DNA of 64,000 bases, taken from the sequence record KC690136. One strand, 5' to 3'. Position 1 is the first letter of the stretch. Every line of letters starts with the position of its first letter. Shown piece by piece: positions 1 to 64,000 of this stretch. The position numbers and the translations under genes were made by a program. Under the pieces are notes generated by a model. The model was not told the origin of the DNA. It did not search any database and worked only from the letters and a program-made list of their open reading frames with translations. The DNA comes from Escherichia phage JES2013.

Positions 1-775
1 AGCTAATGCAGTCCTTAATTATCTCGGTATTCCGGAAGATCGGTGCGTGGGGGTACTTGGAGGCACAGGTAATTTCAGACTAGATCTTCCCATGCCGGAA
101 AGATATAAAGCCAACCGTAACAATACTCTTCGACCACTGCTGCTTGGAGATGCAAGACAGTATCTCCAAAAGCAGTATAATGCTCAAGTGATCAACGGTA
201 TCGAGGCTGATGACTGGTTAGCTATCCAGCAATTTGAAGGTTGGAACCACTACCAAAAAACAGGTAAGTTCAACAAGTTTATTATCTCTATTGATAAGGA
301 CCAAAGAACACTACCGGGGCTTGTGTTCGATCCCATGCGAAACGATAAGGGAGATTTTGTAAGGGAAACCCCTATGCTGATCGATAACGGTATGGGTAAC
401 ATCTTCATGAAGCCTAATGGAGAGGTTGGTGGTTACGGAATGCTGTTCTTCGGATACCAAATGCTGTGTGGTGACTCTGCTGACAACATCAAGCCGTATC
501 AAGGACTTATCGGTAAGGGTAAGTTCGGGGATGCCTCAGCATTCTACCTGCTGTCTCAGTGCAGCACTCCAAAGGAGATGTGGGTGGCTATTATTGATCA
601 GTACAAGAAGTGGTTCCCGAAAGGTGTTGTTAAGTATACTGATTTCAATGGTATTGATCGTAGAATTTCCGTAGGTCAGTGGATGAGTATAATTTTTGAC
701 TGTTTGTATATGAAGCGAACATTCAATGATCAAACAAAACTTGTTAACGTTCTTAGAAATGTTGGAGCAATTTGA
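1..775 (+). CDS. 5'-3' exonuclease / flap endonuclease (FEN, RNase H-like), 5'-partial
   Basis: Frame is open from window start; YKANR motif and H3TH-like GDSADNIKPYQGLIGKGK; stop TGA 773-775. Confidence 0.6.
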   Translation, partial: ANAVLNYLGIPEDRCVGVLGGTGNFRLDLPMPERYKANRNNTLRPLLLGDARQYLQKQYNAQVINGIEADDWLAIQQFEGWNHYQKTGKFNKFIISIDKDQRTLPGLVFDPMRNDKGDFVRETPMLIDNGMGNIFMKPNGEVGGYGMLFFGYQMLCGDSADNIKPYQGLIGKGKFGDASAFYLLSQCSTPKEMWVAIIDQYKKWFPKGVVKYTDFNGIDRRISVGQWMSIIFDCLYMKRTFNDQTKLVNVLRNVGAI

Positions 776-1107
776 TGACTAAAAACTCTGTAGATAGTGC
801 AATTATGGAAGCTGTTTTTGAGGATGATCATACAACAGGGGCCCTTAAAACAAAAAATACATTCGTTGTTGCCACAGGTATGTGGCGGTTGTATGAAGAT
901 GACACCATTTCATACATCCTGTACACAGATGATTACGCAGATGACCGTGTATGGTCTGCTGTTTTAAAAGAGGATTGTGAGTTGATTGAGGGCGAGCGGT
1001 TATGCATGTTCACCAGTGTGGAAACAGATGTTAAGCTTTGCTCTCTCGTCTTGTTCAAAGATAAGGCTTATGCTCCTGATGAAGGAGAGGAGGATGAGGA
1101 AGCATGA
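775..1107 (+). CDS. hypothetical acidic protein
   Basis: ATG overlaps upstream stop (TGATG); GGAG RBS; acidic C-terminus. Confidence 0.45.
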   Translation: MTKNSVDSAIMEAVFEDDHTTGALKTKNTFVVATGMWRLYEDDTISYILYTDDYADDRVWSAVLKEDCELIEGERLCMFTSVETDVKLCSLVLFKDKAYAPDEGEEDEEA

Positions 1108-1733
1108 GAGAGCGTCTATTATCCATAGACCAGTCGTTGACACACACAGCTTGCGTTGTATGGGACGATGGAAAGCCTGTTCACAAGGTTGTGTTACGAA
1201 CTCAAAGCTCATCTGCAAAAGAGAAGAAACCAGGGACGGTTTCTTTTGCAACAGCTGCTGAGCGTATTGACTGGATCTGCAAACAGGTCAGATATTATAT
1301 CCACACGCACGGCGTTGACACCGTGGTTATGGAAGGGCTTTCCTTTGGATCACGCGGGGATGCCACACGTGAACTGGCTGGGTTGTTTTACGGTCTTGAA
1401 GTTATGCTTTGGGATGCTTTGGCTGATTGTGAAAATGACGGCCTGTTTAAGGTCCACACAGTGACACCAACAACTGCCAAAAAGTTTGCTCGTAGTCATC
1501 TTCCTGAGGAACTTGCTTTTGAGGAGAAGAAAAAGCTTGACAAAAAGACAGGTAAAGAGCATACTGTGAAGAAACCTGTTACGATGGATAAAAAGTTGAT
1601 GGTTAAGGCCTGCGAAGTATCTGAACCTGGGTTCCTAGACGGGATCAATTTGGTACAAGGTAAGGCCGATCTCGCAGATGCTTATTGGATAGGCAGGGCG
1701 CATCTGGAGGGATTATCGCAAAGCGTAAAATAA
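1104..1733 (+). CDS. putative RuvC-like (RNase H-fold) nuclease
   Basis: ATGA overlap with upstream stop; purine-rich RBS; weak resemblance to RuvC-type resolvases (SIDQSLTHTACVVWD ... VVMEGLSFG). Confidence 0.35.
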   Translation: MRERLLSIDQSLTHTACVVWDDGKPVHKVVLRTQSSSAKEKKPGTVSFATAAERIDWICKQVRYYIHTHGVDTVVMEGLSFGSRGDATRELAGLFYGLEVMLWDALADCENDGLFKVHTVTPTTAKKFARSHLPEELAFEEKKKLDKKTGKEHTVKKPVTMDKKLMVKACEVSEPGFLDGINLVQGKADLADAYWIGRAHLEGLSQSVK

Positions 1734-2290
1734 GAAAGAAAGCTGTCAAAGCACCCGTTCATAACGGGTGGCTAAAAGATTCTAAGGACATAGCCAACTT
1801 TCGAAAAGAATTGTCAGAGGAGCAGGATGGTCTTGATCCGATCTTGTGCGAGCCACTTCGTAAGCCTTGTTTAGATCATGATCATCTGACTGGTCGTTGC
1901 AGGGGTGTTTTGTCTCAGTGCACTAATACCTTTGAGGGGTATGTGCTTAAATACTGGATGAAATACTGTAACGAGTATACAGATTGCAGTTTATCAGAGG
2001 CGTTGCGCCGGATGGCTGACTATTTGGAGAAAGACTACAGCGACTTCCCGCTCCACAAAAACTACAGAGATGATATGACAAAGTTCTTGAGGAGATGCTC
2101 TAAAGCTACGATCATTGCACGAGCAGAATCAGATCTCAATCTTGTCATTAATCCAGAGTGCACCAAGCATGAGGCTATTGAGCTCTACATGCAGGAGTTT
2201 ATAAAGAAAACTGAGGAGAGAGATTTCTATGGGGATGAAAAAGGTATTCAATCCTTGCGACTCAGTCCTGATCAGGATGAAATACCGTAA
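1685..2290 (+). CDS. Endonuclease VII-like junction-resolving nuclease
   Basis: CLDHDHLTGRCRGVLSQCTN matches the T4 endo VII core (LDHDH...G..RG.LC..CN); exact start uncertain. Confidence 0.6.
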   Translation: MDRQGASGGIIAKRKIRKKAVKAPVHNGWLKDSKDIANFRKELSEEQDGLDPILCEPLRKPCLDHDHLTGRCRGVLSQCTNTFEGYVLKYWMKYCNEYTDCSLSEALRRMADYLEKDYSDFPLHKNYRDDMTKFLRRCSKATIIARAESDLNLVINPECTKHEAIELYMQEFIKKTEERDFYGDEKGIQSLRLSPDQDEIP

Positions 2291-2450
2291 CTGGAAAGGT
2301 GTTGTTGCAGATCGCTGCGTTACTGAGCCCAATTTATGGTTTGGCTCTACAGAGTATCATAAAGAAGAGCAGTGGTTGATGCGTGCCTTCGATGTAGACA
2401 AGGGCGAATATCGTGACTTCGCTTTAAAAGACATTCTTCAGTTTTACTAA
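2277..2450 (+). CDS. hypothetical small protein
   Basis: Internal ATG of track ORF 2229-2450 chosen to limit overlap with upstream gene. Confidence 0.3.
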   Translation: MKYRNWKGVVADRCVTEPNLWFGSTEYHKEEQWLMRAFDVDKGEYRDFALKDILQFY

Positions 2451-2462
2451 GGAATCTTAACG

Positions 2463-3446
2463 ATGATGACAAAGTTAACTCTTGAGCAAATTTTAACACT
2501 AAAGCAACAAGGATACACTAATAGACAAATTGCTCGTGAATTTTTAGGCCGTGAGTCACGTGAGAGCTGGATCCGACTACAGCTTAAACGTGCACAAGAG
2601 AATATGTCAGAGATTGTAGGAGAAGCAACGGAGCGCTTCCTTGAAGAGCACAAAGGTGCTAAAGTTTGGGTGTATGATACAGAGACATCCCCAACAAACG
2701 GCTGGTTCTTTGGGCACTATAAGACCAACATTCAAACCTGTGGTATTGAAGTTATGCCCTATATGCTAACTTTCGCAGGTAAGTGGTTAGACAGCCCTAG
2801 TGTGGTTGACTGCGCTCTTCCAGATTACAAAATGTGGGATGAGGATATTCACAATGATCTCGAATTGATTCAGGATTTGTGGTATTATCTGGATAAATGC
2901 GATGTCGCAGTAGCCCACAATTCAGGTTTTGACTGCGGGTGGGCCAACCAACGATTTGCATTTCACGGGTTGCCTCCAACAAGCCCCTACAAAGATGTTG
3001 ACACCCTTAAAATGATCAAAAAGGCATTCCGTTTGAATGCAAACACTTTGGAGTATGCATGCAAATACTTCCAACTGGCCCGACAGAAACTTATTGATCA
3101 CACATTTGAAATGTGGATCAAGTGTGTCCATGGTGATCTTGAGGCATTTAAACAGATGCGGGAGTATAATGTTGGTGATATCCTGTCTCTGGAAGGACTG
3201 TATTTGCTGGCTCGCCCGTTTGCTAAGCAGCACCCAAACATGTCATTGTACTACCAGGACGAGGAGCCAAAGGTTCGTTGCCCACGCTGTGGTGGAGAAC
3301 ACCTTCACGAGGAAGAAGCTTTGGCATATACTCAGCTGAGTGCATTTAAAACATACCGCTGTGAAGGTTGTGGATCTGTTGTTCGTGATCGTAACAACAT
3401 CCGTACCCGAGAAGAGATGAAAAACACCCTGATTCAGATAATCTAA
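2463..3446 (+). CDS. DEDD-family 3'-5' exonuclease with C-terminal zinc ribbon
   Basis: Exo motif I YDTETS, motif II AHNSGFDCGW; C-terminal CPRCGG...CEGCGS. Confidence 0.6.
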   Translation: MMTKLTLEQILTLKQQGYTNRQIAREFLGRESRESWIRLQLKRAQENMSEIVGEATERFLEEHKGAKVWVYDTETSPTNGWFFGHYKTNIQTCGIEVMPYMLTFAGKWLDSPSVVDCALPDYKMWDEDIHNDLELIQDLWYYLDKCDVAVAHNSGFDCGWANQRFAFHGLPPTSPYKDVDTLKMIKKAFRLNANTLEYACKYFQLARQKLIDHTFEMWIKCVHGDLEAFKQMREYNVGDILSLEGLYLLARPFAKQHPNMSLYYQDEEPKVRCPRCGGEHLHEEEALAYTQLSAFKTYRCEGCGSVVRDRNNIRTREEMKNTLIQII

Positions 3447-3454
3447 CAAGTATA

Positions 3455-3482
3455 GGGAGGCGCAAGCCTCCCTTTTCCTTTT
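3455..3482 (+). terminator. intrinsic terminator (GNRA-loop hairpin + T-run)
   Basis: GGGAGGC-GCAA-GCCTCCC followed by TTTTCCTTTT, directly after exonuclease stop. Confidence 0.7.
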
Positions 3483-3491
3483 GGAGGCACT

Positions 3492-4310
3492 TTGAGTAAG
3501 AAAGAGTCCAACGACAAATATTACACAAACCCTGAGTATGCAGAATATCTTGTTGGTAAAGTAAAAGATAAGTATGGGAATTGTGCATACGTTGAGCCTT
3601 CTGCTGGAAGAGGTTCTTTTTCAAAACTATTTTCAGAGATACTGTCGTACGATTTAGTACCAGATCCTGAATTTGAAGGACCAACACCGTGCATTCAGGC
3701 AAACTTCTTGGAGGTGCACCCCAAGGCAGATGTCTTCATAGGTAACCCACCGTTTGGTAAGAATTCATCTTTAGCTTGCAAATTCTTTAACCATTGTGCA
3801 TCATTGCTAGAGCTTGGCGGGGCTATAGCCTTCATCTTGCCACGGACATTTGAAAAAATATTTTTTTCAAACAAACTGGACATGTCTATGCACCTTGTCT
3901 ACAGCGAAAGGTGCCCTAAGAACTCGTTTTTACTTAATGGCAAACCTTATGACGTGCCATGTGTTTTCCAAATTTGGGAGAAAAAGGCGTGCAATAGGGA
4001 TCCTGTAGATATTGGAGAGAATAAGTTATTTTCTTTTAGCACACCGGATGACTACGACTTCTGTGTAAGACGTGTTGGGTATAACGCTGGAAAAGTATTG
4101 GGTGATGATGATCCAAAATCTGAAGAATCTACATATTTCATAAAATCTTTAGTTGACGGTGTTGACAGAGTGTTTGCTGAATGCTATTCTTCTTTTCAAG
4201 AAGAAGCAGGTAAGACTGCTGGAATGAAGAGTATAGGCAAGAAAGAACTACAATACATTTTGGAGACCCGGTATGATCAAAAGCATAGACTTGACCAAAG
4301 AACTTACTGA
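3492..4310 (+). CDS. DNA N6-adenine methyltransferase (gamma-class-like)
   Basis: TTG start; motif I EPSAGRGSF then motif IV NPPF. Confidence 0.55.
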   Translation: MSKKESNDKYYTNPEYAEYLVGKVKDKYGNCAYVEPSAGRGSFSKLFSEILSYDLVPDPEFEGPTPCIQANFLEVHPKADVFIGNPPFGKNSSLACKFFNHCASLLELGGAIAFILPRTFEKIFFSNKLDMSMHLVYSERCPKNSFLLNGKPYDVPCVFQIWEKKACNRDPVDIGENKLFSFSTPDDYDFCVRRVGYNAGKVLGDDDPKSEESTYFIKSLVDGVDRVFAECYSSFQEEAGKTAGMKSIGKKELQYILETRYDQKHRLDQRTY

Positions 4311-4731
4311 TGCAAAAGCTTTTGGTGAGACAGCGGTACAAAGAGGCCAGGCTATGGGACTGGCACTACCTTTCGTCTTAAAAGAGCACTTTACAGATTT
4401 TCAACTTATCAAGGGTGATAAGGGAATTCTTATCCTGGAGCATAAGTTGAGTAAGAAACGCTATAAAGTTGTTTTTAATTCTAAAGCTCCAACAAAACTG
4501 GGATTCAGAACTTACAATCTTAACCCATCCTACACTAAGGGTGTAGGAAGAGTAGAACAACAGCATTTCAGTGCTAGAGCTTCTTTAGCTCCCTTGATGC
4601 TAAATTTTTCAGGGGTGGCTTTAGGATACCTTGACAAGAAAAGAGTTCTTCATGTCCGTTTCACAGACTTTGTAACGCTTTTAGCTAACAATGAGGTAGA
4701 TGAAAAGGGACGTGTAAAAACAAACTTCTAA
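4273..4731 (+). CDS. hypothetical protein
   Basis: Track ORF on coding strand; start uncertain (overlaps MTase end). Confidence 0.4.
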   Translation: MIKSIDLTKELTDAKAFGETAVQRGQAMGLALPFVLKEHFTDFQLIKGDKGILILEHKLSKKRYKVVFNSKAPTKLGFRTYNLNPSYTKGVGRVEQQHFSARASLAPLMLNFSGVALGYLDKKRVLHVRFTDFVTLLANNEVDEKGRVKTNF

Positions 4732-4746
4732 TAACGCATAGTATGA

Positions 4747-4950
4747 TTGGAGACCGCAATGACACTAAAGTTAACAGTTCCAGACAGCTTTTCAGAAAAC
4801 TTTATCCCAGAAATGATGGATAAGATGCGATCATTGCTTGATCAGATTGAAGAGGCTGTTTGGGAAGACGATGCTGTAGTGGCTAACGAGCTGGTAGATA
4901 AGTGTAAAAGTATTATTGATGCAGTTGAAGAATACCACGGAGGTTTTTGA
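4747..4950 (+). CDS. hypothetical small acidic protein
   Basis: GGAG RBS upstream; ATGA overlap with next gene. Confidence 0.45.
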   Translation: METAMTLKLTVPDSFSENFIPEMMDKMRSLLDQIEEAVWEDDAVVANELVDKCKSIIDAVEEYHGGF

Positions 4951-5564
4951 TGGATATTATTGTTCTTAACGCCCCACCTAGTAGTGGTAAGGATCACATT
5001 GCAGATCTCTTGTTGGAAGCTATTCCTAACTCACACCATCGTGAGGTTAAGGAGATGCTCTTCAGCGTGGCAATTAAGGCAGCTGGTGTAACTCCTCAAC
5101 TCTGGAATGCACTTTATGACCGCCACTACAAAGAAGAGCCTTGCCCTTTCTTAATGATAGACGGTAAGCATGTTTCTCCGCGAGAGTGGATGATCCATTG
5201 TAGTGAAAATCTGATTAAACCTATCTTTGGTGAAGATGCTTTCGGTAAGGCCGCAGTCACATCCTTGAAGAAAGATTTCCCTAAAGGTAAAGGGGTTGTT
5301 GTTTACTCCGATGGTGGATTCAAAGAGGAGCTGGCATGCCTTAGTGAGTACGCATACAGCACAGGTGGAGATCTGTTGTTGTTCCGTATTCACCGTGTTG
5401 GATATGACTGGGGAAATGATTCCAGAACCTATCTAAGTCTGGAAAAGAACGGAATAAAAGGGATTGAGTTCGATGTTGTAAATCCTGAAGGTGCACCTTG
5501 GGAATGTGCATCGGAGATTGTGTGCAAGTATATTGATGCTAAAGAGGCCCAAGAAGAATGTTAA
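4947..5564 (+). CDS. deoxynucleoside monophosphate kinase (T4 gp1-like P-loop kinase)
   Basis: N-terminal P-loop NAPPSSGKDHIAD resembles T4 dNMP kinase SGKDT. Confidence 0.45.
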   Translation: MMDIIVLNAPPSSGKDHIADLLLEAIPNSHHREVKEMLFSVAIKAAGVTPQLWNALYDRHYKEEPCPFLMIDGKHVSPREWMIHCSENLIKPIFGEDAFGKAAVTSLKKDFPKGKGVVVYSDGGFKEELACLSEYAYSTGGDLLLFRIHRVGYDWGNDSRTYLSLEKNGIKGIEFDVVNPEGAPWECASEIVCKYIDAKEAQEEC

Positions 5565-6152
5565 TCGGAATTGATGTAGATTTGACACTGGTAGATTCAG
5601 GAACAGCATGGTGGGAGTGGTTGGAGCGTTTGTATGGTCCAGCCAGTAAGACAGTCGTTAAACCTTCTAATGGGCTGATGTATTACGATCTGTCAAAGTA
5701 TTGGCCTGATCGCCCCAAAGAAAACATCATAGGACCTTTTGATTTCTGGAGTGATCCGTTCCTCTACGACTTTCTTAAGCCTGAAGAGGGGGGCTATTGA
5801 GGTTATGAAAGATTTGGTGGCTCGCGGTCACAAGCTCGCATTTATCTCGGTATGCAAGAAAGGTCACCTTGCATCTAAATCAAGGTTCTTAAAGCGTTGG
5901 ACCAGTGATTTTATGGATCTGGATGATCACACCCAGGGTCACGGCTTCTACGCCACACATTTTAAAGGAAATGTGGCTGTAGATGTTATAATTGACGACA
6001 GGCATGAATACCTGAACCAATTCGCTTCACGACCTGAAGTTATTAAAATCCTAAAAGATACGCCTTATGAGCAATTTGAGGAGTTAAAGGTCAGTGTTGA
6101 CTATACCGCTGATAGCTGGTATAAAATAGGAAAGTTTTTAGAAGGTATTTGA
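5558..6152 (+). CDS. 5'(3')-deoxyribonucleotidase (NT5C/HAD family), reading frame broken at G6 homopolymer 5788-5793
   Basis: Track ORFs 5558-5800 and 5739-6152 in different frames; DVDLT motif I in the first, K...W and DVIIDD in the second; removing one G restores LKPEEGAIEVM. Confidence 0.5.
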
Positions 6153-6153
6153 A

Positions 6154-6354
6154 ATGGGCAGATGTTCTAAAGGTGGCGATCCTGTAGTCAGATACGGTGA
6201 CTGGCTAGAGGTGTATGATCTGGGAGGTAAGCTAGTGTATGCCTCCAGGATCACCCAAGATATGTGCTCTGACATGTTTAACAGATACCTTGCATTTAAG
6301 GCCAACATAAACCCAGACGAAATTTCCAAAATTAAAACAAGGAGAGCTAAATAA
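6154..6354 (+). CDS. hypothetical small protein
   Basis: Track ORF; stop overlaps thyX start (TAATG). Confidence 0.4.
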   Translation: MGRCSKGGDPVVRYGDWLEVYDLGGKLVYASRITQDMCSDMFNRYLAFKANINPDEISKIKTRRAK

Positions 6355-7337
6355 TGCTAAAACTGTGCACTGCAAAGATTATTGCTGACAGCATTTCCGA
6401 GAAAGGTAAGCGTATCACCACTTTTGAACTAGAGTATCCTCGAATTATTCACTCAGAGCTTATGACGCACCGAGTGTTCAGCCGAAACGCCATGTCTTCC
6501 CGTGCAGTGCCTGTCGGCAAGATGCTGCAACAGATTGTGGAGAATCCGGCAATGCCAGTTCGCTTCGGTGTAAATAAGCGAGGGATGGAAGATGGTGGGG
6601 AACACGATCAAAAGATCCGTGTAGAGTACACTGACATGGAGTTAACTCCTGAAGAGTTTTGGAAAGAAGCTGCAAAAAACGCCGCTTGGCATGCAGAGAA
6701 GTTCGCCCTTGCTGGTTACCATAAGCAAGTATGTAACCGTTTAGTGGAGCCGTTTCAGCGCATGAAAACAGTTGTAACAAGCACAGAGTGGAATAATTTC
6801 TTCCATCTCCGTTGCTGGCACGATGCTGACCCTACTATTCAGATGTTAGCGAATTGCATGTGGGAGGCTCTTATGAATAGCACTCCTGAAATCCTTAAAC
6901 CTGGTCAATGGCACACACCATATGTAGAGCACGTTTATTTGGACGGCGAGTTTAACTATGCTGTACGTGACACAGAAGGAAAGCTTTGCATTCTCGATAC
7001 TGGAGAAGCTCTGTCTATTAGTGCTAGTTGCTGTGCACAAGTATCTTATCGAAATATTGACAGCACGTTTGAAAAGGCAGACAGTGTGGCTAAAAAACTA
7101 ATTGGTGGGGATCGTATTCATGCAAGCCCTTACGAGCACCAGGCAACACCTATGGATCATGATAACGCAATGGAACGTTTAAACTACTACCTGTCTTCAT
7201 GTGAAATCACACAAGACATTAGTACTTGGCAGGAAGGTGTAACCCATCAAGACCGTGATGGTAAATTCTGGTCTGCCAACTTTTGTGGGTGGGTTCAGCA
7301 CAGACAGCTGCTTAATAACCACTTCGTGAAAGGTTAA
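6354..7337 (+). CDS. thyX: flavin-dependent thymidylate synthase ThyX
   Basis: ThyX-like signature HRVFSRNAMSSRAVP; AGGAGAG RBS. Confidence 0.6.
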   Translation: MLKLCTAKIIADSISEKGKRITTFELEYPRIIHSELMTHRVFSRNAMSSRAVPVGKMLQQIVENPAMPVRFGVNKRGMEDGGEHDQKIRVEYTDMELTPEEFWKEAAKNAAWHAEKFALAGYHKQVCNRLVEPFQRMKTVVTSTEWNNFFHLRCWHDADPTIQMLANCMWEALMNSTPEILKPGQWHTPYVEHVYLDGEFNYAVRDTEGKLCILDTGEALSISASCCAQVSYRNIDSTFEKADSVAKKLIGGDRIHASPYEHQATPMDHDNAMERLNYYLSSCEITQDISTWQEGVTHQDRDGKFWSANFCGWVQHRQLLNNHFVKG

Positions 7338-7367
7338 TCCTATCACAGCGATAGGTAACTTTTGTGT

Positions 7368-7396
7368 TGACTAATAGTATCAGATAATCTATAATA
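7368..7396 (+). promoter_or_regulatory. sigma70-type promoter
   Basis: TTGACT (7368-7373), 17-nt spacer, TATAAT (7391-7396). Confidence 0.6.
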
Positions 7397-7444
7397 ATGG
7401 CTCACTTTGTTAGTGAGCCAGAAATGGAGACAGATATGAGTAAT

Positions 7445-7897
7445 GTTATGATTCCTAAAAAGACATTTATTTCAGTTACTTTGGATTTCCTATCTACCGT
7501 TCCCGGGTTTAACGTTCGCACACGAAACGGTCTCCGAGCTGCACTCTTTGCCGTAGGGTTTGATTTAAAAAGTATTGATGTTCTTCGTGGAAAAAACGTT
7601 CGATGCAAAAATAAGCCAACACATTATCGAAAGGCAGATGTATTTGCTGGTGTCATGCGTGCAGACTTTAGATACCCGCAAATGTATAACGGTGTAGATA
7701 TTTTAGATGTAGATAAAGCACCCGGTGAGGCAATGCTTGTTCAAGATCTTCCGTATGATATCCCTGTGGAGGATCGTGTTAATGTAAGAAAGTATACAAA
7801 ACAATCTGAAAAGGCTGAAGATATTCATATTGTTGATGAACCTTTCAATTTTGAAGATCTGCATCGCCTGGAAAAATTATTCGGTATTGAAAGCTAA
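7445..7897 (+). CDS. hypothetical protein
   Basis: Start moved to ATG 7445 (GGAG RBS) because the track start 7397 abuts the -10 box. Confidence 0.45.
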   Translation, partial: VMIPKKTFISVTLDFLSTVPGFNVRTRNGLRAALFAVGFDLKSIDVLRGKNVRCKNKPTHYRKADVFAGVMRADFRYPQMYNGVDILDVDKAPGEAMLVQDLPYDIPVEDRVNVRKYTKQSEKAEDIHIVDEPFNFEDLHRLEKLFGIES

Positions 7898-7907
7898 GGT
7901 GGTGAAG

Positions 7908-8138
7908 ATGAGTCATAACTCCAAGTGGAAGGATCTTGGTTTTGCAAGTCGGGCAGAGTATGTTGGTTGGCTTTGGTTCAATGGCCTGACAAACGATATT
8001 AAAATGTATGATGATGTCTATTATGACGAGTATACAGGTAAAATTATAAATATCTCTGTAGAAGAGGATACTTTTATCCAGCAAGATACTGATACCTGCC
8101 TTGATAAATACGTTAGTGAAGTGGAGGAAGCAAATTGA
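7908..8138 (+). CDS. hypothetical small protein
   Basis: AAGGTGG RBS then ATG 7908; internal start of track ORF 7830-8138. Confidence 0.45.
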   Translation: MSHNSKWKDLGFASRAEYVGWLWFNGLTNDIKMYDDVYYDEYTGKIINISVEEDTFIQQDTDTCLDKYVSEVEEAN

Positions 8139-10450
8139 TCACCAAGGTAATTAAAAGCAACGGATGTGAAGTGGCATTCGATCCAGAACGTTTAAATAAG
8201 GCAGCTATTTTCGGTGACGACGGTAACGGCAATTGGTCACACATTGCACTGGATGCATACAAACGACTGTATGATGGATGTACAACCAAAGAAGTTAACC
8301 AAGCTATCATAGACTCCTGTGTTAGCCGTAAAGACGAAGCACATTCCCGTATGGCTGGTCGTGTTCTTATTGGTCAGATTTATAAAGAGGCTTTTGGAGG
8401 GTTTACAAAGATCCCTTCCTTACCATCATTTTACAATACCATGGTTGAGAAAGGGTATTGGGAGGATATGGGATATAGCTTTACCGAGCTAAACACTTTA
8501 GACGCTGTTATTGACCACAGTAAAGATCTCGGTTATGGCTATGCAGTCCTTAAACAGTTTCGCGACAAATACGGGATCAAGGATACTCTTAAAGACACCT
8601 TGTTTGAATCTCCCCAGATGATGTTTATGGGGATAGCAATGGCTGTCATGAAGAATATGCCGAAAGAACGTCGTATCAACGATGTTGTAAAATTATACAC
8701 TTATCTGTCCGACTTAAAGATCAATGCCCCAACACCGTACTTAAACGGGCTGCGCACAGGTAAGACAGGGTATGCATCTTGTTGTGTAATAAAAGCTGAC
8801 GATACAGCAAAATCTATTGGTGTGGCACGTGAAGTTGCGTACACAATGACGGTTAACCAAGCAGGTATCGGCTACTATTTATCATCAAGATCTGCAGGCG
8901 ATGGTGTTCGTGGTAACACTATTAAACACATGGGTAAGATTCCATATTATCGAGGTATTGATGCTGGGGTTAAGGAGAACAGACAACAATCACGTGGCGG
9001 TTCTGCAACAGTATCATTCCTTGCACTAGACCCACAGATTGATGAGCTAATCCGTTTGAGAAACCCTATGACTGTTGCTTCAAAAAGAATCAACACCATG
9101 GACTACTCTATAGGTATTAACAGGTCGTTTATCAACCGTGTGGCTAAGAATTTAGATTGGATGCTTGTTTCTTATAAGCACGCGCCTCAACTGCATGAAG
9201 GTATCTTCACCATGTCTATGGAGGAGTTTGATGCAGAGGTTGATCGTATCGCTAAAGATGACAGTATTCCTAAAACATGGATCCGAGCTAGAGATCTTGC
9301 TGTTGAGCTGATCACGCAGCGTACCGAAGTGGGAAGGCTGTACGTATACTGGACAGATGAGATGAATAGACATACACCTTTTAAAGATGTGATCTATTCA
9401 AGTAACCTGTGTGCAGAAATAGCCCTCCCGACAAAAGGCTATTCAGATATGCGTAATATCTTCAAGTACGATGTTGATGATGGTGAGGTTGCATTGTGCT
9501 TCCTGTCATCTCTTGTAGCTGGAAGGGTTACCCCAGAGGAGTATGAGGATGTTGCATACTATACGGTGCTTATGATTGACAATGTTATGGAAATCATGAC
9601 ATATCCATATGAAAATATGGAGAGCACTGTTAAAAAACGCAGATCCATCGGGGTTGGCCTTACCAATGTTGCACATTTTATTGCCAGCCACAAGGTTACT
9701 TACGGATCTCCTGAAAGTAAACAGCTTGTTCACGATCTTGCAGAACTTCACAGCTACAGCTTGCATAAGGCAAGTTTACGGTTGGCAAAAGAGCGTGGTG
9801 TCTGCGAGTGGATGCATAAAACAAAATATCCAGAAGGTTGGTTACCAATCGACACCTATAACAAAGAGGTAGATAGCGTGGTGAAAGATCCTTCTCTTAA
9901 ACAGGATTGGGAAGGGTTACGTAAAGAAATCATTGAAAATGGTGGGCTACGTAATAGCGTTCTTGAAGCATATATGCCTAATGAAAGCTCTTCGCTGGCA
10001 ACAAACACCACTAATGGGGTTTATCCTGTCCGTGAGCACATCATCTTTAAAAAATCGCCACAAGGGCAGGTGCTGTTTATCGTTCCTGACTATGATGAGT
10101 TGAAAGAGTATTACACCTCGGCTTGGGACGTTGATACTAACGACATGATCGATATGTATGCTGTGATTCAAAAATTCACAGGTCAGGCAATCAGCGCGGA
10201 TTTATACATAGACTACACCAAGTTGAAAGATGGTAAAATTTCAATGAAGGAGCAGCTAGGGTACCTTATCCGTGCCACTAAATTTGGGATGAAGACATGG
10301 TATTATTTAAACTCTAGGGTTGGTGCTGGTGACTCCTTGGCAGAGGAACTTCATGCCAAGAAACAGGCTGAAGATGAAACCAGAAAGAACTACCCTTTGA
10401 TTGCAGATAGTTCAGTTGAAGATCCGTATTGCGAAAGCTGTGCACTATAA
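8135..10450 (+). CDS. nrdA: ribonucleotide reductase class Ia large subunit NrdA
   Basis: TTG start with GGAGG RBS; N-terminal ATP-cone; active-site NLCAEI; 771 aa. Confidence 0.9.
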   Translation: MITKVIKSNGCEVAFDPERLNKAAIFGDDGNGNWSHIALDAYKRLYDGCTTKEVNQAIIDSCVSRKDEAHSRMAGRVLIGQIYKEAFGGFTKIPSLPSFYNTMVEKGYWEDMGYSFTELNTLDAVIDHSKDLGYGYAVLKQFRDKYGIKDTLKDTLFESPQMMFMGIAMAVMKNMPKERRINDVVKLYTYLSDLKINAPTPYLNGLRTGKTGYASCCVIKADDTAKSIGVAREVAYTMTVNQAGIGYYLSSRSAGDGVRGNTIKHMGKIPYYRGIDAGVKENRQQSRGGSATVSFLALDPQIDELIRLRNPMTVASKRINTMDYSIGINRSFINRVAKNLDWMLVSYKHAPQLHEGIFTMSMEEFDAEVDRIAKDDSIPKTWIRARDLAVELITQRTEVGRLYVYWTDEMNRHTPFKDVIYSSNLCAEIALPTKGYSDMRNIFKYDVDDGEVALCFLSSLVAGRVTPEEYEDVAYYTVLMIDNVMEIMTYPYENMESTVKKRRSIGVGLTNVAHFIASHKVTYGSPESKQLVHDLAELHSYSLHKASLRLAKERGVCEWMHKTKYPEGWLPIDTYNKEVDSVVKDPSLKQDWEGLRKEIIENGGLRNSVLEAYMPNESSSLATNTTNGVYPVREHIIFKKSPQGQVLFIVPDYDELKEYYTSAWDVDTNDMIDMYAVIQKFTGQAISADLYIDYTKLKDGKISMKEQLGYLIRATKFGMKTWYYLNSRVGAGDSLAEELHAKKQAEDETRKNYPLIADSSVEDPYCESCAL

Positions 10451-10457
10451 TTTTAAA

Positions 10458-10476
10458 GGGGCTTCGGCCCCATTTT
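10458..10476 (+). terminator. short hairpin (UUCG tetraloop) + T-run between nrdA and nrdB
   Basis: GGGGC-TTCG-GCCCC followed by ATTTT. Confidence 0.4.
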
Positions 10477-10488
10477 AGAGGTAGAATA

Positions 10489-11577
10489 ATGGCTGTATTT
10501 AATGCTGAGAACACCGCTCATAAAACTGGTGACTATCCGCTGTTTCTGGGACAGCAAATGGGTATGTACGACTCTATCAACAAAAAATATCCACAACTGT
10601 TCGAACTGTACAAAAAACAAAAAGAACAAGACTGGGCAGAGGATGAAGTGGATTTGTCGCAATCTATTTCAGATTTTGTAACATGCTCCAAGTCAACTTA
10701 TGATGTGATGGTGCAGACCTTGATGTGGCAATGGGAGGCTGATAGCGTTGCGGCAAGATCGATCATCTGCCTCTTTTCACCATTCATCACTAATAGTGAG
10801 CTTTTCACTCTATTGATGAAACAGTCAGAGATTGAAGTTCTTCACGCACTAACTTACTCAGAGATTGTTAGACAATGCCTCCCCAATGCCCGTGAGATTA
10901 TAGAAGAGATTCAGGAAAACCAAAACGTTCTGAGCAGATCTGGCGTTATTGTCAAATACATGCAAGAGCTTGAGGTTATTGGTGCAAAATACCGACTGGA
11001 TCCTTCTAGTGTTGAAGAAGATATTGTGCGGAAATGCATTCTTAGAGCGCTTTTTGCACTTTTAGCCCTGGAAAGTATTGAGTTTATTGCAAGTTTTGCA
11101 TGCACTTTCGCAGTAGCTGAACAGGGTATTTTTGTTCAGGTGGCGCAGCTTGTTCAAAAAATCATGCTTGACGAAATGCTACATTCGAAAGGTGATTTTG
11201 CCATCATTGATATCCTGCTTAATGATCCGGCATGGGAGAAAAGCTTCCTTGAGATAAAAGGGGAGTTAAAAGAGATTCTTGATGAAGTACGAACCAAAGA
11301 GTACGGTTGGAGTGACTATATTTTCAGCGAAGGAAGAGCGATTATAGGTCTTAACTCACCGTTGCTTAAAGAATGGGTTGACTATAACTGCTCACCGATT
11401 TATGATTACTACGGCATCGACAAAGACTTTGTGCCGCCAACAAAGGACCCTCTACCGTTTATGCAGGTGTGGATGAAACCTTCATTGCAACAGACGGCGA
11501 ACCAAGAAATGTCGAACACTGACTACCGCGTCAACACAACTGTTAATGACGCTGAAGAAGAAATTTGGGAGTTTTAA
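10489..11577 (+). CDS. nrdB: ribonucleotide reductase small subunit NrdB
   Basis: Operon position after nrdA; ATG 10489 after GAGG RBS; ferritin-like E/H-rich protein. Confidence 0.85.
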   Translation: MAVFNAENTAHKTGDYPLFLGQQMGMYDSINKKYPQLFELYKKQKEQDWAEDEVDLSQSISDFVTCSKSTYDVMVQTLMWQWEADSVAARSIICLFSPFITNSELFTLLMKQSEIEVLHALTYSEIVRQCLPNAREIIEEIQENQNVLSRSGVIVKYMQELEVIGAKYRLDPSSVEEDIVRKCILRALFALLALESIEFIASFACTFAVAEQGIFVQVAQLVQKIMLDEMLHSKGDFAIIDILLNDPAWEKSFLEIKGELKEILDEVRTKEYGWSDYIFSEGRAIIGLNSPLLKEWVDYNCSPIYDYYGIDKDFVPPTKDPLPFMQVWMKPSLQQTANQEMSNTDYRVNTTVNDAEEEIWEF

Positions 11578-11580
11578 TAC

Positions 11581-11859
11581 ATGAGCTGTGAAAAATCTTT
11601 TTTCTTTATTATTTACGGTAAAGATAACTGCCCACATTGTGTAAGAGCAAAAGAATTTGCAGTCAGTAAAGGTCTGCCTTTTGTATATAAGACACTTGGC
11701 GAGGGTTACACAAAAGAAGAGCTTATCGAGAAGTGCAGTCCAATCGTACCCAGAACGTTGCCGCAGATCTTCTTAGAAAGCAATCTTGAAAGTGTCCATA
11801 TAGGCGGTGCCGACGATTTCATCTCTTTTGTTAAGAATGGTTTTGGAGAGAAAAAGTGA
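11581..11859 (+). CDS. glutaredoxin-like protein (RNR reductant)
   Basis: CPHC active site; TLPQIF...GGADDF glutaredoxin signature. Confidence 0.7.
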   Translation: MSCEKSFFFIIYGKDNCPHCVRAKEFAVSKGLPFVYKTLGEGYTKEELIEKCSPIVPRTLPQIFLESNLESVHIGGADDFISFVKNGFGEKK

Positions 11860-13979
11860 AAGTTGTAAAACGGGACGGTAGAGAAGAGGTCTATAACGGA
11901 ATTAAGGTGATCAAGGCGGCAGAGTCCGCCTTACTTGAGTCTGGACATACTGAAGAAGAAGCTTACCGGATCGCCTGCGCGGTTAATGAAGTTGTTGCTA
12001 ACAATCTACCAACCGACCAGTGCACGATCTCTGTAAAAAATATCCATATCCTTGTTGAAGACGCTCTTATGGATATGGGTTTAAAATGTGCAGCCAGAGA
12101 ATACATCCAGTATAGGCAGACAAGAGATAATAACAGAGAGGCAGGTGGAAAACTGCTTGCAGATATTAGTGGCTTCTTGGATCGCACTTGTGATGAATTT
12201 ACAAAAGAAAACGCAAATAAGCCTACCAATCATGTACACACTCATCGTGACCTGCTTGCAGGCATCCTTAGCAAACACCTTGCATCAACACAGATCCTGC
12301 CAGACCGTGTCTCAGAAGAGCACAATAAAGGCTTCATCCATGTGCATGATCTTGACTACTTGATCAGTCCGTTAACAAACTGTTGTTTGGTAAATTATCC
12401 AGATATGTTGGAAAACGGATTCAACATTGGCAACGCCCATGTCAGTAAGCCGAAGTCAATAGGGGTTGCAACAACAATCCTTAGCCAAATCTCTAGTGCA
12501 GTAGCTAGTGCTCAATATGGAGGTCAGACTATGAGCCATATTGATCATTATCTGGCACAGTATGCTGAGGCGACCTATGAGAAGAATCTTAAATTTTGCC
12601 AGGAACACTGGTTGCCAGATGCTGAGACTGTTGCAATGCAAATGACAGATAAAGACGTATTTGACAGCATGCAGACTTTGCTCTATCAAATCAATACGTT
12701 AACCTCTGTCAACGGGCAAACTCCATTCATCACATTAAGTTTAGGACTGGATACCTCGGTCTTTGGTAGAATGATTACCAAAAACTACTTGAAAGTCCAC
12801 AAAATGGGTCTTGGTGAAGAACGTATCACACCTGTGTTCCCTAAAGTGCTGTTCTTCCTAGAAGAGGGTGTCAACATGAGCCCTGGAGATCCCAACTATG
12901 ATTTGAAACGATTAGCTCTGGAATGCTCTGCAGAGCGGATTTATCCTGACTTTGTTTCTGTTCCACTAAATCGTAAAGTGACAGGCTCGACAGATGGCAA
13001 AGTAACGAGCATGGGTTGCCGGAGTTTTCTTAGCAAATACAATGACTTGGAAACAGGCGAGGAGAAATACCTTGGTAGATTTAACTTAGGCGTTGTTAGC
13101 CTTAACCTGCCAATGATTGCGGCAAAAGCTAAAACGGAAGGTGTTGATTTCTTTGCAGTTCTTGACGAATACCTGGATCTTGCATACGAGGCTCACCTTG
13201 TAAGGGTTAACCGTCTAAAAGGAACAAAGGCAGGGCAGAACCCTATCATGTGGTGTGAAGGCGCTCTTGCTCGCCTGGATCCTGAAGAGAGTATTGATAA
13301 ACTCTTCTATGACGGGTACGCTTCCATCAGTATTGGGTATATTGGTGTGTATGAAACCTGTCAGATTTTGGGCAGGGAGGGTGACAAGGCTTTAGCTCTT
13401 GGAATACTCCAGCACATGAGAGATGCTTGTGAGCGATACAAGAAGGAAAGTAGACTAGCGTTTAGCTTGTACGGCACCCCTTCTGAGAGTCTATGCTATA
13501 AAGCTGCAACCTGTCTGGATCGTGAATATCCTGAAGTGTTGAAGCATGAGCATGAATACCTCACCAACAGTTTCCATCAGCCAGTATGGATAAATAGCTC
13601 TCCTTTTGATAAGTGGGAATACGAGGAAGGTTTTGCTATGATCTCCTCTGGTGGCAACATCGGATACGTAGAGACACCAAATCTGAAAAACAACTTAGAT
13701 GCTTTAGAGGCTCTTGTTGACTTCGGGTATAAACACATTATGTATTTTGGTATCAACCAGCCTGTGGATAAATGTCTTAAGTGTGGTTTCTCTGGTGAGT
13801 TCAGTGCAACAGCTAAGGGATTCGTATGCCCGGAGTGTGGAAACCATGAAGAGGGAACGATCAGTGTGATCAGACGTGTATCCGGGTACCTGTCTAGTCC
13901 AAACTCCCGTCCTTACAATAAAGGTAAGCAAGCGGAAGTTATAGAACGGGTTAAGCACTACGGAAGTTGTGGTTGCTGA
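11856..13979 (+). CDS. nrdD: anaerobic ribonucleoside-triphosphate reductase NrdD
   Basis: C-terminal glycyl-radical motif RVSGYL and CPECG zinc site; 707 aa. Confidence 0.85.
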   Translation: MKVVKRDGREEVYNGIKVIKAAESALLESGHTEEEAYRIACAVNEVVANNLPTDQCTISVKNIHILVEDALMDMGLKCAAREYIQYRQTRDNNREAGGKLLADISGFLDRTCDEFTKENANKPTNHVHTHRDLLAGILSKHLASTQILPDRVSEEHNKGFIHVHDLDYLISPLTNCCLVNYPDMLENGFNIGNAHVSKPKSIGVATTILSQISSAVASAQYGGQTMSHIDHYLAQYAEATYEKNLKFCQEHWLPDAETVAMQMTDKDVFDSMQTLLYQINTLTSVNGQTPFITLSLGLDTSVFGRMITKNYLKVHKMGLGEERITPVFPKVLFFLEEGVNMSPGDPNYDLKRLALECSAERIYPDFVSVPLNRKVTGSTDGKVTSMGCRSFLSKYNDLETGEEKYLGRFNLGVVSLNLPMIAAKAKTEGVDFFAVLDEYLDLAYEAHLVRVNRLKGTKAGQNPIMWCEGALARLDPEESIDKLFYDGYASISIGYIGVYETCQILGREGDKALALGILQHMRDACERYKKESRLAFSLYGTPSESLCYKAATCLDREYPEVLKHEHEYLTNSFHQPVWINSSPFDKWEYEEGFAMISSGGNIGYVETPNLKNNLDALEALVDFGYKHIMYFGINQPVDKCLKCGFSGEFSATAKGFVCPECGNHEEGTISVIRRVSGYLSSPNSRPYNKGKQAEVIERVKHYGSCGC

Positions 13980-14042
13980 TACTTGACAAAAGCCACAAGG
14001 ATGTGGCATATTATTGACACACAGTGAGCTAGGAGGTACAGT

Positions 14043-14159
14043 ATGTCTACAGGTATTTATAAAATTTGCAAGTGTGGTTGTCGTTGCAATCTTCGTTGGT
14101 GCAAGGCACTGGACGATTTTATTTGGCATTGCCCTAAATGTGATGCGGAGTATCTATGA
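14043..14159 (+). CDS. small Cys-rich zinc-ribbon protein (38 aa)
   Basis: AGGAGG RBS 6 nt before ATG; CKCGCRC...CPKC; stop overlaps nrdG ATG. Confidence 0.4.
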   Translation: MSTGIYKICKCGCRCNLRWCKALDDFIWHCPKCDAEYL

Positions 14160-14629
14160 ATATTGCCGGATACACAGAAATATCTTACACCGAAGGGCCA
14201 GGTATTAGAACTGCCTTATGGGTATCTGGGTGCCCACACGCTTGCCCTGGTTGCTTTAATCAGGCATTTTGGTCAAAAGATAAGGGGAGAGAGTTTACTG
14301 AAGAAGACTTGCAAAAAATCTTGTCAGATTTAGATAACCCGTCTGTGTGCGGTATCTCTCTGCTGGGTGGAGAACCCTTAGCATACTATAATGAGCCAGA
14401 TATTATTAGCCTGATGGAGAAAATTAAGGAAAAATTTGGTGACAAGAAAACTATTCTTGTATATACTGGGTTCACATTTGACCATATCTCTAGTGATGTT
14501 CTTAAACTGGCTGATATCATCATTGACGGTAAGTATGTAAAAGATTTACCAACCAAGAAACCGTTCCGAGGCAGTGATAACCAAAGAATGTTTAAAAAAG
14601 TATCAGGCGGTTGGGTCCAGGTAGACTAG
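14156..14629 (+). CDS. nrdG: anaerobic RNR activating enzyme NrdG (radical SAM)
   Basis: CxxxCxxC motif GCPHACPGC; directly downstream of nrdD. Confidence 0.85.
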   Translation: MNIAGYTEISYTEGPGIRTALWVSGCPHACPGCFNQAFWSKDKGREFTEEDLQKILSDLDNPSVCGISLLGGEPLAYYNEPDIISLMEKIKEKFGDKKTILVYTGFTFDHISSDVLKLADIIIDGKYVKDLPTKKPFRGSDNQRMFKKVSGGWVQVD

Positions 14630-14632
14630 CTG

Positions 14633-14662
14633 TTGACAAAGCTTTGTTTAGATAGGTATAAT
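14633..14662 (+). promoter_or_regulatory. sigma70-type promoter
   Basis: TTGACA (14633-14638), 18-nt spacer, TATAAT (14657-14662). Confidence 0.6.
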
Positions 14663-14694
14663 TATCGTAAAATGAAAGCAGAGGAGGTGCCAAA

Positions 14695-14805
14695 TGGCTA
14701 AAAAAGCCTTGAAGAAGGCGTACAAAAAAGAAATTGCGCTTGAGCTCAAGAAAAAACACAAGCGTGAAAAGAAACATCATGAGGATGAAGAGGGGGTGCA
14801 ACAGT
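14695..14805 (+). CDS. small lysine-rich peptide (36 aa)
   Basis: GAGGAGG RBS then ATG 14695; MAKKALKKAYKKEIALELKKKHKREKKHHEDEEGVQQ. Confidence 0.4.
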
Positions 14806-15154
14806 GACACAAGAACGTATCGATTTGGCTAATAAGTTTGTAGATCTCATTTTGCCACGGTTAGTTACTCAACATGCAGACGCTATTTCTACTAATCTTG
14901 ATGGCTTACGCCTAATGCTGAATCGCACAGATGACCCTCGTATTCGGGCTGATTTAGAAGCCTCTGCCAACAAACTGGAAAAGTTCTTGCAAGTAGACAC
15001 GCAAGAAGCCTTACACAAGATTATGGTGGAAGGTTTCTCTAAAGAATTTACCATTAAAGAGCTTAAGGAGCTGATCCACCAAGAAGAGATGAATATCCGA
15101 GTTCAGGCTGTTGCAAGCAGCATGGAAGCGGCTATTGAAAAACTGTTGCAGTAA
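14804..15154 (+). CDS. hypothetical protein
   Basis: GTG start overlapping upstream stop; GAGGGGG RBS. Confidence 0.45.
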   Translation: MTQERIDLANKFVDLILPRLVTQHADAISTNLDGLRLMLNRTDDPRIRADLEASANKLEKFLQVDTQEALHKIMVEGFSKEFTIKELKELIHQEEMNIRVQAVASSMEAAIEKLLQ

Positions 15155-15192
15155 AAGTACTTGGCACATCTCAATCTGAAAGGAGTCCCAAC

Positions 15193-15981
15193 ATGGGTCG
15201 AGCTAAAGAAACAAAACGCATGCGTGATGAAGCTAGAGAGGCTCGCAAATCTGATCGCCTGCGTAAGGCTGCTGAGAAATTTGCTGACGAAAGAGAGCAC
15301 ACCGCTCCAGCTCTCCGACCAATGAATAAGAAGCAGCAAAAGTATCTTGATTATCTAGGGTCACGTAAGATTATCATTGTAAACGGTGTGTTTGGATCTG
15401 GTAAGACATTCATGGCATCTGCCTATGCAGGTGATCTTCTGCGTAAGAACGAGATTGATAAGATCATTGTTGCACGTCCTTACGTTCAGACAGGAAAGAC
15501 TTCAGGATTTAAACCTGGAAATGCAATGCAGAAACTGTGGCCCTATCTTCGAAGCATGATGGACACGATTTGTCGTCGTGTTGGCAAAGGTGCTTTTGCC
15601 GCAATGCTGGGAGACGGTCAGAACAGCCGTATCGAGATTTGTGAGGTTGAAAGCATTCGTGGTCGTAGTTTCGATGAGCGATGCTTTGTCCTGATTGACG
15701 AGGCACAGCAAACTAACCCTGAAGAAATGTTGTCAATTATCACAAGGATCTCTGATCAGGCCACCCTTGTAATTATGGGCGATAATAGCCAACGTGACAT
15801 CCCTGGTAAATCTGGCCTTGCATGGGTGACGGATTTCTTTACTCGTCATCCAGATCCTGAGGTTGGAATGATCAGCTTTGATAGTCCAGACGATGTTGTT
15901 CGTTCCGGGTTGGGTCGTCAGATTGCACTCAATCTTATTGAGGATCGTGCAAATCATATTTGGACCCCTGTTTCCGAGTAA
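15193..15981 (+). CDS. phoH: PhoH-like ATPase
   Basis: Walker A GVFGSGKT in PhoH context; GGAG RBS. Confidence 0.75.
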   Translation: MGRAKETKRMRDEAREARKSDRLRKAAEKFADEREHTAPALRPMNKKQQKYLDYLGSRKIIIVNGVFGSGKTFMASAYAGDLLRKNEIDKIIVARPYVQTGKTSGFKPGNAMQKLWPYLRSMMDTICRRVGKGAFAAMLGDGQNSRIEICEVESIRGRSFDERCFVLIDEAQQTNPEEMLSIITRISDQATLVIMGDNSQRDIPGKSGLAWVTDFFTRHPDPEVGMISFDSPDDVVRSGLGRQIALNLIEDRANHIWTPVSE

Positions 15982-16025
15982 TACAGAAGGGTGGTTATTC
16001 CACCCTTAGATATCTAAAACAGTTG

Positions 16026-16054
16026 TTGACAAACAGGTAAGATTTAGATATTAT
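16026..16054 (+). promoter_or_regulatory. sigma70-type promoter
   Basis: TTGACA (16026-16031), 17-nt spacer, TATTAT (16049-16054). Confidence 0.6.
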
Positions 16055-16084
16055 TACCGGACAAGACAAGGAGAAGGAGATAGT

Positions 16085-16396
16085 ATGGCTACAATACAAG
16101 AGAGACTGAATAAAATATACTGCCTGTTTGTCTATAACGGCGAGACAATTTTGGCAAATAAAGGATCCAAGAATGTGTGGATCAAGGACAGGGGTGGTAA
16201 TATAATCAACTTAGCGTTGCTACGTGAGCGCCGACACAGATTCTTTATCGAGTCTCGGATTATTGAAAGCAGCACCTGCTACAGAACAGGCGATAAAGTA
16301 ATTGTTGACAATGATACGTGGTATGTGGTAGACTGGCAATCATTGAGCTGTGATGCTTCTGACAATCGTAAGTATTCCCTAGTGATTGCTAAATAA
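16085..16396 (+). CDS. hypothetical protein
   Basis: AAGGAGAAGGAGA RBS then ATG. Confidence 0.5.
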   Translation: MATIQERLNKIYCLFVYNGETILANKGSKNVWIKDRGGNIINLALLRERRHRFFIESRIIESSTCYRTGDKVIVDNDTWYVVDWQSLSCDASDNRKYSLVIAK

Positions 16397-16456
16397 AGGT
16401 AAATGTGAATCAGGTTTAAATAAATAGCTTTCAACTTCCAATATTAAGGATTTCTC

Positions 16457-17506
16457 ATGAATTTAACACCTCGCAGCACCATGGTACACGGCATGAAAGA
16501 AAAACAGAACGGTTTCGAACCTATGAGTAATAAAATGTTTGGTATGCCGGGTGGTATTATGGAAACATACAGCTACCCAACACCTGTTGTTGACCACGTT
16601 CTTTATATCGACGATTTGGAAGACTTACAAGATCATATGTCTCGTCTGCAGACGATCCGTATGGCTCAGCCGGAAGAAAGCATTCGGGTGATCATCAATA
16701 GCCCTGGGGGTTGCGTGCACATTGCAATGGCTTATCTGCAGGCATTCCGCGAGTCTCAGGCAAGCGTTGTTGCACATGCTGAAGGGATGTGCTGCTCTGC
16801 TGGAACAATCTTATGGCTTGGTTGTAAAGAACGTACTGTGGCTCCGGACACAGAGTTTATGTTCCACTACTATCAAGGTGGCACTTATGGTAACGGTGTG
16901 AACATGAATACTCAGGTCAGCTACTGGAAAAAACGTTTTGAACGCCTGATCGAAAAATACTACGGTGGGGTGCTGACAGAAGATGAGATCGCATCCATCA
17001 CAGCTGGTGGCGAAGTGTGGTTGGACGGAGAAGAGCTGGCAGCACGCACTGGAGCTATTATTCTGGATGAAGGCAACATACAACGCATCCAGAACGGACA
17101 AAAACCGAAAAAGCTTCTGGCAAAAGGTGATGAAGAAGGCGTGTTAGGTGAAGCAGGTCTTCCGGAGATTCACCAGTGCACATCTTTAGATGAGTTAGTT
17201 CATGCTGTTGAATCTGCAAAAGCGGGTGGTTCGAAAGGTGATGTTCACACTGTGTTCCTGAATCTGCAGATGGAAAGTGGCGAGACCGTCAGAATTGCCC
17301 TGGGTGAGATTACTTCAGAAGATCTGCAGAGATTCTCTGTCGTTGAACTTCAGGATATTCTGTCTCAATTGAAGACTACTCTGAACGGCGGTGAAGAGGT
17401 TAAGGTGAAAGATAAGACGCGCAAGCGTCTGGTGGACAATATTATTAAAACAGCAAAAGAGCTCAATGAAAAAATCCTGGGTGCAGGAATTGTCGAAGAA
17501 GCTTAA
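16457..17506 (+). CDS. ClpP-like serine protease (S14 family) with C-terminal extension
   Basis: INSPGG motif, Ser in CCSAGT, His in MFHYYQGG, aligning with ClpP catalytic residues. Confidence 0.6.
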   Translation: MNLTPRSTMVHGMKEKQNGFEPMSNKMFGMPGGIMETYSYPTPVVDHVLYIDDLEDLQDHMSRLQTIRMAQPEESIRVIINSPGGCVHIAMAYLQAFRESQASVVAHAEGMCCSAGTILWLGCKERTVAPDTEFMFHYYQGGTYGNGVNMNTQVSYWKKRFERLIEKYYGGVLTEDEIASITAGGEVWLDGEELAARTGAIILDEGNIQRIQNGQKPKKLLAKGDEEGVLGEAGLPEIHQCTSLDELVHAVESAKAGGSKGDVHTVFLNLQMESGETVRIALGEITSEDLQRFSVVELQDILSQLKTTLNGGEEVKVKDKTRKRLVDNIIKTAKELNEKILGAGIVEEA

Positions 17507-17517
17507 ACATTAATTCT

Positions 17518-17541
17518 AAAGCCCTCTTCGGAGGGCTTTTA
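17518..17541 (+). terminator. intrinsic terminator
   Basis: GCCCTC-TTCG-GAGGGC followed by TTTT. Confidence 0.65.
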
Positions 17542-17557
17542 TGATCTGGAGATTTGC

Positions 17558-18091
17558 ATGACTTGTGCTAGAAAACCTGATGAACAACGTAACGCCTACG
17601 ATGAGTATGTGACACCGGAGTGGTGTGCAGAAGGGCTGTATGACCTTATTCCGTTCCCAGAAGACTGGACCTACTTAGAGCCTTGCAGGAATAGTGCCTC
17701 AGGTGTGTTCTACTCCCGTATGCCGTTAGGATCTGCATGGGGAGAAATCCAAGAAGGTGTTGACTATCTGAATACAGAATACAACCATGTTGACTGTATT
17801 ATCACCAACCCGCCGTACAGCCTGGCTCGTGAGTTTGTGGACAAGGCGTTGAAAGATGCCGACGTAGTTATTATGCTTTTGCGTCTTAATTTTCTGGAAA
17901 GCAAGGCCAGATTTGAATGGTGGCTTGATAATGCACCTACCACTGTGATCACAATATCTAAGCGCCCGTCATTCCAATCCAATGGTAGAACGGATGGGCA
18001 GGCATATGCATATTTTGTATGGGACAAGAAAAACCGTCTAGACTTGCCGCCATTTATGTGGTTGGCACCACCAGAGGCAGATTTGAAATGA
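17558..18091 (+). CDS. small DNA N6-adenine methyltransferase-like protein
   Basis: Motif IV NPPY (CIITNPPYSLA); 177 aa. Confidence 0.45.
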   Translation: MTCARKPDEQRNAYDEYVTPEWCAEGLYDLIPFPEDWTYLEPCRNSASGVFYSRMPLGSAWGEIQEGVDYLNTEYNHVDCIITNPPYSLAREFVDKALKDADVVIMLLRLNFLESKARFEWWLDNAPTTVITISKRPSFQSNGRTDGQAYAYFVWDKKNRLDLPPFMWLAPPEADLK

Positions 18092-18372
18092 AAATGAGTG
18101 CTAAGGACAAGTTGCACCAGTTAGCGCTAAAACGTCCTGTAACGCTCCCTGACGAGCTTAACTCCATTTATGATGCGATTGTAGGGGAGATACAAAATAA
18201 AGCGTTAGCAGGCTTTCTGGGATGCGGATTTTCGATAAATCTACCCTCACATCTCTCAGATTACTTCCCGCATATTGTTGGGGATTTGAGGGCAGGAGGT
18301 CTGCAGGTAGATGTTGTTGGCATCTCTCCAGAGAAAAATAACACGGTTGCCTACTTGACAGTAACCTGGTAG
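18088..18372 (+). CDS. hypothetical protein
   Basis: ATGA overlap with MTase stop. Confidence 0.4.
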   Translation: MKMSAKDKLHQLALKRPVTLPDELNSIYDAIVGEIQNKALAGFLGCGFSINLPSHLSDYFPHIVGDLRAGGLQVDVVGISPEKNNTVAYLTVTW

Positions 18373-18407
18373 TTATGTATTGTTGTTCTCAACAAGGGGG
18401 GTCATTT

Positions 18408-18647
18408 ATGTACAAGTCATTTTCAATTTACTCAAGACAGGCGAAACACTACACAGAGATCCTGATTACTCAGAAAAAATCTGTAGAAGGTGAGTGGGAA
18501 TATCACCATAAAATGTTGCGTCCAGATTGGGTTTTTGATAGACTTATTGCTATGATCCCTCTTGGAGAAGTATACCCTCTGACAGGTCATAGGGATGCTT
18601 GGGATTTAATTGATTACATAGATTCATTTAAGGAGCCCAGTGTATGA
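18408..18647 (+). CDS. hypothetical protein
   Basis: AGGGGGG RBS then ATG 18408. Confidence 0.4.
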   Translation: MYKSFSIYSRQAKHYTEILITQKKSVEGEWEYHHKMLRPDWVFDRLIAMIPLGEVYPLTGHRDAWDLIDYIDSFKEPSV

Positions 18648-19042
18648 AGATTGAGATCACTAAAGAAGGTAAGAAAGTGTCTGGAGACTATGCAACAGTA
18701 ATTCGAGATTTAATGTTTGAAACCACCAAGTTCGGCACATCTAAAGTTGGTCAAACGGTGAGTGTGCAAGGTAATATCACCTCAGGAGAGAAGATAATCA
18801 TCGTGATCAAAGGACAAGATCCTGTGGAAGGAACAGTGGGCCGAGGAGGCTACCTGTGCATTTCTGAAGAACCGCGCATGCTGGTTGCTGATGACTCCAC
18901 AGGTAAAAAGCGGGTATGTAACACTGACGAGGTGATGATTATCTATCCAGTCAACCCAGATGATCCTGCAACATGGATTGTGGGGAATGAAATCTTCTCT
19001 TTAGAAGAGTTATCATTCCCAGCTCCGCGCTCTGTTCAGTAA
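18644..19042 (+). CDS. hypothetical protein
   Basis: Track ORF; ATGA overlap with upstream gene. Confidence 0.45.
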   Translation: MKIEITKEGKKVSGDYATVIRDLMFETTKFGTSKVGQTVSVQGNITSGEKIIIVIKGQDPVEGTVGRGGYLCISEEPRMLVADDSTGKKRVCNTDEVMIIYPVNPDDPATWIVGNEIFSLEELSFPAPRSVQ

Positions 19043-19081
19043 TAATTTATCTTACCAGGGACGGTAGAAGTAGGAGGTAGC

Positions 19082-19315
19082 ATGAAAGTTAAATTTCTTA
19101 CAGATTTAGGGTACCCTTCCTTGGTTGACTGCGTTGGTAAAATTGTGGAAGCAAAACGACTATCTGCAAACGATAATGTTGTCATGGTTAAGGGAAAAGA
19201 TTTACTATCTGCAGGTGCAGAGTCTGGCAGGATCTCTCCTGACTATACGTATTACCTGTCTTTAAGTAATCTACCAGAACGAGGCGGCAAAGGCCTTGAA
19301 GTTGTGGAGGAGTGA
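19082..19315 (+). CDS. small acidic protein, MKVK family paralog
   Basis: AGGAGG RBS; MKVKFL start; KGKDLLSAGA and C-terminal EVVEE shared with paralogs. Confidence 0.5.
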   Translation: MKVKFLTDLGYPSLVDCVGKIVEAKRLSANDNVVMVKGKDLLSAGAESGRISPDYTYYLSLSNLPERGGKGLEVVEE

Positions 19316-19839
19316 CAGGTATGCTACTGGTTGATTGGAAAGATTTTTATGGCGATAAAGACCCGAAAGCATTTATATATAAGCCTTGGAGATACTCAGA
19401 GAGTCAAATTGCTGCAATAAACCTTACAGCAAAGCGCCGAAAAATTATTGAAAGTAAATATAGATACGCCCAGCTAGTGGCTGGTGTTTCTCCACAGGTA
19501 GAGGGTTTTGTACTTAAACTGTACGAAAAGTTTATGAATTACGATTTGTCATTCGTGAAGGTGGGCGAGGATTTATCCCCTGGTAACAACGTAACTCGTT
19601 GGAAAGTTTCGTGTGACAAAAAACTCCCGATCAGTATTGAGGTGTGTCGATACTGGGGGTATCATGATTGTGGATTGTATGACTACCATGATGTGGAAAT
19701 AAAGCCACGCAATCATCTAAGCGACACAGAAAAAGATTACTTGAAGCATGTGATTCTTTCCATGTTTGGAGGGTATATCACAGAGAAAAATAGCGAAGAC
19801 AGAGTATCCTTTCTTAACAGTTTGAACCAGGAGATGTAA
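19312..19839 (+). CDS. hypothetical protein
   Basis: Track ORF, translationally coupled. Confidence 0.45.
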   Translation: MTGMLLVDWKDFYGDKDPKAFIYKPWRYSESQIAAINLTAKRRKIIESKYRYAQLVAGVSPQVEGFVLKLYEKFMNYDLSFVKVGEDLSPGNNVTRWKVSCDKKLPISIEVCRYWGYHDCGLYDYHDVEIKPRNHLSDTEKDYLKHVILSMFGGYITEKNSEDRVSFLNSLNQEM

Positions 19840-19840
19840 T

Positions 19841-20077
19841 ATGGCCATAGATACTGTGTTGGTTTGGTATTGCGCATTGACCTTTCTGACAATGGTTGTT
19901 TTAGCAACTCTTTGCATCATATCTTGTAGAAAAATTAAGTTTGACGACTTTATAACTATAATCACTGCCGCACCTTTTTGGCCTGTCGTTCTCTTCATTG
20001 TTGTTATGTGCTTGGTAGATCACTGTAAAACCGTCAGAAAAATGAAGGAGGCAGATAAGAATGGTAACAGTGACTGA
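19841..20077 (+). CDS. small membrane protein
   Basis: Two hydrophobic segments. Confidence 0.45.
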   Translation: MAIDTVLVWYCALTFLTMVVLATLCIISCRKIKFDDFITIITAAPFWPVVLFIVVMCLVDHCKTVRKMKEADKNGNSD

Positions 20078-20192
20078 AACTGTTTATACTGTTCTTAGGG
20101 AGATTGCATTCTATACAGACCTTAGTTCAGTATCTTCATGGGAAAAGAGTGTGTATTTAAAATGGTGCGTGAAATTAGAGGGGACCTTCTAA
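20061..20192 (+). CDS. hypothetical small protein (43 aa)
   Basis: AAGGAGG RBS 9 nt before ATG 20061. Confidence 0.3.
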   Translation: MVTVTETVYTVLREIAFYTDLSSVSSWEKSVYLKWCVKLEGTF

Positions 20193-20308
20193 TGTTTCAA
20201 GCCATGTTTATTGAAATGCTCTCCGGAGTATTACTGCTGGTAGCCATTTTGGGTGGTGCGGCACTAATGTATAATTATCTTGAAAAAGGAGACAGCAATG
20301 GTAAAAAA
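20192..20308 (+). CDS. small hydrophobic peptide (38 aa)
   Basis: GAGGGGA RBS then ATG 20192; one predicted TM helix. Confidence 0.3.
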
Positions 20309-20483
20309 TAAATCTTTAGAGCAGGCTGAAAACCTTCTCCACGAGCTGGTAAAGGAGTGGAAAGTTGAATACTCAGATTTTAATGCACGAGAGGGTGAAG
20401 ATTATTGGCCTACGGAGCGCTCAGAGGGTGAATGGTATCAAGATTTTATAGAGTGGTTATATCAGACGTGCGATGAGGGGTGA
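20298..20483 (+). CDS. hypothetical small acidic protein
   Basis: AAGGAG RBS then ATG 20298. Confidence 0.4.
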   Translation: MVKNKSLEQAENLLHELVKEWKVEYSDFNAREGEDYWPTERSEGEWYQDFIEWLYQTCDEG

Positions 20484-20941
20484 CGATGTTTGTTAAATAT
20501 GTAAAAACGTGCCTCAACAGCCTTGGCAGAGAGCATTGGTACACCTTGCTTGAAAAAGGAGAGATTTTAACAAAATCTGGAAAGATAACTTTGATACCTC
20601 TTGACAGTAAAGACCCGTCACTACTTGTTATAGATGATTACGTTACAGGTGTGACGTTCGAGGTCTCTGTGGAGAGGTTAATACGCAGAGCTGGCGGCCC
20701 TTGTGATCAAAGAGAGTATGTTTTCGATTCCGTTACAGAGAGGGATCATCCGTCTTTAATGTTCAGGATGGTAATCAGAGATATGAGGTCATCTATAGAT
20801 AGGATCGTAAAGGACATTAAGGAACCTTTTAGAGTAAAAGTTAAGAAGTTTTTTGATTCTAAGATTAACATACTTGCCGTTGTGCTAGGCGTAATTCAAC
20901 TTCTGTTAATTTTGCACTATTTTGAACTGTTGTCTAAGTAG
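20480..20941 (+). CDS. hypothetical protein with C-terminal TM helix
   Basis: Track ORF; hydrophobic C-terminus. Confidence 0.45.
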   Translation: MTMFVKYVKTCLNSLGREHWYTLLEKGEILTKSGKITLIPLDSKDPSLLVIDDYVTGVTFEVSVERLIRRAGGPCDQREYVFDSVTERDHPSLMFRMVIRDMRSSIDRIVKDIKEPFRVKVKKFFDSKINILAVVLGVIQLLLILHYFELLSK

Positions 20942-21001
20942 TGTGCAACAAGGCACAAAGGATGTGCCATAATTAAACAAATTAAGAAAGAGGTAGAGAG
21001 A

Positions 21002-21349
21002 ATGTCAAAGATTAAATCGATATTAATGTGGGTAGCTGTTGTGGCTTTTATAGGGTACTGGGTTTGGGAAACTGAATTAAAAGATATCGGATATACCAGT
21101 CTTGAGAGCAAGGCGTGCATTGGCATAACCGATGCGTTCAGGCAAAACGCTATGGATCACGAATGTGTTGATGCAGATATAGATGAGAAACTGTCTAAGG
21201 ACAAAGATTTTTACCATGGGCATGCTTTGCTTGATAGTGGTGACACTGTAGAGTTCTGGTCGTGGTTCCGTGAAGATGGAACAATAAAAACAGCAGTAAA
21301 GATCTCTAACAAAGAGTTAATGCTGTTGCAGCAGAAGGAGGCTCAATGA
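21002..21349 (+). CDS. membrane-anchored hypothetical protein
   Basis: AGAGGTAGAGAGA RBS; N-terminal TM helix. Confidence 0.5.
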   Translation: MSKIKSILMWVAVVAFIGYWVWETELKDIGYTSLESKACIGITDAFRQNAMDHECVDADIDEKLSKDKDFYHGHALLDSGDTVEFWSWFREDGTIKTAVKISNKELMLLQQKEAQ

Positions 21350-21633
21350 TCTGGATATCCTATACTGATGGCACCATGCTGTATACTGCAGGTACCCGAT
21401 ATGAGGTTCAGGAGGACGATAAAAAATTTATCGTAAAAACATTTGACAAGGACGACAACCTTTTGCTAGAATTGACTTACAAGGTTGGAGAGGTATCCGA
21501 TATCCAATTGGATTGTGGTCATAAAGATAATCCACTCAAAAAACCTGGAATAGGCAAGGCTTCAGAAGAACGTTTGTCTCGTATTGCAGAAAGCGTTTCT
21601 CCCCAAAAATCTAAGAAGAGGAGTAGAAAATGA
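21346..21633 (+). CDS. hypothetical protein
   Basis: ATGA overlap with upstream gene. Confidence 0.45.
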   Translation: MIWISYTDGTMLYTAGTRYEVQEDDKKFIVKTFDKDDNLLLELTYKVGEVSDIQLDCGHKDNPLKKPGIGKASEERLSRIAESVSPQKSKKRSRK

Positions 21634-21830
21634 GTGACAAAATTCTTAAATTTAATACCTACTATGAGAATGATTTGAACGATCTGTATTATATAGTGCG
21701 TAGCGAAAACCCGAATGTAGTACTGTTTTGCCGAGAACCTTTCAAAGGAGAGGAGATTGAATCTACCATGAATGTGGATCAGATTTCACACCTGCTGCTC
21801 CTTGGATCATTAAAAGAGGCTGTATTCTAA
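21630..21830 (+). CDS. hypothetical protein
   Basis: Translationally coupled. Confidence 0.45.
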   Translation: MSDKILKFNTYYENDLNDLYYIVRSENPNVVLFCREPFKGEEIESTMNVDQISHLLLLGSLKEAVF

Positions 21831-21849
21831 ACCAGGGTGGAGGGTTTTT

Positions 21850-22035
21850 ATGAAGCACTATTGTCTGTCTGGTAGAATGGGTGCAGATTGTGATTGGGTT
21901 TTCTTAAAACTTGTCAGTATTCGAGAGTTCATTCCAGAGGAAGAGCAAGAAAGTGAGCTGATGTCATGGATCAACCATTACGGTAACACTTTTCGGCATG
22001 TTAAGGTGGAAGAGTTGCCAAGCGAGGCTGATTGA
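21850..22035 (+). CDS. hypothetical protein
   Basis: Track ORF. Confidence 0.4.
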   Translation: MKHYCLSGRMGADCDWVFLKLVSIREFIPEEEQESELMSWINHYGNTFRHVKVEELPSEAD

Positions 22036-22130
22036 CTATGATTGCATCAATATTAACGTTTATGGGTGGCGTGGCATTCGGATTCATTGTTTGCCTGTTT
22101 ATAGTGATTATGTCTATGCGAGGCTGAATT

Positions 22131-22424
22131 ATGAAACTTTTTGAGTGGTTTAAAAAGTTTAAATATAAAGCTGTAGCCATCGTGCCGTGGTCCATTCAGT
22201 GGGTGGACGATGAGGGATTACCAATTCCAGGTGATAAAGACACGGGATACTGGATCATGCTTGAGAACGGGTTCGGTAAACGGAAATATTCCTGCACGGA
22301 TACCTCAGGAGCATCTTTTAGGAGAATTCCTGGGTATAAATGTATGATTGTGTGGAAGATGTCTGGTGTACCTCCGGCCAATGCACAATATCTTACTACC
22401 AATCCAACCACAGAAGAGGACTAA
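22131..22424 (+). CDS. hypothetical protein
   Basis: Track ORF. Confidence 0.45.
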   Translation: MKLFEWFKKFKYKAVAIVPWSIQWVDDEGLPIPGDKDTGYWIMLENGFGKRKYSCTDTSGASFRRIPGYKCMIVWKMSGVPPANAQYLTTNPTTEED

Positions 22425-22427
22425 GTA

Positions 22428-22709
22428 ATGAAAAAGATTTGCGATACAGATGTGGAGTTCAAGGTGTGTAGTAAGGAGACCTATTGGGAAGTGAGACAAA
22501 AGGTATATTTGTTTGGACTTATCCCATATTGGTCTAAATTCTACTGGGGAGCAGATGAATTAGGGAGATATGCCACCAAAGCTATGGCGCTTATAGGTAT
22601 AGCTGAATATATTGCTGCTAGGGACAGGGCTGGAAAAACCTGCTACTACACTGCTGACGAGATTCGTAACAGTGTTTACGTCCCCCAACCACCTGAAGGA
22701 GACCGTTGA
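22428..22709 (+). CDS. hypothetical protein
   Basis: Track ORF. Confidence 0.45.
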   Translation: MKKICDTDVEFKVCSKETYWEVRQKVYLFGLIPYWSKFYWGADELGRYATKAMALIGIAEYIAARDRAGKTCYYTADEIRNSVYVPQPPEGDR

Positions 22710-22933
22710 TGAAAGTTAAAGTTTTAGATTCAAGCTTCTATATTGGTCAGGAGCCTTTAGTGGGTAAAGTGTTTACCGCTGTCCCTAACGAAGATTATCC
22801 TGATCTTTTAAAAATAAAGGGCGCAGATCTTATTGCCGCTGGTGCATCTCAGGACTGCTTTGACAGCCAGTGGACCTACAACTTTGCCCTAGGTGAGGAT
22901 GTAGAGATAGTGGAGGATGATCATGAAGGTTAA
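22706..22933 (+). CDS. small acidic protein, MKVK family paralog
   Basis: MMKVKVLDSSFYIGQ...IKGADLIAAGA...EIVE; closest paralog is the next gene. Confidence 0.55.
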   Translation: MMKVKVLDSSFYIGQEPLVGKVFTAVPNEDYPDLLKIKGADLIAAGASQDCFDSQWTYNFALGEDVEIVEDDHEG

Positions 22934-23177
22934 AATTCTTGACTCTAACGTCTACTTGGGGCAATCCTTCCTGAAAGGAAAGGTCATCCCTGCGGTATAC
23001 TTTGAAGGGTTGCCGTGGGATGATCCTGTGCGGCAACATCACAGTTATGTAGGCCACAACGTGGTGTTTATCTTAGGATCAGACCTGATCACCGCTGGTG
23101 CACCTGAATATTATTTCGGGGAAGAGTCCTATTATGCCTTTGGGGTAGGGTCAGATGCAGATATTGTAGAGCTGTGA
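22917..23177 (+). CDS. small acidic protein, MKVK family paralog
   Basis: MIMKVKILDSNVYLGQ...LGSDLITAGA...DIVE. Confidence 0.55.
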   Translation: MIMKVKILDSNVYLGQSFLKGKVIPAVYFEGLPWDDPVRQHHSYVGHNVVFILGSDLITAGAPEYYFGEESYYAFGVGSDADIVEL

Positions 23178-23189
23178 TGGGTAACCGTT

Positions 23190-23588
23190 GTGAAAAATAA
23201 ACTGTTCAAAGTTACAATGAAAATTCGCGGAGCTTGGAGCGTAAAGCAAGGGCGTATCCCAGAATTTGAGAAAGATTTCTACGTAGTCTCCACCTCGGAG
23301 GAGGCTGCATGCTGGCAGGCTGGCTATGCCTATGCAAGAACCTGGTACGAAGGATACCAGACTGGGGGCTATGACGGAGAAATTATCAGCAAGGGTGTAG
23401 AAGAAATTAATGTGTTGACAAGTGAAAAAGTTTTTGTTATAGTGCATCCAGATTCCAGAGTGAAGCATTACTGGAATGCCAGAACAAAAACTTGGACACC
23501 GTTTGCAGATTCTGCTACGCCACTTTTAAACCAGAAAGCTCTTGACTCTGCCCCAAGTTATGGGGTTGTTGAAGAAAAGCTAAACTGA
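23190..23588 (+). CDS. hypothetical protein (paralog of 25399-25794)
   Basis: VIVHPDSRVKHYWNARTKTWTP vs VMRHPHSNIAYYWDVLNNEWTP. Confidence 0.5.
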   Translation: MKNKLFKVTMKIRGAWSVKQGRIPEFEKDFYVVSTSEEAACWQAGYAYARTWYEGYQTGGYDGEIISKGVEEINVLTSEKVFVIVHPDSRVKHYWNARTKTWTPFADSATPLLNQKALDSAPSYGVVEEKLN

Positions 23589-23605
23589 AACAGTGAGGTG
23601 TCACC

Positions 23606-23896
23606 ATGATGGATTTAATTCTAAATATTGATAACGCAGAAGAATTTAAAGACGATGGTGTAACAAGCATGGGCAAACCATGCTCTGCTAAGGTTGACTC
23701 AAAATGGACCTACAAGTTTGACGGAGAGATCTTCGCAAATGATGAGAAGGTTGTAGATGCTGCAGCCATTTTAAACGCTCTAGGGTACGACCCTGTGAAT
23801 TCTTTGATCAAGGATCCTGTTGAGTTTGCAGAGTATGTTCGAAAAATGGCAGATCTTGCTGTGGATATTTTAAAAACTATCGACAACAAGCTGTAA
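23606..23896 (+). CDS. hypothetical protein
   Basis: Track ORF. Confidence 0.45.
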   Translation: MMDLILNIDNAEEFKDDGVTSMGKPCSAKVDSKWTYKFDGEIFANDEKVVDAAAILNALGYDPVNSLIKDPVEFAEYVRKMADLAVDILKTIDNKL

Positions 23897-23902
23897 AAAC
23901 TG

Positions 23903-23931
23903 TTGACACAACGCTTCAGATTTAGTATCAT
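23903..23931 (+). promoter_or_regulatory. sigma70-type promoter
   Basis: TTGACA (23903-23908), 17-nt spacer, TATCAT (23926-23931). Confidence 0.45.
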
Positions 23932-23978
23932 TGTTTTCAAAGAGGGTTTGGTTCCCTCTTCTTTAAAAGGAACATGTT

Positions 23979-24296
23979 GTGCAAATTGAAATCACTGGCA
24001 ACGTAGAGATCACTGAAGGTATGGTGTCTTTCATTTCCCACAAAATGTCTAAGCTGGAGCGTTTGCACCCCTCTGCCAACTATGCACGTGTGAGTGTAAA
24101 AGTTGAAAATGATCACCAGGAAGTCATGGCGTTCATTTTTGACACTTCCGGAAAAGAAGTTATTGCCAAAGCTAAAGGCAGTAACGCTTACGAGGCAACT
24201 GACCGTATGGTAGATGTTGCAGCACGTCAGTTGGCTAAATGCGGTGGAAAGAAAGGTAAAGGGAAAGGCAAAGTAAAGATTGACTTTGGAGAATGA
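23979..24296 (+). CDS. hpf: ribosome hibernation promoting factor homolog (HPF/RaiA, S30AE family)
   Basis: GTG start; MQIEITGNVEITEG...KLE...VKVEN...ARQLAK aligns along its length with E. coli HPF MQLNITGNNVEITEA...KLE...LKVEK...ARQLTK; Lys/Gly-rich tail. Confidence 0.75.
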   Translation: MQIEITGNVEITEGMVSFISHKMSKLERLHPSANYARVSVKVENDHQEVMAFIFDTSGKEVIAKAKGSNAYEATDRMVDVAARQLAKCGGKKGKGKGKVKIDFGE

Positions 24297-24305
24297 GGTG
24301 CTACA

Positions 24306-24407
24306 ATGGGCGTGATTAAGAAATTAGTCCCAAATGTAGAGATTGCATGCTTTGAAATTATGTTTGCAATCGCAGTTGTAGTTAATGTGTTAGGTTACGG
24401 CTATTAA
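24306..24407 (+). CDS. small hydrophobic peptide (33 aa)
   Basis: GAGGTG RBS then ATG 24306; one TM helix. Confidence 0.3.
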   Translation: MGVIKKLVPNVEIACFEIMFAIAVVVNVLGYGY

Positions 24408-24433
24408 TATCAAATAATTGAGGAGACCTCTAA

Positions 24434-24703
24434 ATGAAAATTAAATTATTCAAAACTGAGCTGGCAGACAAAAACTGTGGACTGGTTGAAGGCATGATCG
24501 TTGAAGCACAACCAGTGGACTACATGAAGGTAGTTCGTGATGCCTTGGGTGAAGGCTTTGATCTGATGGAGCCAGCTCTGCGAGAAGATGTTATCGAGAT
24601 GGCTAAAAAGCACACACCTGAAGGCTTGGTGGTGTTTGTTGCACCGGGTAACGGAGAAGAGTTGATTGTAACTCCTGATGTGTATGAGATTGTAGAAGAG
24701 TAA
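24434..24703 (+). CDS. small acidic protein, MKVK family paralog
   Basis: MKIKLFK start, C-terminal YEIVEE; GAGGAG RBS. Confidence 0.5.
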   Translation: MKIKLFKTELADKNCGLVEGMIVEAQPVDYMKVVRDALGEGFDLMEPALREDVIEMAKKHTPEGLVVFVAPGNGEELIVTPDVYEIVEE

Positions 24704-24798
24704 TCCTGCTCGGATTAGCATACTTCTCTCAATAAAAAGAAAAGTTTGTAATTATTTGTGGGAAAGGAATCCCCATCTCTTGCCAGAGGTGATACTAT

Positions 24799-25062
24799 AT
24801 GATTGTTTATTTTAAAACTTCAGGTGGATACCCTGATTCTCAAAGCTTGATCGGAAAAACGTGCACAGCATACTCACCTCTTGATGAGGAGGTAAGCGAT
24901 ATTCTACGAGATATGTATCGGATTGATCCCCAAAAAGCTTTTGATCAAAACCTTGTATTTGTCAAGGGCTCAGACATGAAGTCTTTGGGAGCATTCCCTG
25001 AAGCAGATGATGATGCCGTTTATTCGTTCATGACTCCTTTTGAAGCTATGGTTGTTGGGTGA
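24799..25062 (+). CDS. small acidic protein, MKVK family paralog
   Basis: VFVKGSDMKSLGA motif shared with family. Confidence 0.5.
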   Translation: MIVYFKTSGGYPDSQSLIGKTCTAYSPLDEEVSDILRDMYRIDPQKAFDQNLVFVKGSDMKSLGAFPEADDDAVYSFMTPFEAMVVG

Positions 25063-25066
25063 GAAT

Positions 25067-25399
25067 ATGAAAGTACGATTTATTGGTGAAACAATTCCTG
25101 TGCATCTCCGGTCGCCTGAAGATTCTGCAGATCTTGCATCTCAGAAGGCGAGAGGTTATGATAAGAAAGTAATCTCAAACGCTGTAGAACTTGAGGCTAC
25201 TAGTTTACCTGACCCTGCCGCATTCTTTAATCATTATGGATACTATTTCAGCAATCTGATGAATATCGGTGAGCTTGTGTTTATTAGTGGTGGAGAAATT
25301 GTTAGCAAGCTTGGCGGCGATCCGGATGTCTTTCATGAAACCTGTCCTTTTGCATTTGTGGTAGGTTCAGATGTGGAAGTTATTGAGGAGGTGCGGTAA
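25067..25399 (+). CDS. small acidic protein, MKVK family paralog
   Basis: MKVRFIG start (internal ATG of track ORF 25040); C-terminal VEVIEEV. Confidence 0.5.
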   Translation: MKVRFIGETIPVHLRSPEDSADLASQKARGYDKKVISNAVELEATSLPDPAAFFNHYGYYFSNLMNIGELVFISGGEIVSKLGGDPDVFHETCPFAFVVGSDVEVIEEVR

Positions 25400-25794
25400 T
25401 GGTAAGACTATACCGTGTTGAGTATAGCTCAGATACTGTATACAACGTAAGAAGCAAAGATCGCAGCGACAGAGTGCAAGAAATGTATGTTCTTGCCGAC
25501 AGTCCGTTATCTGCAGCGTTCAAGGCAGGGTCTCTTGCATCTCGTTGGAAATTTGAAGGTGGATCTTTCTATGAAGAAACCCTTGAAGATTCTGTTGTTA
25601 TTTCTTCTGCAGAGGTTTCAGATGACTACGAAGGGAAAAAGTTCGTAATGCGGCACCCACACAGCAACATTGCGTACTACTGGGATGTTCTGAACAACGA
25701 GTGGACCCCAGATCTTCAGAAGGCCACTGTGCTAACACCGTTTTTGGCAGATAAGTTTCCACCAGAAGGTAATTTATCCGCACTGTTTCAGTAA
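25399..25794 (+). CDS. hypothetical protein (paralog of 23190-23588)
   Basis: Shared HP.S...YW...N.WTP core. Confidence 0.5.
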   Translation: MVRLYRVEYSSDTVYNVRSKDRSDRVQEMYVLADSPLSAAFKAGSLASRWKFEGGSFYEETLEDSVVISSAEVSDDYEGKKFVMRHPHSNIAYYWDVLNNEWTPDLQKATVLTPFLADKFPPEGNLSALFQ

Positions 25795-25812
25795 TTTTCT
25801 TGCACACAGGTG

Positions 25813-25841
25813 TTGACAACGCCAACCCTGTGTGAAATAAT
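25813..25841 (+). promoter_or_regulatory. promoter-like element flanked by an 8-bp inverted repeat
   Basis: TTGACA 25813-25818 with AATAAT about 17 nt downstream; CACACAGG (25803-25810) / CCTGTGTG (25827-25834) bracket the -35 box. Confidence 0.4.
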
Positions 25842-25870
25842 ACCTTCATCTTAACAAGACAGGAGACCGA

Positions 25871-26131
25871 TTGATGAAGATTAAATTGAAAAACCTTGAA
25901 ACGGCAGAGATTCAGGACGGTGTGGATTTCCGTTCTAAAGATGGTGACATCTTAGAGGTAAATATTCCAACCTACGAGCTGATCAAAGGTTTTGGCAACG
26001 TCCCCGAGGAAGGTATCGCAGACGTTCTTATAATGTTAATCGTTAGTGGGACAGTGTTCTTGGGGGAAGGTGAGAACGCTATTGCAATCCCAAGCCATTT
26101 TTATGAAGTAGTTGACGAAGAGGCGCTGTAA
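25871..26131 (+). CDS. small acidic protein, MKVK family paralog
   Basis: MMKIKLKNL start, C-terminal EVVDEEAL. Confidence 0.5.
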   Translation: MMKIKLKNLETAEIQDGVDFRSKDGDILEVNIPTYELIKGFGNVPEEGIADVLIMLIVSGTVFLGEGENAIAIPSHFYEVVDEEAL

Positions 26132-26482
26132 ATGAAAGTAGAAATTACTGGTTTTGATGTGAATGTGGTTCCGGAAGATATTTTAGCTAAACTCCCGGAA
26201 GGTTTTGGTAACGGTGTTGTGGTGGATGCTGTTCCTCCTACCAAAGACATTCTGCTGCAGTATGGTGTAGCAGAGGAAGATGTTGATAAAGTTCTTACAA
26301 TGATGGCAATCGATCGTGTTGTCGTTGTTAAAGGTCTCGATAATTTTGAGAGTGATCCTCTGATTATTCGTGGAGATGACTACAAAATCATCGATAATGA
26401 AGGCCAAGAGTTCTATGAGCCTTGTGCAGAAGATATTCTTAACTTATTACTGGAAGCAGGCACCGAAGAGGAGGACGAATAA
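26132..26482 (+). CDS. small acidic protein
   Basis: MKVEITG start, acidic C-terminus EEEDE. Confidence 0.5.
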   Translation: MKVEITGFDVNVVPEDILAKLPEGFGNGVVVDAVPPTKDILLQYGVAEEDVDKVLTMMAIDRVVVVKGLDNFESDPLIIRGDDYKIIDNEGQEFYEPCAEDILNLLLEAGTEEEDE

Positions 26483-26811
26483 TGAAGATTGACCCGTTAC
26501 TGAAGGCTCGTGCAGAAAAAGCGTACACCATTAAGCTGACCAACCTGGTTCCTACTTGTCATCCAGATGTAGGTTGGCCCGAAGGTTTGGTGGAGGGAAC
26601 TGTAACAGCTGCATACCTTCCTAACATCAAATACCTCATGGAGATCTTAGAGATGGATGAGGAAACTGCAGAACAGTTCCAGTTGGATATGAAACAGAGT
26701 GGGACTCTGGTTATTCACGGGTGGTATAATACTAAAGATGCAGAAGACCCTCTGGTAACTTCTAATCTGGCATATGAAATCTTAGGGCCTTTGAACCTGG
26801 AGGAAGACTAA
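26482..26811 (+). CDS. small acidic protein
   Basis: Track ORF, translationally coupled. Confidence 0.5.
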   Translation: MKIDPLLKARAEKAYTIKLTNLVPTCHPDVGWPEGLVEGTVTAAYLPNIKYLMEILEMDEETAEQFQLDMKQSGTLVIHGWYNTKDAEDPLVTSNLAYEILGPLNLEED

Positions 26812-27098
26812 TGAAAGATCTGGTTAAGATTAAGATTAAAGATACCAATGGGGAGCTCAGCCATTTTGGAATTAATGATGGTGACGAGCTGATCGCACAC
26901 CTGCCTACCAAGGAGGTTGTAAGCAAAGCAGTTGCCGGAGAAGAAGCTGCAATGCAGGCTGCAGGTGTGGATGAAAACTATGTAGCTATGTGCATGTGCC
27001 GAGATCAGGTTGTTCTGTATAAAGCGTATCGACCAAACGGAGCCACGGAGTGGCTTGTATTCCGACCCGAAGGATATGAAATCTTAGAGGCACTATGA
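26811..27098 (+). CDS. small acidic protein
   Basis: Track ORF, translationally coupled. Confidence 0.5.
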   Translation: MKDLVKIKIKDTNGELSHFGINDGDELIAHLPTKEVVSKAVAGEEAAMQAAGVDENYVAMCMCRDQVVLYKAYRPNGATEWLVFRPEGYEILEAL

Positions 27099-27187
27099 TA
27101 AATCTTGCCAAGGTTGCAACGGCACTGTTAATTATTTGCTGGTCAGTAACCTTAACACTGTGTCTTGTATTTCAGTGAGGTGCTTGT

Positions 27188-27451
27188 ATGAACATCCTGA
27201 TGTGGGTTATAGCAGTGGCGTTTGTTGCATGTTTTTGCTGCTGGGTTGCGGTGAGGATTTCTGTAGCTACCCTTCGGAAGTTGGGGTTCTCAGAATGGGA
27301 TATTAATATCCTTTCTTTTCGCAATGAGACAATATCAGCCGCCCTGCTTTGTAAGAAATTCAAGTGGGAACCTTGTGAGGTCATGAACTATCTAAGAACG
27401 GGAGATATCCCTGAAAGATTTAAAAAAGTTCTTGACGGTAAGGATAAATGA
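27188..27451 (+). CDS. small membrane protein
   Basis: GTGAGGTG RBS; N-terminal TM helix. Confidence 0.45.
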   Translation: MNILMWVIAVAFVACFCCWVAVRISVATLRKLGFSEWDINILSFRNETISAALLCKKFKWEPCEVMNYLRTGDIPERFKKVLDGKDK

Positions 27452-27479
27452 TAGTATAGTGACTAACAAGAGGTGAGGA

Positions 27480-27620
27480 ATGACAGATTTTACTGAAGCT
27501 TTAATGATGGCCTTGTCTGTTTTAGCGCTATCGGTGTGTTTTGGGGCGTTATTCACATCTCTGGTTAAAGTTTTACATACAGTATTATTACCCAAGGAGC
27601 GCAGTAATGACGAAGATTGA
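27480..27620 (+). CDS. small hydrophobic protein (46 aa)
   Basis: AGAGGTGAGGA RBS then ATG 27480; one TM helix. Confidence 0.3.
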   Translation: MTDFTEALMMALSVLALSVCFGALFTSLVKVLHTVLLPKERSNDED

Positions 27621-27858
27621 CTTGAATGCTGGCGACCATGTTGTTGTCAAATGCATCGGAGATTATCTTGGATTCACAATCGGCAATACTTACGAGGCGG
27701 TAGTGGCGAAGGTTTATCATGATAAAGTCCTCAGTCTTGTATTTGACTGCGATGATGATGGGGATGACCGATACGTCTGTGAGGTGCTGGCACGAGACGA
27801 TAGTGAAGACCAGAAATTCCTGGTTATTGAACTGAACGGTATTTTTGTAGAACGTTAA
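27607..27858 (+). CDS. small acidic protein
   Basis: ATG 27607 (internal start of track ORF 27541); AAGGAG RBS. Confidence 0.45.
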   Translation: MTKIDLNAGDHVVVKCIGDYLGFTIGNTYEAVVAKVYHDKVLSLVFDCDDDGDDRYVCEVLARDDSEDQKFLVIELNGIFVER

Positions 27859-27886
27859 TTTAAAACAACATAAGGAGACTCTTACT

Positions 27887-28192
27887 ATGGCTAAATCTAA
27901 AGTTGAACTGTTCACCTCTCTTCCTTCTGACACTGCAGAGCGTGATCGCCTTCGCAAAACAATCGAAGAACTGGTGGAACTCCAACTTCAGATTAAAGAT
28001 CTGAAAGATGCCATCAAGGATATCATTCTTGTTGAGAAGCAGGATCATCTGTATTCTCCTAAATTCATCAAATCTCTGGTGGCTACCGAGTTCGATATTC
28101 GATATGAGGCTGAAAAACGTCGAGCTAAAATCGAAGAAGAGGTTGAGCACATGTCCGAGGCAGACATTCTGTTCAAACGCTCTGTAGAATAA
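27887..28192 (+). CDS. hypothetical coiled-coil protein
   Basis: AAGGAG RBS; followed by terminator. Confidence 0.5.
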   Translation: MAKSKVELFTSLPSDTAERDRLRKTIEELVELQLQIKDLKDAIKDIILVEKQDHLYSPKFIKSLVATEFDIRYEAEKRRAKIEEEVEHMSEADILFKRSVE

Positions 28193-28200
28193 TGACAAAG

Positions 28201-28225
28201 AGAGGGGCTTGGGCCCCTCTTTTTA
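28201..28225 (+). terminator. intrinsic terminator
   Basis: AGAGGGGC-TTGG-GCCCCTCT followed by TTTTT. Confidence 0.7.
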
Positions 28226-28247
28226 CTATCTATGAAGGAGATTTGAG

Positions 28248-28574
28248 ATGGGTATACCGATCACTGTAAAAGAATTGAATGAACGTGATGCAGGTGGTCT
28301 ATGGCCTGCACGAAAAATACGCTGCGTCTACATGAAAGAGAACCTTGAACATCTTGATCAACAGATCAAGGTCGGTGATATTTTCGAGGTCTTCTATTCC
28401 AATCGTCGCAACTGGGAAACCATTCAGCCTTCTGGTTTTGTTCTTGCCAAACTTGACACTGGAGAAGTGATTATCCCAGGGTTGGATATTGTCTTCGAAA
28501 TTATCCAGGAGTGGGATCCGGATAAGATTAGATATGAAGAGTTATTCGGTGAAGGTATTATCAAACCTGTGTGA
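28248..28574 (+). CDS. hypothetical protein
   Basis: GAAGGAG RBS. Confidence 0.5.
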   Translation: MGIPITVKELNERDAGGLWPARKIRCVYMKENLEHLDQQIKVGDIFEVFYSNRRNWETIQPSGFVLAKLDTGEVIIPGLDIVFEIIQEWDPDKIRYEELFGEGIIKPV

Positions 28575-28582
28575 GGTGGATT

Positions 28583-28882
28583 ATGTCTACAAAGACGGCT
28601 AAATACTCCTACATGCCATCAACCTCTGCAGAGGTAGATTTTAGTTTCGATGTGTTTCCACTGTTTGAGGTGGTTCTGGCATACCCAACAATACTATCTA
28701 CTCCGGAATCACTTGTGCCTGTTAAGTTGCAGAACGCCATGCATTCTATGCACTACAACAATAAATGCAGGCACAGATGGTGTCAGGACGAGGAAAAAGA
28801 TCTGGATAGTTTGAGAGATTTTGACAGTCACCTTTTGACACCTTTCAGCTACTCCAACCTTGATAAGCCATCATGGGTATAG
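28583..28882 (+). CDS. hypothetical protein
   Basis: GAGGTGG RBS then ATG 28583 (internal start of track ORF 28571). Confidence 0.4.
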   Translation: MSTKTAKYSYMPSTSAEVDFSFDVFPLFEVVLAYPTILSTPESLVPVKLQNAMHSMHYNNKCRHRWCQDEEKDLDSLRDFDSHLLTPFSYSNLDKPSWV

Positions 28883-28906
28883 CAAAATATCAAATTTAAG
28901 ACACCT

Positions 28907-28933
28907 AGGACGCTCTGTGGCGTCCTTTTCTTT
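28907..28933 (+). terminator. intrinsic terminator
   Basis: AGGACGC-TCTGTG-GCGTCCT followed by TTTTCTTT. Confidence 0.65.
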
Positions 28934-29095
28934 ATCTGGTGCACGATTGCATACCTTGGACAGATAATCTCCTTACAGAGCGTTTAAGAGCTTCCTACAA
29001 ACAACTCTCTTTTTCGAGCGTAGCGAGAACGCACGTCCGTTTTGACCAAAATCACCATACGCTCGGATTTTAACCAAACCCTCGCGGCGTTTCTG

Positions 29096-29124
29096 TTGAC
29101 ACATTGCCGCTCCAGTGATAATAT
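29096..29124 (+). promoter_or_regulatory. sigma70-type promoter
   Basis: TTGACA (29096-29101), 16-17-nt spacer, GATAAT/TAATAT. Confidence 0.5.
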
Positions 29125-29144
29125 CCACACATCATTTGGAGAAT

Positions 29145-29246
29145 ATGGAATACACAATGAAAACATTGTCCGAAGTTTTAGTGGTGATCCTGATGATCAT
29201 TACGTCCATAGCGGCTGTTGCCGGAATACTCACGGGTGGAACATGA
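29145..29246 (+). CDS. small hydrophobic peptide (33 aa)
   Basis: GGAG RBS then ATG 29145; MEYTMKTLSEVLVVILMIITSIAAVAGILTGGT. Confidence 0.35.
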   Translation: MEYTMKTLSEVLVVILMIITSIAAVAGILTGGT

Positions 29247-29455
29247 TCAACACACATGCATCTGAAGAGACATCAAAAGGAGTGACTATATGTCCCTTGG
29301 CTGAGCCAGTGAAAGAGGAAAACTTCGATTCTGAAGATTCTCCATCTTCGCTCCAGGTAGACCCTGAGGCTGATGACCTAACGTGGGAAGACATCGTAGA
29401 TATCTGGTTCTCTGTTATGCCTGAGCACGAAGAGTTCAGGGGTGGTAGACTATGA
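29243..29455 (+). CDS. small acidic protein (70 aa)
   Basis: Internal ATG of track ORF 29042-29455; the upstream part overlaps a promoter and the small peptide gene. Confidence 0.3.
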   Translation: MINTHASEETSKGVTICPLAEPVKEENFDSEDSPSSLQVDPEADDLTWEDIVDIWFSVMPEHEEFRGGRL

Positions 29456-29495
29456 AGCACCGAGCCCACACAAGTTCCTCATGCTAAAGCATGGC

Positions 29496-30682
29496 CTGAA
29501 GAGGCAAACGTGCATAATTCCTGTGCATCGGAACGTATGAAACCTTGTTCACACTCTCATTTCCAGAGGAGATTTTATGAAGATAGAAATATTTGGTGGA
29601 GCTGACAACACTCGTGGCCTGATTTACCTTGAATTCGATGAATCATACCTACCAGAGGTGTTAAATATAGACTCTGTTGCGGAGGCTTTGGGAGTAAACC
29701 CTAAAGAACTCCACTCTTGTGCTGAGATCGATGGTTGGGAAGAGACCATGAACATTGATTTCAGTGAAGTAGAGGATGAACCGCTGGACTGACACACAAT
29801 TAGCTGCCCGGCTAAAGTGCTGGAAGCACCTATAACACATCTTTCAACTAAATTTCCCACCACAACAATCACTTACCTCCCATACATGACTGTTTGCTTG
29901 TTTAGTGAGCAGTCATGCCTTGACATTCTTGCCTATCCTGATAAAATTAAGTTCTTCTCTTTTCTTTTACCGAGTAATTCGGGTTTTCTGTTCTCTTCGG
30001 TTTGAAGGGGTATGGAGATACACCTGAGTGAACAGGGTGAACAACCGAACATTTGGCTATGGCATTAGCATGGCGAAGCGGACGGGTGACGAAAGAGGGG
30101 CCGGAGGACACCAGTCACTGCCATATGGTATATGGGTGATAACCTGAAGAGTCTGAATAAGTGTTTAAGTACCAGTCAGAGGAAAAGGTGAATGGTAGCC
30201 GAAGGGGGAGGGGGGTTTCTTGTATCTTTAATTTGTATATTATGTATACACTTGTAAACCAATCTCATTTGAATTTGTTTACCACACAAAGTGGATAGAG
30301 ACAAATATTACCTATTAAACTTGAATTATTTATAGAAAATACCACAACACTACTTAAGTCTTTGATTTTACACACAAATCCTGCAGATATTCACCCTCCA
30401 TATTTAACATACTTGTAACATATTCCATACTCTACCTGCCCGATCAATTCACCCAACTACATCCCCATATTTTCCCTGTCTGTACTACCCCTGCCCCGCC
30501 GGGAGTCCCGTCATATCTGGCTTTCCAGCAAATATCACACCCACAAATATCATTGCCTGAAGAGGGTTTCGTCCCATAATACATGCCTTACCTGAAGAGC
30601 GCTTCATATACCCCGTAAATTTTTTAATTGACCCCCTCCCCGCCGCCGGAGGGGTCGGCTTTTCCCACACAGACCTGAAGAG
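29496..30682. repeat. five dispersed copies of 9-mer CCTGAAGAG
   Basis: Exact copies at 29496, 30143, 30556, 30591, 30674. Confidence 0.5.
29577..29792 (+). CDS. small acidic protein
   Basis: GAGGAG RBS; MKIEIFGG start; last gene of the + block. Confidence 0.5.
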   Translation: MKIEIFGGADNTRGLIYLEFDESYLPEVLNIDSVAEALGVNPKELHSCAEIDGWEETMNIDFSEVEDEPLD

Positions 30683-31210
30683 TCAGCCAGAAATATCTGA
30701 ATGGACCCAATTCTGCCCTGTTATGAGCCGTAGCGACTGGAGTGCTGCCAGGCGGACGAAATGGGAATACTTCTCATTCTTATAACAATTCTCAAATATC
30801 GAGGCAGTGAGGCAAATTAATAGGTAAGGCCGTTCACATAGTGGCACAACATTTGCAGTCTATCTGATGTGGTTGAATGAGAATACCTATCATTGTGAGA
30901 ATAGTTATCATTACGGGCAATTTAACATAATACCCATTATGCGCACCACTGGCGATACATACAGGGATTGATAACATGAGTTACTGTTTACGCATATAAC
31001 AATTATATTTCTTATCATTTGTGTGGGATATAGTTAGCAGCCGATAGATTAGATATTGACCTGCGGACTTCTGACCGTCTAGACGTCTAAACGCCCACAC
31101 AACAAGGCTTATACATACATCGCTGAATGTAAACATGGCCGCAAAAATGCTACCATACAAGATTGTAAATTTTTCATGCAGCACTTGACAAAGAGGAGAA
31201 AAACTTGTCT

Positions 31211-31440
31211 GACACTTTAGACATACTGGTGACACAATATGACACTTTAGACTTAATTGACATGCCTGACTGTTTACGCTGTCACTATTCGCGCTATTAC
31301 TATTCACTCCCTTTACTGTTCACGCTCTTACTGTTTACATGCTTAATGGTTTACATGCTTAATAGACTGCATGTCTAATAGTTTACATAGCTAACTGTTC
31401 ACATACTTATCATTTACATGATTGACTGTTTACACAGAGA
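31211..31440. repeat. iteron-like array: GACACTTTAGAC x2, about 8 copies of TGTT(T/C)ACA, 16-bp tandem GTTTACATGCTTAAT
   Basis: Direct repeats read in sequence (31211-31222, 31241-31252; 31273-31435). Confidence 0.55.
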
Positions 31441-31447
31441 TGATAAG

Positions 31448-31731
31448 CCATGACATTCGTTTGCATGACAATAATTAACAAGATAACAATTGACAAGCTA
31501 ACAGCCAACAAGCTGACAATTAACTTGTTTACAATAGATGACATAATATAAAAGCAGGGCAACTATTAGAAGATCTATAGTTGCCTTGCTTGTTATGTCA
31601 TGATTAACTAAATACAAGGCAACTATGATCTGATTAATAGTTTGCAAACAAACTATCACGGGGGTGATGGTTACTGCTTTTATATTATGTCGCGACTCCG
31701 TCGCGCCATGCCATTCGTTTGCATAGTTGCC
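31448..31731. repeat. GGCAACTAT inverted/direct repeats and duplicated GCCATG(A/C)CATTCGTTTGCAT
   Basis: Palindrome GGCAACTAT-N10-ATAGTTGCC (31558-31586); further copies at 31618, 31723; 19-bp repeat at 31448-31466 and 31706-31724. Confidence 0.5.
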
Positions 31732-32340
31732 TTATTGTTACAGATAAAATAATTGTATTGTTAATTATTTCTTATCTTTCTATTAGTCATCTAATGATTC
31801 CAGTCAATATAGTAATGTACAGTAAACATTAGACGACTAAAGATTTATCTGCTTATAATAACTTACCGTGACAATTTCGGACTGTTTACGAAAAATGTTG
31901 GCACCTAAGCTGATTTATGTTATGCAGTTTACACGAATAATTATTTTATGCAGGTATTGACTATTCCATTATTCTATGGTTGGAATAAATACTTAGCAGA
32001 CTATAGAATGGTGAGCGTACGTAAATTCTGAGATCTGGCGGCTATAGTTATACTCGATTTTTCACGTAGAGCACGCTTTTGTGGTTATGTAAGTGTATGA
32101 CTTATAAAGATTTTTAGTTGTTGACAAGACACTGAAGATATGCATCAGGTTAAATTTTGTGCAATAGCTGCATTACGTGCAATTTTGGAAGGAAAAACGG
32201 GTAAAAATAGCCCTGCTACCACACAATGAAAAGTTATGCAATAGTTATTTTACATGTATATTTGTACAGTGTGTGGGGTTGATGGCTCGTCAATTATTCC
32301 ACTTGCCAGGTAGGGCCGTTTATGGTAGGGGGAAGATCAG

Positions 32341-32367
32341 ACAAAAAGAAAGGGGCCTAAGCCCCTT
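32341..32367 (-). terminator. intrinsic terminator ending the - strand block
   Basis: Minus strand: AAGGGGC-TTAG-GCCCCTT followed by TCTTTTTGT, just after stop of 32386-32805. Confidence 0.65.
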
Positions 32368-32385
32368 GATAATTCAGTTAAAAAA

Positions 32386-32805
32386 TTATAATGATTCGTA
32401 TATTTCAAAAATCCGATTTGCCAGGTCGTTACGGTACCGGAATTTTTCATCACGTTTGATCATAAGATCTTTATAGCCGTACTCTTTAAGCACTTCATTA
32501 ACTTTATGGCGGCACACCTTCATATTATCCTGAGCGTCACCAATAAACCTGTTGCTATGGTGCATGGCTTTAATTTCTTCTTCCAGGACCAGGGCAACTA
32601 TGCGGACCGGATCAAGCTGATAGGCGGTAACATCAATGCGGCATTGTAAACGGCTTTTTACGTCTGCCACCGGATATACTGCAACCTCTTCCCCGTCAAC
32701 ATTGACAATAATTAGTTTACCATCGATTTCGAATCCTTTCGCCGCCGGACCGTGACAAAAAGCGTTATCAAAGCTATATGCCGGATTATTAGATTTAATG
32801 TTCAT
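32386..32805 (-). CDS. hypothetical protein
   Basis: Track ORF; AGAGGTAAAAACACC RBS; last gene of - block. Confidence 0.5.
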   Translation of the reverse strand: MNIKSNNPAYSFDNAFCHGPAAKGFEIDGKLIIVNVDGEEVAVYPVADVKSRLQCRIDVTAYQLDPVRIVALVLEEEIKAMHHSNRFIGDAQDNMKVCRHKVNEVLKEYGYKDLMIKRDEKFRYRNDLANRIFEIYESL

Positions 32806-32854
32806 GGTGTTTTTACCTCTTAGTTAATTTTCTTACAACTTCCCTTTAAAAAAG

Positions 32855-32883
32855 AATATAGCAAAACTGCCGATCCTTGTCAA
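32855..32883 (-). promoter_or_regulatory. sigma70-type promoter (minus strand)
   Basis: Minus strand TTGACA (32883-32878), 17-nt spacer, TATATT (32860-32855). Confidence 0.5.
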
Positions 32884-32950
32884 TAAGGATAGCATAATTT
32901 TTATGTGATCAAGGGGCTTTATTGCCCCCCTGACCATGTAACTTGTTGTA

Positions 32951-33214
32951 TTATTTGTTATTCATCCAGTTTTCCCAAGCTGCCTGATAATCTGCTTCAC
33001 TGCGGCGGATCTCTTCTTGCTCTTCAAGTCGGATCTCTTCTTCCAGGTACCCCAGGATATCGGCTTTTTTGGTCTGGCGTAACATCCAATCATCTTTTTT
33101 ACGGGTAAAGATCTTATATGCTTTCTCGCAAACCTCTTTTTTGCTACCTTTTTGGACTTCAAGAACTTTGTAGGCCATGTACTGAACTAGTTTGAGCTGA
33201 TCAAGACGTTTCAT
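32951..33214 (-). CDS. hypothetical Lys/Glu-rich protein
   Basis: Track ORF. Confidence 0.45.
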   Translation of the reverse strand: MKRLDQLKLVQYMAYKVLEVQKGSKKEVCEKAYKIFTRKKDDWMLRQTKKADILGYLEEEIRLEEQEEIRRSEADYQAAWENWMNNK

Positions 33215-33274
33215 GATGTTTACCTCTTTATGCGGTTCTGATTAGTGGGCCTTTTGGCCCGTGTCATTATCTTA

Positions 33275-33547
33275 TTACTTATGGCGGCAGAATTCAAGCG
33301 TTTTTAATTGATAATCTTCCTCAGCCTGGAGTACGACCGCCTCGATCATTTCGTTGGCATTGTTAAAGCCATAACCTTTAGCGAAATCATCCGCGCCACC
33401 TTCGTGATCATGTTCTGCGTTCATCGCTTCCACAAAATGGAATTCCAAATTGTTGAGGTAGGGGCTTGATGTTCCGTCCTCTTTTTCGATGAGATCCCAA
33501 ATAGCATTAAAACGTGATTCTACTTCTTGATTAATCCAGCTTGACAC
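33275..33547 (-). CDS. hypothetical acidic protein
   Basis: Track ORF. Confidence 0.45.
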   Translation of the reverse strand: MSSWINQEVESRFNAIWDLIEKEDGTSSPYLNNLEFHFVEAMNAEHDHEGGADDFAKGYGFNNANEMIEAVVLQAEEDYQLKTLEFCRHK

Positions 33548-33758
33548 AGTGTTTTCCTCTCTTCTGGTTGTTGTGTGGGCACTTTTGCCCCTTCAAGATA
33601 AATGTTACCCCACCCCATGGCAGATGTCAACGGTTTTTATAGTTCTTATATGACAGGCAGGCCCGGTGATTGTCTCCCCCCGTCGCCAGGTGCCTGCCGT
33701 GAAACAAGTATAACAAAAAACAGGACCATTGCAAGCCCTGTTTTGTAGTTTATAAATA

Positions 33759-33950
33759 TTATATTTTTTCGCCTATGTAGTCCGGTCGGTTTTTCTCTGT
33801 CATGCGCTTTAGCAATTCTTGCATGTTGCTTATGGCTTGTAGTGTATCCCCTTCCAGGCTTGAATCGACATAATCAGGATCGTCTATGACCTTTCTATGA
33901 TTATGATAACGCAGTACCGCCAATACCTTTCTGACTTGTTCGATATTCAT
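33759..33950 (-). CDS. hypothetical small protein
   Basis: Track ORF. Confidence 0.4.
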   Translation of the reverse strand: MNIEQVRKVLAVLRYHNHRKVIDDPDYVDSSLEGDTLQAISNMQELLKRMTEKNRPDYIGEKI

Positions 33951-34099
33951 TTTTACCGCTCTTTAAAACAAGGTGCCAACCGTTTCCAATAGATCACTGA
34001 CTGCCAGGACAATACCGATCAGCACATATCTAACCATAAGGGGAAAGAGCGCCAATATTGCCACCACAATCCCCAAGGTGATAATTATCTTTCTCATGG

Positions 34100-34393
34100 T
34101 TAACGGTTCACGTAAGTTTTCCCGTTCACGGTTATGGGCAGATCCTCCAGGTCTGGATCTTCCTTAAGGTCGCGAGCAAGCTCACCGCACCGGATACCCT
34201 CGAATCCGTAGTACTCTGTTGTGCCGTCCTTAAAAGTTTTAGCGGCAAGGCATAAGCGATAAGTAACCCCGATTTGATTGACGGCATGAATATCCGTTAG
34301 ATTAACCTCTTTTGCCAGCTCTTTAGCCATTACAGGCGCATTAAGTCCAACAACCAGGGCAACCACTGCGATCATCTTTTTCATTGTGTCCAT
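34100..34393 (-). CDS. secreted/periplasmic small protein
   Basis: N-terminal signal peptide MKKMIAVVALVVGLNAPVMA. Confidence 0.5.
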   Translation of the reverse strand: MDTMKKMIAVVALVVGLNAPVMAKELAKEVNLTDIHAVNQIGVTYRLCLAAKTFKDGTTEYYGFEGIRCGELARDLKEDPDLEDLPITVNGKTYVNR

Positions 34394-34475
34394 CCTCTTT
34401 CTGCTACGTTTAAGGCGGCGGTAACCGCCTGTTTATGCTTTGTTGGTTAATTTTCGGGTATAGGTATAAATTAAA

Positions 34476-34691
34476 CTATGCTGTACGCTCAACTATAACA
34501 ACGGCTTGAGGGATCTCACCTTCAACCACTATCAAGGCTTTTTTCTGCGTGATAGATATCTTTACCCGCTTCAGCGTGGCGGTAAAATCTTTCATTTCGT
34601 CACGTGGTGTTTTAGTGCAATACCAGATCTCAGGCTTGCCGATCTGTAAGTTGCGTAAAAATTCTGTTTTGCCTGTTTTGTTAGTGATCAT
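34476..34691 (-). CDS. hypothetical small protein
   Basis: Track ORF. Confidence 0.4.
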   Translation of the reverse strand: MITNKTGKTEFLRNLQIGKPEIWYCTKTPRDEMKDFTATLKRVKISITQKKALIVVEGEIPQAVVIVERTA

Positions 34692-34700
34692 TTGGCAACC

Positions 34701-34805
34701 TCACCCGATACCGTTGGAAGACAAGATCGCATTAGCCATGGTTGCAATCAGGCCAATACCCAGGGCAATAACCAAGATCACTGCATCGATTAATTTCTGT
34801 TTCAT
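34701..34805 (-). CDS. small hydrophobic peptide (34 aa)
   Basis: ATG at 34805; single TM helix; weak RBS. Confidence 0.25.
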   Translation of the reverse strand: MKQKLIDAVILVIALGIGLIATMANAILSSNGIG

Positions 34806-34882
34806 GGTGTTTATTCTCTTCTGTTAGTAACCTTATTCATGGGGCCGCTACCACAGCCCCAAGGTAAGGCAGCTATGTGCTT

Positions 34883-35128
34883 TTAGTGTTTCATTCCAAC
34901 CATCGCGGCACGGATCGCCGTAGTGCTGTACTTGAAGCCGTCCGGGGTCTTATCTTGTCCGGTTAGCTCCAGAAAAAGCATCATATCCCGCGCCGCATCA
35001 TTACGATTAGCATTGGCGTTAATAAAGCCTTGGGCCAACCGGTACAATGACTCATCGTTATTAATCCAAAGGCTTACATTCCAATGAGTTTTGTTTTTGT
35101 AACCGTTATAACCTTTATTGCTTTTCAT
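34883..35128 (-). CDS. hypothetical protein
   Basis: Track ORF; AGAGGTAAACACC RBS. Confidence 0.45.
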   Translation of the reverse strand: MKSNKGYNGYKNKTHWNVSLWINNDESLYRLAQGFINANANRNDAARDMMLFLELTGQDKTPDGFKYSTTAIRAAMVGMKH

Positions 35129-35219
35129 GGTGTTTACCTCTTCTTTGTTCCAGGTGGCGGATCATTCTACCACCTTATGTATTATGCTTTGTTAGATGGT
35201 TGTTTGTTGTCAAACTATT

Positions 35220-35399
35220 TTACCGATAATCATCATATGCTTTATTTACCTGGCGAATATAACATTCAAAAGCCAAATCAATAGATTTATATTCACGGAT
35301 ATACTCACCATAGGAAACCACATACATTTCTATAGCTTCCTCATATGCGAGGAGAATAGAATCTAAGCCTACGATCTCAGTCTTTGCAATAATAGCCAT
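35220..35399 (-). CDS. hypothetical small protein (59 aa)
   Basis: AGAGGA RBS then ATG 35399; just under the track's 60-aa cutoff. Confidence 0.4.
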   Translation of the reverse strand: MAIIAKTEIVGLDSILLAYEEAIEMYVVSYGEYIREYKSIDLAFECYIRQVNKAYDDYR

Positions 35400-35475
35400 G
35401 ATTTTTTATCCTCTTTGTGGTTGGTGGGGTTCGTTGCCCCCTTTGATTTATATATTACAGTCTTATATGGTCATG

Positions 35476-35709
35476 TCAACTATTTTCAAAAAATTTTTCT
35501 GCTGTGATATTCTTCCCGGTAGGGTTCGCTACTTTCAAAATTTTATCATGCACTGGACGCCCAAAAGAATAAGCGCCGTACACAGTAAACCAATAATCGC
35601 CGTCAGGTTGTACTATTACTGCCGCATATGGTACGCCTTTTTCGTTTTTGCTGACAAAATAGATCACGTTGCCATTAATAGCCTCGGCGCGTTTAATTTG
35701 TTCCATCAT
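35476..35709 (-). CDS. hypothetical protein
   Basis: Track ORF. Confidence 0.45.
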   Translation of the reverse strand: MMEQIKRAEAINGNVIYFVSKNEKGVPYAAVIVQPDGDYWFTVYGAYSFGRPVHDKILKVANPTGKNITAEKFFENS

Positions 35710-35765
35710 GATGATTTGCCTCTCTTTATTTTCATAATTGGGGGGCCTTTTCGGCCCCGCCAGGT

Positions 35766-36116
35766 TTATTTATTGATAGCGTGCAGCGGGAAAGGTACGC
35801 CAGGTTGATAGATAACCTTTACAACCTCATCAGGACAAAAGAAGTTGCAGAACTCACCGCAATAGGCCTCATCCTCTTTCAACTCTTCATCAACATACTC
35901 AAAAAAGTAGTCGATGCTTGGATAATCTTGACCAGGGTTATAATCAACCATAGTGAGGACCAGTTCAAGATCATTGCGGATGATATGCATACCAGCTTTT
36001 AAATACTTCGCTTCCATTTTTACTACATCGCCAGCGGTAACAATAGCCATGGTTTTAACTCCTGTTTCTGTTAATGATTGGAGGCATAACCCCCCTCGAC
36101 AACTCTTATTATCCAT
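35766..36116 (-). CDS. hypothetical protein
   Basis: Track ORF. Confidence 0.45.
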   Translation of the reverse strand: MDNKSCRGGLCLQSLTETGVKTMAIVTAGDVVKMEAKYLKAGMHIIRNDLELVLTMVDYNPGQDYPSIDYFFEYVDEELKEDEAYCGEFCNFFCPDEVVKVIYQPGVPFPLHAINK

Positions 36117-36275
36117 ATTGTAGGGCTTGATGCAAGTACTTCTTTAAAAAATTTTTAAGTGCCTTGGAGGCCGCTGTAACGCCAAAATAATAAAGGCCAT
36201 GCAACCGCATAGCCTTTATGTGATTATATCGCTGCAGGCCCTGCTAGGGGCCTTATTTTGCATCATTTGCCGGAA

Positions 36276-36584
36276 CTATACAGAGAAAACATCGTTCACA
36301 ATAGCGATCACAATGCCGCCCACCTTGTCACGGTCAACAATGCACAAATCACCATAGATCATGTGGTAGTCTGGATGATCTTTCACGGAATAGTCAATGA
36401 GCGTTTTCTTGTCGTCCAGCTTTGTAACTTCCATTCTCATAACGATATGAGAATCATCAAAGGCATTATTCCGAAAAGTCATAGCCTGACCACCAGGGCA
36501 CCCAGTGATCTCCACTTCCACACCGTCTACGATCTGACCATCAAAGAAATAAAGATTATTAGCCAGGATAAACATGTTTATCAC
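36276..36584 (-). CDS. hypothetical protein
   Basis: AAGGAG RBS before ATG 36584. Confidence 0.5.
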   Translation of the reverse strand: MINMFILANNLYFFDGQIVDGVEVEITGCPGGQAMTFRNNAFDDSHIVMRMEVTKLDDKKTLIDYSVKDHPDYHMIYGDLCIVDRDKVGGIVIAIVNDVFSV

Positions 36585-36623
36585 TCCTTGTTAACTGCGT
36601 GTTATTTTACCACGATTAAAATT

Positions 36624-36668
36624 TACTTTACTGATGGCCCTGGCGTCAAGGCCATCTAAAAATAAATT
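36624..36668 (-). repeat. 45-47-bp repeat with hairpin GATGGCC...GGCCATC, copy A
   Basis: TTTACTTTACTGATGGCCCTGGCGTCAAGGCCATCTAAAAATAAA; directly after stop of 36668-36868. Confidence 0.6.
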
Positions 36669-36868
36669 TACAGGCCTACAATCTCTTTGATTCGTTTAAC
36701 TGCTGCCTCAGCGCCTTGGGGGTAGAAATTATGGTAACCGATCACGCGAGTGATACTAATCGCAGTTTGATGATCTTCATAATAGCCCTTGAAGATTTCT
36801 TGACCGTCAATCAGCACGGCAATTTTTTCTTCTTTTTTGAAGTTAATAACGCGGATATTGTTGCTCAT
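36668..36868 (-). CDS. hypothetical small protein
   Basis: Track ORF. Confidence 0.45.
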   Translation of the reverse strand: MSNNIRVINFKKEEKIAVLIDGQEIFKGYYEDHQTAISITRVIGYHNFYPQGAEAAVKRIKEIVGL

Positions 36869-37009
36869 TTTGTTTCTCCTTTCTGGTTTTTGTGTTGGTG
36901 GGGATTAGCTCCCCGTTGATTATTATTATCCATATTTCGGACCGGATTGCAACACCCCGGAAGAAAAATTTTTTGAAAAAGTTAGGCCCCCAGGGATCGG
37001 GGGCCGTTA

Positions 37010-37129
37010 TCAGTTACTTACAGCGATAAAATACATCCCTACGCCTAACAATATTTCAAGGGCGATGATCTCAAGCCATACCATAACCCGGCGCACCTTA
37101 TCGGTGCGGGGCTTATCCTTGGTTGTCAT
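37010..37129 (-). CDS. small membrane peptide (39 aa)
   Basis: GGGGGAG RBS then ATG 37129; C-terminal TM helix. Confidence 0.3.
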   Translation of the reverse strand: MTTKDKPRTDKVRRVMVWLEIIALEILLGVGMYFIAVSN

Positions 37130-37371
37130 CGTCTCCCCCTTTCATCCTGGTAGTAGTGACGTGGTTTACAATGGCCCCCAGGAGTACCATCACCACGCAC
37201 ATCACAAGAAAAATTATCTCTGTCGTTGTTCGATCCATTGTTATAAAATTCCTTAAGATCAGGCCTGAAAATAAAGCGTTCGTTATTGAATCCATCACGC
37301 CAGGCGGCTGGCTTCAAATCTTCATCAAAGGGATTAATTAACGTGGTATTATTTAAACGGCTGGCCCACAT
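37126..37371 (-). CDS. hypothetical Asn/Asp-rich protein
   Basis: ATG 37371 (internal to track ORF 37126-37389). Confidence 0.35.
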   Translation of the reverse strand: MWASRLNNTTLINPFDEDLKPAAWRDGFNNERFIFRPDLKEFYNNGSNNDRDNFSCDVRGDGTPGGHCKPRHYYQDERGRR

Positions 37372-37720
37372 ATTTTCTATTCCTCTCAAATAGGCGATCC
37401 GCCTCAGTTAAACAAATCTCATGGGCGTGATCTCTGGTTTTAGCTTCATCGAAAACCTGTTGTGCAAGGCTGCAGCGTAGGGAGACTGGAAGATCACTAT
37501 AATAGGCGTTGACAAATGTTTGCGCGTCATACAGGTCGGAAAATACTTTACCCTTTCTATTATCGCCTTTGTCAACAATTGCAAGGATAACAAGTACAAT
37601 AGTTGCAACCACCCCCAGGAAAATAGATATAATAAACCATAAAAAGGCGGATCTACCCATCTTGCCAGCGATCCAGGCGTTAAACAAGGCAACTAATACG
37701 GCCAAAATAATAAATTCCAT
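37349..37720 (-). CDS. membrane protein (two TM helices)
   Basis: AAGAGGT RBS then ATG 37720 (MEFIILAVLVALF). Confidence 0.5.
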   Translation of the reverse strand: MEFIILAVLVALFNAWIAGKMGRSAFLWFIISIFLGVVATIVLVILAIVDKGDNRKGKVFSDLYDAQTFVNAYYSDLPVSLRCSLAQQVFDEAKTRDHAHEICLTEADRLFERNRKYVGQPFK

Positions 37721-37784
37721 TCTATGTACCTCTTTTGCAGTTCTGTTTAACAATAAGGCGGCAAATATGCCGCCTGTTACCTGA

Positions 37785-38165
37785 TTAAAAATTATCGCCG
37801 TAAATCTTTCCGCTTTCTGCCCACACCACCACGCGGGGCATACTATCCCACACGTCTTGTTTTAGATTGAGCGCGTGCAATTCTTCGGTGGTGCCCATAC
37901 CAGGCACGGGCTGATTGTATACTGCAAAACGACCACCTGCATAATCATAGGCCAGGGTTAAATCACACTGAATCATCTTTTTGATCATGGCGTTGAGCAT
38001 AGCGTTAGCCGCATACTGGTCACGTTTTAAAGGCAACTCTTTGATTAGTTTGCGATAGTTTTCAATGTGATCGCACACTGTTTCACGTGGAAGATCTTTC
38101 ATATCCTCGCGAAAGGTAACCAGGTTAAACATAACGGTGTCAATAGCTTTAGTAGTGTTTTTCAT
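37785..38165 (-). CDS. hypothetical protein
   Basis: AAGAGGAAAA RBS; 5' hairpin upstream. Confidence 0.5.
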   Translation of the reverse strand: MKNTTKAIDTVMFNLVTFREDMKDLPRETVCDHIENYRKLIKELPLKRDQYAANAMLNAMIKKMIQCDLTLAYDYAGGRFAVYNQPVPGMGTTEELHALNLKQDVWDSMPRVVVWAESGKIYGDNF

Positions 38166-38256
38166 AATGTTTTCCTCTTTGTTTTGTGTGGGGCAAACGT
38201 CTTGCCCCCCCTTGAGTTTTAATATAGCAAGTTTTTAGATTATTGCAACACTTTAT

Positions 38257-38880
38257 TTATGAAAAACTCATCTCTCCATATTCATCCACATCAAACCGCC
38301 AATCATTGGCCTCAATAAGGCCGATCAGGTTTTCGGTAGTGAACTGTTCTAGATAGGCCTCCTCCAGGTCTACGTAAACCTTGCGGGATAGCTCCCGTAC
38401 CGTCTCGGTGATCAGCTCTTCCAGGTCTTCCACTTTGTTTTCTTGTTTGGCGGTCAGATCTAGCCAGGTGGTATCAATGTATCCGCTTACAGTGTTTTCA
38501 TGGCTGTAATGGCTGTACTTGTCGCGTTCAATACTGGCTGATAACTCGCCATCGTGCATTGTGCCAAACAAGTGACGAATTGATCGGAACTTGGTCAGGG
38601 CCTTTACTTTACGCAAGAATTTTTCTAAATCCACGTTTTCAGCACTGATTGACGCGCCGTCACCCTGGCACCAAAAGCCGGACCAATGTACATCGGTATC
38701 TTCAAGGCCGTACTCTGGAAAAACTTGCTCTTTATAATATTCAATTACACTTTCTGCGAAAAAATCCTCTCCGCTGTGTTCTTCTCTTTCGCGGACCATT
38801 TCAATAGCTTTTTCTTTTTGTTCGTCGGTCAGCACGTCGAAAGATAAATTGCAACCTGTGGTAATGTTAACGGTGGTCAT
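38257..38880 (-). CDS. hypothetical acidic protein
   Basis: Track ORF; promoter and 5' hairpin upstream. Confidence 0.5.
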   Translation of the reverse strand: MTTVNITTGCNLSFDVLTDEQKEKAIEMVREREEHSGEDFFAESVIEYYKEQVFPEYGLEDTDVHWSGFWCQGDGASISAENVDLEKFLRKVKALTKFRSIRHLFGTMHDGELSASIERDKYSHYSHENTVSGYIDTTWLDLTAKQENKVEDLEELITETVRELSRKVYVDLEEAYLEQFTTENLIGLIEANDWRFDVDEYGEMSFS

Positions 38881-38937
38881 GATATTTTCTCCTGTTTTCT
38901 TTGTTAGTGGCGGGAAGTTTTCCCGCCTGTGTTTTTA

Positions 38938-38965
38938 ATTATACTTATTGAGATTTACTTGTCAA
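38938..38965 (-). promoter_or_regulatory. sigma70-type promoter (minus strand)
   Basis: Minus strand TTGACA (38965-38960), 16-nt spacer, TATAAT (38943-38938); 5' hairpin 38909-38927 follows. Confidence 0.55.
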
Positions 38966-39215
38966 CACTATTTTTTAAATTATTGTGGCGCAAAATGTTT
39001 AAAATCTCTTCAACGTCATCAACACGGCGGCAATTTTTAAACGCTACCAATTGCCCCATGATTTTAATCACTGGGCGGCCTTGCCAGTGCCCCTGGAGAA
39101 AGCGCGCCTTGACTTTATCAGTGGAACTATCACGCCACCAAACGGCCTTGTTATTGCAGTAGTAAAAATTATTCAGGACAATATCAACTTTATCAAAATT
39201 TTTTAATTTACGCAT
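38955..39215 (-). CDS. hypothetical protein
   Basis: Track ORF. Confidence 0.45.
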   Translation of the reverse strand: MRKLKNFDKVDIVLNNFYYCNNKAVWWRDSSTDKVKARFLQGHWQGRPVIKIMGQLVAFKNCRRVDDVEEILNILRHNNLKNSVDK

Positions 39216-39250
39216 AGTGTTTACTCCTTCCTTCTTGCTTTGATGTGGTT

Positions 39251-39279
39251 AGTATATCCGGACTATTCCAAGGTGTCAA
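39251..39279 (-). promoter_or_regulatory. sigma70-type promoter (minus strand)
   Basis: Minus strand TTGACA (39279-39274), 17-nt spacer, TATACT (39256-39251). Confidence 0.45.
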
Positions 39280-39460
39280 GCTTTAAATAAAATCACTGTC
39301 AATGATATTTTTAACACCATAAAACGGCCCTGGGTGATGTTTTCAGGCTAAGAAAGGGGATTGCATAGGTAGGGGCTTTTGTGGCGTTTGTGGGGCCAAC
39401 CAGGGGCGCTATTCGTAGGATAGAAATAAAAAGCCCCGCACAATGGCGGGGCGTTGGTTG

Positions 39461-39658
39461 TTATTTGTCTTTATGGCGGTATCGTTCCGCTTGTCGTTCA
39501 CGTTCCAAAAGTAGGCCCGGCAATTTACGATCATAATGATTCCGCCAGATCTTCCCAAATCTTTTTGGCTTATTCAGTTTATTGTTGCGCTGGCGGCGTT
39601 CCGGCAACTCTTCGGAATCATGAGATCGCTTTACAATTTTCTCAAAATTAATCTTCAT
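39461..39658 (-). CDS. small basic protein
   Basis: Track ORF; Arg/Lys-rich. Confidence 0.4.
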   Translation of the reverse strand: MKINFEKIVKRSHDSEELPERRQRNNKLNKPKRFGKIWRNHYDRKLPGLLLERERQAERYRHKDK

Positions 39659-40020
39659 ATATTCCCACCCTTGCTAACTTCAATATTGGCCTGAATCGCC
39701 CGGATACGGCGTTTTATAACCTCCTGATCCGTGCAATCGTATCCCCAAAAGTCTACAATTTTCGCGCCGCCAGCTTTTAAGCGGTATAATGTTTCTTGCA
39801 TTTTGTAAGCTGGGATCGGTCGCGGTGTTACCTGGTCGCCTTTTTCATCCTTGTACTTGATTATGTAGTCCTCGTTGTCGTTGAATACCCAAAAAGGGTA
39901 CTCTGTAAGGGCGTTGCTTTCTTTTTCGTTTTTAGATTGGATCTTGTTTACAATTAAAGCCGTAGCAATAGCGCCAATAATAAAACTAGCCCCGCTGATC
40001 ATGTTACTTTCTCCTTTCAT
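39655..40020 (-). CDS. membrane-anchored protein
   Basis: N-terminal TM helix. Confidence 0.45.
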   Translation of the reverse strand: MKGESNMISGASFIIGAIATALIVNKIQSKNEKESNALTEYPFWVFNDNEDYIIKYKDEKGDQVTPRPIPAYKMQETLYRLKAGGAKIVDFWGYDCTDQEVIKRRIRAIQANIEVSKGGNI

Positions 40021-40077
40021 TGTGTTGATAAACTATCTTTATAGATGGCCCTGTTACCAGGACCACCGAAAAAATAA

Positions 40078-40323
40078 CTATTTCACAATGCCTACAAAAC
40101 AGATCCCGCCTTCACCTATATAGGCAATATCGGTAATTTTATAATTTGTCAAGATCCGCGTGTTCAGATCATTAATAAAATCGGTCATCGCGTTGGTGTA
40201 GTTGTCTTCCGTGTCTAAGGCATAATCCCAGGTGTAAACCTTTTTACGTCCGAAGCCTTTTACCATGATACGGGCGCTTTTGGTGTTGGTAGGGGCATAA
40301 TATTTGGTGATTAGTGCTGCCAT
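40078..40323 (-). CDS. hypothetical protein
   Basis: Track ORF; GAGGAG RBS. Confidence 0.45.
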   Translation of the reverse strand: MAALITKYYAPTNTKSARIMVKGFGRKKVYTWDYALDTEDNYTNAMTDFINDLNTRILTNYKITDIAYIGEGGICFVGIVK

Positions 40324-40366
40324 GGTTTTAACTCCTCTGAATTAGTTCAGTGTTAACAGTATAAAG

Positions 40367-40413
40367 TTTACTTTATTGATGGCCCTGAAGTCAAGGCCAT
40401 CTAAAAATAAACT
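40367..40413 (-). repeat. 47-bp repeat with hairpin GATGGCC...GGCCATC, copy B
   Basis: TTTACTTTATTGATGGCCCTGAAGTCAAGGCCATCTAAAAATAAACT; directly after stop of 40413-40754. Confidence 0.6.
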
Positions 40414-40754
40414 TACTCGTTTTCTTCCAGCTCCGCAAGCTCTTCTTTTGCTTCTTCTAACTCTGTCTGTAGTTCCTGGTATTCTTCATCGTCCTCAATA
40501 TCCAGGCTGTCGATGTAGTCGCTAAATCCGCAGCGGTAAGCGATAGGATCTAGCTCCTTGAGGATACGCGACGGAAGAAAAGAAATGTTTCCGATCATAA
40601 TTTCGCCGTAGATCTCGTCTAACCATTCATCATAGTTTTCGTCGTACTTGTCCTCGTCGATTTCAAAGTTATCGATCTTGTTCTCAAGGTCTGCGATCTG
40701 TTTTTTCAGCGCGGCGATCTGCATAGCTTTTTCTGCGGCGGTCATAGTAGTCAT
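40413..40754 (-). CDS. highly acidic coiled-coil protein
   Basis: Track ORF; Asp/Glu-rich. Confidence 0.5.
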   Translation of the reverse strand: MTTMTAAEKAMQIAALKKQIADLENKIDNFEIDEDKYDENYDEWLDEIYGEIMIGNISFLPSRILKELDPIAYRCGFSDYIDSLDIEDDEEYQELQTELEEAKEELAELEENE

Positions 40755-40805
40755 GGTGTTTTCTCCTTTTGTGTGCTCTGGGAAGTTTTCCCGTTTACGT
40801 GTTTA

Positions 40806-40833
40806 AGTATAGCGATCTAAGTTAGTTTGTCAA
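40806..40833 (-). promoter_or_regulatory. sigma70-type promoter (minus strand)
   Basis: Minus strand TTGACA (40833-40828), 16-nt spacer, TATACT (40811-40806); hairpin 40780-40792 in 5' UTR. Confidence 0.45.
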
Positions 40834-40953
40834 TTAAAAATTTAAGAAAAATTTTGCAAAACTGTTAGCGCTACTCATTAACATTTGCGCCAGGATGTAA
40901 CCAATGATGCAAACGATAATAGTTACCTTTGTGTGCTGGCGTGTAGTACTCAT
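40834..40953 (-). CDS. small membrane peptide (39 aa)
   Basis: ATG 40953; MSTTRQHTKVTIIVCIIGYILAQMLMSSANSFAKFFLNF. Confidence 0.3.
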   Translation of the reverse strand: MSTTRQHTKVTIIVCIIGYILAQMLMSSANSFAKFFLNF

Positions 40954-40987
40954 CTTTAAGCCCCCCTTTCCGCTCAACTGTGGTTAG

Positions 40988-41034
40988 TTTACTTTATTGA
41001 TGGCCCTGGAGTCAAGGCCATCTAAAAATAAACT
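40988..41034 (-). repeat. 47-bp repeat with hairpin GATGGCC...GGCCATC, copy C
   Basis: Near-identical to copy B (one mismatch in loop); directly after stop of 41034-41429. Confidence 0.6.
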
Positions 41035-41429
41035 CAGTACGTTTTCAGTACTTTCCCGTCCAACCTGTCTAACTGAATCTCAATAGCTGCAGAAAACCTA
41101 TTGTAAACCACATCGCCCAAGGAGTCCAGCCAATCTATAACGTTATACACCTGCTCTTTATTCTTGCAAGTCCGGATCCGTTTCATTACGTAAGACGGAT
41201 CAATATTAGTACTCCCGTTGTTGTGGTCATGCGCCTGGCCTGCTGCACTGGTTATAGATTTTACAACCACCTGAAAGGGCTTTAAGGTGCCTTTTGCGTT
41301 CATCTCACGCGCTTTTGCGGCGCGGTTGTTATATGTTACACAACGGCGGCAAATGTTGAATAAATGCATGTCAATAATTTTTTCATCGTTTGCCAGTTCG
41401 TTCATGATGCGGCGTACGTTCTTATTCAT
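41034..41429 (-). CDS. hypothetical protein
   Basis: Track ORF; 5' hairpin 41447-41464 upstream. Confidence 0.5.
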   Translation of the reverse strand: MNKNVRRIMNELANDEKIIDMHLFNICRRCVTYNNRAAKAREMNAKGTLKPFQVVVKSITSAAGQAHDHNNGSTNIDPSYVMKRIRTCKNKEQVYNVIDWLDSLGDVVYNRFSAAIEIQLDRLDGKVLKTY

Positions 41430-41512
41430 AGCTTTTCCTCTGTGTTGGCGGGATGTTTCCCGCCTTTTGTGTCTAGTTTACTTGAATTTTGCAGCGTGTC
41501 AATAATTTTTTT

Positions 41513-41911
41513 TTATTCGTGGGCACATGTTACAATGTGCTTTTTATAGCCCAGGTGGGCAGCAAGTGCCGCCAAAAACTCATCTTCATAGATCCAGCCG
41601 TTGGCAGTGATCCCCATAGCATTTAATGCGCTCTCAAGTGCTGCGTTAGCTTTATCATAACCGTGACCGCTCGCCTTGCCGCCAGTATAACCGTACTTAT
41701 TGTTCTTGTTGTCGTGTATCCAAAAAACGCAGTAGTTAGTGTTACCGCTGGCGGCGGCATAGTACCGGATCTCCGCTACTTCGTGCAAATTATTATCATC
41801 GTCCAGGCCAACCAGATTATAAGCCTTGTAAAATCCACGATCACGGCGGCAGTTCTTGACATCAGAAAAAGAGAAGTCGGCATTGTCAAAATTAAAGGTT
41901 GTGGTTTTCAT
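41513..41911 (-). CDS. hypothetical protein
   Basis: Track ORF. Confidence 0.5.
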   Translation of the reverse strand: MKTTTFNFDNADFSFSDVKNCRRDRGFYKAYNLVGLDDDNNLHEVAEIRYYAAASGNTNYCVFWIHDNKNNKYGYTGGKASGHGYDKANAALESALNAMGITANGWIYEDEFLAALAAHLGYKKHIVTCAHE

Positions 41912-41975
41912 GATTTTATCCTCTTAGTGTCTTTTGTGATTTCAGTATATTTTGTGTCGGGGCGTATGTCAATAC

Positions 41976-42173
41976 TTATTTTTTATTAAACCAGTGATTG
42001 ATCTGACCTTTTGTCAGGGCGCAACGATTAAGCTGTTGCAGGGTATAGCTATGACCGCGACGAAATTTATAAAGGCCTTGCCCGTTGTTGATGGTTACAT
42101 CCACCAGGCAAACCACTTGATCGGTGACCACCTGGCGAGTGTTGCGACGTACTTTGATTCCGTATGCGTTCAT
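41976..42173 (-). CDS. hypothetical small protein
   Basis: Track ORF. Confidence 0.4.
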   Translation of the reverse strand: MNAYGIKVRRNTRQVVTDQVVCLVDVTINNGQGLYKFRRGHSYTLQQLNRCALTKGQINHWFNKK

Positions 42174-42251
42174 GATTTTTTATCCTCTCTGTTAATTAGT
42201 GTGGTGTTGTTCACCTTGCGAGGATAAGAATAACAAGAACTGTCCGAGCTG

Positions 42252-42413
42252 TCAACCATTAGTTAAAATTATTTTTGCCCCTGCCAGGTTAACCATCATT
42301 TTTTCGTACTCTTCTTTATGTTCCAACGCTCCCGCCATAGCCTTTTCAACCAGGGCGATAGCCTCAGCGTCATTAATAGCTACATTTTCCAGGGGGATCA
42401 TATTACCTTTCAT
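42252..42413 (-). CDS. hypothetical small protein (53 aa)
   Basis: GGAGGTAC RBS then ATG 42413. Confidence 0.4.
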   Translation of the reverse strand: MKGNMIPLENVAINDAEAIALVEKAMAGALEHKEEYEKMMVNLAGAKIILTNG

Positions 42414-42945
42414 TTTTGTACCTCCCCTTCAATTGTTACCTATCCTATAGCATAGGCCCACCAGGTTTACAAGCCTTCATTCTCTCCTGCCTGGTCAGTT
42501 AGGTCCTGCCAGGCTGGCCCCGCCAGGTTGCAGCGGTTAGCGCATCAGGTTAGAAAAATTTTTTGAAAAGTGTTGACAGCGGCCCCGCCAGGTGGCACAA
42601 TATACCTATCGAAAGGACGGCAGGCACCGGTGACGGGGGAGGCAACCACCGGGGATGGACGCTGCATAAAATGAGAACGGTTATCATTATCATTTAAAAA
42701 TTTATGCAAAAAATCCTTGCTTTCTTTGTCCTGTGTGATACTATAATAACAAGCCGGGGCAACAGGGGCCGGGAGACAATCACCGGGCCTGCCCGTTATT
42801 CTGCAAACGAGAATGATTATCATTCAAAATTCTAAATGAGAACTCCTCGCATTTAATAAATTTAATTAGCATGCTAATTACCCTCCGTAACAATTTCCTA
42901 TAAAACAGTATCCCATAAAATATTTCCATATAGAAATTTTAAAAA

Positions 42946-43387
42946 TCCATTTCTGAAAACGAAAAATCGATTTCGTCCCCAAAAATTTCAGGTCGAGATC
43001 CGGAACGATTTCCAGAAAATCCGATTTAGAAAACGAAAAACAGATCGAGTACTGAGAAATTTATCGAGAAAAATTTTCAGAAAATTCAATCTTTGAAACG
43101 AAAAACAGATCGAGTACCTGGAAAGCTGCACTGCAACTTCAAGATAGTGGTTAGATTATTACCATAAAAGGTCAAGGGTAAGTGGAGGAAGTTCTAGTAG
43201 AAGGATGTGAGCATGTGTGGGAAATCTATAATGGTGGCCTGGAATATGGTGCAAACGATAGGATGAGTTATTCAGCTTGTCGCGCCTACTCTGAAAAATC
43301 CATTTTAGTTTTCGATCCATTTTCTGATTTTCTAAGAATTTTAAAATATCCAGCCCGGTGAAATATCAAAAGGAGGAAATCCATTTT
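42946..43387. repeat. iteron-like repeats: ATCCATTT(T/C) x4 and 23-bp direct repeat GAAA(A)CGAAAAACAGATCGAGTAC x2 plus a partial copy
   Basis: Copies at 42946, 43298, 43316, 43379; 43029-43052 and 43095-43117; partial 42955-42971. Confidence 0.55.
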
Positions 43388-43429
43388 AGAAATCCCCCTT
43401 ATACTTGATATGCCAGGAATTTTCAAGTA

Positions 43430-43759
43430 TCAGTTGTCTTTGTTTTTAGGTTTGTACATGCGCAGAGGTATGGTCTTTGTAACATTCCATTTCCTCAACC
43501 CTTCCCAGCTCCAGTTGTGGGCGTGGTATCCGGTTATGCATGCACTACTGGAGTGATCGTAAGCATAAGAGAACGCTAAGCGCACCAGGTGGGGCCAGTC
43601 CTTCCATGGTTGTGGACCGTAAGCTTTTCTCCAACACCGACACAAACTAAATGTCTCAAGGATAGGAAGGATAACAAACCCATACACTGTCACCAAAATA
43701 GTCAGTGCAATGATTGTCAGGAACACATACCCTGCAGTTGAAATGATGATCTCTGTCAT
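43430..43759 (-). CDS. membrane protein
   Basis: N-terminal TM helix. Confidence 0.45.
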   Translation of the reverse strand: MTEIIISTAGYVFLTIIALTILVTVYGFVILPILETFSLCRCWRKAYGPQPWKDWPHLVRLAFSYAYDHSSSACITGYHAHNWSWEGLRKWNVTKTIPLRMYKPKNKDN

Positions 43760-43959
43760 TTGTCGTCCCCTTTCTTACGGATATAGATGTGAGAACCTGC
43801 CTGTATATAAATTTCTCGACCATCTTCTGCGAAGATGTGGAATACACGGTCACCTTCGTACTCAATACGAGATATCTTCATAATGGTCTTTCCACCTGGG
43901 ATACGGATCTCGTCCCCCACAGCGATGTTCCATGCAGATTTAAGCTTAAACATCTGCAC
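43756..43959 (-). CDS. hypothetical small protein
   Basis: Track ORF. Confidence 0.45.
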   Translation of the reverse strand: MQMFKLKSAWNIAVGDEIRIPGGKTIMKISRIEYEGDRVFHIFAEDGREIYIQAGSHIYIRKKGDDK

Positions 43960-44191
43960 CCTCCTTTGGGAACTTGAACTCTGGCATAGCCATATACGCT
44001 ACAACAGGGTTGTGATCAAAGTAGAACTGACCGTTAATTATCCCGGTTTTACTCACATAGTTACCAGATCCTGCAAGAACAACCTCGCAAGCTCCGAAAT
44101 CTACATTGCCATCCTCATCAGCCATGGCTACGATATACTTTCCTAGAGGCATGTTTTTAACGCCGTCTACAAATGTCCACCCTTTGTTCAT
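43946..44191 (-). CDS. hypothetical protein
   Basis: Track ORF. Confidence 0.45.
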   Translation of the reverse strand: MNKGWTFVDGVKNMPLGKYIVAMADEDGNVDFGACEVVLAGSGNYVSKTGIINGQFYFDHNPVVAYMAMPEFKFPKEGADV

Positions 44192-44211
44192 ACTTTATCT
44201 CCTGCACTTTC

Positions 44212-44544
44212 TTAAGGTAACCAGTAAACAATCTCGCCTTTCAGCTTCATGTCGTTTCCAACATAAATTTCCCAGCCATCCATCTTAGCAACTGTAGGCC
44301 CAAAGTCATCCGCACCCCTTACCTCTTTCCAGGCTCCGTAGTCAGGTTGCCAGATATAGAATCCACCTTCTTTGTCCCATGCTCCGTACACTACGTTTAA
44401 CAGGTTTCCCATTGCAACAATGGTGGGCCGTGGGAATAATACATCTACAGATGCGCCACAATTTCGGGTATCTTTTAAGTTGCAATCCCAAAAGATGTCT
44501 GCCAGTGTGGCGGCGATAGCTTTACGTCTTTCCAATGTTACCAT
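44212..44544 (-). CDS. hypothetical protein
   Basis: Track ORF. Confidence 0.45.
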   Translation of the reverse strand: MVTLERRKAIAATLADIFWDCNLKDTRNCGASVDVLFPRPTIVAMGNLLNVVYGAWDKEGGFYIWQPDYGAWKEVRGADDFGPTVAKMDGWEIYVGNDMKLKGEIVYWLP

Positions 44545-44554
44545 GGCACGATAC

Positions 44555-44746
44555 TCACTTGTTGTTAATAAGTTCTAAAACTTTCTGTCTTACTTTGTCA
44601 AGGTCTGTTGATTCAAAAACTGTGCGATATCCCCAACTTTGCCCATAGGAGTGACTGCAATCTCCGTAGCACCATTGCTCAATTTGATAGTATTCAAGGA
44701 AGGGGTGCTGTCTAACTATGATGCCATCCCGGTTAAAAATTACCAT
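44555..44746 (-). CDS. hypothetical small protein
   Basis: Track ORF. Confidence 0.4.
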   Translation of the reverse strand: MVIFNRDGIIVRQHPFLEYYQIEQWCYGDCSHSYGQSWGYRTVFESTDLDKVRQKVLELINNK

Positions 44747-44809
44747 AATACGTCGCTCTCTGTTAGTCTGTGCGTATATTATACACTGTAGTTTTCAGAT
44801 GTCAATCTT

Positions 44810-45061
44810 TTACAGGTTACTCCAGTATACTCGGCATTTACATTTCGGGCAATGAGGCTCTTTTATGTAATAACCATCAGTCTTTGGAACACTTTTTGGT
44901 GCAGTTTTAAGATTGTACCGAGTAAAACACCGGAAGCAGGTTACCTCTCCAACCTGTTGATCGTTTATCCACTCGCCAGAGTAAAGCTCTCTCTTGTTTC
45001 TCATAATTCTCTCCCAAATCCTCTGCAATCTTATACCAAAATCTCCAGCCAGAAAGCACAC
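44810..45061 (-). CDS. small zinc-ribbon protein
   Basis: CFRC...CPKCKC; start may be internal. Confidence 0.4.
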   Translation of the reverse strand: MCFLAGDFGIRLQRIWERIMRNKRELYSGEWINDQQVGEVTCFRCFTRYNLKTAPKSVPKTDGYYIKEPHCPKCKCRVYWSNL

Positions 45062-45254
45062 GGGAACACTTTGATGATTGAATCTTTACCTGGTTCAGCA
45101 GTTCTTTTTCCGTAGGGTAGGTAGAAATACCCTCCTGCAGATTCGAACACAGCCCCTTCGGTTGTATCTATCACAGCCAGAATTAAGATTTTAGTCTCCA
45201 TAGTGCTCCCTCTCTCAATCGTTGTGGTGACTATACCATCTCAAAAACCCGCTG

Positions 45255-45752
45255 TCAACACTTTTTGTACTCCACCACGATAATATTCATATCAAAAGTG
45301 GCAAGGTTAATAACGTCCTCTACGTGCTCCCACTTCAAACCGCCTATGCCGCACCCGATCTTAGGGATGTAGAATGGTAAAGTCGATCCACTGAATACCT
45401 CATTGACTAGCTCAAAGCCTTTCAGGATTGAGAAATATTCAGCATTAGGTCCTGGGTAGAACTGAGTATACAGATTGATTCCGTAGACAATACCTCTCGG
45501 AGATAAGTGCTCCCATCGGGAGAACGCACCCAGTTTACTTAGGCAACCGTGTCTGGTCTCTTTGTCAGCTGCCAATGCTTGAGGGAACTCACGGGCAATC
45601 TGTTTTGCTATCCCCTTGCCCATTGTGTGGAAGCAGTTACAACCGTGGATCAGGTGACCAGCACCGCTCTTAAAAAGGGAGATTAAATCTCCCTCTACAG
45701 TATCAATAATCACGGTATGCCAGCTCCTCTTCCGCAATTTCAAAAAACTCAT
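45255..45752 (-). CDS. macrodomain-like protein (TARG1/DarG-type ADP-ribose hydrolase candidate)
   Basis: HGCNCFHTMGKGIAKQIAREFP resembles the NC..MG.GIA...F motif of TARG1/DarG macrodomains; start chosen at internal ATG 45752. Confidence 0.4.
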   Translation of the reverse strand: MSFLKLRKRSWHTVIIDTVEGDLISLFKSGAGHLIHGCNCFHTMGKGIAKQIAREFPQALAADKETRHGCLSKLGAFSRWEHLSPRGIVYGINLYTQFYPGPNAEYFSILKGFELVNEVFSGSTLPFYIPKIGCGIGGLKWEHVEDVINLATFDMNIIVVEYKKC

Positions 45753-46128
45753 CCCAACCTTGTGGCATATTTGAGTTGCCGAAGTGGCTTTCATAGTAAA
45801 GGTTCTCACCACTTGGGAGATAGAAATCTGTTACCTCGTAGAATCCACAATCGTCGCACTCGCCTTCTTCAAACTTGGCCTCAACCTTAATACCGAGGAA
45901 GGTGAAAAGTTTATGAATATCTTCAGTTTCGAACTCCCAGTGAATGTTGTTTTCCGCATCGGTGTAGAACTGGATCAGCAGACCATTGTCCAGTTTACCA
46001 AAATACTCTGTGAAGTAACTTCCTTCCCAGAAATCTCTATGACAAATAATATCCATGCGTTTGCCCATAATAATGGTGTGAGCGTTTTGGGCATCGTCGC
46101 GAATCAGTTTTGGCATTTCATAGATCAT
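45703..46128 (-). CDS. hypothetical protein
   Basis: Track ORF. Confidence 0.45.
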   Translation of the reverse strand: MIYEMPKLIRDDAQNAHTIIMGKRMDIICHRDFWEGSYFTEYFGKLDNGLLIQFYTDAENNIHWEFETEDIHKLFTFLGIKVEAKFEEGECDDCGFYEVTDFYLPSGENLYYESHFGNSNMPQGWDEFFEIAEEELAYRDY

Positions 46129-46196
46129 CTTAGTTCTCCGGGTTCAACAGGTGGTGGTGCTACAGGAAGATCATAAAACATAGCTATCACAGTCTC

Positions 46197-46394
46197 TTAC
46201 ACAGGAATTGCTTCAAACAGGCCGTTATCTATACCGTCCTTCAGATAGAGATTATATTCTATATCGGTATCTGTATAAAGGGCAGCATCCAGCATTCTAT
46301 CTGTGAGTCCATCCATTGGGTGGAGAAACCACCACCCACGCCAGTCAAAGTAACAGCCTGGTGCATCTTCTCTTACACGGATTCGATAAATCAT
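46197..46394 (-). CDS. hypothetical small protein
   Basis: Track ORF. Confidence 0.4.
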   Translation of the reverse strand: MIYRIRVREDAPGCYFDWRGWWFLHPMDGLTDRMLDAALYTDTDIEYNLYLKDGIDNGLFEAIPV

Positions 46395-46490
46395 GGGCAG
46401 TGGCCTCCTGTTAGTTATACATCCCAGTTTTCTTCGTTCATCGCGTCCTCCCGTTATATGAAGTTATAATTGCACACCTTTCAACCTGTG

Positions 46491-46907
46491 TCAACAGAAA
46501 ACTTCAACAAATTCTTCCACAGTTTTAATGTCGTGGGAAAAAGGTTTACGGCTATAACGGGCAATAGCACTATCAACCACCGCCCGGTACTCCAAATCTT
46601 CAGAATATTTCATGAAGCATTGCAGCGTCTCTGGGCAGATAGCTAAATAGCTCCACCACCCCTCTTCAGATTGGTAGTCGAATCCCATACTCTCCAACCA
46701 TGAAGCATATACTCCTGCACCCTCTAGCCAGTGGGTATTTTCATCAAGAAATTTATTCACCGACATGTGTGCTTCCAGGCACTCGTCAAGCTCTTTTCCG
46801 TTAACCAGCCATGCACTGACTGTGGCGCATCCGAGGTCTACAGATTGAGTTGACAGGTTGTATTGGTCATAGTTCTCAGGTTTAACAATGATATCTTCTA
46901 ATGTCAT
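46491..46907 (-). CDS. hypothetical protein
   Basis: Track ORF. Confidence 0.45.
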   Translation of the reverse strand: MTLEDIIVKPENYDQYNLSTQSVDLGCATVSAWLVNGKELDECLEAHMSVNKFLDENTHWLEGAGVYASWLESMGFDYQSEEGWWSYLAICPETLQCFMKYSEDLEYRAVVDSAIARYSRKPFSHDIKTVEEFVEVFC

Positions 46908-46969
46908 TTTTCAGATCTCCTTATACAAAAATGCCCCACCCTTTCGGGCAGGGCTATGTCAGTTAGGTG

Positions 46970-47593
46970 CTAAAAGTATTCATAGAGGTATCCATCGGGA
47001 GCTGGAATTTTTTCATGAATGTAGTAATCAACACATATTCCGGTTTCTCTTCTACAAGAATTGTGGGATACCCATTCTTTAAGAACGTTGCCATTCATGT
47101 CCAGCCTCCTTACATTTTTACACCGTCTACCGCTGGTGCTTCTATGCAACAGAATATCCTCCGTCTGCTTGTCTTTATTTTCTCCCCAGGTCGTTAAACG
47201 GATATTATCAAAAGAGTACCCTTTGAAATCATCTATCCTGTCACAAGAAGGCTTTTTCCTTTTGTCGTATCCGCTGGCTACCCACTGGTCATACAACTCT
47301 TTGTAACCGTTCAGGTATAGCCACTCCTTAAACTCTTTTTTGGTGTAAGTCGGAGGAGGGTGACCTCTTTGCTTGCTGTTGCACTTTTGAGCCTTGTACA
47401 ACACGCGTATTACACCTTTTTCTGAAGAGTCGTGGGAAAACTGGTCAGCCTCCCTACTGGCCTTCTTACAACACTCTTTGCACTTATTAAGATGACCGTC
47501 AGACATCTTTGGGTGTTTGTAGAACTCGGAGAGGTTTTTCACCTCTCCGCACTTGATGCATCTCTTACAATGCGTAGATTCTACTTTTGCCAT
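46970..47593 (-). CDS. HNH-like endonuclease with N-terminal zinc finger (degenerate DRID motif)
   Basis: CKRCIKCG...KCKEC; [23 protein letters not shown] resembles HNH_3 DHID...N.RL.T..EN. Confidence 0.4.
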
Positions 47594-48836
47594 ATTGCAG
47601 ACCTACCGGAGCGAAAGGAATGTCATCACAGAAGTCATACTGTGCTGGATTCTGATCCATCGGGTCATCTTCCTCATCATTTACAGGAGGAGCGTCTACA
47701 GTGTTTTGCTGTGGAGCTGTTTCCTGTTTGGCAGCCTGAGGTTCTTGATGGTCAGTTGACCCAGCACCGTTCTTGATCCAATCGTACAACGGCTCAGCCA
47801 GATTAGTCAAGACATCTTTTGCTTCTGCAGTAATTGCCGCTGCAAAATCATCAACTTTCGTTTTCTTGTCAATACGGCGACAAGCGTTCAACACCGCATT
47901 ACCGACACTGGCACCTACTTCATCTTCAGTTCGGTTGGTGGCTTGAGCATACTCTTTCTTAAGCTCAATGGTGACTACGTGCAGTGTTTTAGCCACGCCC
48001 AGTGGGTCGTCTACCTTAAACCCGCGATCCAGGATGATCTGCAACGCATTGATGCTATGCCCCGTTTCCACACCGATAGGGTCGTAAGAGGATTTACGCT
48101 TGCCACCAGAGCCTTGAGTGCCGTTCTCTGCCTTAGGAGGATAGGCCTTGAAACCACTGATAATGTTTCCGGTGTCTTTGTCAACAATGGCTGCAACACG
48201 ACCACCTACCACCAGGTCTTTAAGCTGCTCATCAGTTACAACCATAGCACCTTCGCCAATCTTGTGGTCATTAACAGTAACCACGTTGCCAACAATCTGA
48301 GTCACATCACCATAGATGCGTAAAACGTCCTGATTGGCATTCTGCTGAGGTTTCTGCTTCTGGCCTTGTGATTGTGCACCTTGTTGCTGTTTTTGCTGCT
48401 GAGTCGCTGCTGGAGCCTCTCCTGCACCCAGCTTAACCATCTTAGCCAGTGAGCCCTTGTAATAGGTCTTACCGTTATGCTCGTTTGCCTTCAAAGGGAT
48501 ATTTACGATCCATCCTGGCGTTACGGTTTCCCACTTGTCATCAATCTTAACAGAGACAGAGTCTTGATGACCTGGTTTAAGCAGCTTATCACCCATGCTG
48601 ATCCAGACTTCTTCACCACCTTGAAGCAGGTTATCAGAGGAATCCAGTTCAGAAATCAGTAAAGAGATGGTGTGGCTGGATTCAATTTTCTTACCTTGCC
48701 ACACAGTGGTTTTAATACCTGTTGTAGGATCAGCACCTTTGATAGGCTTGATGCTAACACGTTTAATCATGCCGTGAGCCAGTAAAACAGTTTCACGCGG
48801 ATTCATTGGGTTAGCGAATTGTTGAATAACGCTCAT
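47565..48836 (-). CDS. putative ssDNA-binding protein (SSB-like DDIPF motif, Gln-rich linker)
   Basis: YDFCDDIPF near C-terminus resembles SSB acidic tail; long Q-rich segment. Confidence 0.3.
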
Positions 48837-49201
48837 TATTTGTCTCCTTGTTCTTCGTTAGTGCTTGCCGTGTGTGCGAACCCTGCTTGAATTAATTTGT
48901 CCTGAACTTGAGCCAACAGGCCCATTGCAAAACTTGTGGTCCCAGAGAGGGCCATCAGCATATCCCGTTGTTGAGCTACCCAACCTAAGGCATAGTCCAA
49001 ACGACGATATTTTTCTTCTTCACGCAAAGCTTGGAATAATTGTTCAGCCTCTGGCTGTTGTGTGAGCTCCTGAAGTCTTCCCATGAAAGAAGAAAGCACT
49101 AGCAAAAGAGACACTTGATCTTTACTTAACCCTAAGAAAAATTCTTGAGGTTGTTCTTGCTCGTTCATCGCAACCGACTCTTGATCGTTCATTTGTTCCA
49201 T
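48836..49201 (-). CDS. hypothetical protein
   Basis: Track ORF, coupled to upstream gene. Confidence 0.45.
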   Translation of the reverse strand: MEQMNDQESVAMNEQEQPQEFFLGLSKDQVSLLLVLSSFMGRLQELTQQPEAEQLFQALREEEKYRRLDYALGWVAQQRDMLMALSGTTSFAMGLLAQVQDKLIQAGFAHTASTNEEQGDK

Positions 49202-49284
49202 TATGGAATCTCCGATTTTATTTGAACAACATAGAAGGAGACACTATTTTAGCATCCCCTTCTGTAAATTACAATAGGTATTTG

Positions 49285-49530
49285 TTAGCCAATCACTTCG
49301 AAAGTTCCCCAATTCCCGTCCAGCAGGCAGGTGATCGGATCCCCATCGTCGTCAAAGATTTCAAAGTTTTCAGCATCCAGGATGTGGCCCTCGAACACAA
49401 TACTTTCGTCGCCACCACCAGAGATAACAGCGTATTCCTTACCTTGAGTCAAGTTTTGACACCCTTTGCCACCAAAACCTACTTCAACACAACGTACTTT
49501 CTGTCCTGCGCGAGCAACTACTTCAGTCAT
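49285..49530 (-). CDS. hypothetical small protein
   Basis: Track ORF. Confidence 0.45.
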   Translation of the reverse strand: MTEVVARAGQKVRCVEVGFGGKGCQNLTQGKEYAVISGGGDESIVFEGHILDAENFEIFDDDGDPITCLLDGNWGTFEVIG

Positions 49531-49547
49531 CTTAAGGTCTCCTGATA

Positions 49548-49868
49548 TTAATCGTCAAGTTCAAAATAGATTTTAACAGCTTCATCGAAGATTGGAATCC
49601 CGATGTTGTTGATAAGCTGCCAAACTACCATATCTTTACCTGGATCTGGGAGAATGTCAACCTTTCTCCATGCGCTGTATACCCAGTTCGGACCGCCTTC
49701 TGCACTAACTGGCAGATTTTCACCAGCCTCCTGTAGATACTTATACAGCAAAAGATATTCTGGATACTCCAGAACACTGTCCTCTGTAGTATATAGCAGT
49801 TCACGGTATACTTTTAAGAACCCTGCTGGGGTGATGTTTTCAGTCTTCATTTGCTGCTTCTCCTGCAT
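49548..49868 (-). CDS. hypothetical protein
   Basis: Track ORF. Confidence 0.45.
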   Translation of the reverse strand: MQEKQQMKTENITPAGFLKVYRELLYTTEDSVLEYPEYLLLYKYLQEAGENLPVSAEGGPNWVYSAWRKVDILPDPGKDMVVWQLINNIGIPIFDEAVKIYFELDD

Positions 49869-50229
49869 TCATCAGATCTGCCATAGCGTCACCCACGAAG
49901 AGAACAACCACATCGTTTACCGCGTCAGCATCATCTTTGTTGACGTTGCTGAATTTAGGACACACAGCAATAATCATATAGACACCGTTACCCACCTGAA
50001 CTGTCCGTGTGGTGCACATCATGGCGGTATTTGTGCCTTCTTTGAAGGCGAAGCCTTGAAGACGCTCCTCTAGAGTGTTACCGGTAGACTTCAGAAGCGC
50101 CAGCTCGTCCAAGGCATAGATGATATCTCCGGAAGTTAGTGTTGCCTTGCCATCAGACACCATAATCACTTCATCAGCACCGTCAAGCTTAGAGGCTTCA
50201 AAGATATCAATATCCCAAATATTTTTCAT
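49840..50229 (-). CDS. hypothetical protein
   Basis: Track ORF. Confidence 0.45.
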   Translation of the reverse strand: MKNIWDIDIFEASKLDGADEVIMVSDGKATLTSGDIIYALDELALLKSTGNTLEERLQGFAFKEGTNTAMMCTTRTVQVGNGVYMIIAVCPKFSNVNKDDADAVNDVVVLFVGDAMADLMNAGEAANED

Positions 50230-50561
50230 TACGCTTCCTCGTCGTCTAAGTAATCATCAAGAGAGGTGAAGATTTCACCGAAGTATTCTAAGATTTCTAG
50301 CTCACGTGTGGTGCAGCAAACATAATCGCCTTGGTCGTCCTTAATAGTGGCCTCTTTACCCAGAATATCTACTTCAAGTTCATCGTTCAACAGGACGGCC
50401 CCTGTGTAAACTTTGTCAGCTGTGCAGTCCCGAAAAGCAGAGTCCTTCTCCAGATAGTCTGGCTTAACCTTGGCTTTAATTCGTTGGTATTGTTTGGTCA
50501 TTGTTGTGGTCCCCTTTCGTTTTGATAGGACCATTGTATTAGGTCCTATCGCTGTTGTCAA
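50229..50561 (-). CDS. hypothetical protein (paralog of 50565-50819)
   Basis: KPDYLEKDSAFRDCTADKVY / IKDDQGDYVCCT vs KPECVANDRAFKDCTVGAIY / FKDDEGDSVWCT. Confidence 0.5.
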   Translation of the reverse strand: MTTAIGPNTMVLSKRKGTTTMTKQYQRIKAKVKPDYLEKDSAFRDCTADKVYTGAVLLNDELEVDILGKEATIKDDQGDYVCCTTRELEILEYFGEIFTSLDDYLDDEEA

Positions 50562-50564
50562 GTA

Positions 50565-50819
50565 TTAATGTTCAGGTTTTACAAAAACGACTTCATTAAC
50601 AGTGCACCAGACAGAGTCTCCTTCATCATCTTTAAAGGTAAGGCACTGTGCTGAGTTTTCCAGCTCATCGATCTCTTCTTGTGATAAAGGGGCCCCTTCT
50701 TCCAGAAGGGCTTTTACCAGAGGGTTCTCACAAAACTCTGCTTCATAAATTGCACCGACTGTGCAATCTTTAAAAGCTCGGTCATTTGCAACGCATTCTG
50801 GCTTCAAAGTAATTTTCAT
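50565..50819 (-). CDS. hypothetical protein (paralog of 50229-50561)
   Basis: See paralog. Confidence 0.5.
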   Translation of the reverse strand: MKITLKPECVANDRAFKDCTVGAIYEAEFCENPLVKALLEEGAPLSQEEIDELENSAQCLTFKDDEGDSVWCTVNEVVFVKPEH

Positions 50820-50895
50820 CTTGGCAGTCTCCTTAGTTATTTAAAAATCACCGATCTGTTTGTGTGAAGCATCTTATATCTAATCTTACTTCTTG

Positions 50896-51294
50896 TCAAT
50901 GGCTATTTTCAATCAGCCACACAGGGTCGAGGTAAATTTGTTGGCGTGTTGCCCAATGACAAACTTCATTGTACATCTGAATCTCTTTGTCCGTCAGTTC
51001 ACGAATAGGCTCATCTATACCCTCATTTTTGTGGTAATCCCAGTCGGCATCGATTTCCCACAGCCATGACTTGTTGTCACCACGCTTACGCACACAGAAG
51101 TCACCGGGACGGCCTGCCAATGCATTTAAGAACTCGTTCTCCGCTCGCTCTTGGAGAATACTAAGGAGCAAAACGTTAGAACATGACCGTAGAATATGCT
51201 TCAGCTCACAATCATCAATCTCAACTTCAATACGTTGTTTGACTGTGTGGGTACCTTTTACTAACATCCTACCTCCTCTAAACGAACTCTGCAA
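50896..51294 (-). CDS. hypothetical protein
   Basis: Track ORF. Confidence 0.45.
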   Translation of the reverse strand: MQSSFRGGRMLVKGTHTVKQRIEVEIDDCELKHILRSCSNVLLLSILQERAENEFLNALAGRPGDFCVRKRGDNKSWLWEIDADWDYHKNEGIDEPIRELTDKEIQMYNEVCHWATRQQIYLDPVWLIENSH

Positions 51295-51472
51295 GGGTTG
51301 TGTTGTTCACTGCACCGCAGTAAATGGAGTATCCCAGCCCATTAGAGTGCAGAAACCACGGCGTGCCGAAATTATCTTTCACGTAGACATCACCGTTGCT
51401 TGTAAAGGGCCAATATTCTTCACCAAGGGTGAAATACCTACTCATACCCTCAGCCAGATACTTTACTTTCAT
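51278..51472 (-). CDS. small protein, KDxxG..WF family
   Basis: KDNFGTPWFLHSNGLGYSIYCG...LAEFV; paralogous to next two genes. Confidence 0.45.
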   Translation of the reverse strand: MKVKYLAEGMSRYFTLGEEYWPFTSNGDVYVKDNFGTPWFLHSNGLGYSIYCGAVNNTTLAEFV

Positions 51473-51696
51473 AGGCCCTCTTCAACAGCTACAAACTTGG
51501 CAAGCAGGGTGGTTCCGTAGATATGATACTCACCGTTTGCCAGATGGGAGATAAACCAGGCAATCCCTTCCTCGTCTTTAATCATCTTGTTTGCACGATT
51601 TTTATCGTAATAAACCTCGTAGGTCTTTCCTTCTTTAAAGAATGACAGGTCTGTCATCTTTTCTTCTACAAAAGTAGCTTTAACCAAAGTTGTCAT
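51469..51696 (-). CDS. small protein, KDxxG..WF family
   Basis: KDEEGIAWFISHLANGEYHIYG...LAKFV. Confidence 0.45.
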   Translation of the reverse strand: MTTLVKATFVEEKMTDLSFFKEGKTYEVYYDKNRANKMIKDEEGIAWFISHLANGEYHIYGTTLLAKFVAVEEGL

Positions 51697-52067
51697 TGAT
51701 CGGTCTCCTTCTTGTTAAGTCTGAATACTGCAATAATAGCATTCCCAAGGTGCAGTGTCAAATCATTTCCAAGATACCACAACATTCCACGGTCATCTTT
51801 AATGAAAGGGTAACAATCTGGTGCCTTCCAGACATTGTACACTTTCCCAACCTGAAAGAAATCAGGCCCTGTTGGGATTTTGGTGCCAGGCCACACTTGG
51901 GATACCTGAACACACTCCACCTGCATAATAACAGGAATAGTCATGGATGTAAATGTTTTTGTTGGTTCTACTACCATAAAAGTCTCCTCTTTGCTTAACA
52001 GCACCTCCCTGTGCTGATAGTTTACATTAGTGACAATCACCCCAGTTACGACCACACAAGTATTCAC
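51693..52067 (-). CDS. small protein, KDxxG..WF family
   Basis: KDDRGMLWYLGNDLTLHLG. Confidence 0.4.
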   Translation of the reverse strand: MNTCVVVTGVIVTNVNYQHREVLLSKEETFMVVEPTKTFTSMTIPVIMQVECVQVSQVWPGTKIPTGPDFFQVGKVYNVWKAPDCYPFIKDDRGMLWYLGNDLTLHLGNAIIAVFRLNKKETDQ

Positions 52068-54804
52068 CTGTGATCTGGAACGGGACTCCCATCATTTTAG
52101 AAGCTTGCCAGAAGCAATGTACCACCATCTCGCCCACAGGGCTCCAGATAAGTTCAAGCTTTCCGTCATCGTTCAGGATAGGATCGTACACCGTGTTTCC
52201 GTCTCTGTCAACCACTTCGTTTCCGTTTTCATCCTTGCGTGCCTTTTTGTACTTATGACCGTCGAACACATGAAGTTTGGCCTCCTGCTCTGCCTTAAAT
52301 GCTTCCAATTCTTCAATTGTGTCGAAGGTGTACACAGTCTTATACTTCGGTGTGTCAGGTACTTGAAGCTGATATTCGTCATGGTAATAGATAATACGAC
52401 GAACACCTTCATCGTACCACCCACGCTTCACCATTTGGTGGTGCATAAGTATCCCAACTAAGTCACACAGCGATGCACCACCATTCTGTTGGTATGCATT
52501 AAGTAAAGAGTGTTTAGATCGGGTCCAGATGGCATGACCATCAAAAGAGTAGATAAACTTCTTACCCGTTGCTTCCCAGAATTTCTCCAGATCCTCTTTA
52601 CGCCCCTTAAGACCAGGGTTGGCATCCCAAAGTGCATCGATCACCCTTTGTCCCAACTCTGGAGAGATGTCCAGCATATCTGCAACTTTATCTTTTTGTG
52701 CCCCGTACATAACCCCATACGTGATAGGTTTACCGTCGTTACGAGACACCTCTCTGCCTGCTACTTTTGTATATGCCTCAGCATTGTTTTGGTGTGCGTC
52801 CCCGTTACTTACAACATCATAATACAAGCCGTTGTCGAACTCAAAGGCACCCCAAGCCCCGATAAGCTGCTCTAAGTTGGACCCGTCAATACCGATCTCA
52901 AAGTATCCTGGAGGAACACCCCACAAGCTACGCATCTCTTTACCCATAACCACTTTAGGAGAGGGTTTAGGCATGTTTGCACAAATACTGTGTTTCTGTC
53001 TGGAAGTGTTTGTTAATCCAGAGCTTTTAGCAGGAAGCTTATGGTCAATCTTCAAACGTGGGTGATTAAGAAGACCAGTGTCAACCTTATCCTCCTTGAT
53101 TGGATCAAGTACCGATCTGCGGTTTCGCAATGATAACCATAAGACGATATCTTTAGCCATCTCTCCGTTCAATTTTTCAAGATTCGGACACAGGTGTCCA
53201 AACGTATCTTTCAGTTGCGGAGAAGTAATAAGTGCCCTAGCTTTTCTACGTATTTTCCCGAATACTTCCTTTTTAATCCTTTCGGAGTTAGGAAAGCTTC
53301 GGAACTTGTGCACGGTTGTCTGGAACTTAGCATCAGTTTTGTTCCAGAAGTTGATAATTAGGTCACAATACTCTGACTCTAAAAGCTCGTCCATATATGC
53401 ATATACTCGTGCATCAACATCTGCATCAGGTAGAGCTTTCTTCTTGCTGTCTTTAGTTACATCCTTAGTTCTCCACATTGTCGGAAGCCAACCAGCACTG
53501 ATCAGGTATCGCTTAATGTCGTCCTGATTGCTGATTTTCATAGGTATCTTGCAGTCCGGCATTCGCTTCTGCTGTAGATCACTTATTGCCTGATCCATTA
53601 GCTCTTTAGGTAAAGGTTGTGGTGTGGAGGTGCCCTTAATATAACCTCTCAAGAAATCAGCCATCTTGTCGGGGTCTTTGCAGCCCATCTCTTCGCACCA
53701 TTTTATCCCCATCTTGCTGACATCTCCTGTGGAGGTAAATGCTCGCTTAGGCGGGGCTTTGAACTCTAAAGCGCTCATGTCTACAGGATAGCCAAGCTTA
53801 TCTTTTAACCATTTCCAACCATTATTGGAGATTGTCCCATCTTGGTTAAACGGCTTTTCAGGGAACTTGGGCCGCTGAGACATTGACAGCTCTTTTAAAG
53901 GTAGTTGTGGTTCAACACGATCAGCTATTTCTTTCATCCACGCATCACAACGGTCACGTAAAGCAATAGCTCCATCTATGTCAAAATACACACCCTGACG
54001 GGCCTGCAGCTCCATCAGGAAGTGCTGCAGCATGCCTCGGCGTAGTGCGTTCTTCCAGGTGATCTTCTTGAACCCTTTCGGCTTCTCTTTGGCAGGATCG
54101 TACATAAAGTTCTGCATGTCAGATTTGCCGTAGAATACACCTTTTGATTCCGCTACCAGCTCTTTCCAGAGCAGCTCCTGGATGATAACGTCCTCGAATA
54201 CACGATCCACATACTTCCACAATGGAAGATCGCGCCAGTCATCAATTTGAACTTTCTGGTTACCAAGGGCGTAGCCCCATGCCATAAGGCCGTGAGGACC
54301 AACAGGCTGCATTTTCTTAGTAACCGGGTTGAATACAGAGTCCGGACAACCTTTTGGTAAAGGGCGATCAGGCCACAAGATTCGGCTCATCGCCAACGTA
54401 TCAAACAGATTAACCTGGTGGTCGTTGATAGTCCCCATGCATTTAGGATCACGGAACATATCAAAATGAATACCGGATAATCTTTCCATCAGCATAAAGT
54501 CATAACTGTAGCAGTTATGGCAGTTCAAAGCTGTTGGTGACCAGTCGGAATTTCCTGTAAGCCAACCTTCCAACTCCGAAAAATCTGCTATGCGAACTTC
54601 AAAATCTTTATAAAGAGTTTTCTTTGCCAGAATAAAGTTCTTAGCCTTCTCTATATCCTCCTCGGAGTAGTGTGTGCGGTCATTTAGAGGAAGGAACAGC
54701 ATAAAACGGTTCTTATTCAGCTCTTTAAACAGGCCGCAATGATAATAAAGATCTGGGTCTTCCAAGAGCCCGGAGGCCTCCAGATCGAAGCACCAATTAC
54801 TCAT
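52027..54804 (-). CDS. DNA polymerase, family A, with 3'-5' exonuclease domain
   Basis: N-terminal FDLEASG (Exo I); motif B R..GK...YG..YG (RNDGKPITYGVMYG); motif C YYHDE; 925 aa. Confidence 0.85.
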   Translation of the reverse strand: MSNWCFDLEASGLLEDPDLYYHCGLFKELNKNRFMLFLPLNDRTHYSEEDIEKAKNFILAKKTLYKDFEVRIADFSELEGWLTGNSDWSPTALNCHNCYSYDFMLMERLSGIHFDMFRDPKCMGTINDHQVNLFDTLAMSRILWPDRPLPKGCPDSVFNPVTKKMQPVGPHGLMAWGYALGNQKVQIDDWRDLPLWKYVDRVFEDVIIQELLWKELVAESKGVFYGKSDMQNFMYDPAKEKPKGFKKITWKNALRRGMLQHFLMELQARQGVYFDIDGAIALRDRCDAWMKEIADRVEPQLPLKELSMSQRPKFPEKPFNQDGTISNNGWKWLKDKLGYPVDMSALEFKAPPKRAFTSTGDVSKMGIKWCEEMGCKDPDKMADFLRGYIKGTSTPQPLPKELMDQAISDLQQKRMPDCKIPMKISNQDDIKRYLISAGWLPTMWRTKDVTKDSKKKALPDADVDARVYAYMDELLESEYCDLIINFWNKTDAKFQTTVHKFRSFPNSERIKKEVFGKIRRKARALITSPQLKDTFGHLCPNLEKLNGEMAKDIVLWLSLRNRRSVLDPIKEDKVDTGLLNHPRLKIDHKLPAKSSGLTNTSRQKHSICANMPKPSPKVVMGKEMRSLWGVPPGYFEIGIDGSNLEQLIGAWGAFEFDNGLYYDVVSNGDAHQNNAEAYTKVAGREVSRNDGKPITYGVMYGAQKDKVADMLDISPELGQRVIDALWDANPGLKGRKEDLEKFWEATGKKFIYSFDGHAIWTRSKHSLLNAYQQNGGASLCDLVGILMHHQMVKRGWYDEGVRRIIYYHDEYQLQVPDTPKYKTVYTFDTIEELEAFKAEQEAKLHVFDGHKYKKARKDENGNEVVDRDGNTVYDPILNDDGKLELIWSPVGEMVVHCFWQASKMMGVPFQITGEYLCGRNWGDCH

Positions 54805-55535
54805 ACTGTCTCCTCCTGTGTCTTCTCAGCATTCTTTCTTGCAGCTATTGCATCGTCCCTGTTCTTGAAATACCCAAGGCATTTCCTTTTACCATCTACA
54901 TAAATTCTGGCTACCCATCTTTCATGGGTTTTATCCCAATTCACCCCTGAGCAACCGCTGGTGTTATTATACTGCACGGCTCTTCCACTCTTGTGCGAAA
55001 AACCATTATCTTCGAAGAACTTTCTTGCCCACTCTGCCTCTTCAAAAGTTCTGTACTGGCCTAGCCAGACCCTTTCACCTACAGAGTCTGTGCCTTGAGC
55101 TACCCACGCCTCTCTTTCTTCAGAATAGTGCACCCCGACCCTGCCAGATTTGTTGTTGCTACGAGGTATCTTGCAACTTTTCTTTTTGTTATCTGTAGGT
55201 TCGAGTAGTTGCAAATTTTGAATACTGTTGTCAGCCACACCACCTGTTTCCCTTATCTCCTTGATGTGGTCAACCTCATACCCTTCTGGTACAGGACCGT
55301 TAAACATTTCCCAGATTATAACGTGGGCACCTTTAGTGCAATGCTTTCCTAGACTAACCACAGGCCTGCCATCAGCATCTTGCCCCTTGTCAGCTCTGGA
55401 GCCTGCTGAAGTTTTAACATATCCTACACCGCTGCCTGCCAGAATGTCTATCTTCCAAAAAAGATTTTGACCGTCATACTCCAATATTTCTGACCACAAG
55501 TGATTGGCTACACAGTGATCTCTGAACTCGTTCAT
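54801..55535 (-). CDS. HNH homing endonuclease with AP2-type DNA-binding repeats
   Basis: HNH core EVDHIKEIRETGG...NLQLL; two AP2-like repeats (GVHYSEEREAWVAQ..., GVNWDKTHERWVARI...); sits between polymerase and primase-helicase. Confidence 0.6.
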   Translation of the reverse strand: MNEFRDHCVANHLWSEILEYDGQNLFWKIDILAGSGVGYVKTSAGSRADKGQDADGRPVVSLGKHCTKGAHVIIWEMFNGPVPEGYEVDHIKEIRETGGVADNSIQNLQLLEPTDNKKKSCKIPRSNNKSGRVGVHYSEEREAWVAQGTDSVGERVWLGQYRTFEEAEWARKFFEDNGFSHKSGRAVQYNNTSGCSGVNWDKTHERWVARIYVDGKRKCLGYFKNRDDAIAARKNAEKTQEETV

Positions 55536-55593
55536 AAAGTGTTCTCCTTAAAGGGGAGGCGGTTGTACTACCCCTCCCACTCTTTGTTAAACA

Positions 55594-57672
55594 TTAAAAA
55601 GGTGTTTCATCATCCTCAAAACCAGGAACATGGTCAGAGGACGGATCATCGTACTGGAGGTCTTCCTGCGTGTCAACAGGCTTAACAGTAGGAGTTACAA
55701 CCTTATCAGCCACAACCTTACCCATAGGTGTTTCTACAACTGCATGCTCCTGATCCTCAAACATAGCCTGAGGTCTCCAAACAACCTCCCCACCTTCTCC
55801 ATCTGTAAACATTTGCATTTCTTTGTCCCAGTACCAATTACTGGCATCATGGAACTTACCTGTATGTGGGTCCATAACCAAAGTGTCTGCAATACCTAAA
55901 GTTTTTGCTGGACGGTTTTTAAGACCTACCAGTCGGACACGCCCACGAGAACGATCCACCATTTCTTCGGCCTCGACACCTATGACTACCCAACTCAACT
56001 GTTCAAGCCCAGCCGATCCTCGCAAATTCTCTTTTCGCACAGGATACCAGAAAGGTAACGGGTTACCATCCTTGTCCTTAGGAGGCACAATCTCTGTACG
56101 TTTGAGGTGAGCGATCACCAAGATAAACACATTGAACTGCTTACAAAACGCAGCCAGCTGGGTCATAGCCATGTCCAGTTCTTTTCGCTCATCCTTAACA
56201 TTAAGCCCCGAAATTACCATGGACAGGTGATCCAGCACAATATAACGGCAATGGTACAGGCAAACCATTTGCTTAAGCTTGGTAATCAACTCGTCCACCG
56301 GAATAGACCCGAAATGTTTGAACACTTTGATTTTTCCAGCTTTTGCCCATGATTGGTGAATCTCTGCGTGTTCTTGATCAGTTAAAAACTGGCTAGGATC
56401 TTCAACAAACTCTTTAACATCAAACCCTAGCTGGTTTGCATACAAGGAGTTAATTGCTTCCTCTGGGTCCTCCTCAAGATGGATCATGCATAGACGATCA
56501 TCCTCTTCATAGTCATCGGCCTTCGGGCATGTCGGGTCCATCAAGTATCTTGCAATACAATGTTCCAGTTTTTTAGCTACAGTTGTTTTACCGCCCCCTG
56601 ATGGCCCTGTAAGCATTACGAGTGTCCCTTTGTGCAAGCCTTTTAGCATTTTTTGCAGTTTTGGAAACTCTGCGCTGATATCTACCCCGTTGGAAGTCTT
56701 TTTCCGCAAAGATTCGATAGAGAAGTCTTCTAAATCCGACACAGCATCAGGCACATACTTAACAGGATGCCGGAACATGTTTACAATATCTTCCAGCTTT
56801 TTAGCCTTTAGCATGTCACGGATATCTTTTACACCGTCAGGATCGTTTACCTCACCGGGGTATTCTACGTGGTAAACGTTATCAGCCATCAAAAATGCTG
56901 CGATATTGTGCGTGGCCTCAACACCTTTAATGACGTGTTTTTGCTTCTCTACCTCGTTAGCTGCATCGTTATCCATTGCCAGCACAACTGTTCCATAGCT
57001 ACGGATAAACTTCTCATTGTTTGCAAAAGTATCTACTGCGTTTGCACATCCACAGTTAATTCCAACAAAAGGCAGGCATGGTTTTCCTGCCAGATCGCCA
57101 CCGTTGATAACTGCATCGATCCCGTCCTGGACCTCTTTAGCCCACTGTTTCACCTTTGCCGGGGCTTTAGCGTTGGTGAGAATCCCTTTTACTTGTATCT
57201 GATATGCAGCCTGCCATGCTGCAATAACATCACCTTCTCCCTCACAAACGTTAATCTGCTTACGGTTGTTGGAAGATGCACACAGCTTTTGACCAAACAT
57301 CTGAGAGTTAGCCTTTACTATGCCAACAACGGAGAAATGGCCTCTTTGCTCTTTAGGAATCGTCCAGTCACGCTTTTTGAAACCGGACAGATTTCCGTAG
57401 CGGTCGTAATATGGGAAATATGTTGCAGTGACTGTCACACCATCTTCTTGGGATAATGCTGATCGCACACCAAAATATTGTGCAGCCATCAGACCGATAT
57501 TTTGTTGTGGGACAGGGACAATTTTAGTATTTTCTAAAACAGTCTCTACAGTTTCAACTTCTTTTTCATCACGATAGTCTCGTTTCACACTTCCCCCACT
57601 TTTATACTTAGTTGCTTTCGGGTTTGGCTCACCGAAACGGTTGTATGCAGATGCCATAAATTTACTTCCCAT
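55594..57672 (-). CDS. bifunctional primase-helicase (Toprim + DnaB-like helicase)
   Basis: Toprim-like EGEGD; Walker A GPSGGGKTT in C-terminal half; 692 aa. Confidence 0.7.
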   Translation of the reverse strand: MGSKFMASAYNRFGEPNPKATKYKSGGSVKRDYRDEKEVETVETVLENTKIVPVPQQNIGLMAAQYFGVRSALSQEDGVTVTATYFPYYDRYGNLSGFKKRDWTIPKEQRGHFSVVGIVKANSQMFGQKLCASSNNRKQINVCEGEGDVIAAWQAAYQIQVKGILTNAKAPAKVKQWAKEVQDGIDAVINGGDLAGKPCLPFVGINCGCANAVDTFANNEKFIRSYGTVVLAMDNDAANEVEKQKHVIKGVEATHNIAAFLMADNVYHVEYPGEVNDPDGVKDIRDMLKAKKLEDIVNMFRHPVKYVPDAVSDLEDFSIESLRKKTSNGVDISAEFPKLQKMLKGLHKGTLVMLTGPSGGGKTTVAKKLEHCIARYLMDPTCPKADDYEEDDRLCMIHLEEDPEEAINSLYANQLGFDVKEFVEDPSQFLTDQEHAEIHQSWAKAGKIKVFKHFGSIPVDELITKLKQMVCLYHCRYIVLDHLSMVISGLNVKDERKELDMAMTQLAAFCKQFNVFILVIAHLKRTEIVPPKDKDGNPLPFWYPVRKENLRGSAGLEQLSWVVIGVEAEEMVDRSRGRVRLVGLKNRPAKTLGIADTLVMDPHTGKFHDASNWYWDKEMQMFTDGEGGEVVWRPQAMFEDQEHAVVETPMGKVVADKVVTPTVKPVDTQEDLQYDDPSSDHVPGFEDDETPF

Positions 57673-58456
57673 TAATTCTGCTCCTTACTACAGGCTCGTT
57701 TGCTAAGAATACGGCTTTTGCCCAGCCACGTGGTGTGAGGCTTCGAATCATCTTCGTTCTTGCACTCTTTCCACCCAGCTTGGCGTGTTGCATGGAATAC
57801 CCGCTAACCACGTCAACTATTTGCGGGACAGGTTTTGTGGCCGGGATTATAAATCCATTACCTATCCAGCCGCAAGTTATTTTTGGATAGGCATCACGTG
57901 GAGCTATAAATTCAGGAAACCATGGGTTTACATCATCTTCCGGTAAATACCCGCCATAGTCAGAAGGATGAAAACGGTAATCAGGTTTGCGCCACAGTGT
58001 GGACATAACACCTACAGGATTCTCTACATGCCACGGGCAATCGTAAATCTCTCCCAGCTCTTCCGCAACCCGAGCATCCCTTACAGCATTAATTTGGATC
58101 ATGGGGTCCTTAGCCAGCTTTTTCTTAAAATGTGCAGCACCTGATACCGCTAAATGCGTGCACGGAGGAAATGCAAGAATAAAGTCTGGAGCTGGGTACA
58201 TGCAAAAAGTTTCCTGAGGGAACCATGGGTCAATCCAATAATCCACATAGTGAATGTTGGGATGATCGGTTATCACCTCTGCATAACTGCCGTGATCAGC
58301 ACCTTCTGCATTAAAGCACAGGCACAGATACCCAGCTTTTGCCCAGTCAATGACTGCACCACCAGATCCGTCAAATAGGCTCCACACAACACCTTTGTGG
58401 TAGTGTTCTTTGTAGATAAATTTCAATTTGCTGTCTCCTAATGCAAAAAGCCCCAC
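57662..58456 (-). CDS. DNA cytosine-C5 methyltransferase-like protein
   Basis: Motif I FDGSGG, motif IV PPCTHLAVSG (catalytic Cys), motif VI HVENPVG, in canonical order. Confidence 0.45.
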   Translation of the reverse strand: MGLFALGDSKLKFIYKEHYHKGVVWSLFDGSGGAVIDWAKAGYLCLCFNAEGADHGSYAEVITDHPNIHYVDYWIDPWFPQETFCMYPAPDFILAFPPCTHLAVSGAAHFKKKLAKDPMIQINAVRDARVAEELGEIYDCPWHVENPVGVMSTLWRKPDYRFHPSDYGGYLPEDDVNPWFPEFIAPRDAYPKITCGWIGNGFIIPATKPVPQIVDVVSGYSMQHAKLGGKSARTKMIRSLTPRGWAKAVFLANEPVVRSRINGK

Positions 58457-58477
58457 CCTTTCGGGCAGGGCCTAGTG

Positions 58478-58960
58478 TTAAACCCGGATACCTATTGTAT
58501 ACTCGGTGGATACCAATGTCAAATCTAAATTTAAAATTTCTTGCATCTCATAATATGCGTCCAGGGTGAGATACATTTCCCCATCCTTTTCTACATACTT
58601 GTCCAAGTGCTTGAGGCATTTCGGATAACTATCGAGTGCAGCTTTCAGACACTCAAACTCTGTGCTGTTGATGAGTCCTTCCATCTTGGCTACCCGTTCT
58701 GGGGTAACGATAGCACTGTAGTGAGATTTAGCTTCCTGAATGCAATGGGTCCAAGCATCAACTTTCTCTTCGAAAAGCCCGAAGAATTTCTTTTTGGTGA
58801 GCTTCAGATTCTTTAAGTGCTTAAGCACTCGGTTGCCGATCACAGCCACATCACGAAACTTAAGGATCACTTTGTCGATATCCTCGCGGCCTATTTTCAC
58901 AAAGCAAGCCTCACACATTTCAGGAGCTGCGTAACCTACTTTCCACATAAAATCTGACAT
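58478..58960 (-). CDS. hypothetical protein
   Basis: Track ORF. Confidence 0.45.
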   Translation of the reverse strand: MSDFMWKVGYAAPEMCEACFVKIGREDIDKVILKFRDVAVIGNRVLKHLKNLKLTKKKFFGLFEEKVDAWTHCIQEAKSHYSAIVTPERVAKMEGLINSTEFECLKAALDSYPKCLKHLDKYVEKDGEMYLTLDAYYEMQEILNLDLTLVSTEYTIGIRV

Positions 58961-58972
58961 AACACTATCTCC

Positions 58973-59371
58973 TTATTCTTCCTGAAAAGCAACGATATCA
59001 TATGAACTTGCAGACGATCCTGGTGAAGAATGACTCCAGTCTAGGTCATCAGAGTAGTCAGCGTACTGTGCACCACTACGTAGTTTATATTTTACCCACT
59101 TACCTGGTGCAGGGTTTTCACCACCTTCCCATACTTCCCAGCCTTCTGGCAGGCCGTCCTGGGAATAGTCATCCACCTCACTAATAATCTTAGGGTTTGG
59201 CACCAAGATCCCTGCAGGCTCTTCCTTCCGGATAAGTGTCCACACAACGTAGGTGTCTGAGCAGGCGCATGATAGCAAAGTATATCCACTATTCAGAACT
59301 TCTGCAAGCTCTTTTTCAGCATCTTCCAATTTGGTTAAGTGGTATTGGAGAATCTTCACACCTGTAATCAT
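58973..59371 (-). CDS. hypothetical protein
   Basis: Track ORF. Confidence 0.45.
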   Translation of the reverse strand: MITGVKILQYHLTKLEDAEKELAEVLNSGYTLLSCACSDTYVVWTLIRKEEPAGILVPNPKIISEVDDYSQDGLPEGWEVWEGGENPAPGKWVKYKLRSGAQYADYSDDLDWSHSSPGSSASSYDIVAFQEE

Positions 59372-59715
59372 CAGAAACCTCCCACTTCTTCGGCAAATGC
59401 AGCTGCTGTCGTCGCTGCATCCAGATAGGACTCTAGTTCACGGGCTGCACGTTTGTAAATTGAGTGGCGAATATCGTTTGGCAGTTGGTGGAAGTCCACC
59501 TCTTCACCGTTGTGGTAAACATGCACATCAGTGATCTGTCTAAATCCGTAATAGTCAACATCAGAATCACGGCACTCCGGGTCTGGCAACTGGACAACTG
59601 CCTGAGCTTCTACAGTGAACATATCGTCAAGTTCGAAATCGATTTCAAAAGTGTATGGTTTATAACGTTTCATCATTTGATTGTACTCTTTATTGATCAG
59701 ACTTATCTTTCGCAA
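59371..59715 (-). CDS. hypothetical protein
   Basis: Track ORF. Confidence 0.45.
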   Translation of the reverse strand: MRKISLINKEYNQMMKRYKPYTFEIDFELDDMFTVEAQAVVQLPDPECRDSDVDYYGFRQITDVHVYHNGEEVDFHQLPNDIRHSIYKRAARELESYLDAATTAAAFAEEVGGF

Positions 59716-61015
59716 TTAAGGTCGGGGCAAGTTTGTAATAACGGAAGCCACCACCACCTTGCCAGTTTACAGACTTAGAAATACCACCTTGATCTTCCCC
59801 ATCGATCACTTTTTCCAAGCGCGGAATAATATGGGTATGGCAATGATCACCAATCTCGATGGAGATCCAACGTCTTTTCATCTTGTGAGCTACAGCGGCA
59901 GTAGTTCCCGAACCACCGAATGAATCCAATACCAAATCACCTTCTCGCGTACACATTTCGAAAATCCGCTTCAAAAGCGCTTCTGGTTTTTTCCCATTTT
60001 TGAAACTAACGCCGCCTTCATTTGCTATTCCATTCCAACTAATGTCTGTCCAAACATCAGTTATTAGTTCCGCAGGTTGCATATCACCGTCAATTTCCAA
60101 AAGCCTGTTGGAGTAAAAGACCATTTGCCTACCATTTGCGATATAAAATCCTTCAACATCCTCATTTGGATGTACATAAACCTTATCCCTATCTTTCTTT
60201 GACTTCTCTATAGTTTCTTTTCTCTTTATTTTAGCACCACCACCAATTGCAACAGATTGAAATACACGTTCTGCATTATCAATTGCAAATTGTGCTAATT
60301 CATCATCGAATGTGTCAGGCAGTTTTTTCTTGGCTTCTTTTGCATCTTTATAGCCATTGGCCTTTGCAAACGCATCGGCAATACCGCACCACGTCCAATT
60401 TTTATAATGATCATCCGGGTTTAATAGGTATTTGTTATATCCGGTATCATACCCTTTAGGTATATAGATTTTGTTAAGCGGTTTCTGGGTGCGATCTTTT
60501 GCATATACAAGCAAAAAGTTTGCTGTGGAGAAAACTGTGGCTCCTGTTGCCTTAAATCCCGAAGGGGAATTTGTGGTCATCGATATGGTATTTAACTGAT
60601 TTGCACGACCAAAAATCTCGTCCATCAAAACTTTTAAATACGCCATTTCGCAATCATCTAAGTGAACGAATATTACCCCGTCATCACTTAGAAGATTACG
60701 AATTATTTCTAACCTATCCCTCATTAAGCCCAACCAAATGGAATGCTCCAGACTATCATCGTAGTGCTCAAAAGCCCTCCCGGTGTTGAATGGTGGGTCT
60801 ATGTAAACACACTTCACTTTGCCTGCGTACTCTTGCTCTAGCGCCTTCAATGCTAATAAGTTATCTCCAAAAATCAGCTTATTATCAAAAATATCGTTTT
60901 CGGTAACTCTCTGGCTGTGGTAAGACTTACTCGAATCTTCTAACAAAATGTGCGGCTCTAATTTTTTGCGCTCGTTTTTACCTATCCAGGTAAGTTCTAA
61001 TTTGGTTTTGCTCAT
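59690..61015 (-). CDS. DNA methyltransferase, beta-class (N6-adenine or N4-cytosine)
   Basis: Motif IV DPPF (VYIDPPFNTG) precedes motif I FGGSGTT. Confidence 0.7.
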   Translation of the reverse strand: MSKTKLELTWIGKNERKKLEPHILLEDSSKSYHSQRVTENDIFDNKLIFGDNLLALKALEQEYAGKVKCVYIDPPFNTGRAFEHYDDSLEHSIWLGLMRDRLEIIRNLLSDDGVIFVHLDDCEMAYLKVLMDEIFGRANQLNTISMTTNSPSGFKATGATVFSTANFLLVYAKDRTQKPLNKIYIPKGYDTGYNKYLLNPDDHYKNWTWCGIADAFAKANGYKDAKEAKKKLPDTFDDELAQFAIDNAERVFQSVAIGGGAKIKRKETIEKSKKDRDKVYVHPNEDVEGFYIANGRQMVFYSNRLLEIDGDMQPAELITDVWTDISWNGIANEGGVSFKNGKKPEALLKRIFEMCTREGDLVLDSFGGSGTTAAVAHKMKRRWISIEIGDHCHTHIIPRLEKVIDGEDQGGISKSVNWQGGGGFRYYKLAPTLIAKDKSDQ

Positions 61016-61076
61016 CGTTTGGTGCTCTCCTTAGTTTTTTGTGGGGAGGAGGCCTCCCCTTTATACTCACATCTTA

Positions 61077-61418
61077 CTACTCAAGGTCTTCAGAGTCAAG
61101 CTCAAAAAGAATCAAACTGTGCATGCCTGCAGAGAGATCAACACACCCTGCAACAATAAGGGTCTGATAGTAAGGTTCAGCACCCTCGATGTCTTCGTTA
61201 AAATCCACAACAAGGTAGTCACCTTTGTTAAAGGTGTATTTGTCCGATGTGAATGCAAAACCTGCCCAGTCCCCTACTGCAGGATCTTTATCAGTCACCT
61301 TTGTTAGCAGTAGATCTTTTTCACGAGATCTTTTAGTAAAATCGTGAATCACAACATCCTTCTCTTCAGGAGTTGGATTGCCACACACGTAGTTAACGAT
61401 ATTTCTCCACAAACTCAT
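61077..61418 (-). CDS. hypothetical protein
   Basis: Track ORF. Confidence 0.45.
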   Translation of the reverse strand: MSLWRNIVNYVCGNPTPEEKDVVIHDFTKRSREKDLLLTKVTDKDPAVGDWAGFAFTSDKYTFNKGDYLVVDFNEDIEGAEPYYQTLIVAGCVDLSAGMHSLILFELDSEDLE

Positions 61419-62785
61419 ACGTCCCCCTCTTCGGCTCTGGTTTCAAAATCTTTCCTGACAATTTTGTCTAAGTCAGGGAATGTTGTATTGTAAAACTCTA
61501 CGACTCGCGGGTCAACAATAATGTCAACTTCTCTTAGTGGACGCAACAAGTTTATTCCTTGTATTGTCTTAACTCTGCTCAAAGCGACATACGTCATCCC
61601 AGGAGAGAAAGCTCCGTTCTTTCCAAGGTCTAGGTTGTAACAATCTAGCGTAAGTCCTTGACTTTTATGAGATGTTACGGCGTACCCAGATTTCAGAGGA
61701 AGTTGCTTGTATGACCCAATCACTACCCTCTCTATAAACTTCTCCATCTTCCTTTCTGCAATGTTGTATCTCTGAGATGGCTTATACTCGTTATTCTCCC
61801 ACAACCTCTGCTCTATGTCAACCTGTGTTCCATCTTCAAGCTCTACCACCACCGCCTTGTTCTTAAATTTAACAATTGTGGCACGTGTTCCGTTAACATA
61901 ATAAGGTACTTTGTGCGTCGGGTCAACATCGTTGGCGGTTATCATAACTTTCATGCCAATTTTCAACTTCATCTCCTGCTCAACTGGCAGGGTGGAGGGA
62001 AACTTACCCTTCATTTCCCCAGTGTATACCTTCTCCGGGGCGTTGATGGCATCATAGAACCTTCTGTTCACTTCCTCTGCTTGTTTGTTGGTGGCGCAAA
62101 TTGTGAGAGCGTCTGTTGGTACACCGCCTTTGTAACAGCGAGCATTAAGTTCTGCTACAACCTCTTTTATGCGACGACCCTCACGAACACAGTTGAGCAT
62201 TGTGGCAAATCGAATAGACTCCTGTCGGAACTGATCTATTAGGGCTATGTTGTGGAGGTCAAGCTCTTTCCAAGATTCGGTATAGCAACACAGGTCTGTA
62301 TGGTAGAAGTTGAAGTAGGCTTCCTTCTCCATAGAAGAGACAACAGGAGGTGCCTGGTAAAAATCGCCAAACAATATGACCTGTATGCCTCCGAAAGGTT
62401 TGTCATTTTTTCGAAGGAAGCGAAGTTTCCTATCCATCTCTATAAACTTATCAGCACGGATCATAGAGATTTCATCGATAATCAGGATGGTAAATGCCTT
62501 GCTTTTCAAAGGCTTTGCTGTTTTTGCCCTTATTGCGGTCCAGTCTGACTCCATGCTCACACCTGCTGCAAGATCGAAGGTTCGGTGTGCTGTTGCTCCA
62601 TTAACGTTTAAAGCGGCTACCCCTGTCGGGGCAACCGTTATGCAAGAGTCTCCATACATTGACTGGATCATGTTGATGAGGTACGTCTTCCCACAACCTG
62701 CGGGTCCTGAAACGAAGACATTCTCACCGCTCATGATTGCAACGAGGGCAGCATCTGTGCCTACATCATACTGCCCTTTTTCCAT
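61415..62785 (-). CDS. SF1 DNA helicase (Pif1/RecD/Dda-like)
   Basis: Walker A GPAGCGKTY; Walker B IIDEISM; C-terminal SQGLTLD. Confidence 0.7.
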   Translation of the reverse strand: MEKGQYDVGTDAALVAIMSGENVFVSGPAGCGKTYLINMIQSMYGDSCITVAPTGVAALNVNGATAHRTFDLAAGVSMESDWTAIRAKTAKPLKSKAFTILIIDEISMIRADKFIEMDRKLRFLRKNDKPFGGIQVILFGDFYQAPPVVSSMEKEAYFNFYHTDLCCYTESWKELDLHNIALIDQFRQESIRFATMLNCVREGRRIKEVVAELNARCYKGGVPTDALTICATNKQAEEVNRRFYDAINAPEKVYTGEMKGKFPSTLPVEQEMKLKIGMKVMITANDVDPTHKVPYYVNGTRATIVKFKNKAVVVELEDGTQVDIEQRLWENNEYKPSQRYNIAERKMEKFIERVVIGSYKQLPLKSGYAVTSHKSQGLTLDCYNLDLGKNGAFSPGMTYVALSRVKTIQGINLLRPLREVDIIVDPRVVEFYNTTFPDLDKIVRKDFETRAEEGDV

Positions 62786-63990
62786 TACGCCTCCTCGTAA
62801 AGAATGTCGATAGTGTTACCGTCTCGGTCAACCACGTATTCAATCGGGTCTCCGTCCTTGCGTGCTTCCGGAGCTACCACAATCTCATAGCGGCATGCAC
62901 GGCACTTAGCGCTATTGTGTTGGTATGGCACACTAACCACATCTGCAGGGTCAACCATGACAGTCATTACAGTGCCGTAGCTCTTCGCATACTCTTTGCT
63001 GGCGCAGTGTAAGCCATAGGAGCACGCAGCTTCAGGATCATCCTCTACAAAGTTACGAGGCATGGATACAAAAGCACCTTGGTATTGTGGGACTTTACCA
63101 CTGTGCCAATCCACCCACTTGCTACCGTTAAACTGAACCCCTTTGTAGCAAATGATTCGACCATCTTCTGCAATCTGAATATCATTGGCCTGCATAAAAT
63201 CGTAGAGCATGTTTACAGATTTTGCAGAAGGATTGCGTAGCAGGCGAACGAGGAATTTCACATAGCGGTCATCCAGCGTTCCGTCTGCATAATCTTTCTC
63301 AATTTTCTTTGCAATGGTGGATCGCATCTCTACACCGTAGTAGTAGAGCTTACCATCTTTCATGATCAGGTTGTCTGCAAGTGTGGTGAACTCATTCTTG
63401 CGTTCCAGCCAGACAAGGATTTCACCAATTGCCTCGTCATATTCCTGAACAGAGATATGGTCGAAGACTTTCTGGTAAACTTCCTCACTTTCGCTGCGGC
63501 GAATTTCAAAAATGCCTTCGTTGCAGGTGATCTGGAGGAGTTCACCACAAATAACTACCAAAGGCTCGATGCTTCGAGTCTGTTGCTGAGACACACTGCT
63601 CACCACCTCCAGCACCGGATCTTTGACTTCTACTAAAGGTTCTTCTGACTTGATTGCTACCCCAGTGAACCCCACACCGTGAACAACACACAGTGGGTAT
63701 ACCACGCCCCAACGTTTAACGGAACCTTCGCCTAAATCTAAGATCATAGCGTACTTACCGTTATCTTCCAGACCGTATCGAAATAAACGGGCCTCTTCGC
63801 GGGTTTCAAAATCCTCACGGGTGTAGCAGACGCTGTCACGGTCAGGATCGAACAACTCTGGGGCACCAACTGCCAGTGTCCAGGTTGTGTCGCCTTTCTC
63901 AATGGCACATGTGAAACCCTTCTTCTCAAGTTCTGCACGGCGGTCTCGTGCTTCTTTACGGGTTTTGAAATGTTCGTAGATGAAAATCAT
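62785..63990 (-). CDS. hypothetical protein (401 aa), first gene of replication block in window
   Basis: GGAG RBS 6 nt before ATG 63990; no motif recognised with confidence. Confidence 0.5.
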   Translation of the reverse strand: MIFIYEHFKTRKEARDRRAELEKKGFTCAIEKGDTTWTLAVGAPELFDPDRDSVCYTREDFETREEARLFRYGLEDNGKYAMILDLGEGSVKRWGVVYPLCVVHGVGFTGVAIKSEEPLVEVKDPVLEVVSSVSQQQTRSIEPLVVICGELLQITCNEGIFEIRRSESEEVYQKVFDHISVQEYDEAIGEILVWLERKNEFTTLADNLIMKDGKLYYYGVEMRSTIAKKIEKDYADGTLDDRYVKFLVRLLRNPSAKSVNMLYDFMQANDIQIAEDGRIICYKGVQFNGSKWVDWHSGKVPQYQGAFVSMPRNFVEDDPEAACSYGLHCASKEYAKSYGTVMTVMVDPADVVSVPYQHNSAKCRACRYEIVVAPEARKDGDPIEYVVDRDGNTIDILYEEA

Positions 63991-64000
63991 CTTGGTCTCC

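What the first reader, a model, noticed from the sequence alone, without database searches (positions are those of the whole stretch)
57662..58456. Compact C5-cytosine methyltransferase-like protein in the replication operon
Motifs I (FDGSGG), IV (PPC) and VI (ENP) appear in canonical order in only 264 aa, leaving little room for a target-recognition domain. It may be a minimal orphan C5-MTase or a related DNA-modifying enzyme.
Basis: partly seen in the sequence, partly recalled or inferred. Interest (0 to 1): 0.5.

Follow-up and report, generated by a model that had tools for sequence, protein, structure and literature searches.

The report
Compact phage DNA cytosine-C5 methyltransferase
This gene encodes a very small DNA cytosine-C5 methyltransferase from a phage family that is already annotated and has one biochemically tested relative, so the call is correct but ordinary; its DNA target sequence is still unknown.

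Summary
The ORF is real. It lies on the minus strand of an rV5-like coliphage (E. coli O157 typing phage 4, 100% identical). The likely start is TTG at 58426 (254 aa), not GTG at 58456.

It hits phrog_757 "DNA methyltransferase" (E=5.6e-87) and has relatives in about 1,500 phage genomes. Orthologs 98% identical in BASEL phages are already annotated "Dcm-like C5 cytosine methyltransferase". It is 54% identical over its full length to the Bas06/K42-type "Dcm". A published study showed by LC-MS that K42 Dcm makes 5mC and triggers retron Ec86/Eco1.

The compactness is family-wide (median 234 aa). The proteins start at β1 and end just after motif IX. They have no separate motif X, and the only hypervariable segment is about 17 aa long.

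Still open: the recognition sequence. CCWGG was assumed in the literature, not mapped, and this protein carries a different variable loop from the tested enzyme.

The parts
57662..58426 (-). Coding sequence of the compact C5-cytosine DNA methyltransferase. The most likely product is 254 aa from TTG at 58426. Residue numbers in this report count from the GTG at 58456, so they are 10 higher than numbering from the TTG.
   Evidence: ORF. GenBank CDS AKE45322 uses these coordinates. phrog_757 hit at E=5.6e-87. 54% identity to Bas06 Dcm-like MTase. AF2 model with pLDDT 87 and C5-MTase fold.
58427..58456 (-). Upstream 30 nt that the finding included as coding (GTG-initiated extension). Probably untranslated leader.
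   Evidence: The GTG lies within the hairpin stem. Residues 1-7 have pLDDT below 50, and the N-terminus is not conserved in the family.
58435..58438 (-). GGAG Shine-Dalgarno, 8 nt upstream of the TTG start.
   Evidence: Read directly from the sequence.
58358..58375 (-). Motif I, FDGSGG (residues 28-33). This is the SAM-binding loop after strand β1.
   Evidence: Sequence. It aligns to motif I of DNMT3B and HaeIII. In 117 aligned sequences, position 28 is F/Y/C and G32 is present in 86.
58160..58168 (-). Motif IV, PPC (residues 97-99). Cys99 is the catalytic nucleophile.
   Evidence: C99 is conserved in 109/117. It corresponds to C82 of K42/Bas06 Dcm, which was mutated in the inactive quadruple mutant.
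58016..58024 (-). Motif VI, ENP (residues 145-147). Glu145 contacts the target cytosine (N3/N4).
   Evidence: E145 is conserved in 114/117 and P147 in 115/117. It corresponds to E128 of K42 Dcm.
57878..57970 (-). Highly conserved segment of about 30 aa between strands β6 and β7 (residues 163-193, HPSDYGGYLPEDD...PRDAYPK). It includes the invariant D188, Y190 and K192, and is a candidate DNA-binding element.
   Evidence: Secondary structure of the model. Conservation. K192 corresponds to K175 of K42 Dcm.
57776..57826 (-). Hypervariable, indel-rich loop (residues 211-227). It is the only variable stretch after β7 and is a candidate minimal target-recognition loop. This protein carries the 'GYSxQHxKLGG' variant. 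K42/Bas06 carries 'NPGWAKxGG'.
   Evidence: Mean top-residue frequency is 0.08 and 36% of positions are gaps across 117 sequences. Among close homologs, 90 are class A and 28 are class B.
57728..57745 (-). Motif IX-like RSLTPR (residues 238-243).
   Evidence: Compare E. coli Dcm RRLTPRE and HhaI RKLHPRE. The motifs are collinear in the hhalign alignment. R238 is conserved in 107/117 and P242 in 109/117.
57662..57672 (-). 11-nt overlap between the MTase stop codon and the ATG of the primase/helicase gene. This suggests translational coupling and co-transcription with replication genes.
   Evidence: An AAGGAG Shine-Dalgarno for the helicase lies inside the MTase 3' end.
58448..58473 (-). Terminator-like GC-rich hairpin with a T-run, between the upstream gene's stop codon and the MTase ribosome-binding site.
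   Evidence: (11 pairs, 7 of them G-C).
58494..58522 (-). Near-consensus sigma-70-type promoter (TTGACA-17-TACAAT, 11 of 12 matches) inside the 3' end of the upstream gene.
   Evidence: This is a pattern match only. The total number of promoter-like sites in the region is no higher than in shuffled sequence.

Best explanation
The gene encodes an S-adenosylmethionine-dependent DNA cytosine-C5 methyltransferase of the compact phage family phrog_757. Databases call this family 'Dcm-like'.

Mechanism (inferred from the established chemistry of C5-MTases). The enzyme flips its target cytosine out of the helix. Cys99 (motif IV, PPC) attacks C6. Glu145 (motif VI, ENP) stabilises or protonates N3/N4. 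The methyl group of SAM, held by motif I (FDGSGG) and residue 49 (motif II), is transferred to C5. β-elimination then releases 5-methylcytosine.

Architecture. The enzyme is a stripped-down catalytic domain. It begins at β1 and ends a few residues after motif IX. It has no separate motif X and no large target-recognition domain. DNA recognition presumably falls to three elements: a conserved insert of about 30 aa between β6 and β7, a basic GGKSxRTKxIRSLTPR segment, and one hypervariable loop of about 17 aa.

Biology. The gene is co-expressed with the replication genes. It most likely methylates replicating phage DNA at a specific short site, which would block a subset of host restriction enzymes. 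It has no nuclease partner. The same activity can be a liability, because a relative's activity is what retron Ec86/Eco1 senses.

Status of each step. Shown here: family membership, fold, conservation of the catalytic residues, and gene context. Shown in the literature for a 54%-identical relative: 5mC formation and retron triggering. Inferred: activity of this particular protein, its anti-restriction role, and its target sequence, which is unknown. The confidence given is for the enzyme identity. I put CCWGG as its site at only about 0.3.
For: phrog_757 'DNA methyltransferase', E=5.6e-87, full length.

Relatives occur in 1,503 phage records. 98%-identical orthologs in BASEL Vequintavirus phages are annotated 'Dcm-like C5 cytosine methyltransferase'.

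The protein is 54% identical (E=4e-86) over its full length to Bas06_0055. That gene is 711 bp and has C82, E128, K175 and K176 at exactly the positions published for K42 Dcm. K42 Dcm raised 5mC in msDNA by LC-MS and triggered retron Ec86; its quadruple mutant did neither (bioRxiv 10.1101/2023.08.16.553469). Later papers cite this as established (PMC12916289).

PF00145 is hit by 22 of 40 family members, 3 of them above the gathering score.

Across 116 representatives at 50% identity or less: C99 109/117, E145 114/117, N146 108/117, P147 115/117, K192 108/117, and position 49 is Asp in 103/117.

The neighbours are replication genes and no nuclease is found.
Against: This particular protein has no Pfam or NCBIfam hit.

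Sequence searches against solved structures are not significant (E=0.27 with the family profile).

Profile comparison with E. coli Dcm is not significant (E=0.14-0.21).

It lacks a canonical motif X, which in classical enzymes lines the cofactor pocket. Position 49 is Asn rather than the usual acidic residue. Position 193 is Ile where K42 has Lys176.

No methylation data exist for any rV5-like phage in the searched literature.

BASEL reports that Vequintavirinae are 'exceptionally susceptible' to the six RM systems tested (PMC8594841). Any protection the enzyme gives is therefore narrow.

The published evidence for the relative comes from an over-expression experiment in a dcm+ host.
Confidence: 0.9

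Rival explanations
1. It is a C5-cytosine transferase that uses a different donor, for example carboxy-SAM as CmoX does. It would install 5-carboxymethylcytosine or another group as a handle for hypermodification, rather than a methyl group.
Against: The 54%-identical K42 enzyme produced 5mC by LC-MS in E. coli. The CmoX signature is SPPC plus an Arg replacing HhaI N304. This family has FPPC (F96 in 103/117) and ends in a conserved Ala-Asn (N253 in 80/117), not Arg. No CmoA, CmoY or ligase homologs are found among the neighbours. DNMT3B scores higher than CmoX.
Confidence: 0.03
2. It is an active C5-MTase, but its main role is not protection from restriction. It could mark replicated DNA for packaging or for control of replication and transcription timing, or it could act on host DNA.
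For: Vequintavirinae remain highly sensitive to all six RM systems tested in BASEL. Across Drexlerviridae, no pattern linked MTase genes to restriction resistance (PMC8594841). The gene is tightly coupled to the primase/helicase gene here, and it lies next to helicase genes in several unrelated phage groups. Nearly all enterobacterial hosts already carry Dcm (my own knowledge).
Against: None of the six RM systems tested is known to be blocked by a narrow 5mC motif, so the BASEL result does not test the relevant enzymes. Orphan phage MTases are classically anti-restriction (established knowledge). The hypervariable loop suggests diversifying specificity, as expected in an arms race.
Confidence: 0.15
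3. It methylates RNA (DNMT2-like tRNA m5C) or single-stranded nucleic acid, rather than duplex phage DNA.
Against: DNA MTases (DNMT3B, CmoX, HhaI, HaeIII, MpeI) all score higher than DNMT2. The msDNA target proposed is its duplex DNA stem. The replication-module context also argues against it.
Confidence: 0.02
4. It is an inactive relic or a chance ORF whose motifs carry no function.
For: No Pfam or NCBIfam hit for this protein. The deposited record annotates it 'hypothetical protein'.
Against: 114 phage records match at 95% protein identity or more. 2,067 cluster representatives have E<=0.001. The catalytic residues are nearly invariant. The fold is predicted with confidence.
Confidence: 0.01

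Closest known systems
Phage K42 / KarlJaspers (Bas06_0055) 'Dcm', 236 aa. It is the trigger of retron Ec86 (Eco1).
   Same: Same family (phrog_757): 54% identity over the full length, E=4e-86. It shares the compact architecture and the catalytic Cys, Glu and Lys (C82/E128/K175 there, C99/E145/K192 here). Both are orphan genes located in or near replication genes.
   Different: The variable loop differs: GYSxQHxKLGG here, NPGWAKxGG in K42/Bas06. K176 of K42 is Ile193 here. The host phage differs: a 140-kb Vequintavirus myovirus versus a 51-kb Drexlerviridae siphovirus. No experimental data exist for the rV5-type protein.
Bas51 WalterGehring bas51_0074 and other Vequintavirus orthologs, annotated 'Dcm-like C5 cytosine methyltransferase'.
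   Same: Orthologs at 98-99.6% identity, in the same position between the small ORFs and the primase/helicase gene.
   Different: Essentially nothing differs except the annotation. The record matching this window calls the gene 'hypothetical protein'.
DNMT3A/DNMT3B catalytic domain (eukaryotic de novo C5-MTases).
   Different: Only 12-15% identical. DNMT3 keeps motif X and is about 280 aa. It works as a dimer or tetramer with DNMT3L. Oligomeric state could not be tested here.
E. coli Dcm / M.EcoRII (CCWGG), 472 aa.
   Same: Same chemistry and same motif order (I, IV, VI, IX). The RRLTPRE and RSLTPRG motifs resemble each other.
   Different: No significant sequence similarity (hhalign E=0.14-0.21). 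Dcm is nearly twice as long. It has an N-terminal extension, a large TRD, motif X (FGNS) and a vsr partner gene. The name 'Dcm-like' therefore does not justify assuming CCWGG specificity.
Classical bacterial type II C5-MTases (M.HhaI, M.HaeIII; Pfam PF00145).
   Different: The classical enzymes are about 325-330 aa, with a TRD of about 80-100 aa and motif X. This family has a median length of 234 aa and ends about 6 residues after the motif IX helix.
CmoX (Synechococcus phage S-B43), a DNA cytosine C5-carboxymethyltransferase.
   Different: CmoX has the SPPC motif, a motif-X Arg that binds the carboxylate, and CmoA/CmoY neighbours. None of these is present here.

Membership tests
DNA cytosine-C5 methyltransferase superfamily (PF00145 / DNMT fold) | Motif I (FxGxG) SAM-binding loop after β1. 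| tested here: met
   F28-D-G30-S-G32-G33 follows strand 23-27 of the model. It aligns with motif I of DNMT3B and HaeIII. In the wider family, position 28 is F/Y/C and G32 is present in 86/117.
DNA cytosine-C5 methyltransferase superfamily (PF00145 / DNMT fold) | Motif II acidic residue at the end of β2, which binds the SAM ribose. | tested here: inconclusive
   Position 49 is Asn in this protein and in its close relatives. It is Asp in 103/117 diverse family representatives.
DNA cytosine-C5 methyltransferase superfamily (PF00145 / DNMT fold) | Motif IV Pro-Cys with the catalytic cysteine. | tested here: met
   P97-P98-C99. C99 is conserved in 109/117. It corresponds to C82 of K42 Dcm.
DNA cytosine-C5 methyltransferase superfamily (PF00145 / DNMT fold) | Motif VI ENV with the catalytic glutamate. 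| tested here: met
   E145-N146-P147 sits at the end of strand 142-147. Conservation is E 114/117, N 108/117 and P 115/117.
DNA cytosine-C5 methyltransferase superfamily (PF00145 / DNMT fold) | Motif VIII basic residues (QxRxR) on β7. | tested here: inconclusive
   No QxRxR motif is present. Conserved R187 (61/117), D188, Y190 and K192 (108/117) precede strand 194-199. K175/K176 of K42 were mutated only as part of a quadruple mutant.
DNA cytosine-C5 methyltransferase superfamily (PF00145 / DNMT fold) | Motif IX (RxxTxRE...). | tested here: met
   R238-S-L-T-P-R243 compares with Dcm RRLTPRE and HhaI RKLHPRE. The motifs are collinear in hhalign, although that alignment is not statistically significant.
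DNA cytosine-C5 methyltransferase superfamily (PF00145 / DNMT fold) | Motif X (GNxV helix) after motif IX, completing the cofactor pocket. | tested here: not met
   Family proteins end a median of 6 residues (IQR 3-12) after N253. The hhalign alignment stops at Dcm residue 412, before the Dcm FGNS motif. The conserved terminal Ala-Asn253 might substitute for motif X. This could not be tested without model coordinates.
DNA cytosine-C5 methyltransferase superfamily (PF00145 / DNMT fold) | A sizeable variable target-recognition domain between motifs VIII and IX. | tested here: not met
   About 40 residues separate β7 from motif IX. Only residues 211-227 are variable.
DNA cytosine-C5 methyltransferase superfamily (PF00145 / DNMT fold) | Score above the Pfam PF00145 gathering threshold. 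| tested here: not met
   This protein has no PF00145 hit. 22 of 40 relatives hit at E<=1, and 3 exceed the 22-bit threshold, over profile positions 4-94 only.
DNA cytosine-C5 methyltransferase superfamily (PF00145 / DNMT fold) | C5-MTase three-dimensional fold. | tested here: met
DNA cytosine-C5 methyltransferase superfamily (PF00145 / DNMT fold) | SAM-dependent formation of 5-methylcytosine in DNA. | not testable with these tools
   Published for the 54%-identical K42 Dcm (LC-MS). Not measured for this protein.
Compact phage 'Dcm-like' family (phrog_757; K42/Bas06 Dcm) | Full-length match to the family profile. | tested here: met
   phrog_757 E=5.6e-87, covering residues 10-261 of the protein and positions 3-226 of the 247-position profile.
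Compact phage 'Dcm-like' family (phrog_757; K42/Bas06 Dcm) | Full-length similarity to the experimentally tested member. | tested here: met
   54% identity, E=4e-86, to Bas06_0055. Its length (711 bp) and residue numbering match the published K42 Dcm. The K42 sequence itself was not available.
Compact phage 'Dcm-like' family (phrog_757; K42/Bas06 Dcm) | Compact single-domain architecture of about 220-260 aa. | tested here: met
   The protein is 254 aa. The median of 150 cluster representatives is 234 aa.
Compact phage 'Dcm-like' family (phrog_757; K42/Bas06 Dcm) | Same variable-loop type as the tested enzyme, as a proxy for the same target sequence. | tested here: not met
   This protein has GYSMQHAKLGG (class A; 90 of 120 close homologs). 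Bas06 has NPGWAKTGG (class B; 28 of 120).
E. coli Dcm / M.EcoRII orthologs (CCWGG-specific) | Significant sequence similarity to Dcm, including its TRD. | tested here: not met
   hhalign E=0.21 against a single Dcm sequence and E=0.14 against a small profile. Dcm is 472 aa; this protein is 254 aa.
E. coli Dcm / M.EcoRII orthologs (CCWGG-specific) | Adjacent vsr (very-short-patch repair) gene or EcoRII-type nuclease. | tested here: not met
   dcm overlaps vsr in K-12. No such domain is found among the neighbours here.
E. coli Dcm / M.EcoRII orthologs (CCWGG-specific) | Methylation of the inner C of CCWGG. | not testable with these tools
   For K42 Dcm this was assumed from the name and supported only indirectly, by mutating the msDNA stem. 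CCWGG is not depleted in the window (132 sites, O/E 0.91), which is uninformative.
CmoX carboxymethyltransferases | SPPC motif, an Arg in the motif-X position, and CmoA/CmoY neighbours. | tested here: not met
   The motif here is FPPC, there is no motif X, and the terminal conserved residue is Asn. The neighbours include no CmoA or amide ligase. The criteria come from PMC12783734.

The most novel reading that the evidence does not exclude
This family may be the smallest class of active DNA C5-methyltransferases. On this reading it works without motif X, and it reads its DNA site through a single hypervariable loop of about 17 aa plus a conserved β6-β7 insert. It may also act as an oligomer, as DNMT3 does. 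The rV5-type enzyme carries a different loop from the only tested member. It would then recognise a sequence other than CCWGG, and loop swaps would reprogram specificity.
Probability: 0.3. Interest if true: 0.45.

Novelty: already known. Interest (0 to 1): 0.18.

Why it matters
As a gene call it changes little. Orthologs are already annotated as C5-cytosine methyltransferases, and a family member has been shown to make 5mC and to trigger retron Ec86/Eco1. It does allow one 'hypothetical protein' (AKE45322) to be renamed.

Three practical points follow:

- rV5-like phages are candidates for phage therapy and typing. A phage-encoded 5mC activity affects their restriction profile, their sensitivity to methylation-dependent nucleases, and possibly to retron Eco1.
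- The name 'Dcm-like' invites an unjustified assumption of CCWGG specificity. There is no significant sequence similarity to Dcm.
- The family would be an attractive minimal scaffold (about 230 aa) for studying or engineering DNA recognition by C5-MTases, if its single variable loop proves to set specificity.

Tried and rejected
- **Pfam and NCBIfam scans of the protein itself:** no MTase hit. The identification came only from PHROGs, from scanning relatives, and from structure.
- **Sequence searches against PDB, single sequence and 40-sequence profile:** only sub-threshold hits to HaeIII and DNMT3B over motifs I-IV.
- **hhalign of the family against E. coli Dcm, alone and as a small profile with viral Dcm relatives and HhaI fragments:** collinear but not significant. 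The viral Dcm relatives I fetched were too similar to each other (64-100% identity) to make a strong profile.
- **Inferring the target site from oligonucleotide frequencies in the window:** CCWGG is neither depleted nor unusual (O/E 0.91). Many GC-rich 6-mers are absent. This says nothing specific about the enzyme.
- **Literature searches for methylome or restriction-digest data on rV5-like or Drexlerviridae phages:** nothing relevant found. The peer-reviewed version of the Ec86 paper is cited by others but is not in the library.
- **AFDB fold search:** unavailable.
- **Placement of the C-terminal helix and Asn253:** I could not inspect the model coordinates, so I could not decide whether they occupy the motif-X position.
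- **Considered and rejected:** carboxymethyltransferase, RNA methyltransferase, and inactive relic (see rivals).
Full report
**1. What is in the sequence**

The interval 57662-58456 holds one uninterrupted ORF on the minus strand, 264 codons counted from a GTG. The plus-strand frames are full of stops.

- FDGSGG at residues 28-33
- PPC at residues 97-99
- ENP at residues 145-147

The GTG at 58456 sits inside the stem of a terminator-like hairpin (58473-58448) that follows the upstream gene. Thirty nucleotides downstream, a TTG at 58426 is preceded by GGAG at a spacing of 8 nt. That TTG is the start used in the deposited record (254 aa, AKE45322) and in the 254-aa cluster representative P0001. 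The homolog P0002 begins with Met at the same alignment column. I take 57662-58426 as the gene.

Its stop codon overlaps the ATG (57672) of the next gene by 11 nt, and an AAGGAG for that gene lies inside the MTase 3' end.

**2. Where the window comes from, and the gene context**

The region is 100% identical to Escherichia coli O157 typing phage 4 (KP869102, Vequintavirus, rV5-like). It is 97-99% identical to about 120 other records.

All of the following lie on the minus strand:

- 61415-62785: a PIF1/RecD-like helicase
- 59690-61015: a PF01555 N6/N4 DNA methyltransferase
- three small ORFs of unknown function
- 57662-58426: the gene in question
- 55594-57672: a DnaB-like primase/helicase
- 54801-55535: an HNH-AP2 homing endonuclease
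- 52027-54804: DNA polymerase A

'Replication operon' is therefore a fair description. No restriction endonuclease or Vsr-like partner is found, so the MTase is an orphan.

**3. Family**

Pfam and NCBIfam give nothing for this protein. PHROGs gives phrog_757 'DNA methyltransferase' at E=5.6e-87 over the full length.

tblastn finds relatives in 1,503 phage records. These include Escherichia, Klebsiella, Salmonella, Shigella, Vibrio and Arthrobacter phages, among others. Their annotations range from 'hypothetical protein' to 'Dcm-like C5 cytosine methyltransferase'. In BASEL phage WalterGehring (Bas51), the ortholog in the same position is annotated 'Dcm-like C5 cytosine methyltransferase'.

The large protein collection returns 3,550 relatives, nearly all 220-260 aa. 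An exhaustive profile search returns 2,067 cluster representatives at E<=0.001, and the 150 listed have a median length of 234 aa.

When family members are scanned individually, 22 of 40 hit PF00145. Three exceed its gathering score, but only over motifs I-IV, at profile positions 4-94 of 324.

**4. Link to an experimentally tested enzyme**

A preprint on retron Ec86 (bioRxiv 10.1101/2023.08.16.553469) isolated escape mutants of phage K42, a relative of KarlJaspers/Bas06. All the escapers disrupted a 711-bp 'dcm' gene. Expressing that Dcm was toxic only when Ec86 was present. LC-MS showed high 5mC in msDNA with wild-type Dcm. It did not with a C82A/E128A/K175A/K176A mutant. Later papers treat this as established.

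I fetched KarlJaspers. Its bas06_0055 gene is exactly 711 bp and is annotated 'Dcm-like C5 cytosine methyltransferase'. It has C82, E128, K175 and K176 at the published positions. It aligns with the window protein over the full length at 54% identity, E=4e-86. The equivalents here are C99, E145, K192 and I193. The window protein is therefore a clear member of a family with demonstrated 5mC-forming activity.

**5. Structure**

An AlphaFold2 model built from a 40-sequence alignment is confident (pLDDT 87, pTM 0.87).

- Foldseek against the PDB places DNMT3A/3B catalytic domains first, at E about 3e-6.
- In the viral structure library, the nearest models are phage proteins named cytosine methylases. 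Other viral C5-MTases of about 200-250 aa also appear.

**6. Anatomy and conservation**

I aligned the query with 116 full-length representatives, each from a different 50%-identity cluster. Conservation out of 117 sequences:

| Residue | Conserved in |
|---|---|
| P97 | 108 |
| C99 | 109 |
| G106 | 116 |
| E145 | 114 |
| N146 | 108 |
| P147 | 115 |
| P164 | 116 |
| D188 | 108 |
| Y190 | 113 |
| K192 | 108 |
| W197 | 113 |
| R238 | 107 |
| P242 | 109 |

Position 49 is Asn here, but it is the canonical motif-II Asp in 103 of the 117.

The proteins begin a median of 4 residues before β1. They end a median of 6 residues after the conserved Asn253.

The RSLTPR segment resembles motif IX of Dcm (RRLTPRE) and HhaI (RKLHPRE). 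A non-significant but collinear hhalign alignment to Dcm pairs motifs I, IV, VI and IX. It stops before Dcm's motif X, FGNS. The family therefore has no separate motif X and no large TRD.

Two features stand out between motif VI and the C-terminus. The first is a strongly conserved insert of about 30 aa between β6 and β7. The second is a single hypervariable, indel-rich loop at residues 211-227, with a mean top-residue frequency of 0.08 and 36% gaps.

Among close homologs that loop comes in two forms. 'GYSxQHxKLGG' occurs in 90 of 120, including this protein. 'NPGWAKxGG' occurs in 28 of 120, including Bas06/K42. Most distant relatives have neither form.

**7. Mechanism**

The chemistry follows from the established mechanism of C5-MTases. 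Cys99 adds to C6 of a flipped cytosine. Glu145 handles N3/N4. The methyl group is transferred from SAM, and β-elimination follows. This is inference for this protein. It is supported by the residue conservation and by the loss of function in the K42 quadruple mutant.

The biological role is most likely site-specific self-methylation of replicating phage DNA to evade some restriction enzymes. That is inferred from the orphan status, the replication context and general knowledge of phage MTases.

The protection must be narrow. BASEL found Vequintavirinae 'exceptionally susceptible' to all six RM systems tested. It also found no simple link between MTase genes and restriction resistance in Drexlerviridae (PMC8594841).

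**8. What is not known**

The target sequence has not been established. The Ec86 preprint took CCWGG from E. coli Dcm by name. It supported this only by showing that changing CCTGG in the msDNA stem abolished defence. The experiments were done in dcm+ MG1655, where msDNA from the empty-vector control nevertheless had low 5mC.

The compact family has no significant sequence similarity to E. coli Dcm (E=0.14-0.21), so homology gives no basis for CCWGG. This protein also differs from the tested enzyme in the one variable loop. CCWGG frequency in the window (132 sites, O/E 0.91) is uninformative.

**9. Rivals**

A CmoX-like carboxymethyltransferase is unlikely. The relative makes 5mC. The CmoX signature (SPPC plus a motif-X Arg, with CmoA/CmoY neighbours; PMC12783734) is absent.

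RNA methylation and an inactive relic are also unlikely.

A role other than anti-restriction remains possible, and I give it about 0.15.

**10. Verdict**

The finding is already known at the level of family, annotation and activity of a relative. The residual interest lies in the unmapped specificity and in how such a minimal enzyme, lacking motif X and a TRD, recognises DNA.

Noticed in passing
window 54801-55535 (minus strand): An HNH-AP2 homing-endonuclease gene sits between DNA polymerase A and the primase/helicase gene, and overlaps the polymerase start. Most related phages match the query only from about window 55532 onward, so they lack this gene at this position. It looks like a mobile insertion. 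In Bas51 the polymerase gene itself is annotated as joined from two pieces around another homing endonuclease.
   Followed up: partly
window 58448-58522 (minus strand): A near-consensus sigma-70 promoter (TTGACA-17-TACAAT, 58522-58494) is followed within about 20 nt by a strong terminator-like hairpin (58473-58448). The MTase ribosome-binding site comes directly after that. A promoter firing straight into a terminator could be an attenuator or a 5' stabilising stem-loop. This was not examined.
   Followed up: no
window 59690-61015 (minus strand): A second orphan DNA methyltransferase of 441 aa (PF01555 N6_N4_Mtase, E=1.6e-42). Different records annotate it as BamHI methylase, N6-adenine MTase or type III Mod subunit. 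Its start overlaps the 3' end of... more precisely, its 3' end (59690-59715) overlaps the start of the 114-aa ORF 59371-59715 by 26 nt. That small ORF weakly hits phrog_1573 'DNA methyltransferase' (E=3.6e-5).
   Followed up: partly
whole window (64 kb): Strong avoidance of GC-rich 6-bp palindromes. GCCGGC, GGCGCC, CTCGAG, GTCGAC, GCTAGC, CGGCCG and CCGCGG all occur zero times, where 6-11 are expected from base composition. CTAG is at half its Markov expectation. GATC and CCWGG are not depleted.
   Followed up: partly
GenBank records MG065647, MG065658, MG065659, MG065661, MG065682 and others: Sixteen records named 'Campylobacter phage', with host given as Campylobacter jejuni, are 97-98% identical to this E. 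coli rV5-like phage over 7 kb. The likeliest reading is mislabelled or contaminating coliphage sequences.
   Followed up: no
protein P0266 (563 aa, from the representative search): A natural fusion of the compact C5-MTase (N-terminal part) with a complete D12-class Dam N6-adenine methyltransferase (PF02086, E=2.5e-48, residues 303-546). A few other representatives of 326-414 aa carry unassigned N-terminal extensions.
   Followed up: partly
BFVD hits A0A2P0VN45 (Tetraselmis virus 1, 218 aa) and C3U2K5 (Lactococcus phage P087, 212 aa): Other very short (about 200-220 aa) viral proteins annotated as cytosine or DNA methylases match the model at TM about 0.5-0.6 and 14-17% identity. Miniaturised C5-MTases may therefore have arisen, or persisted, in several virus lineages.
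   Followed up: no
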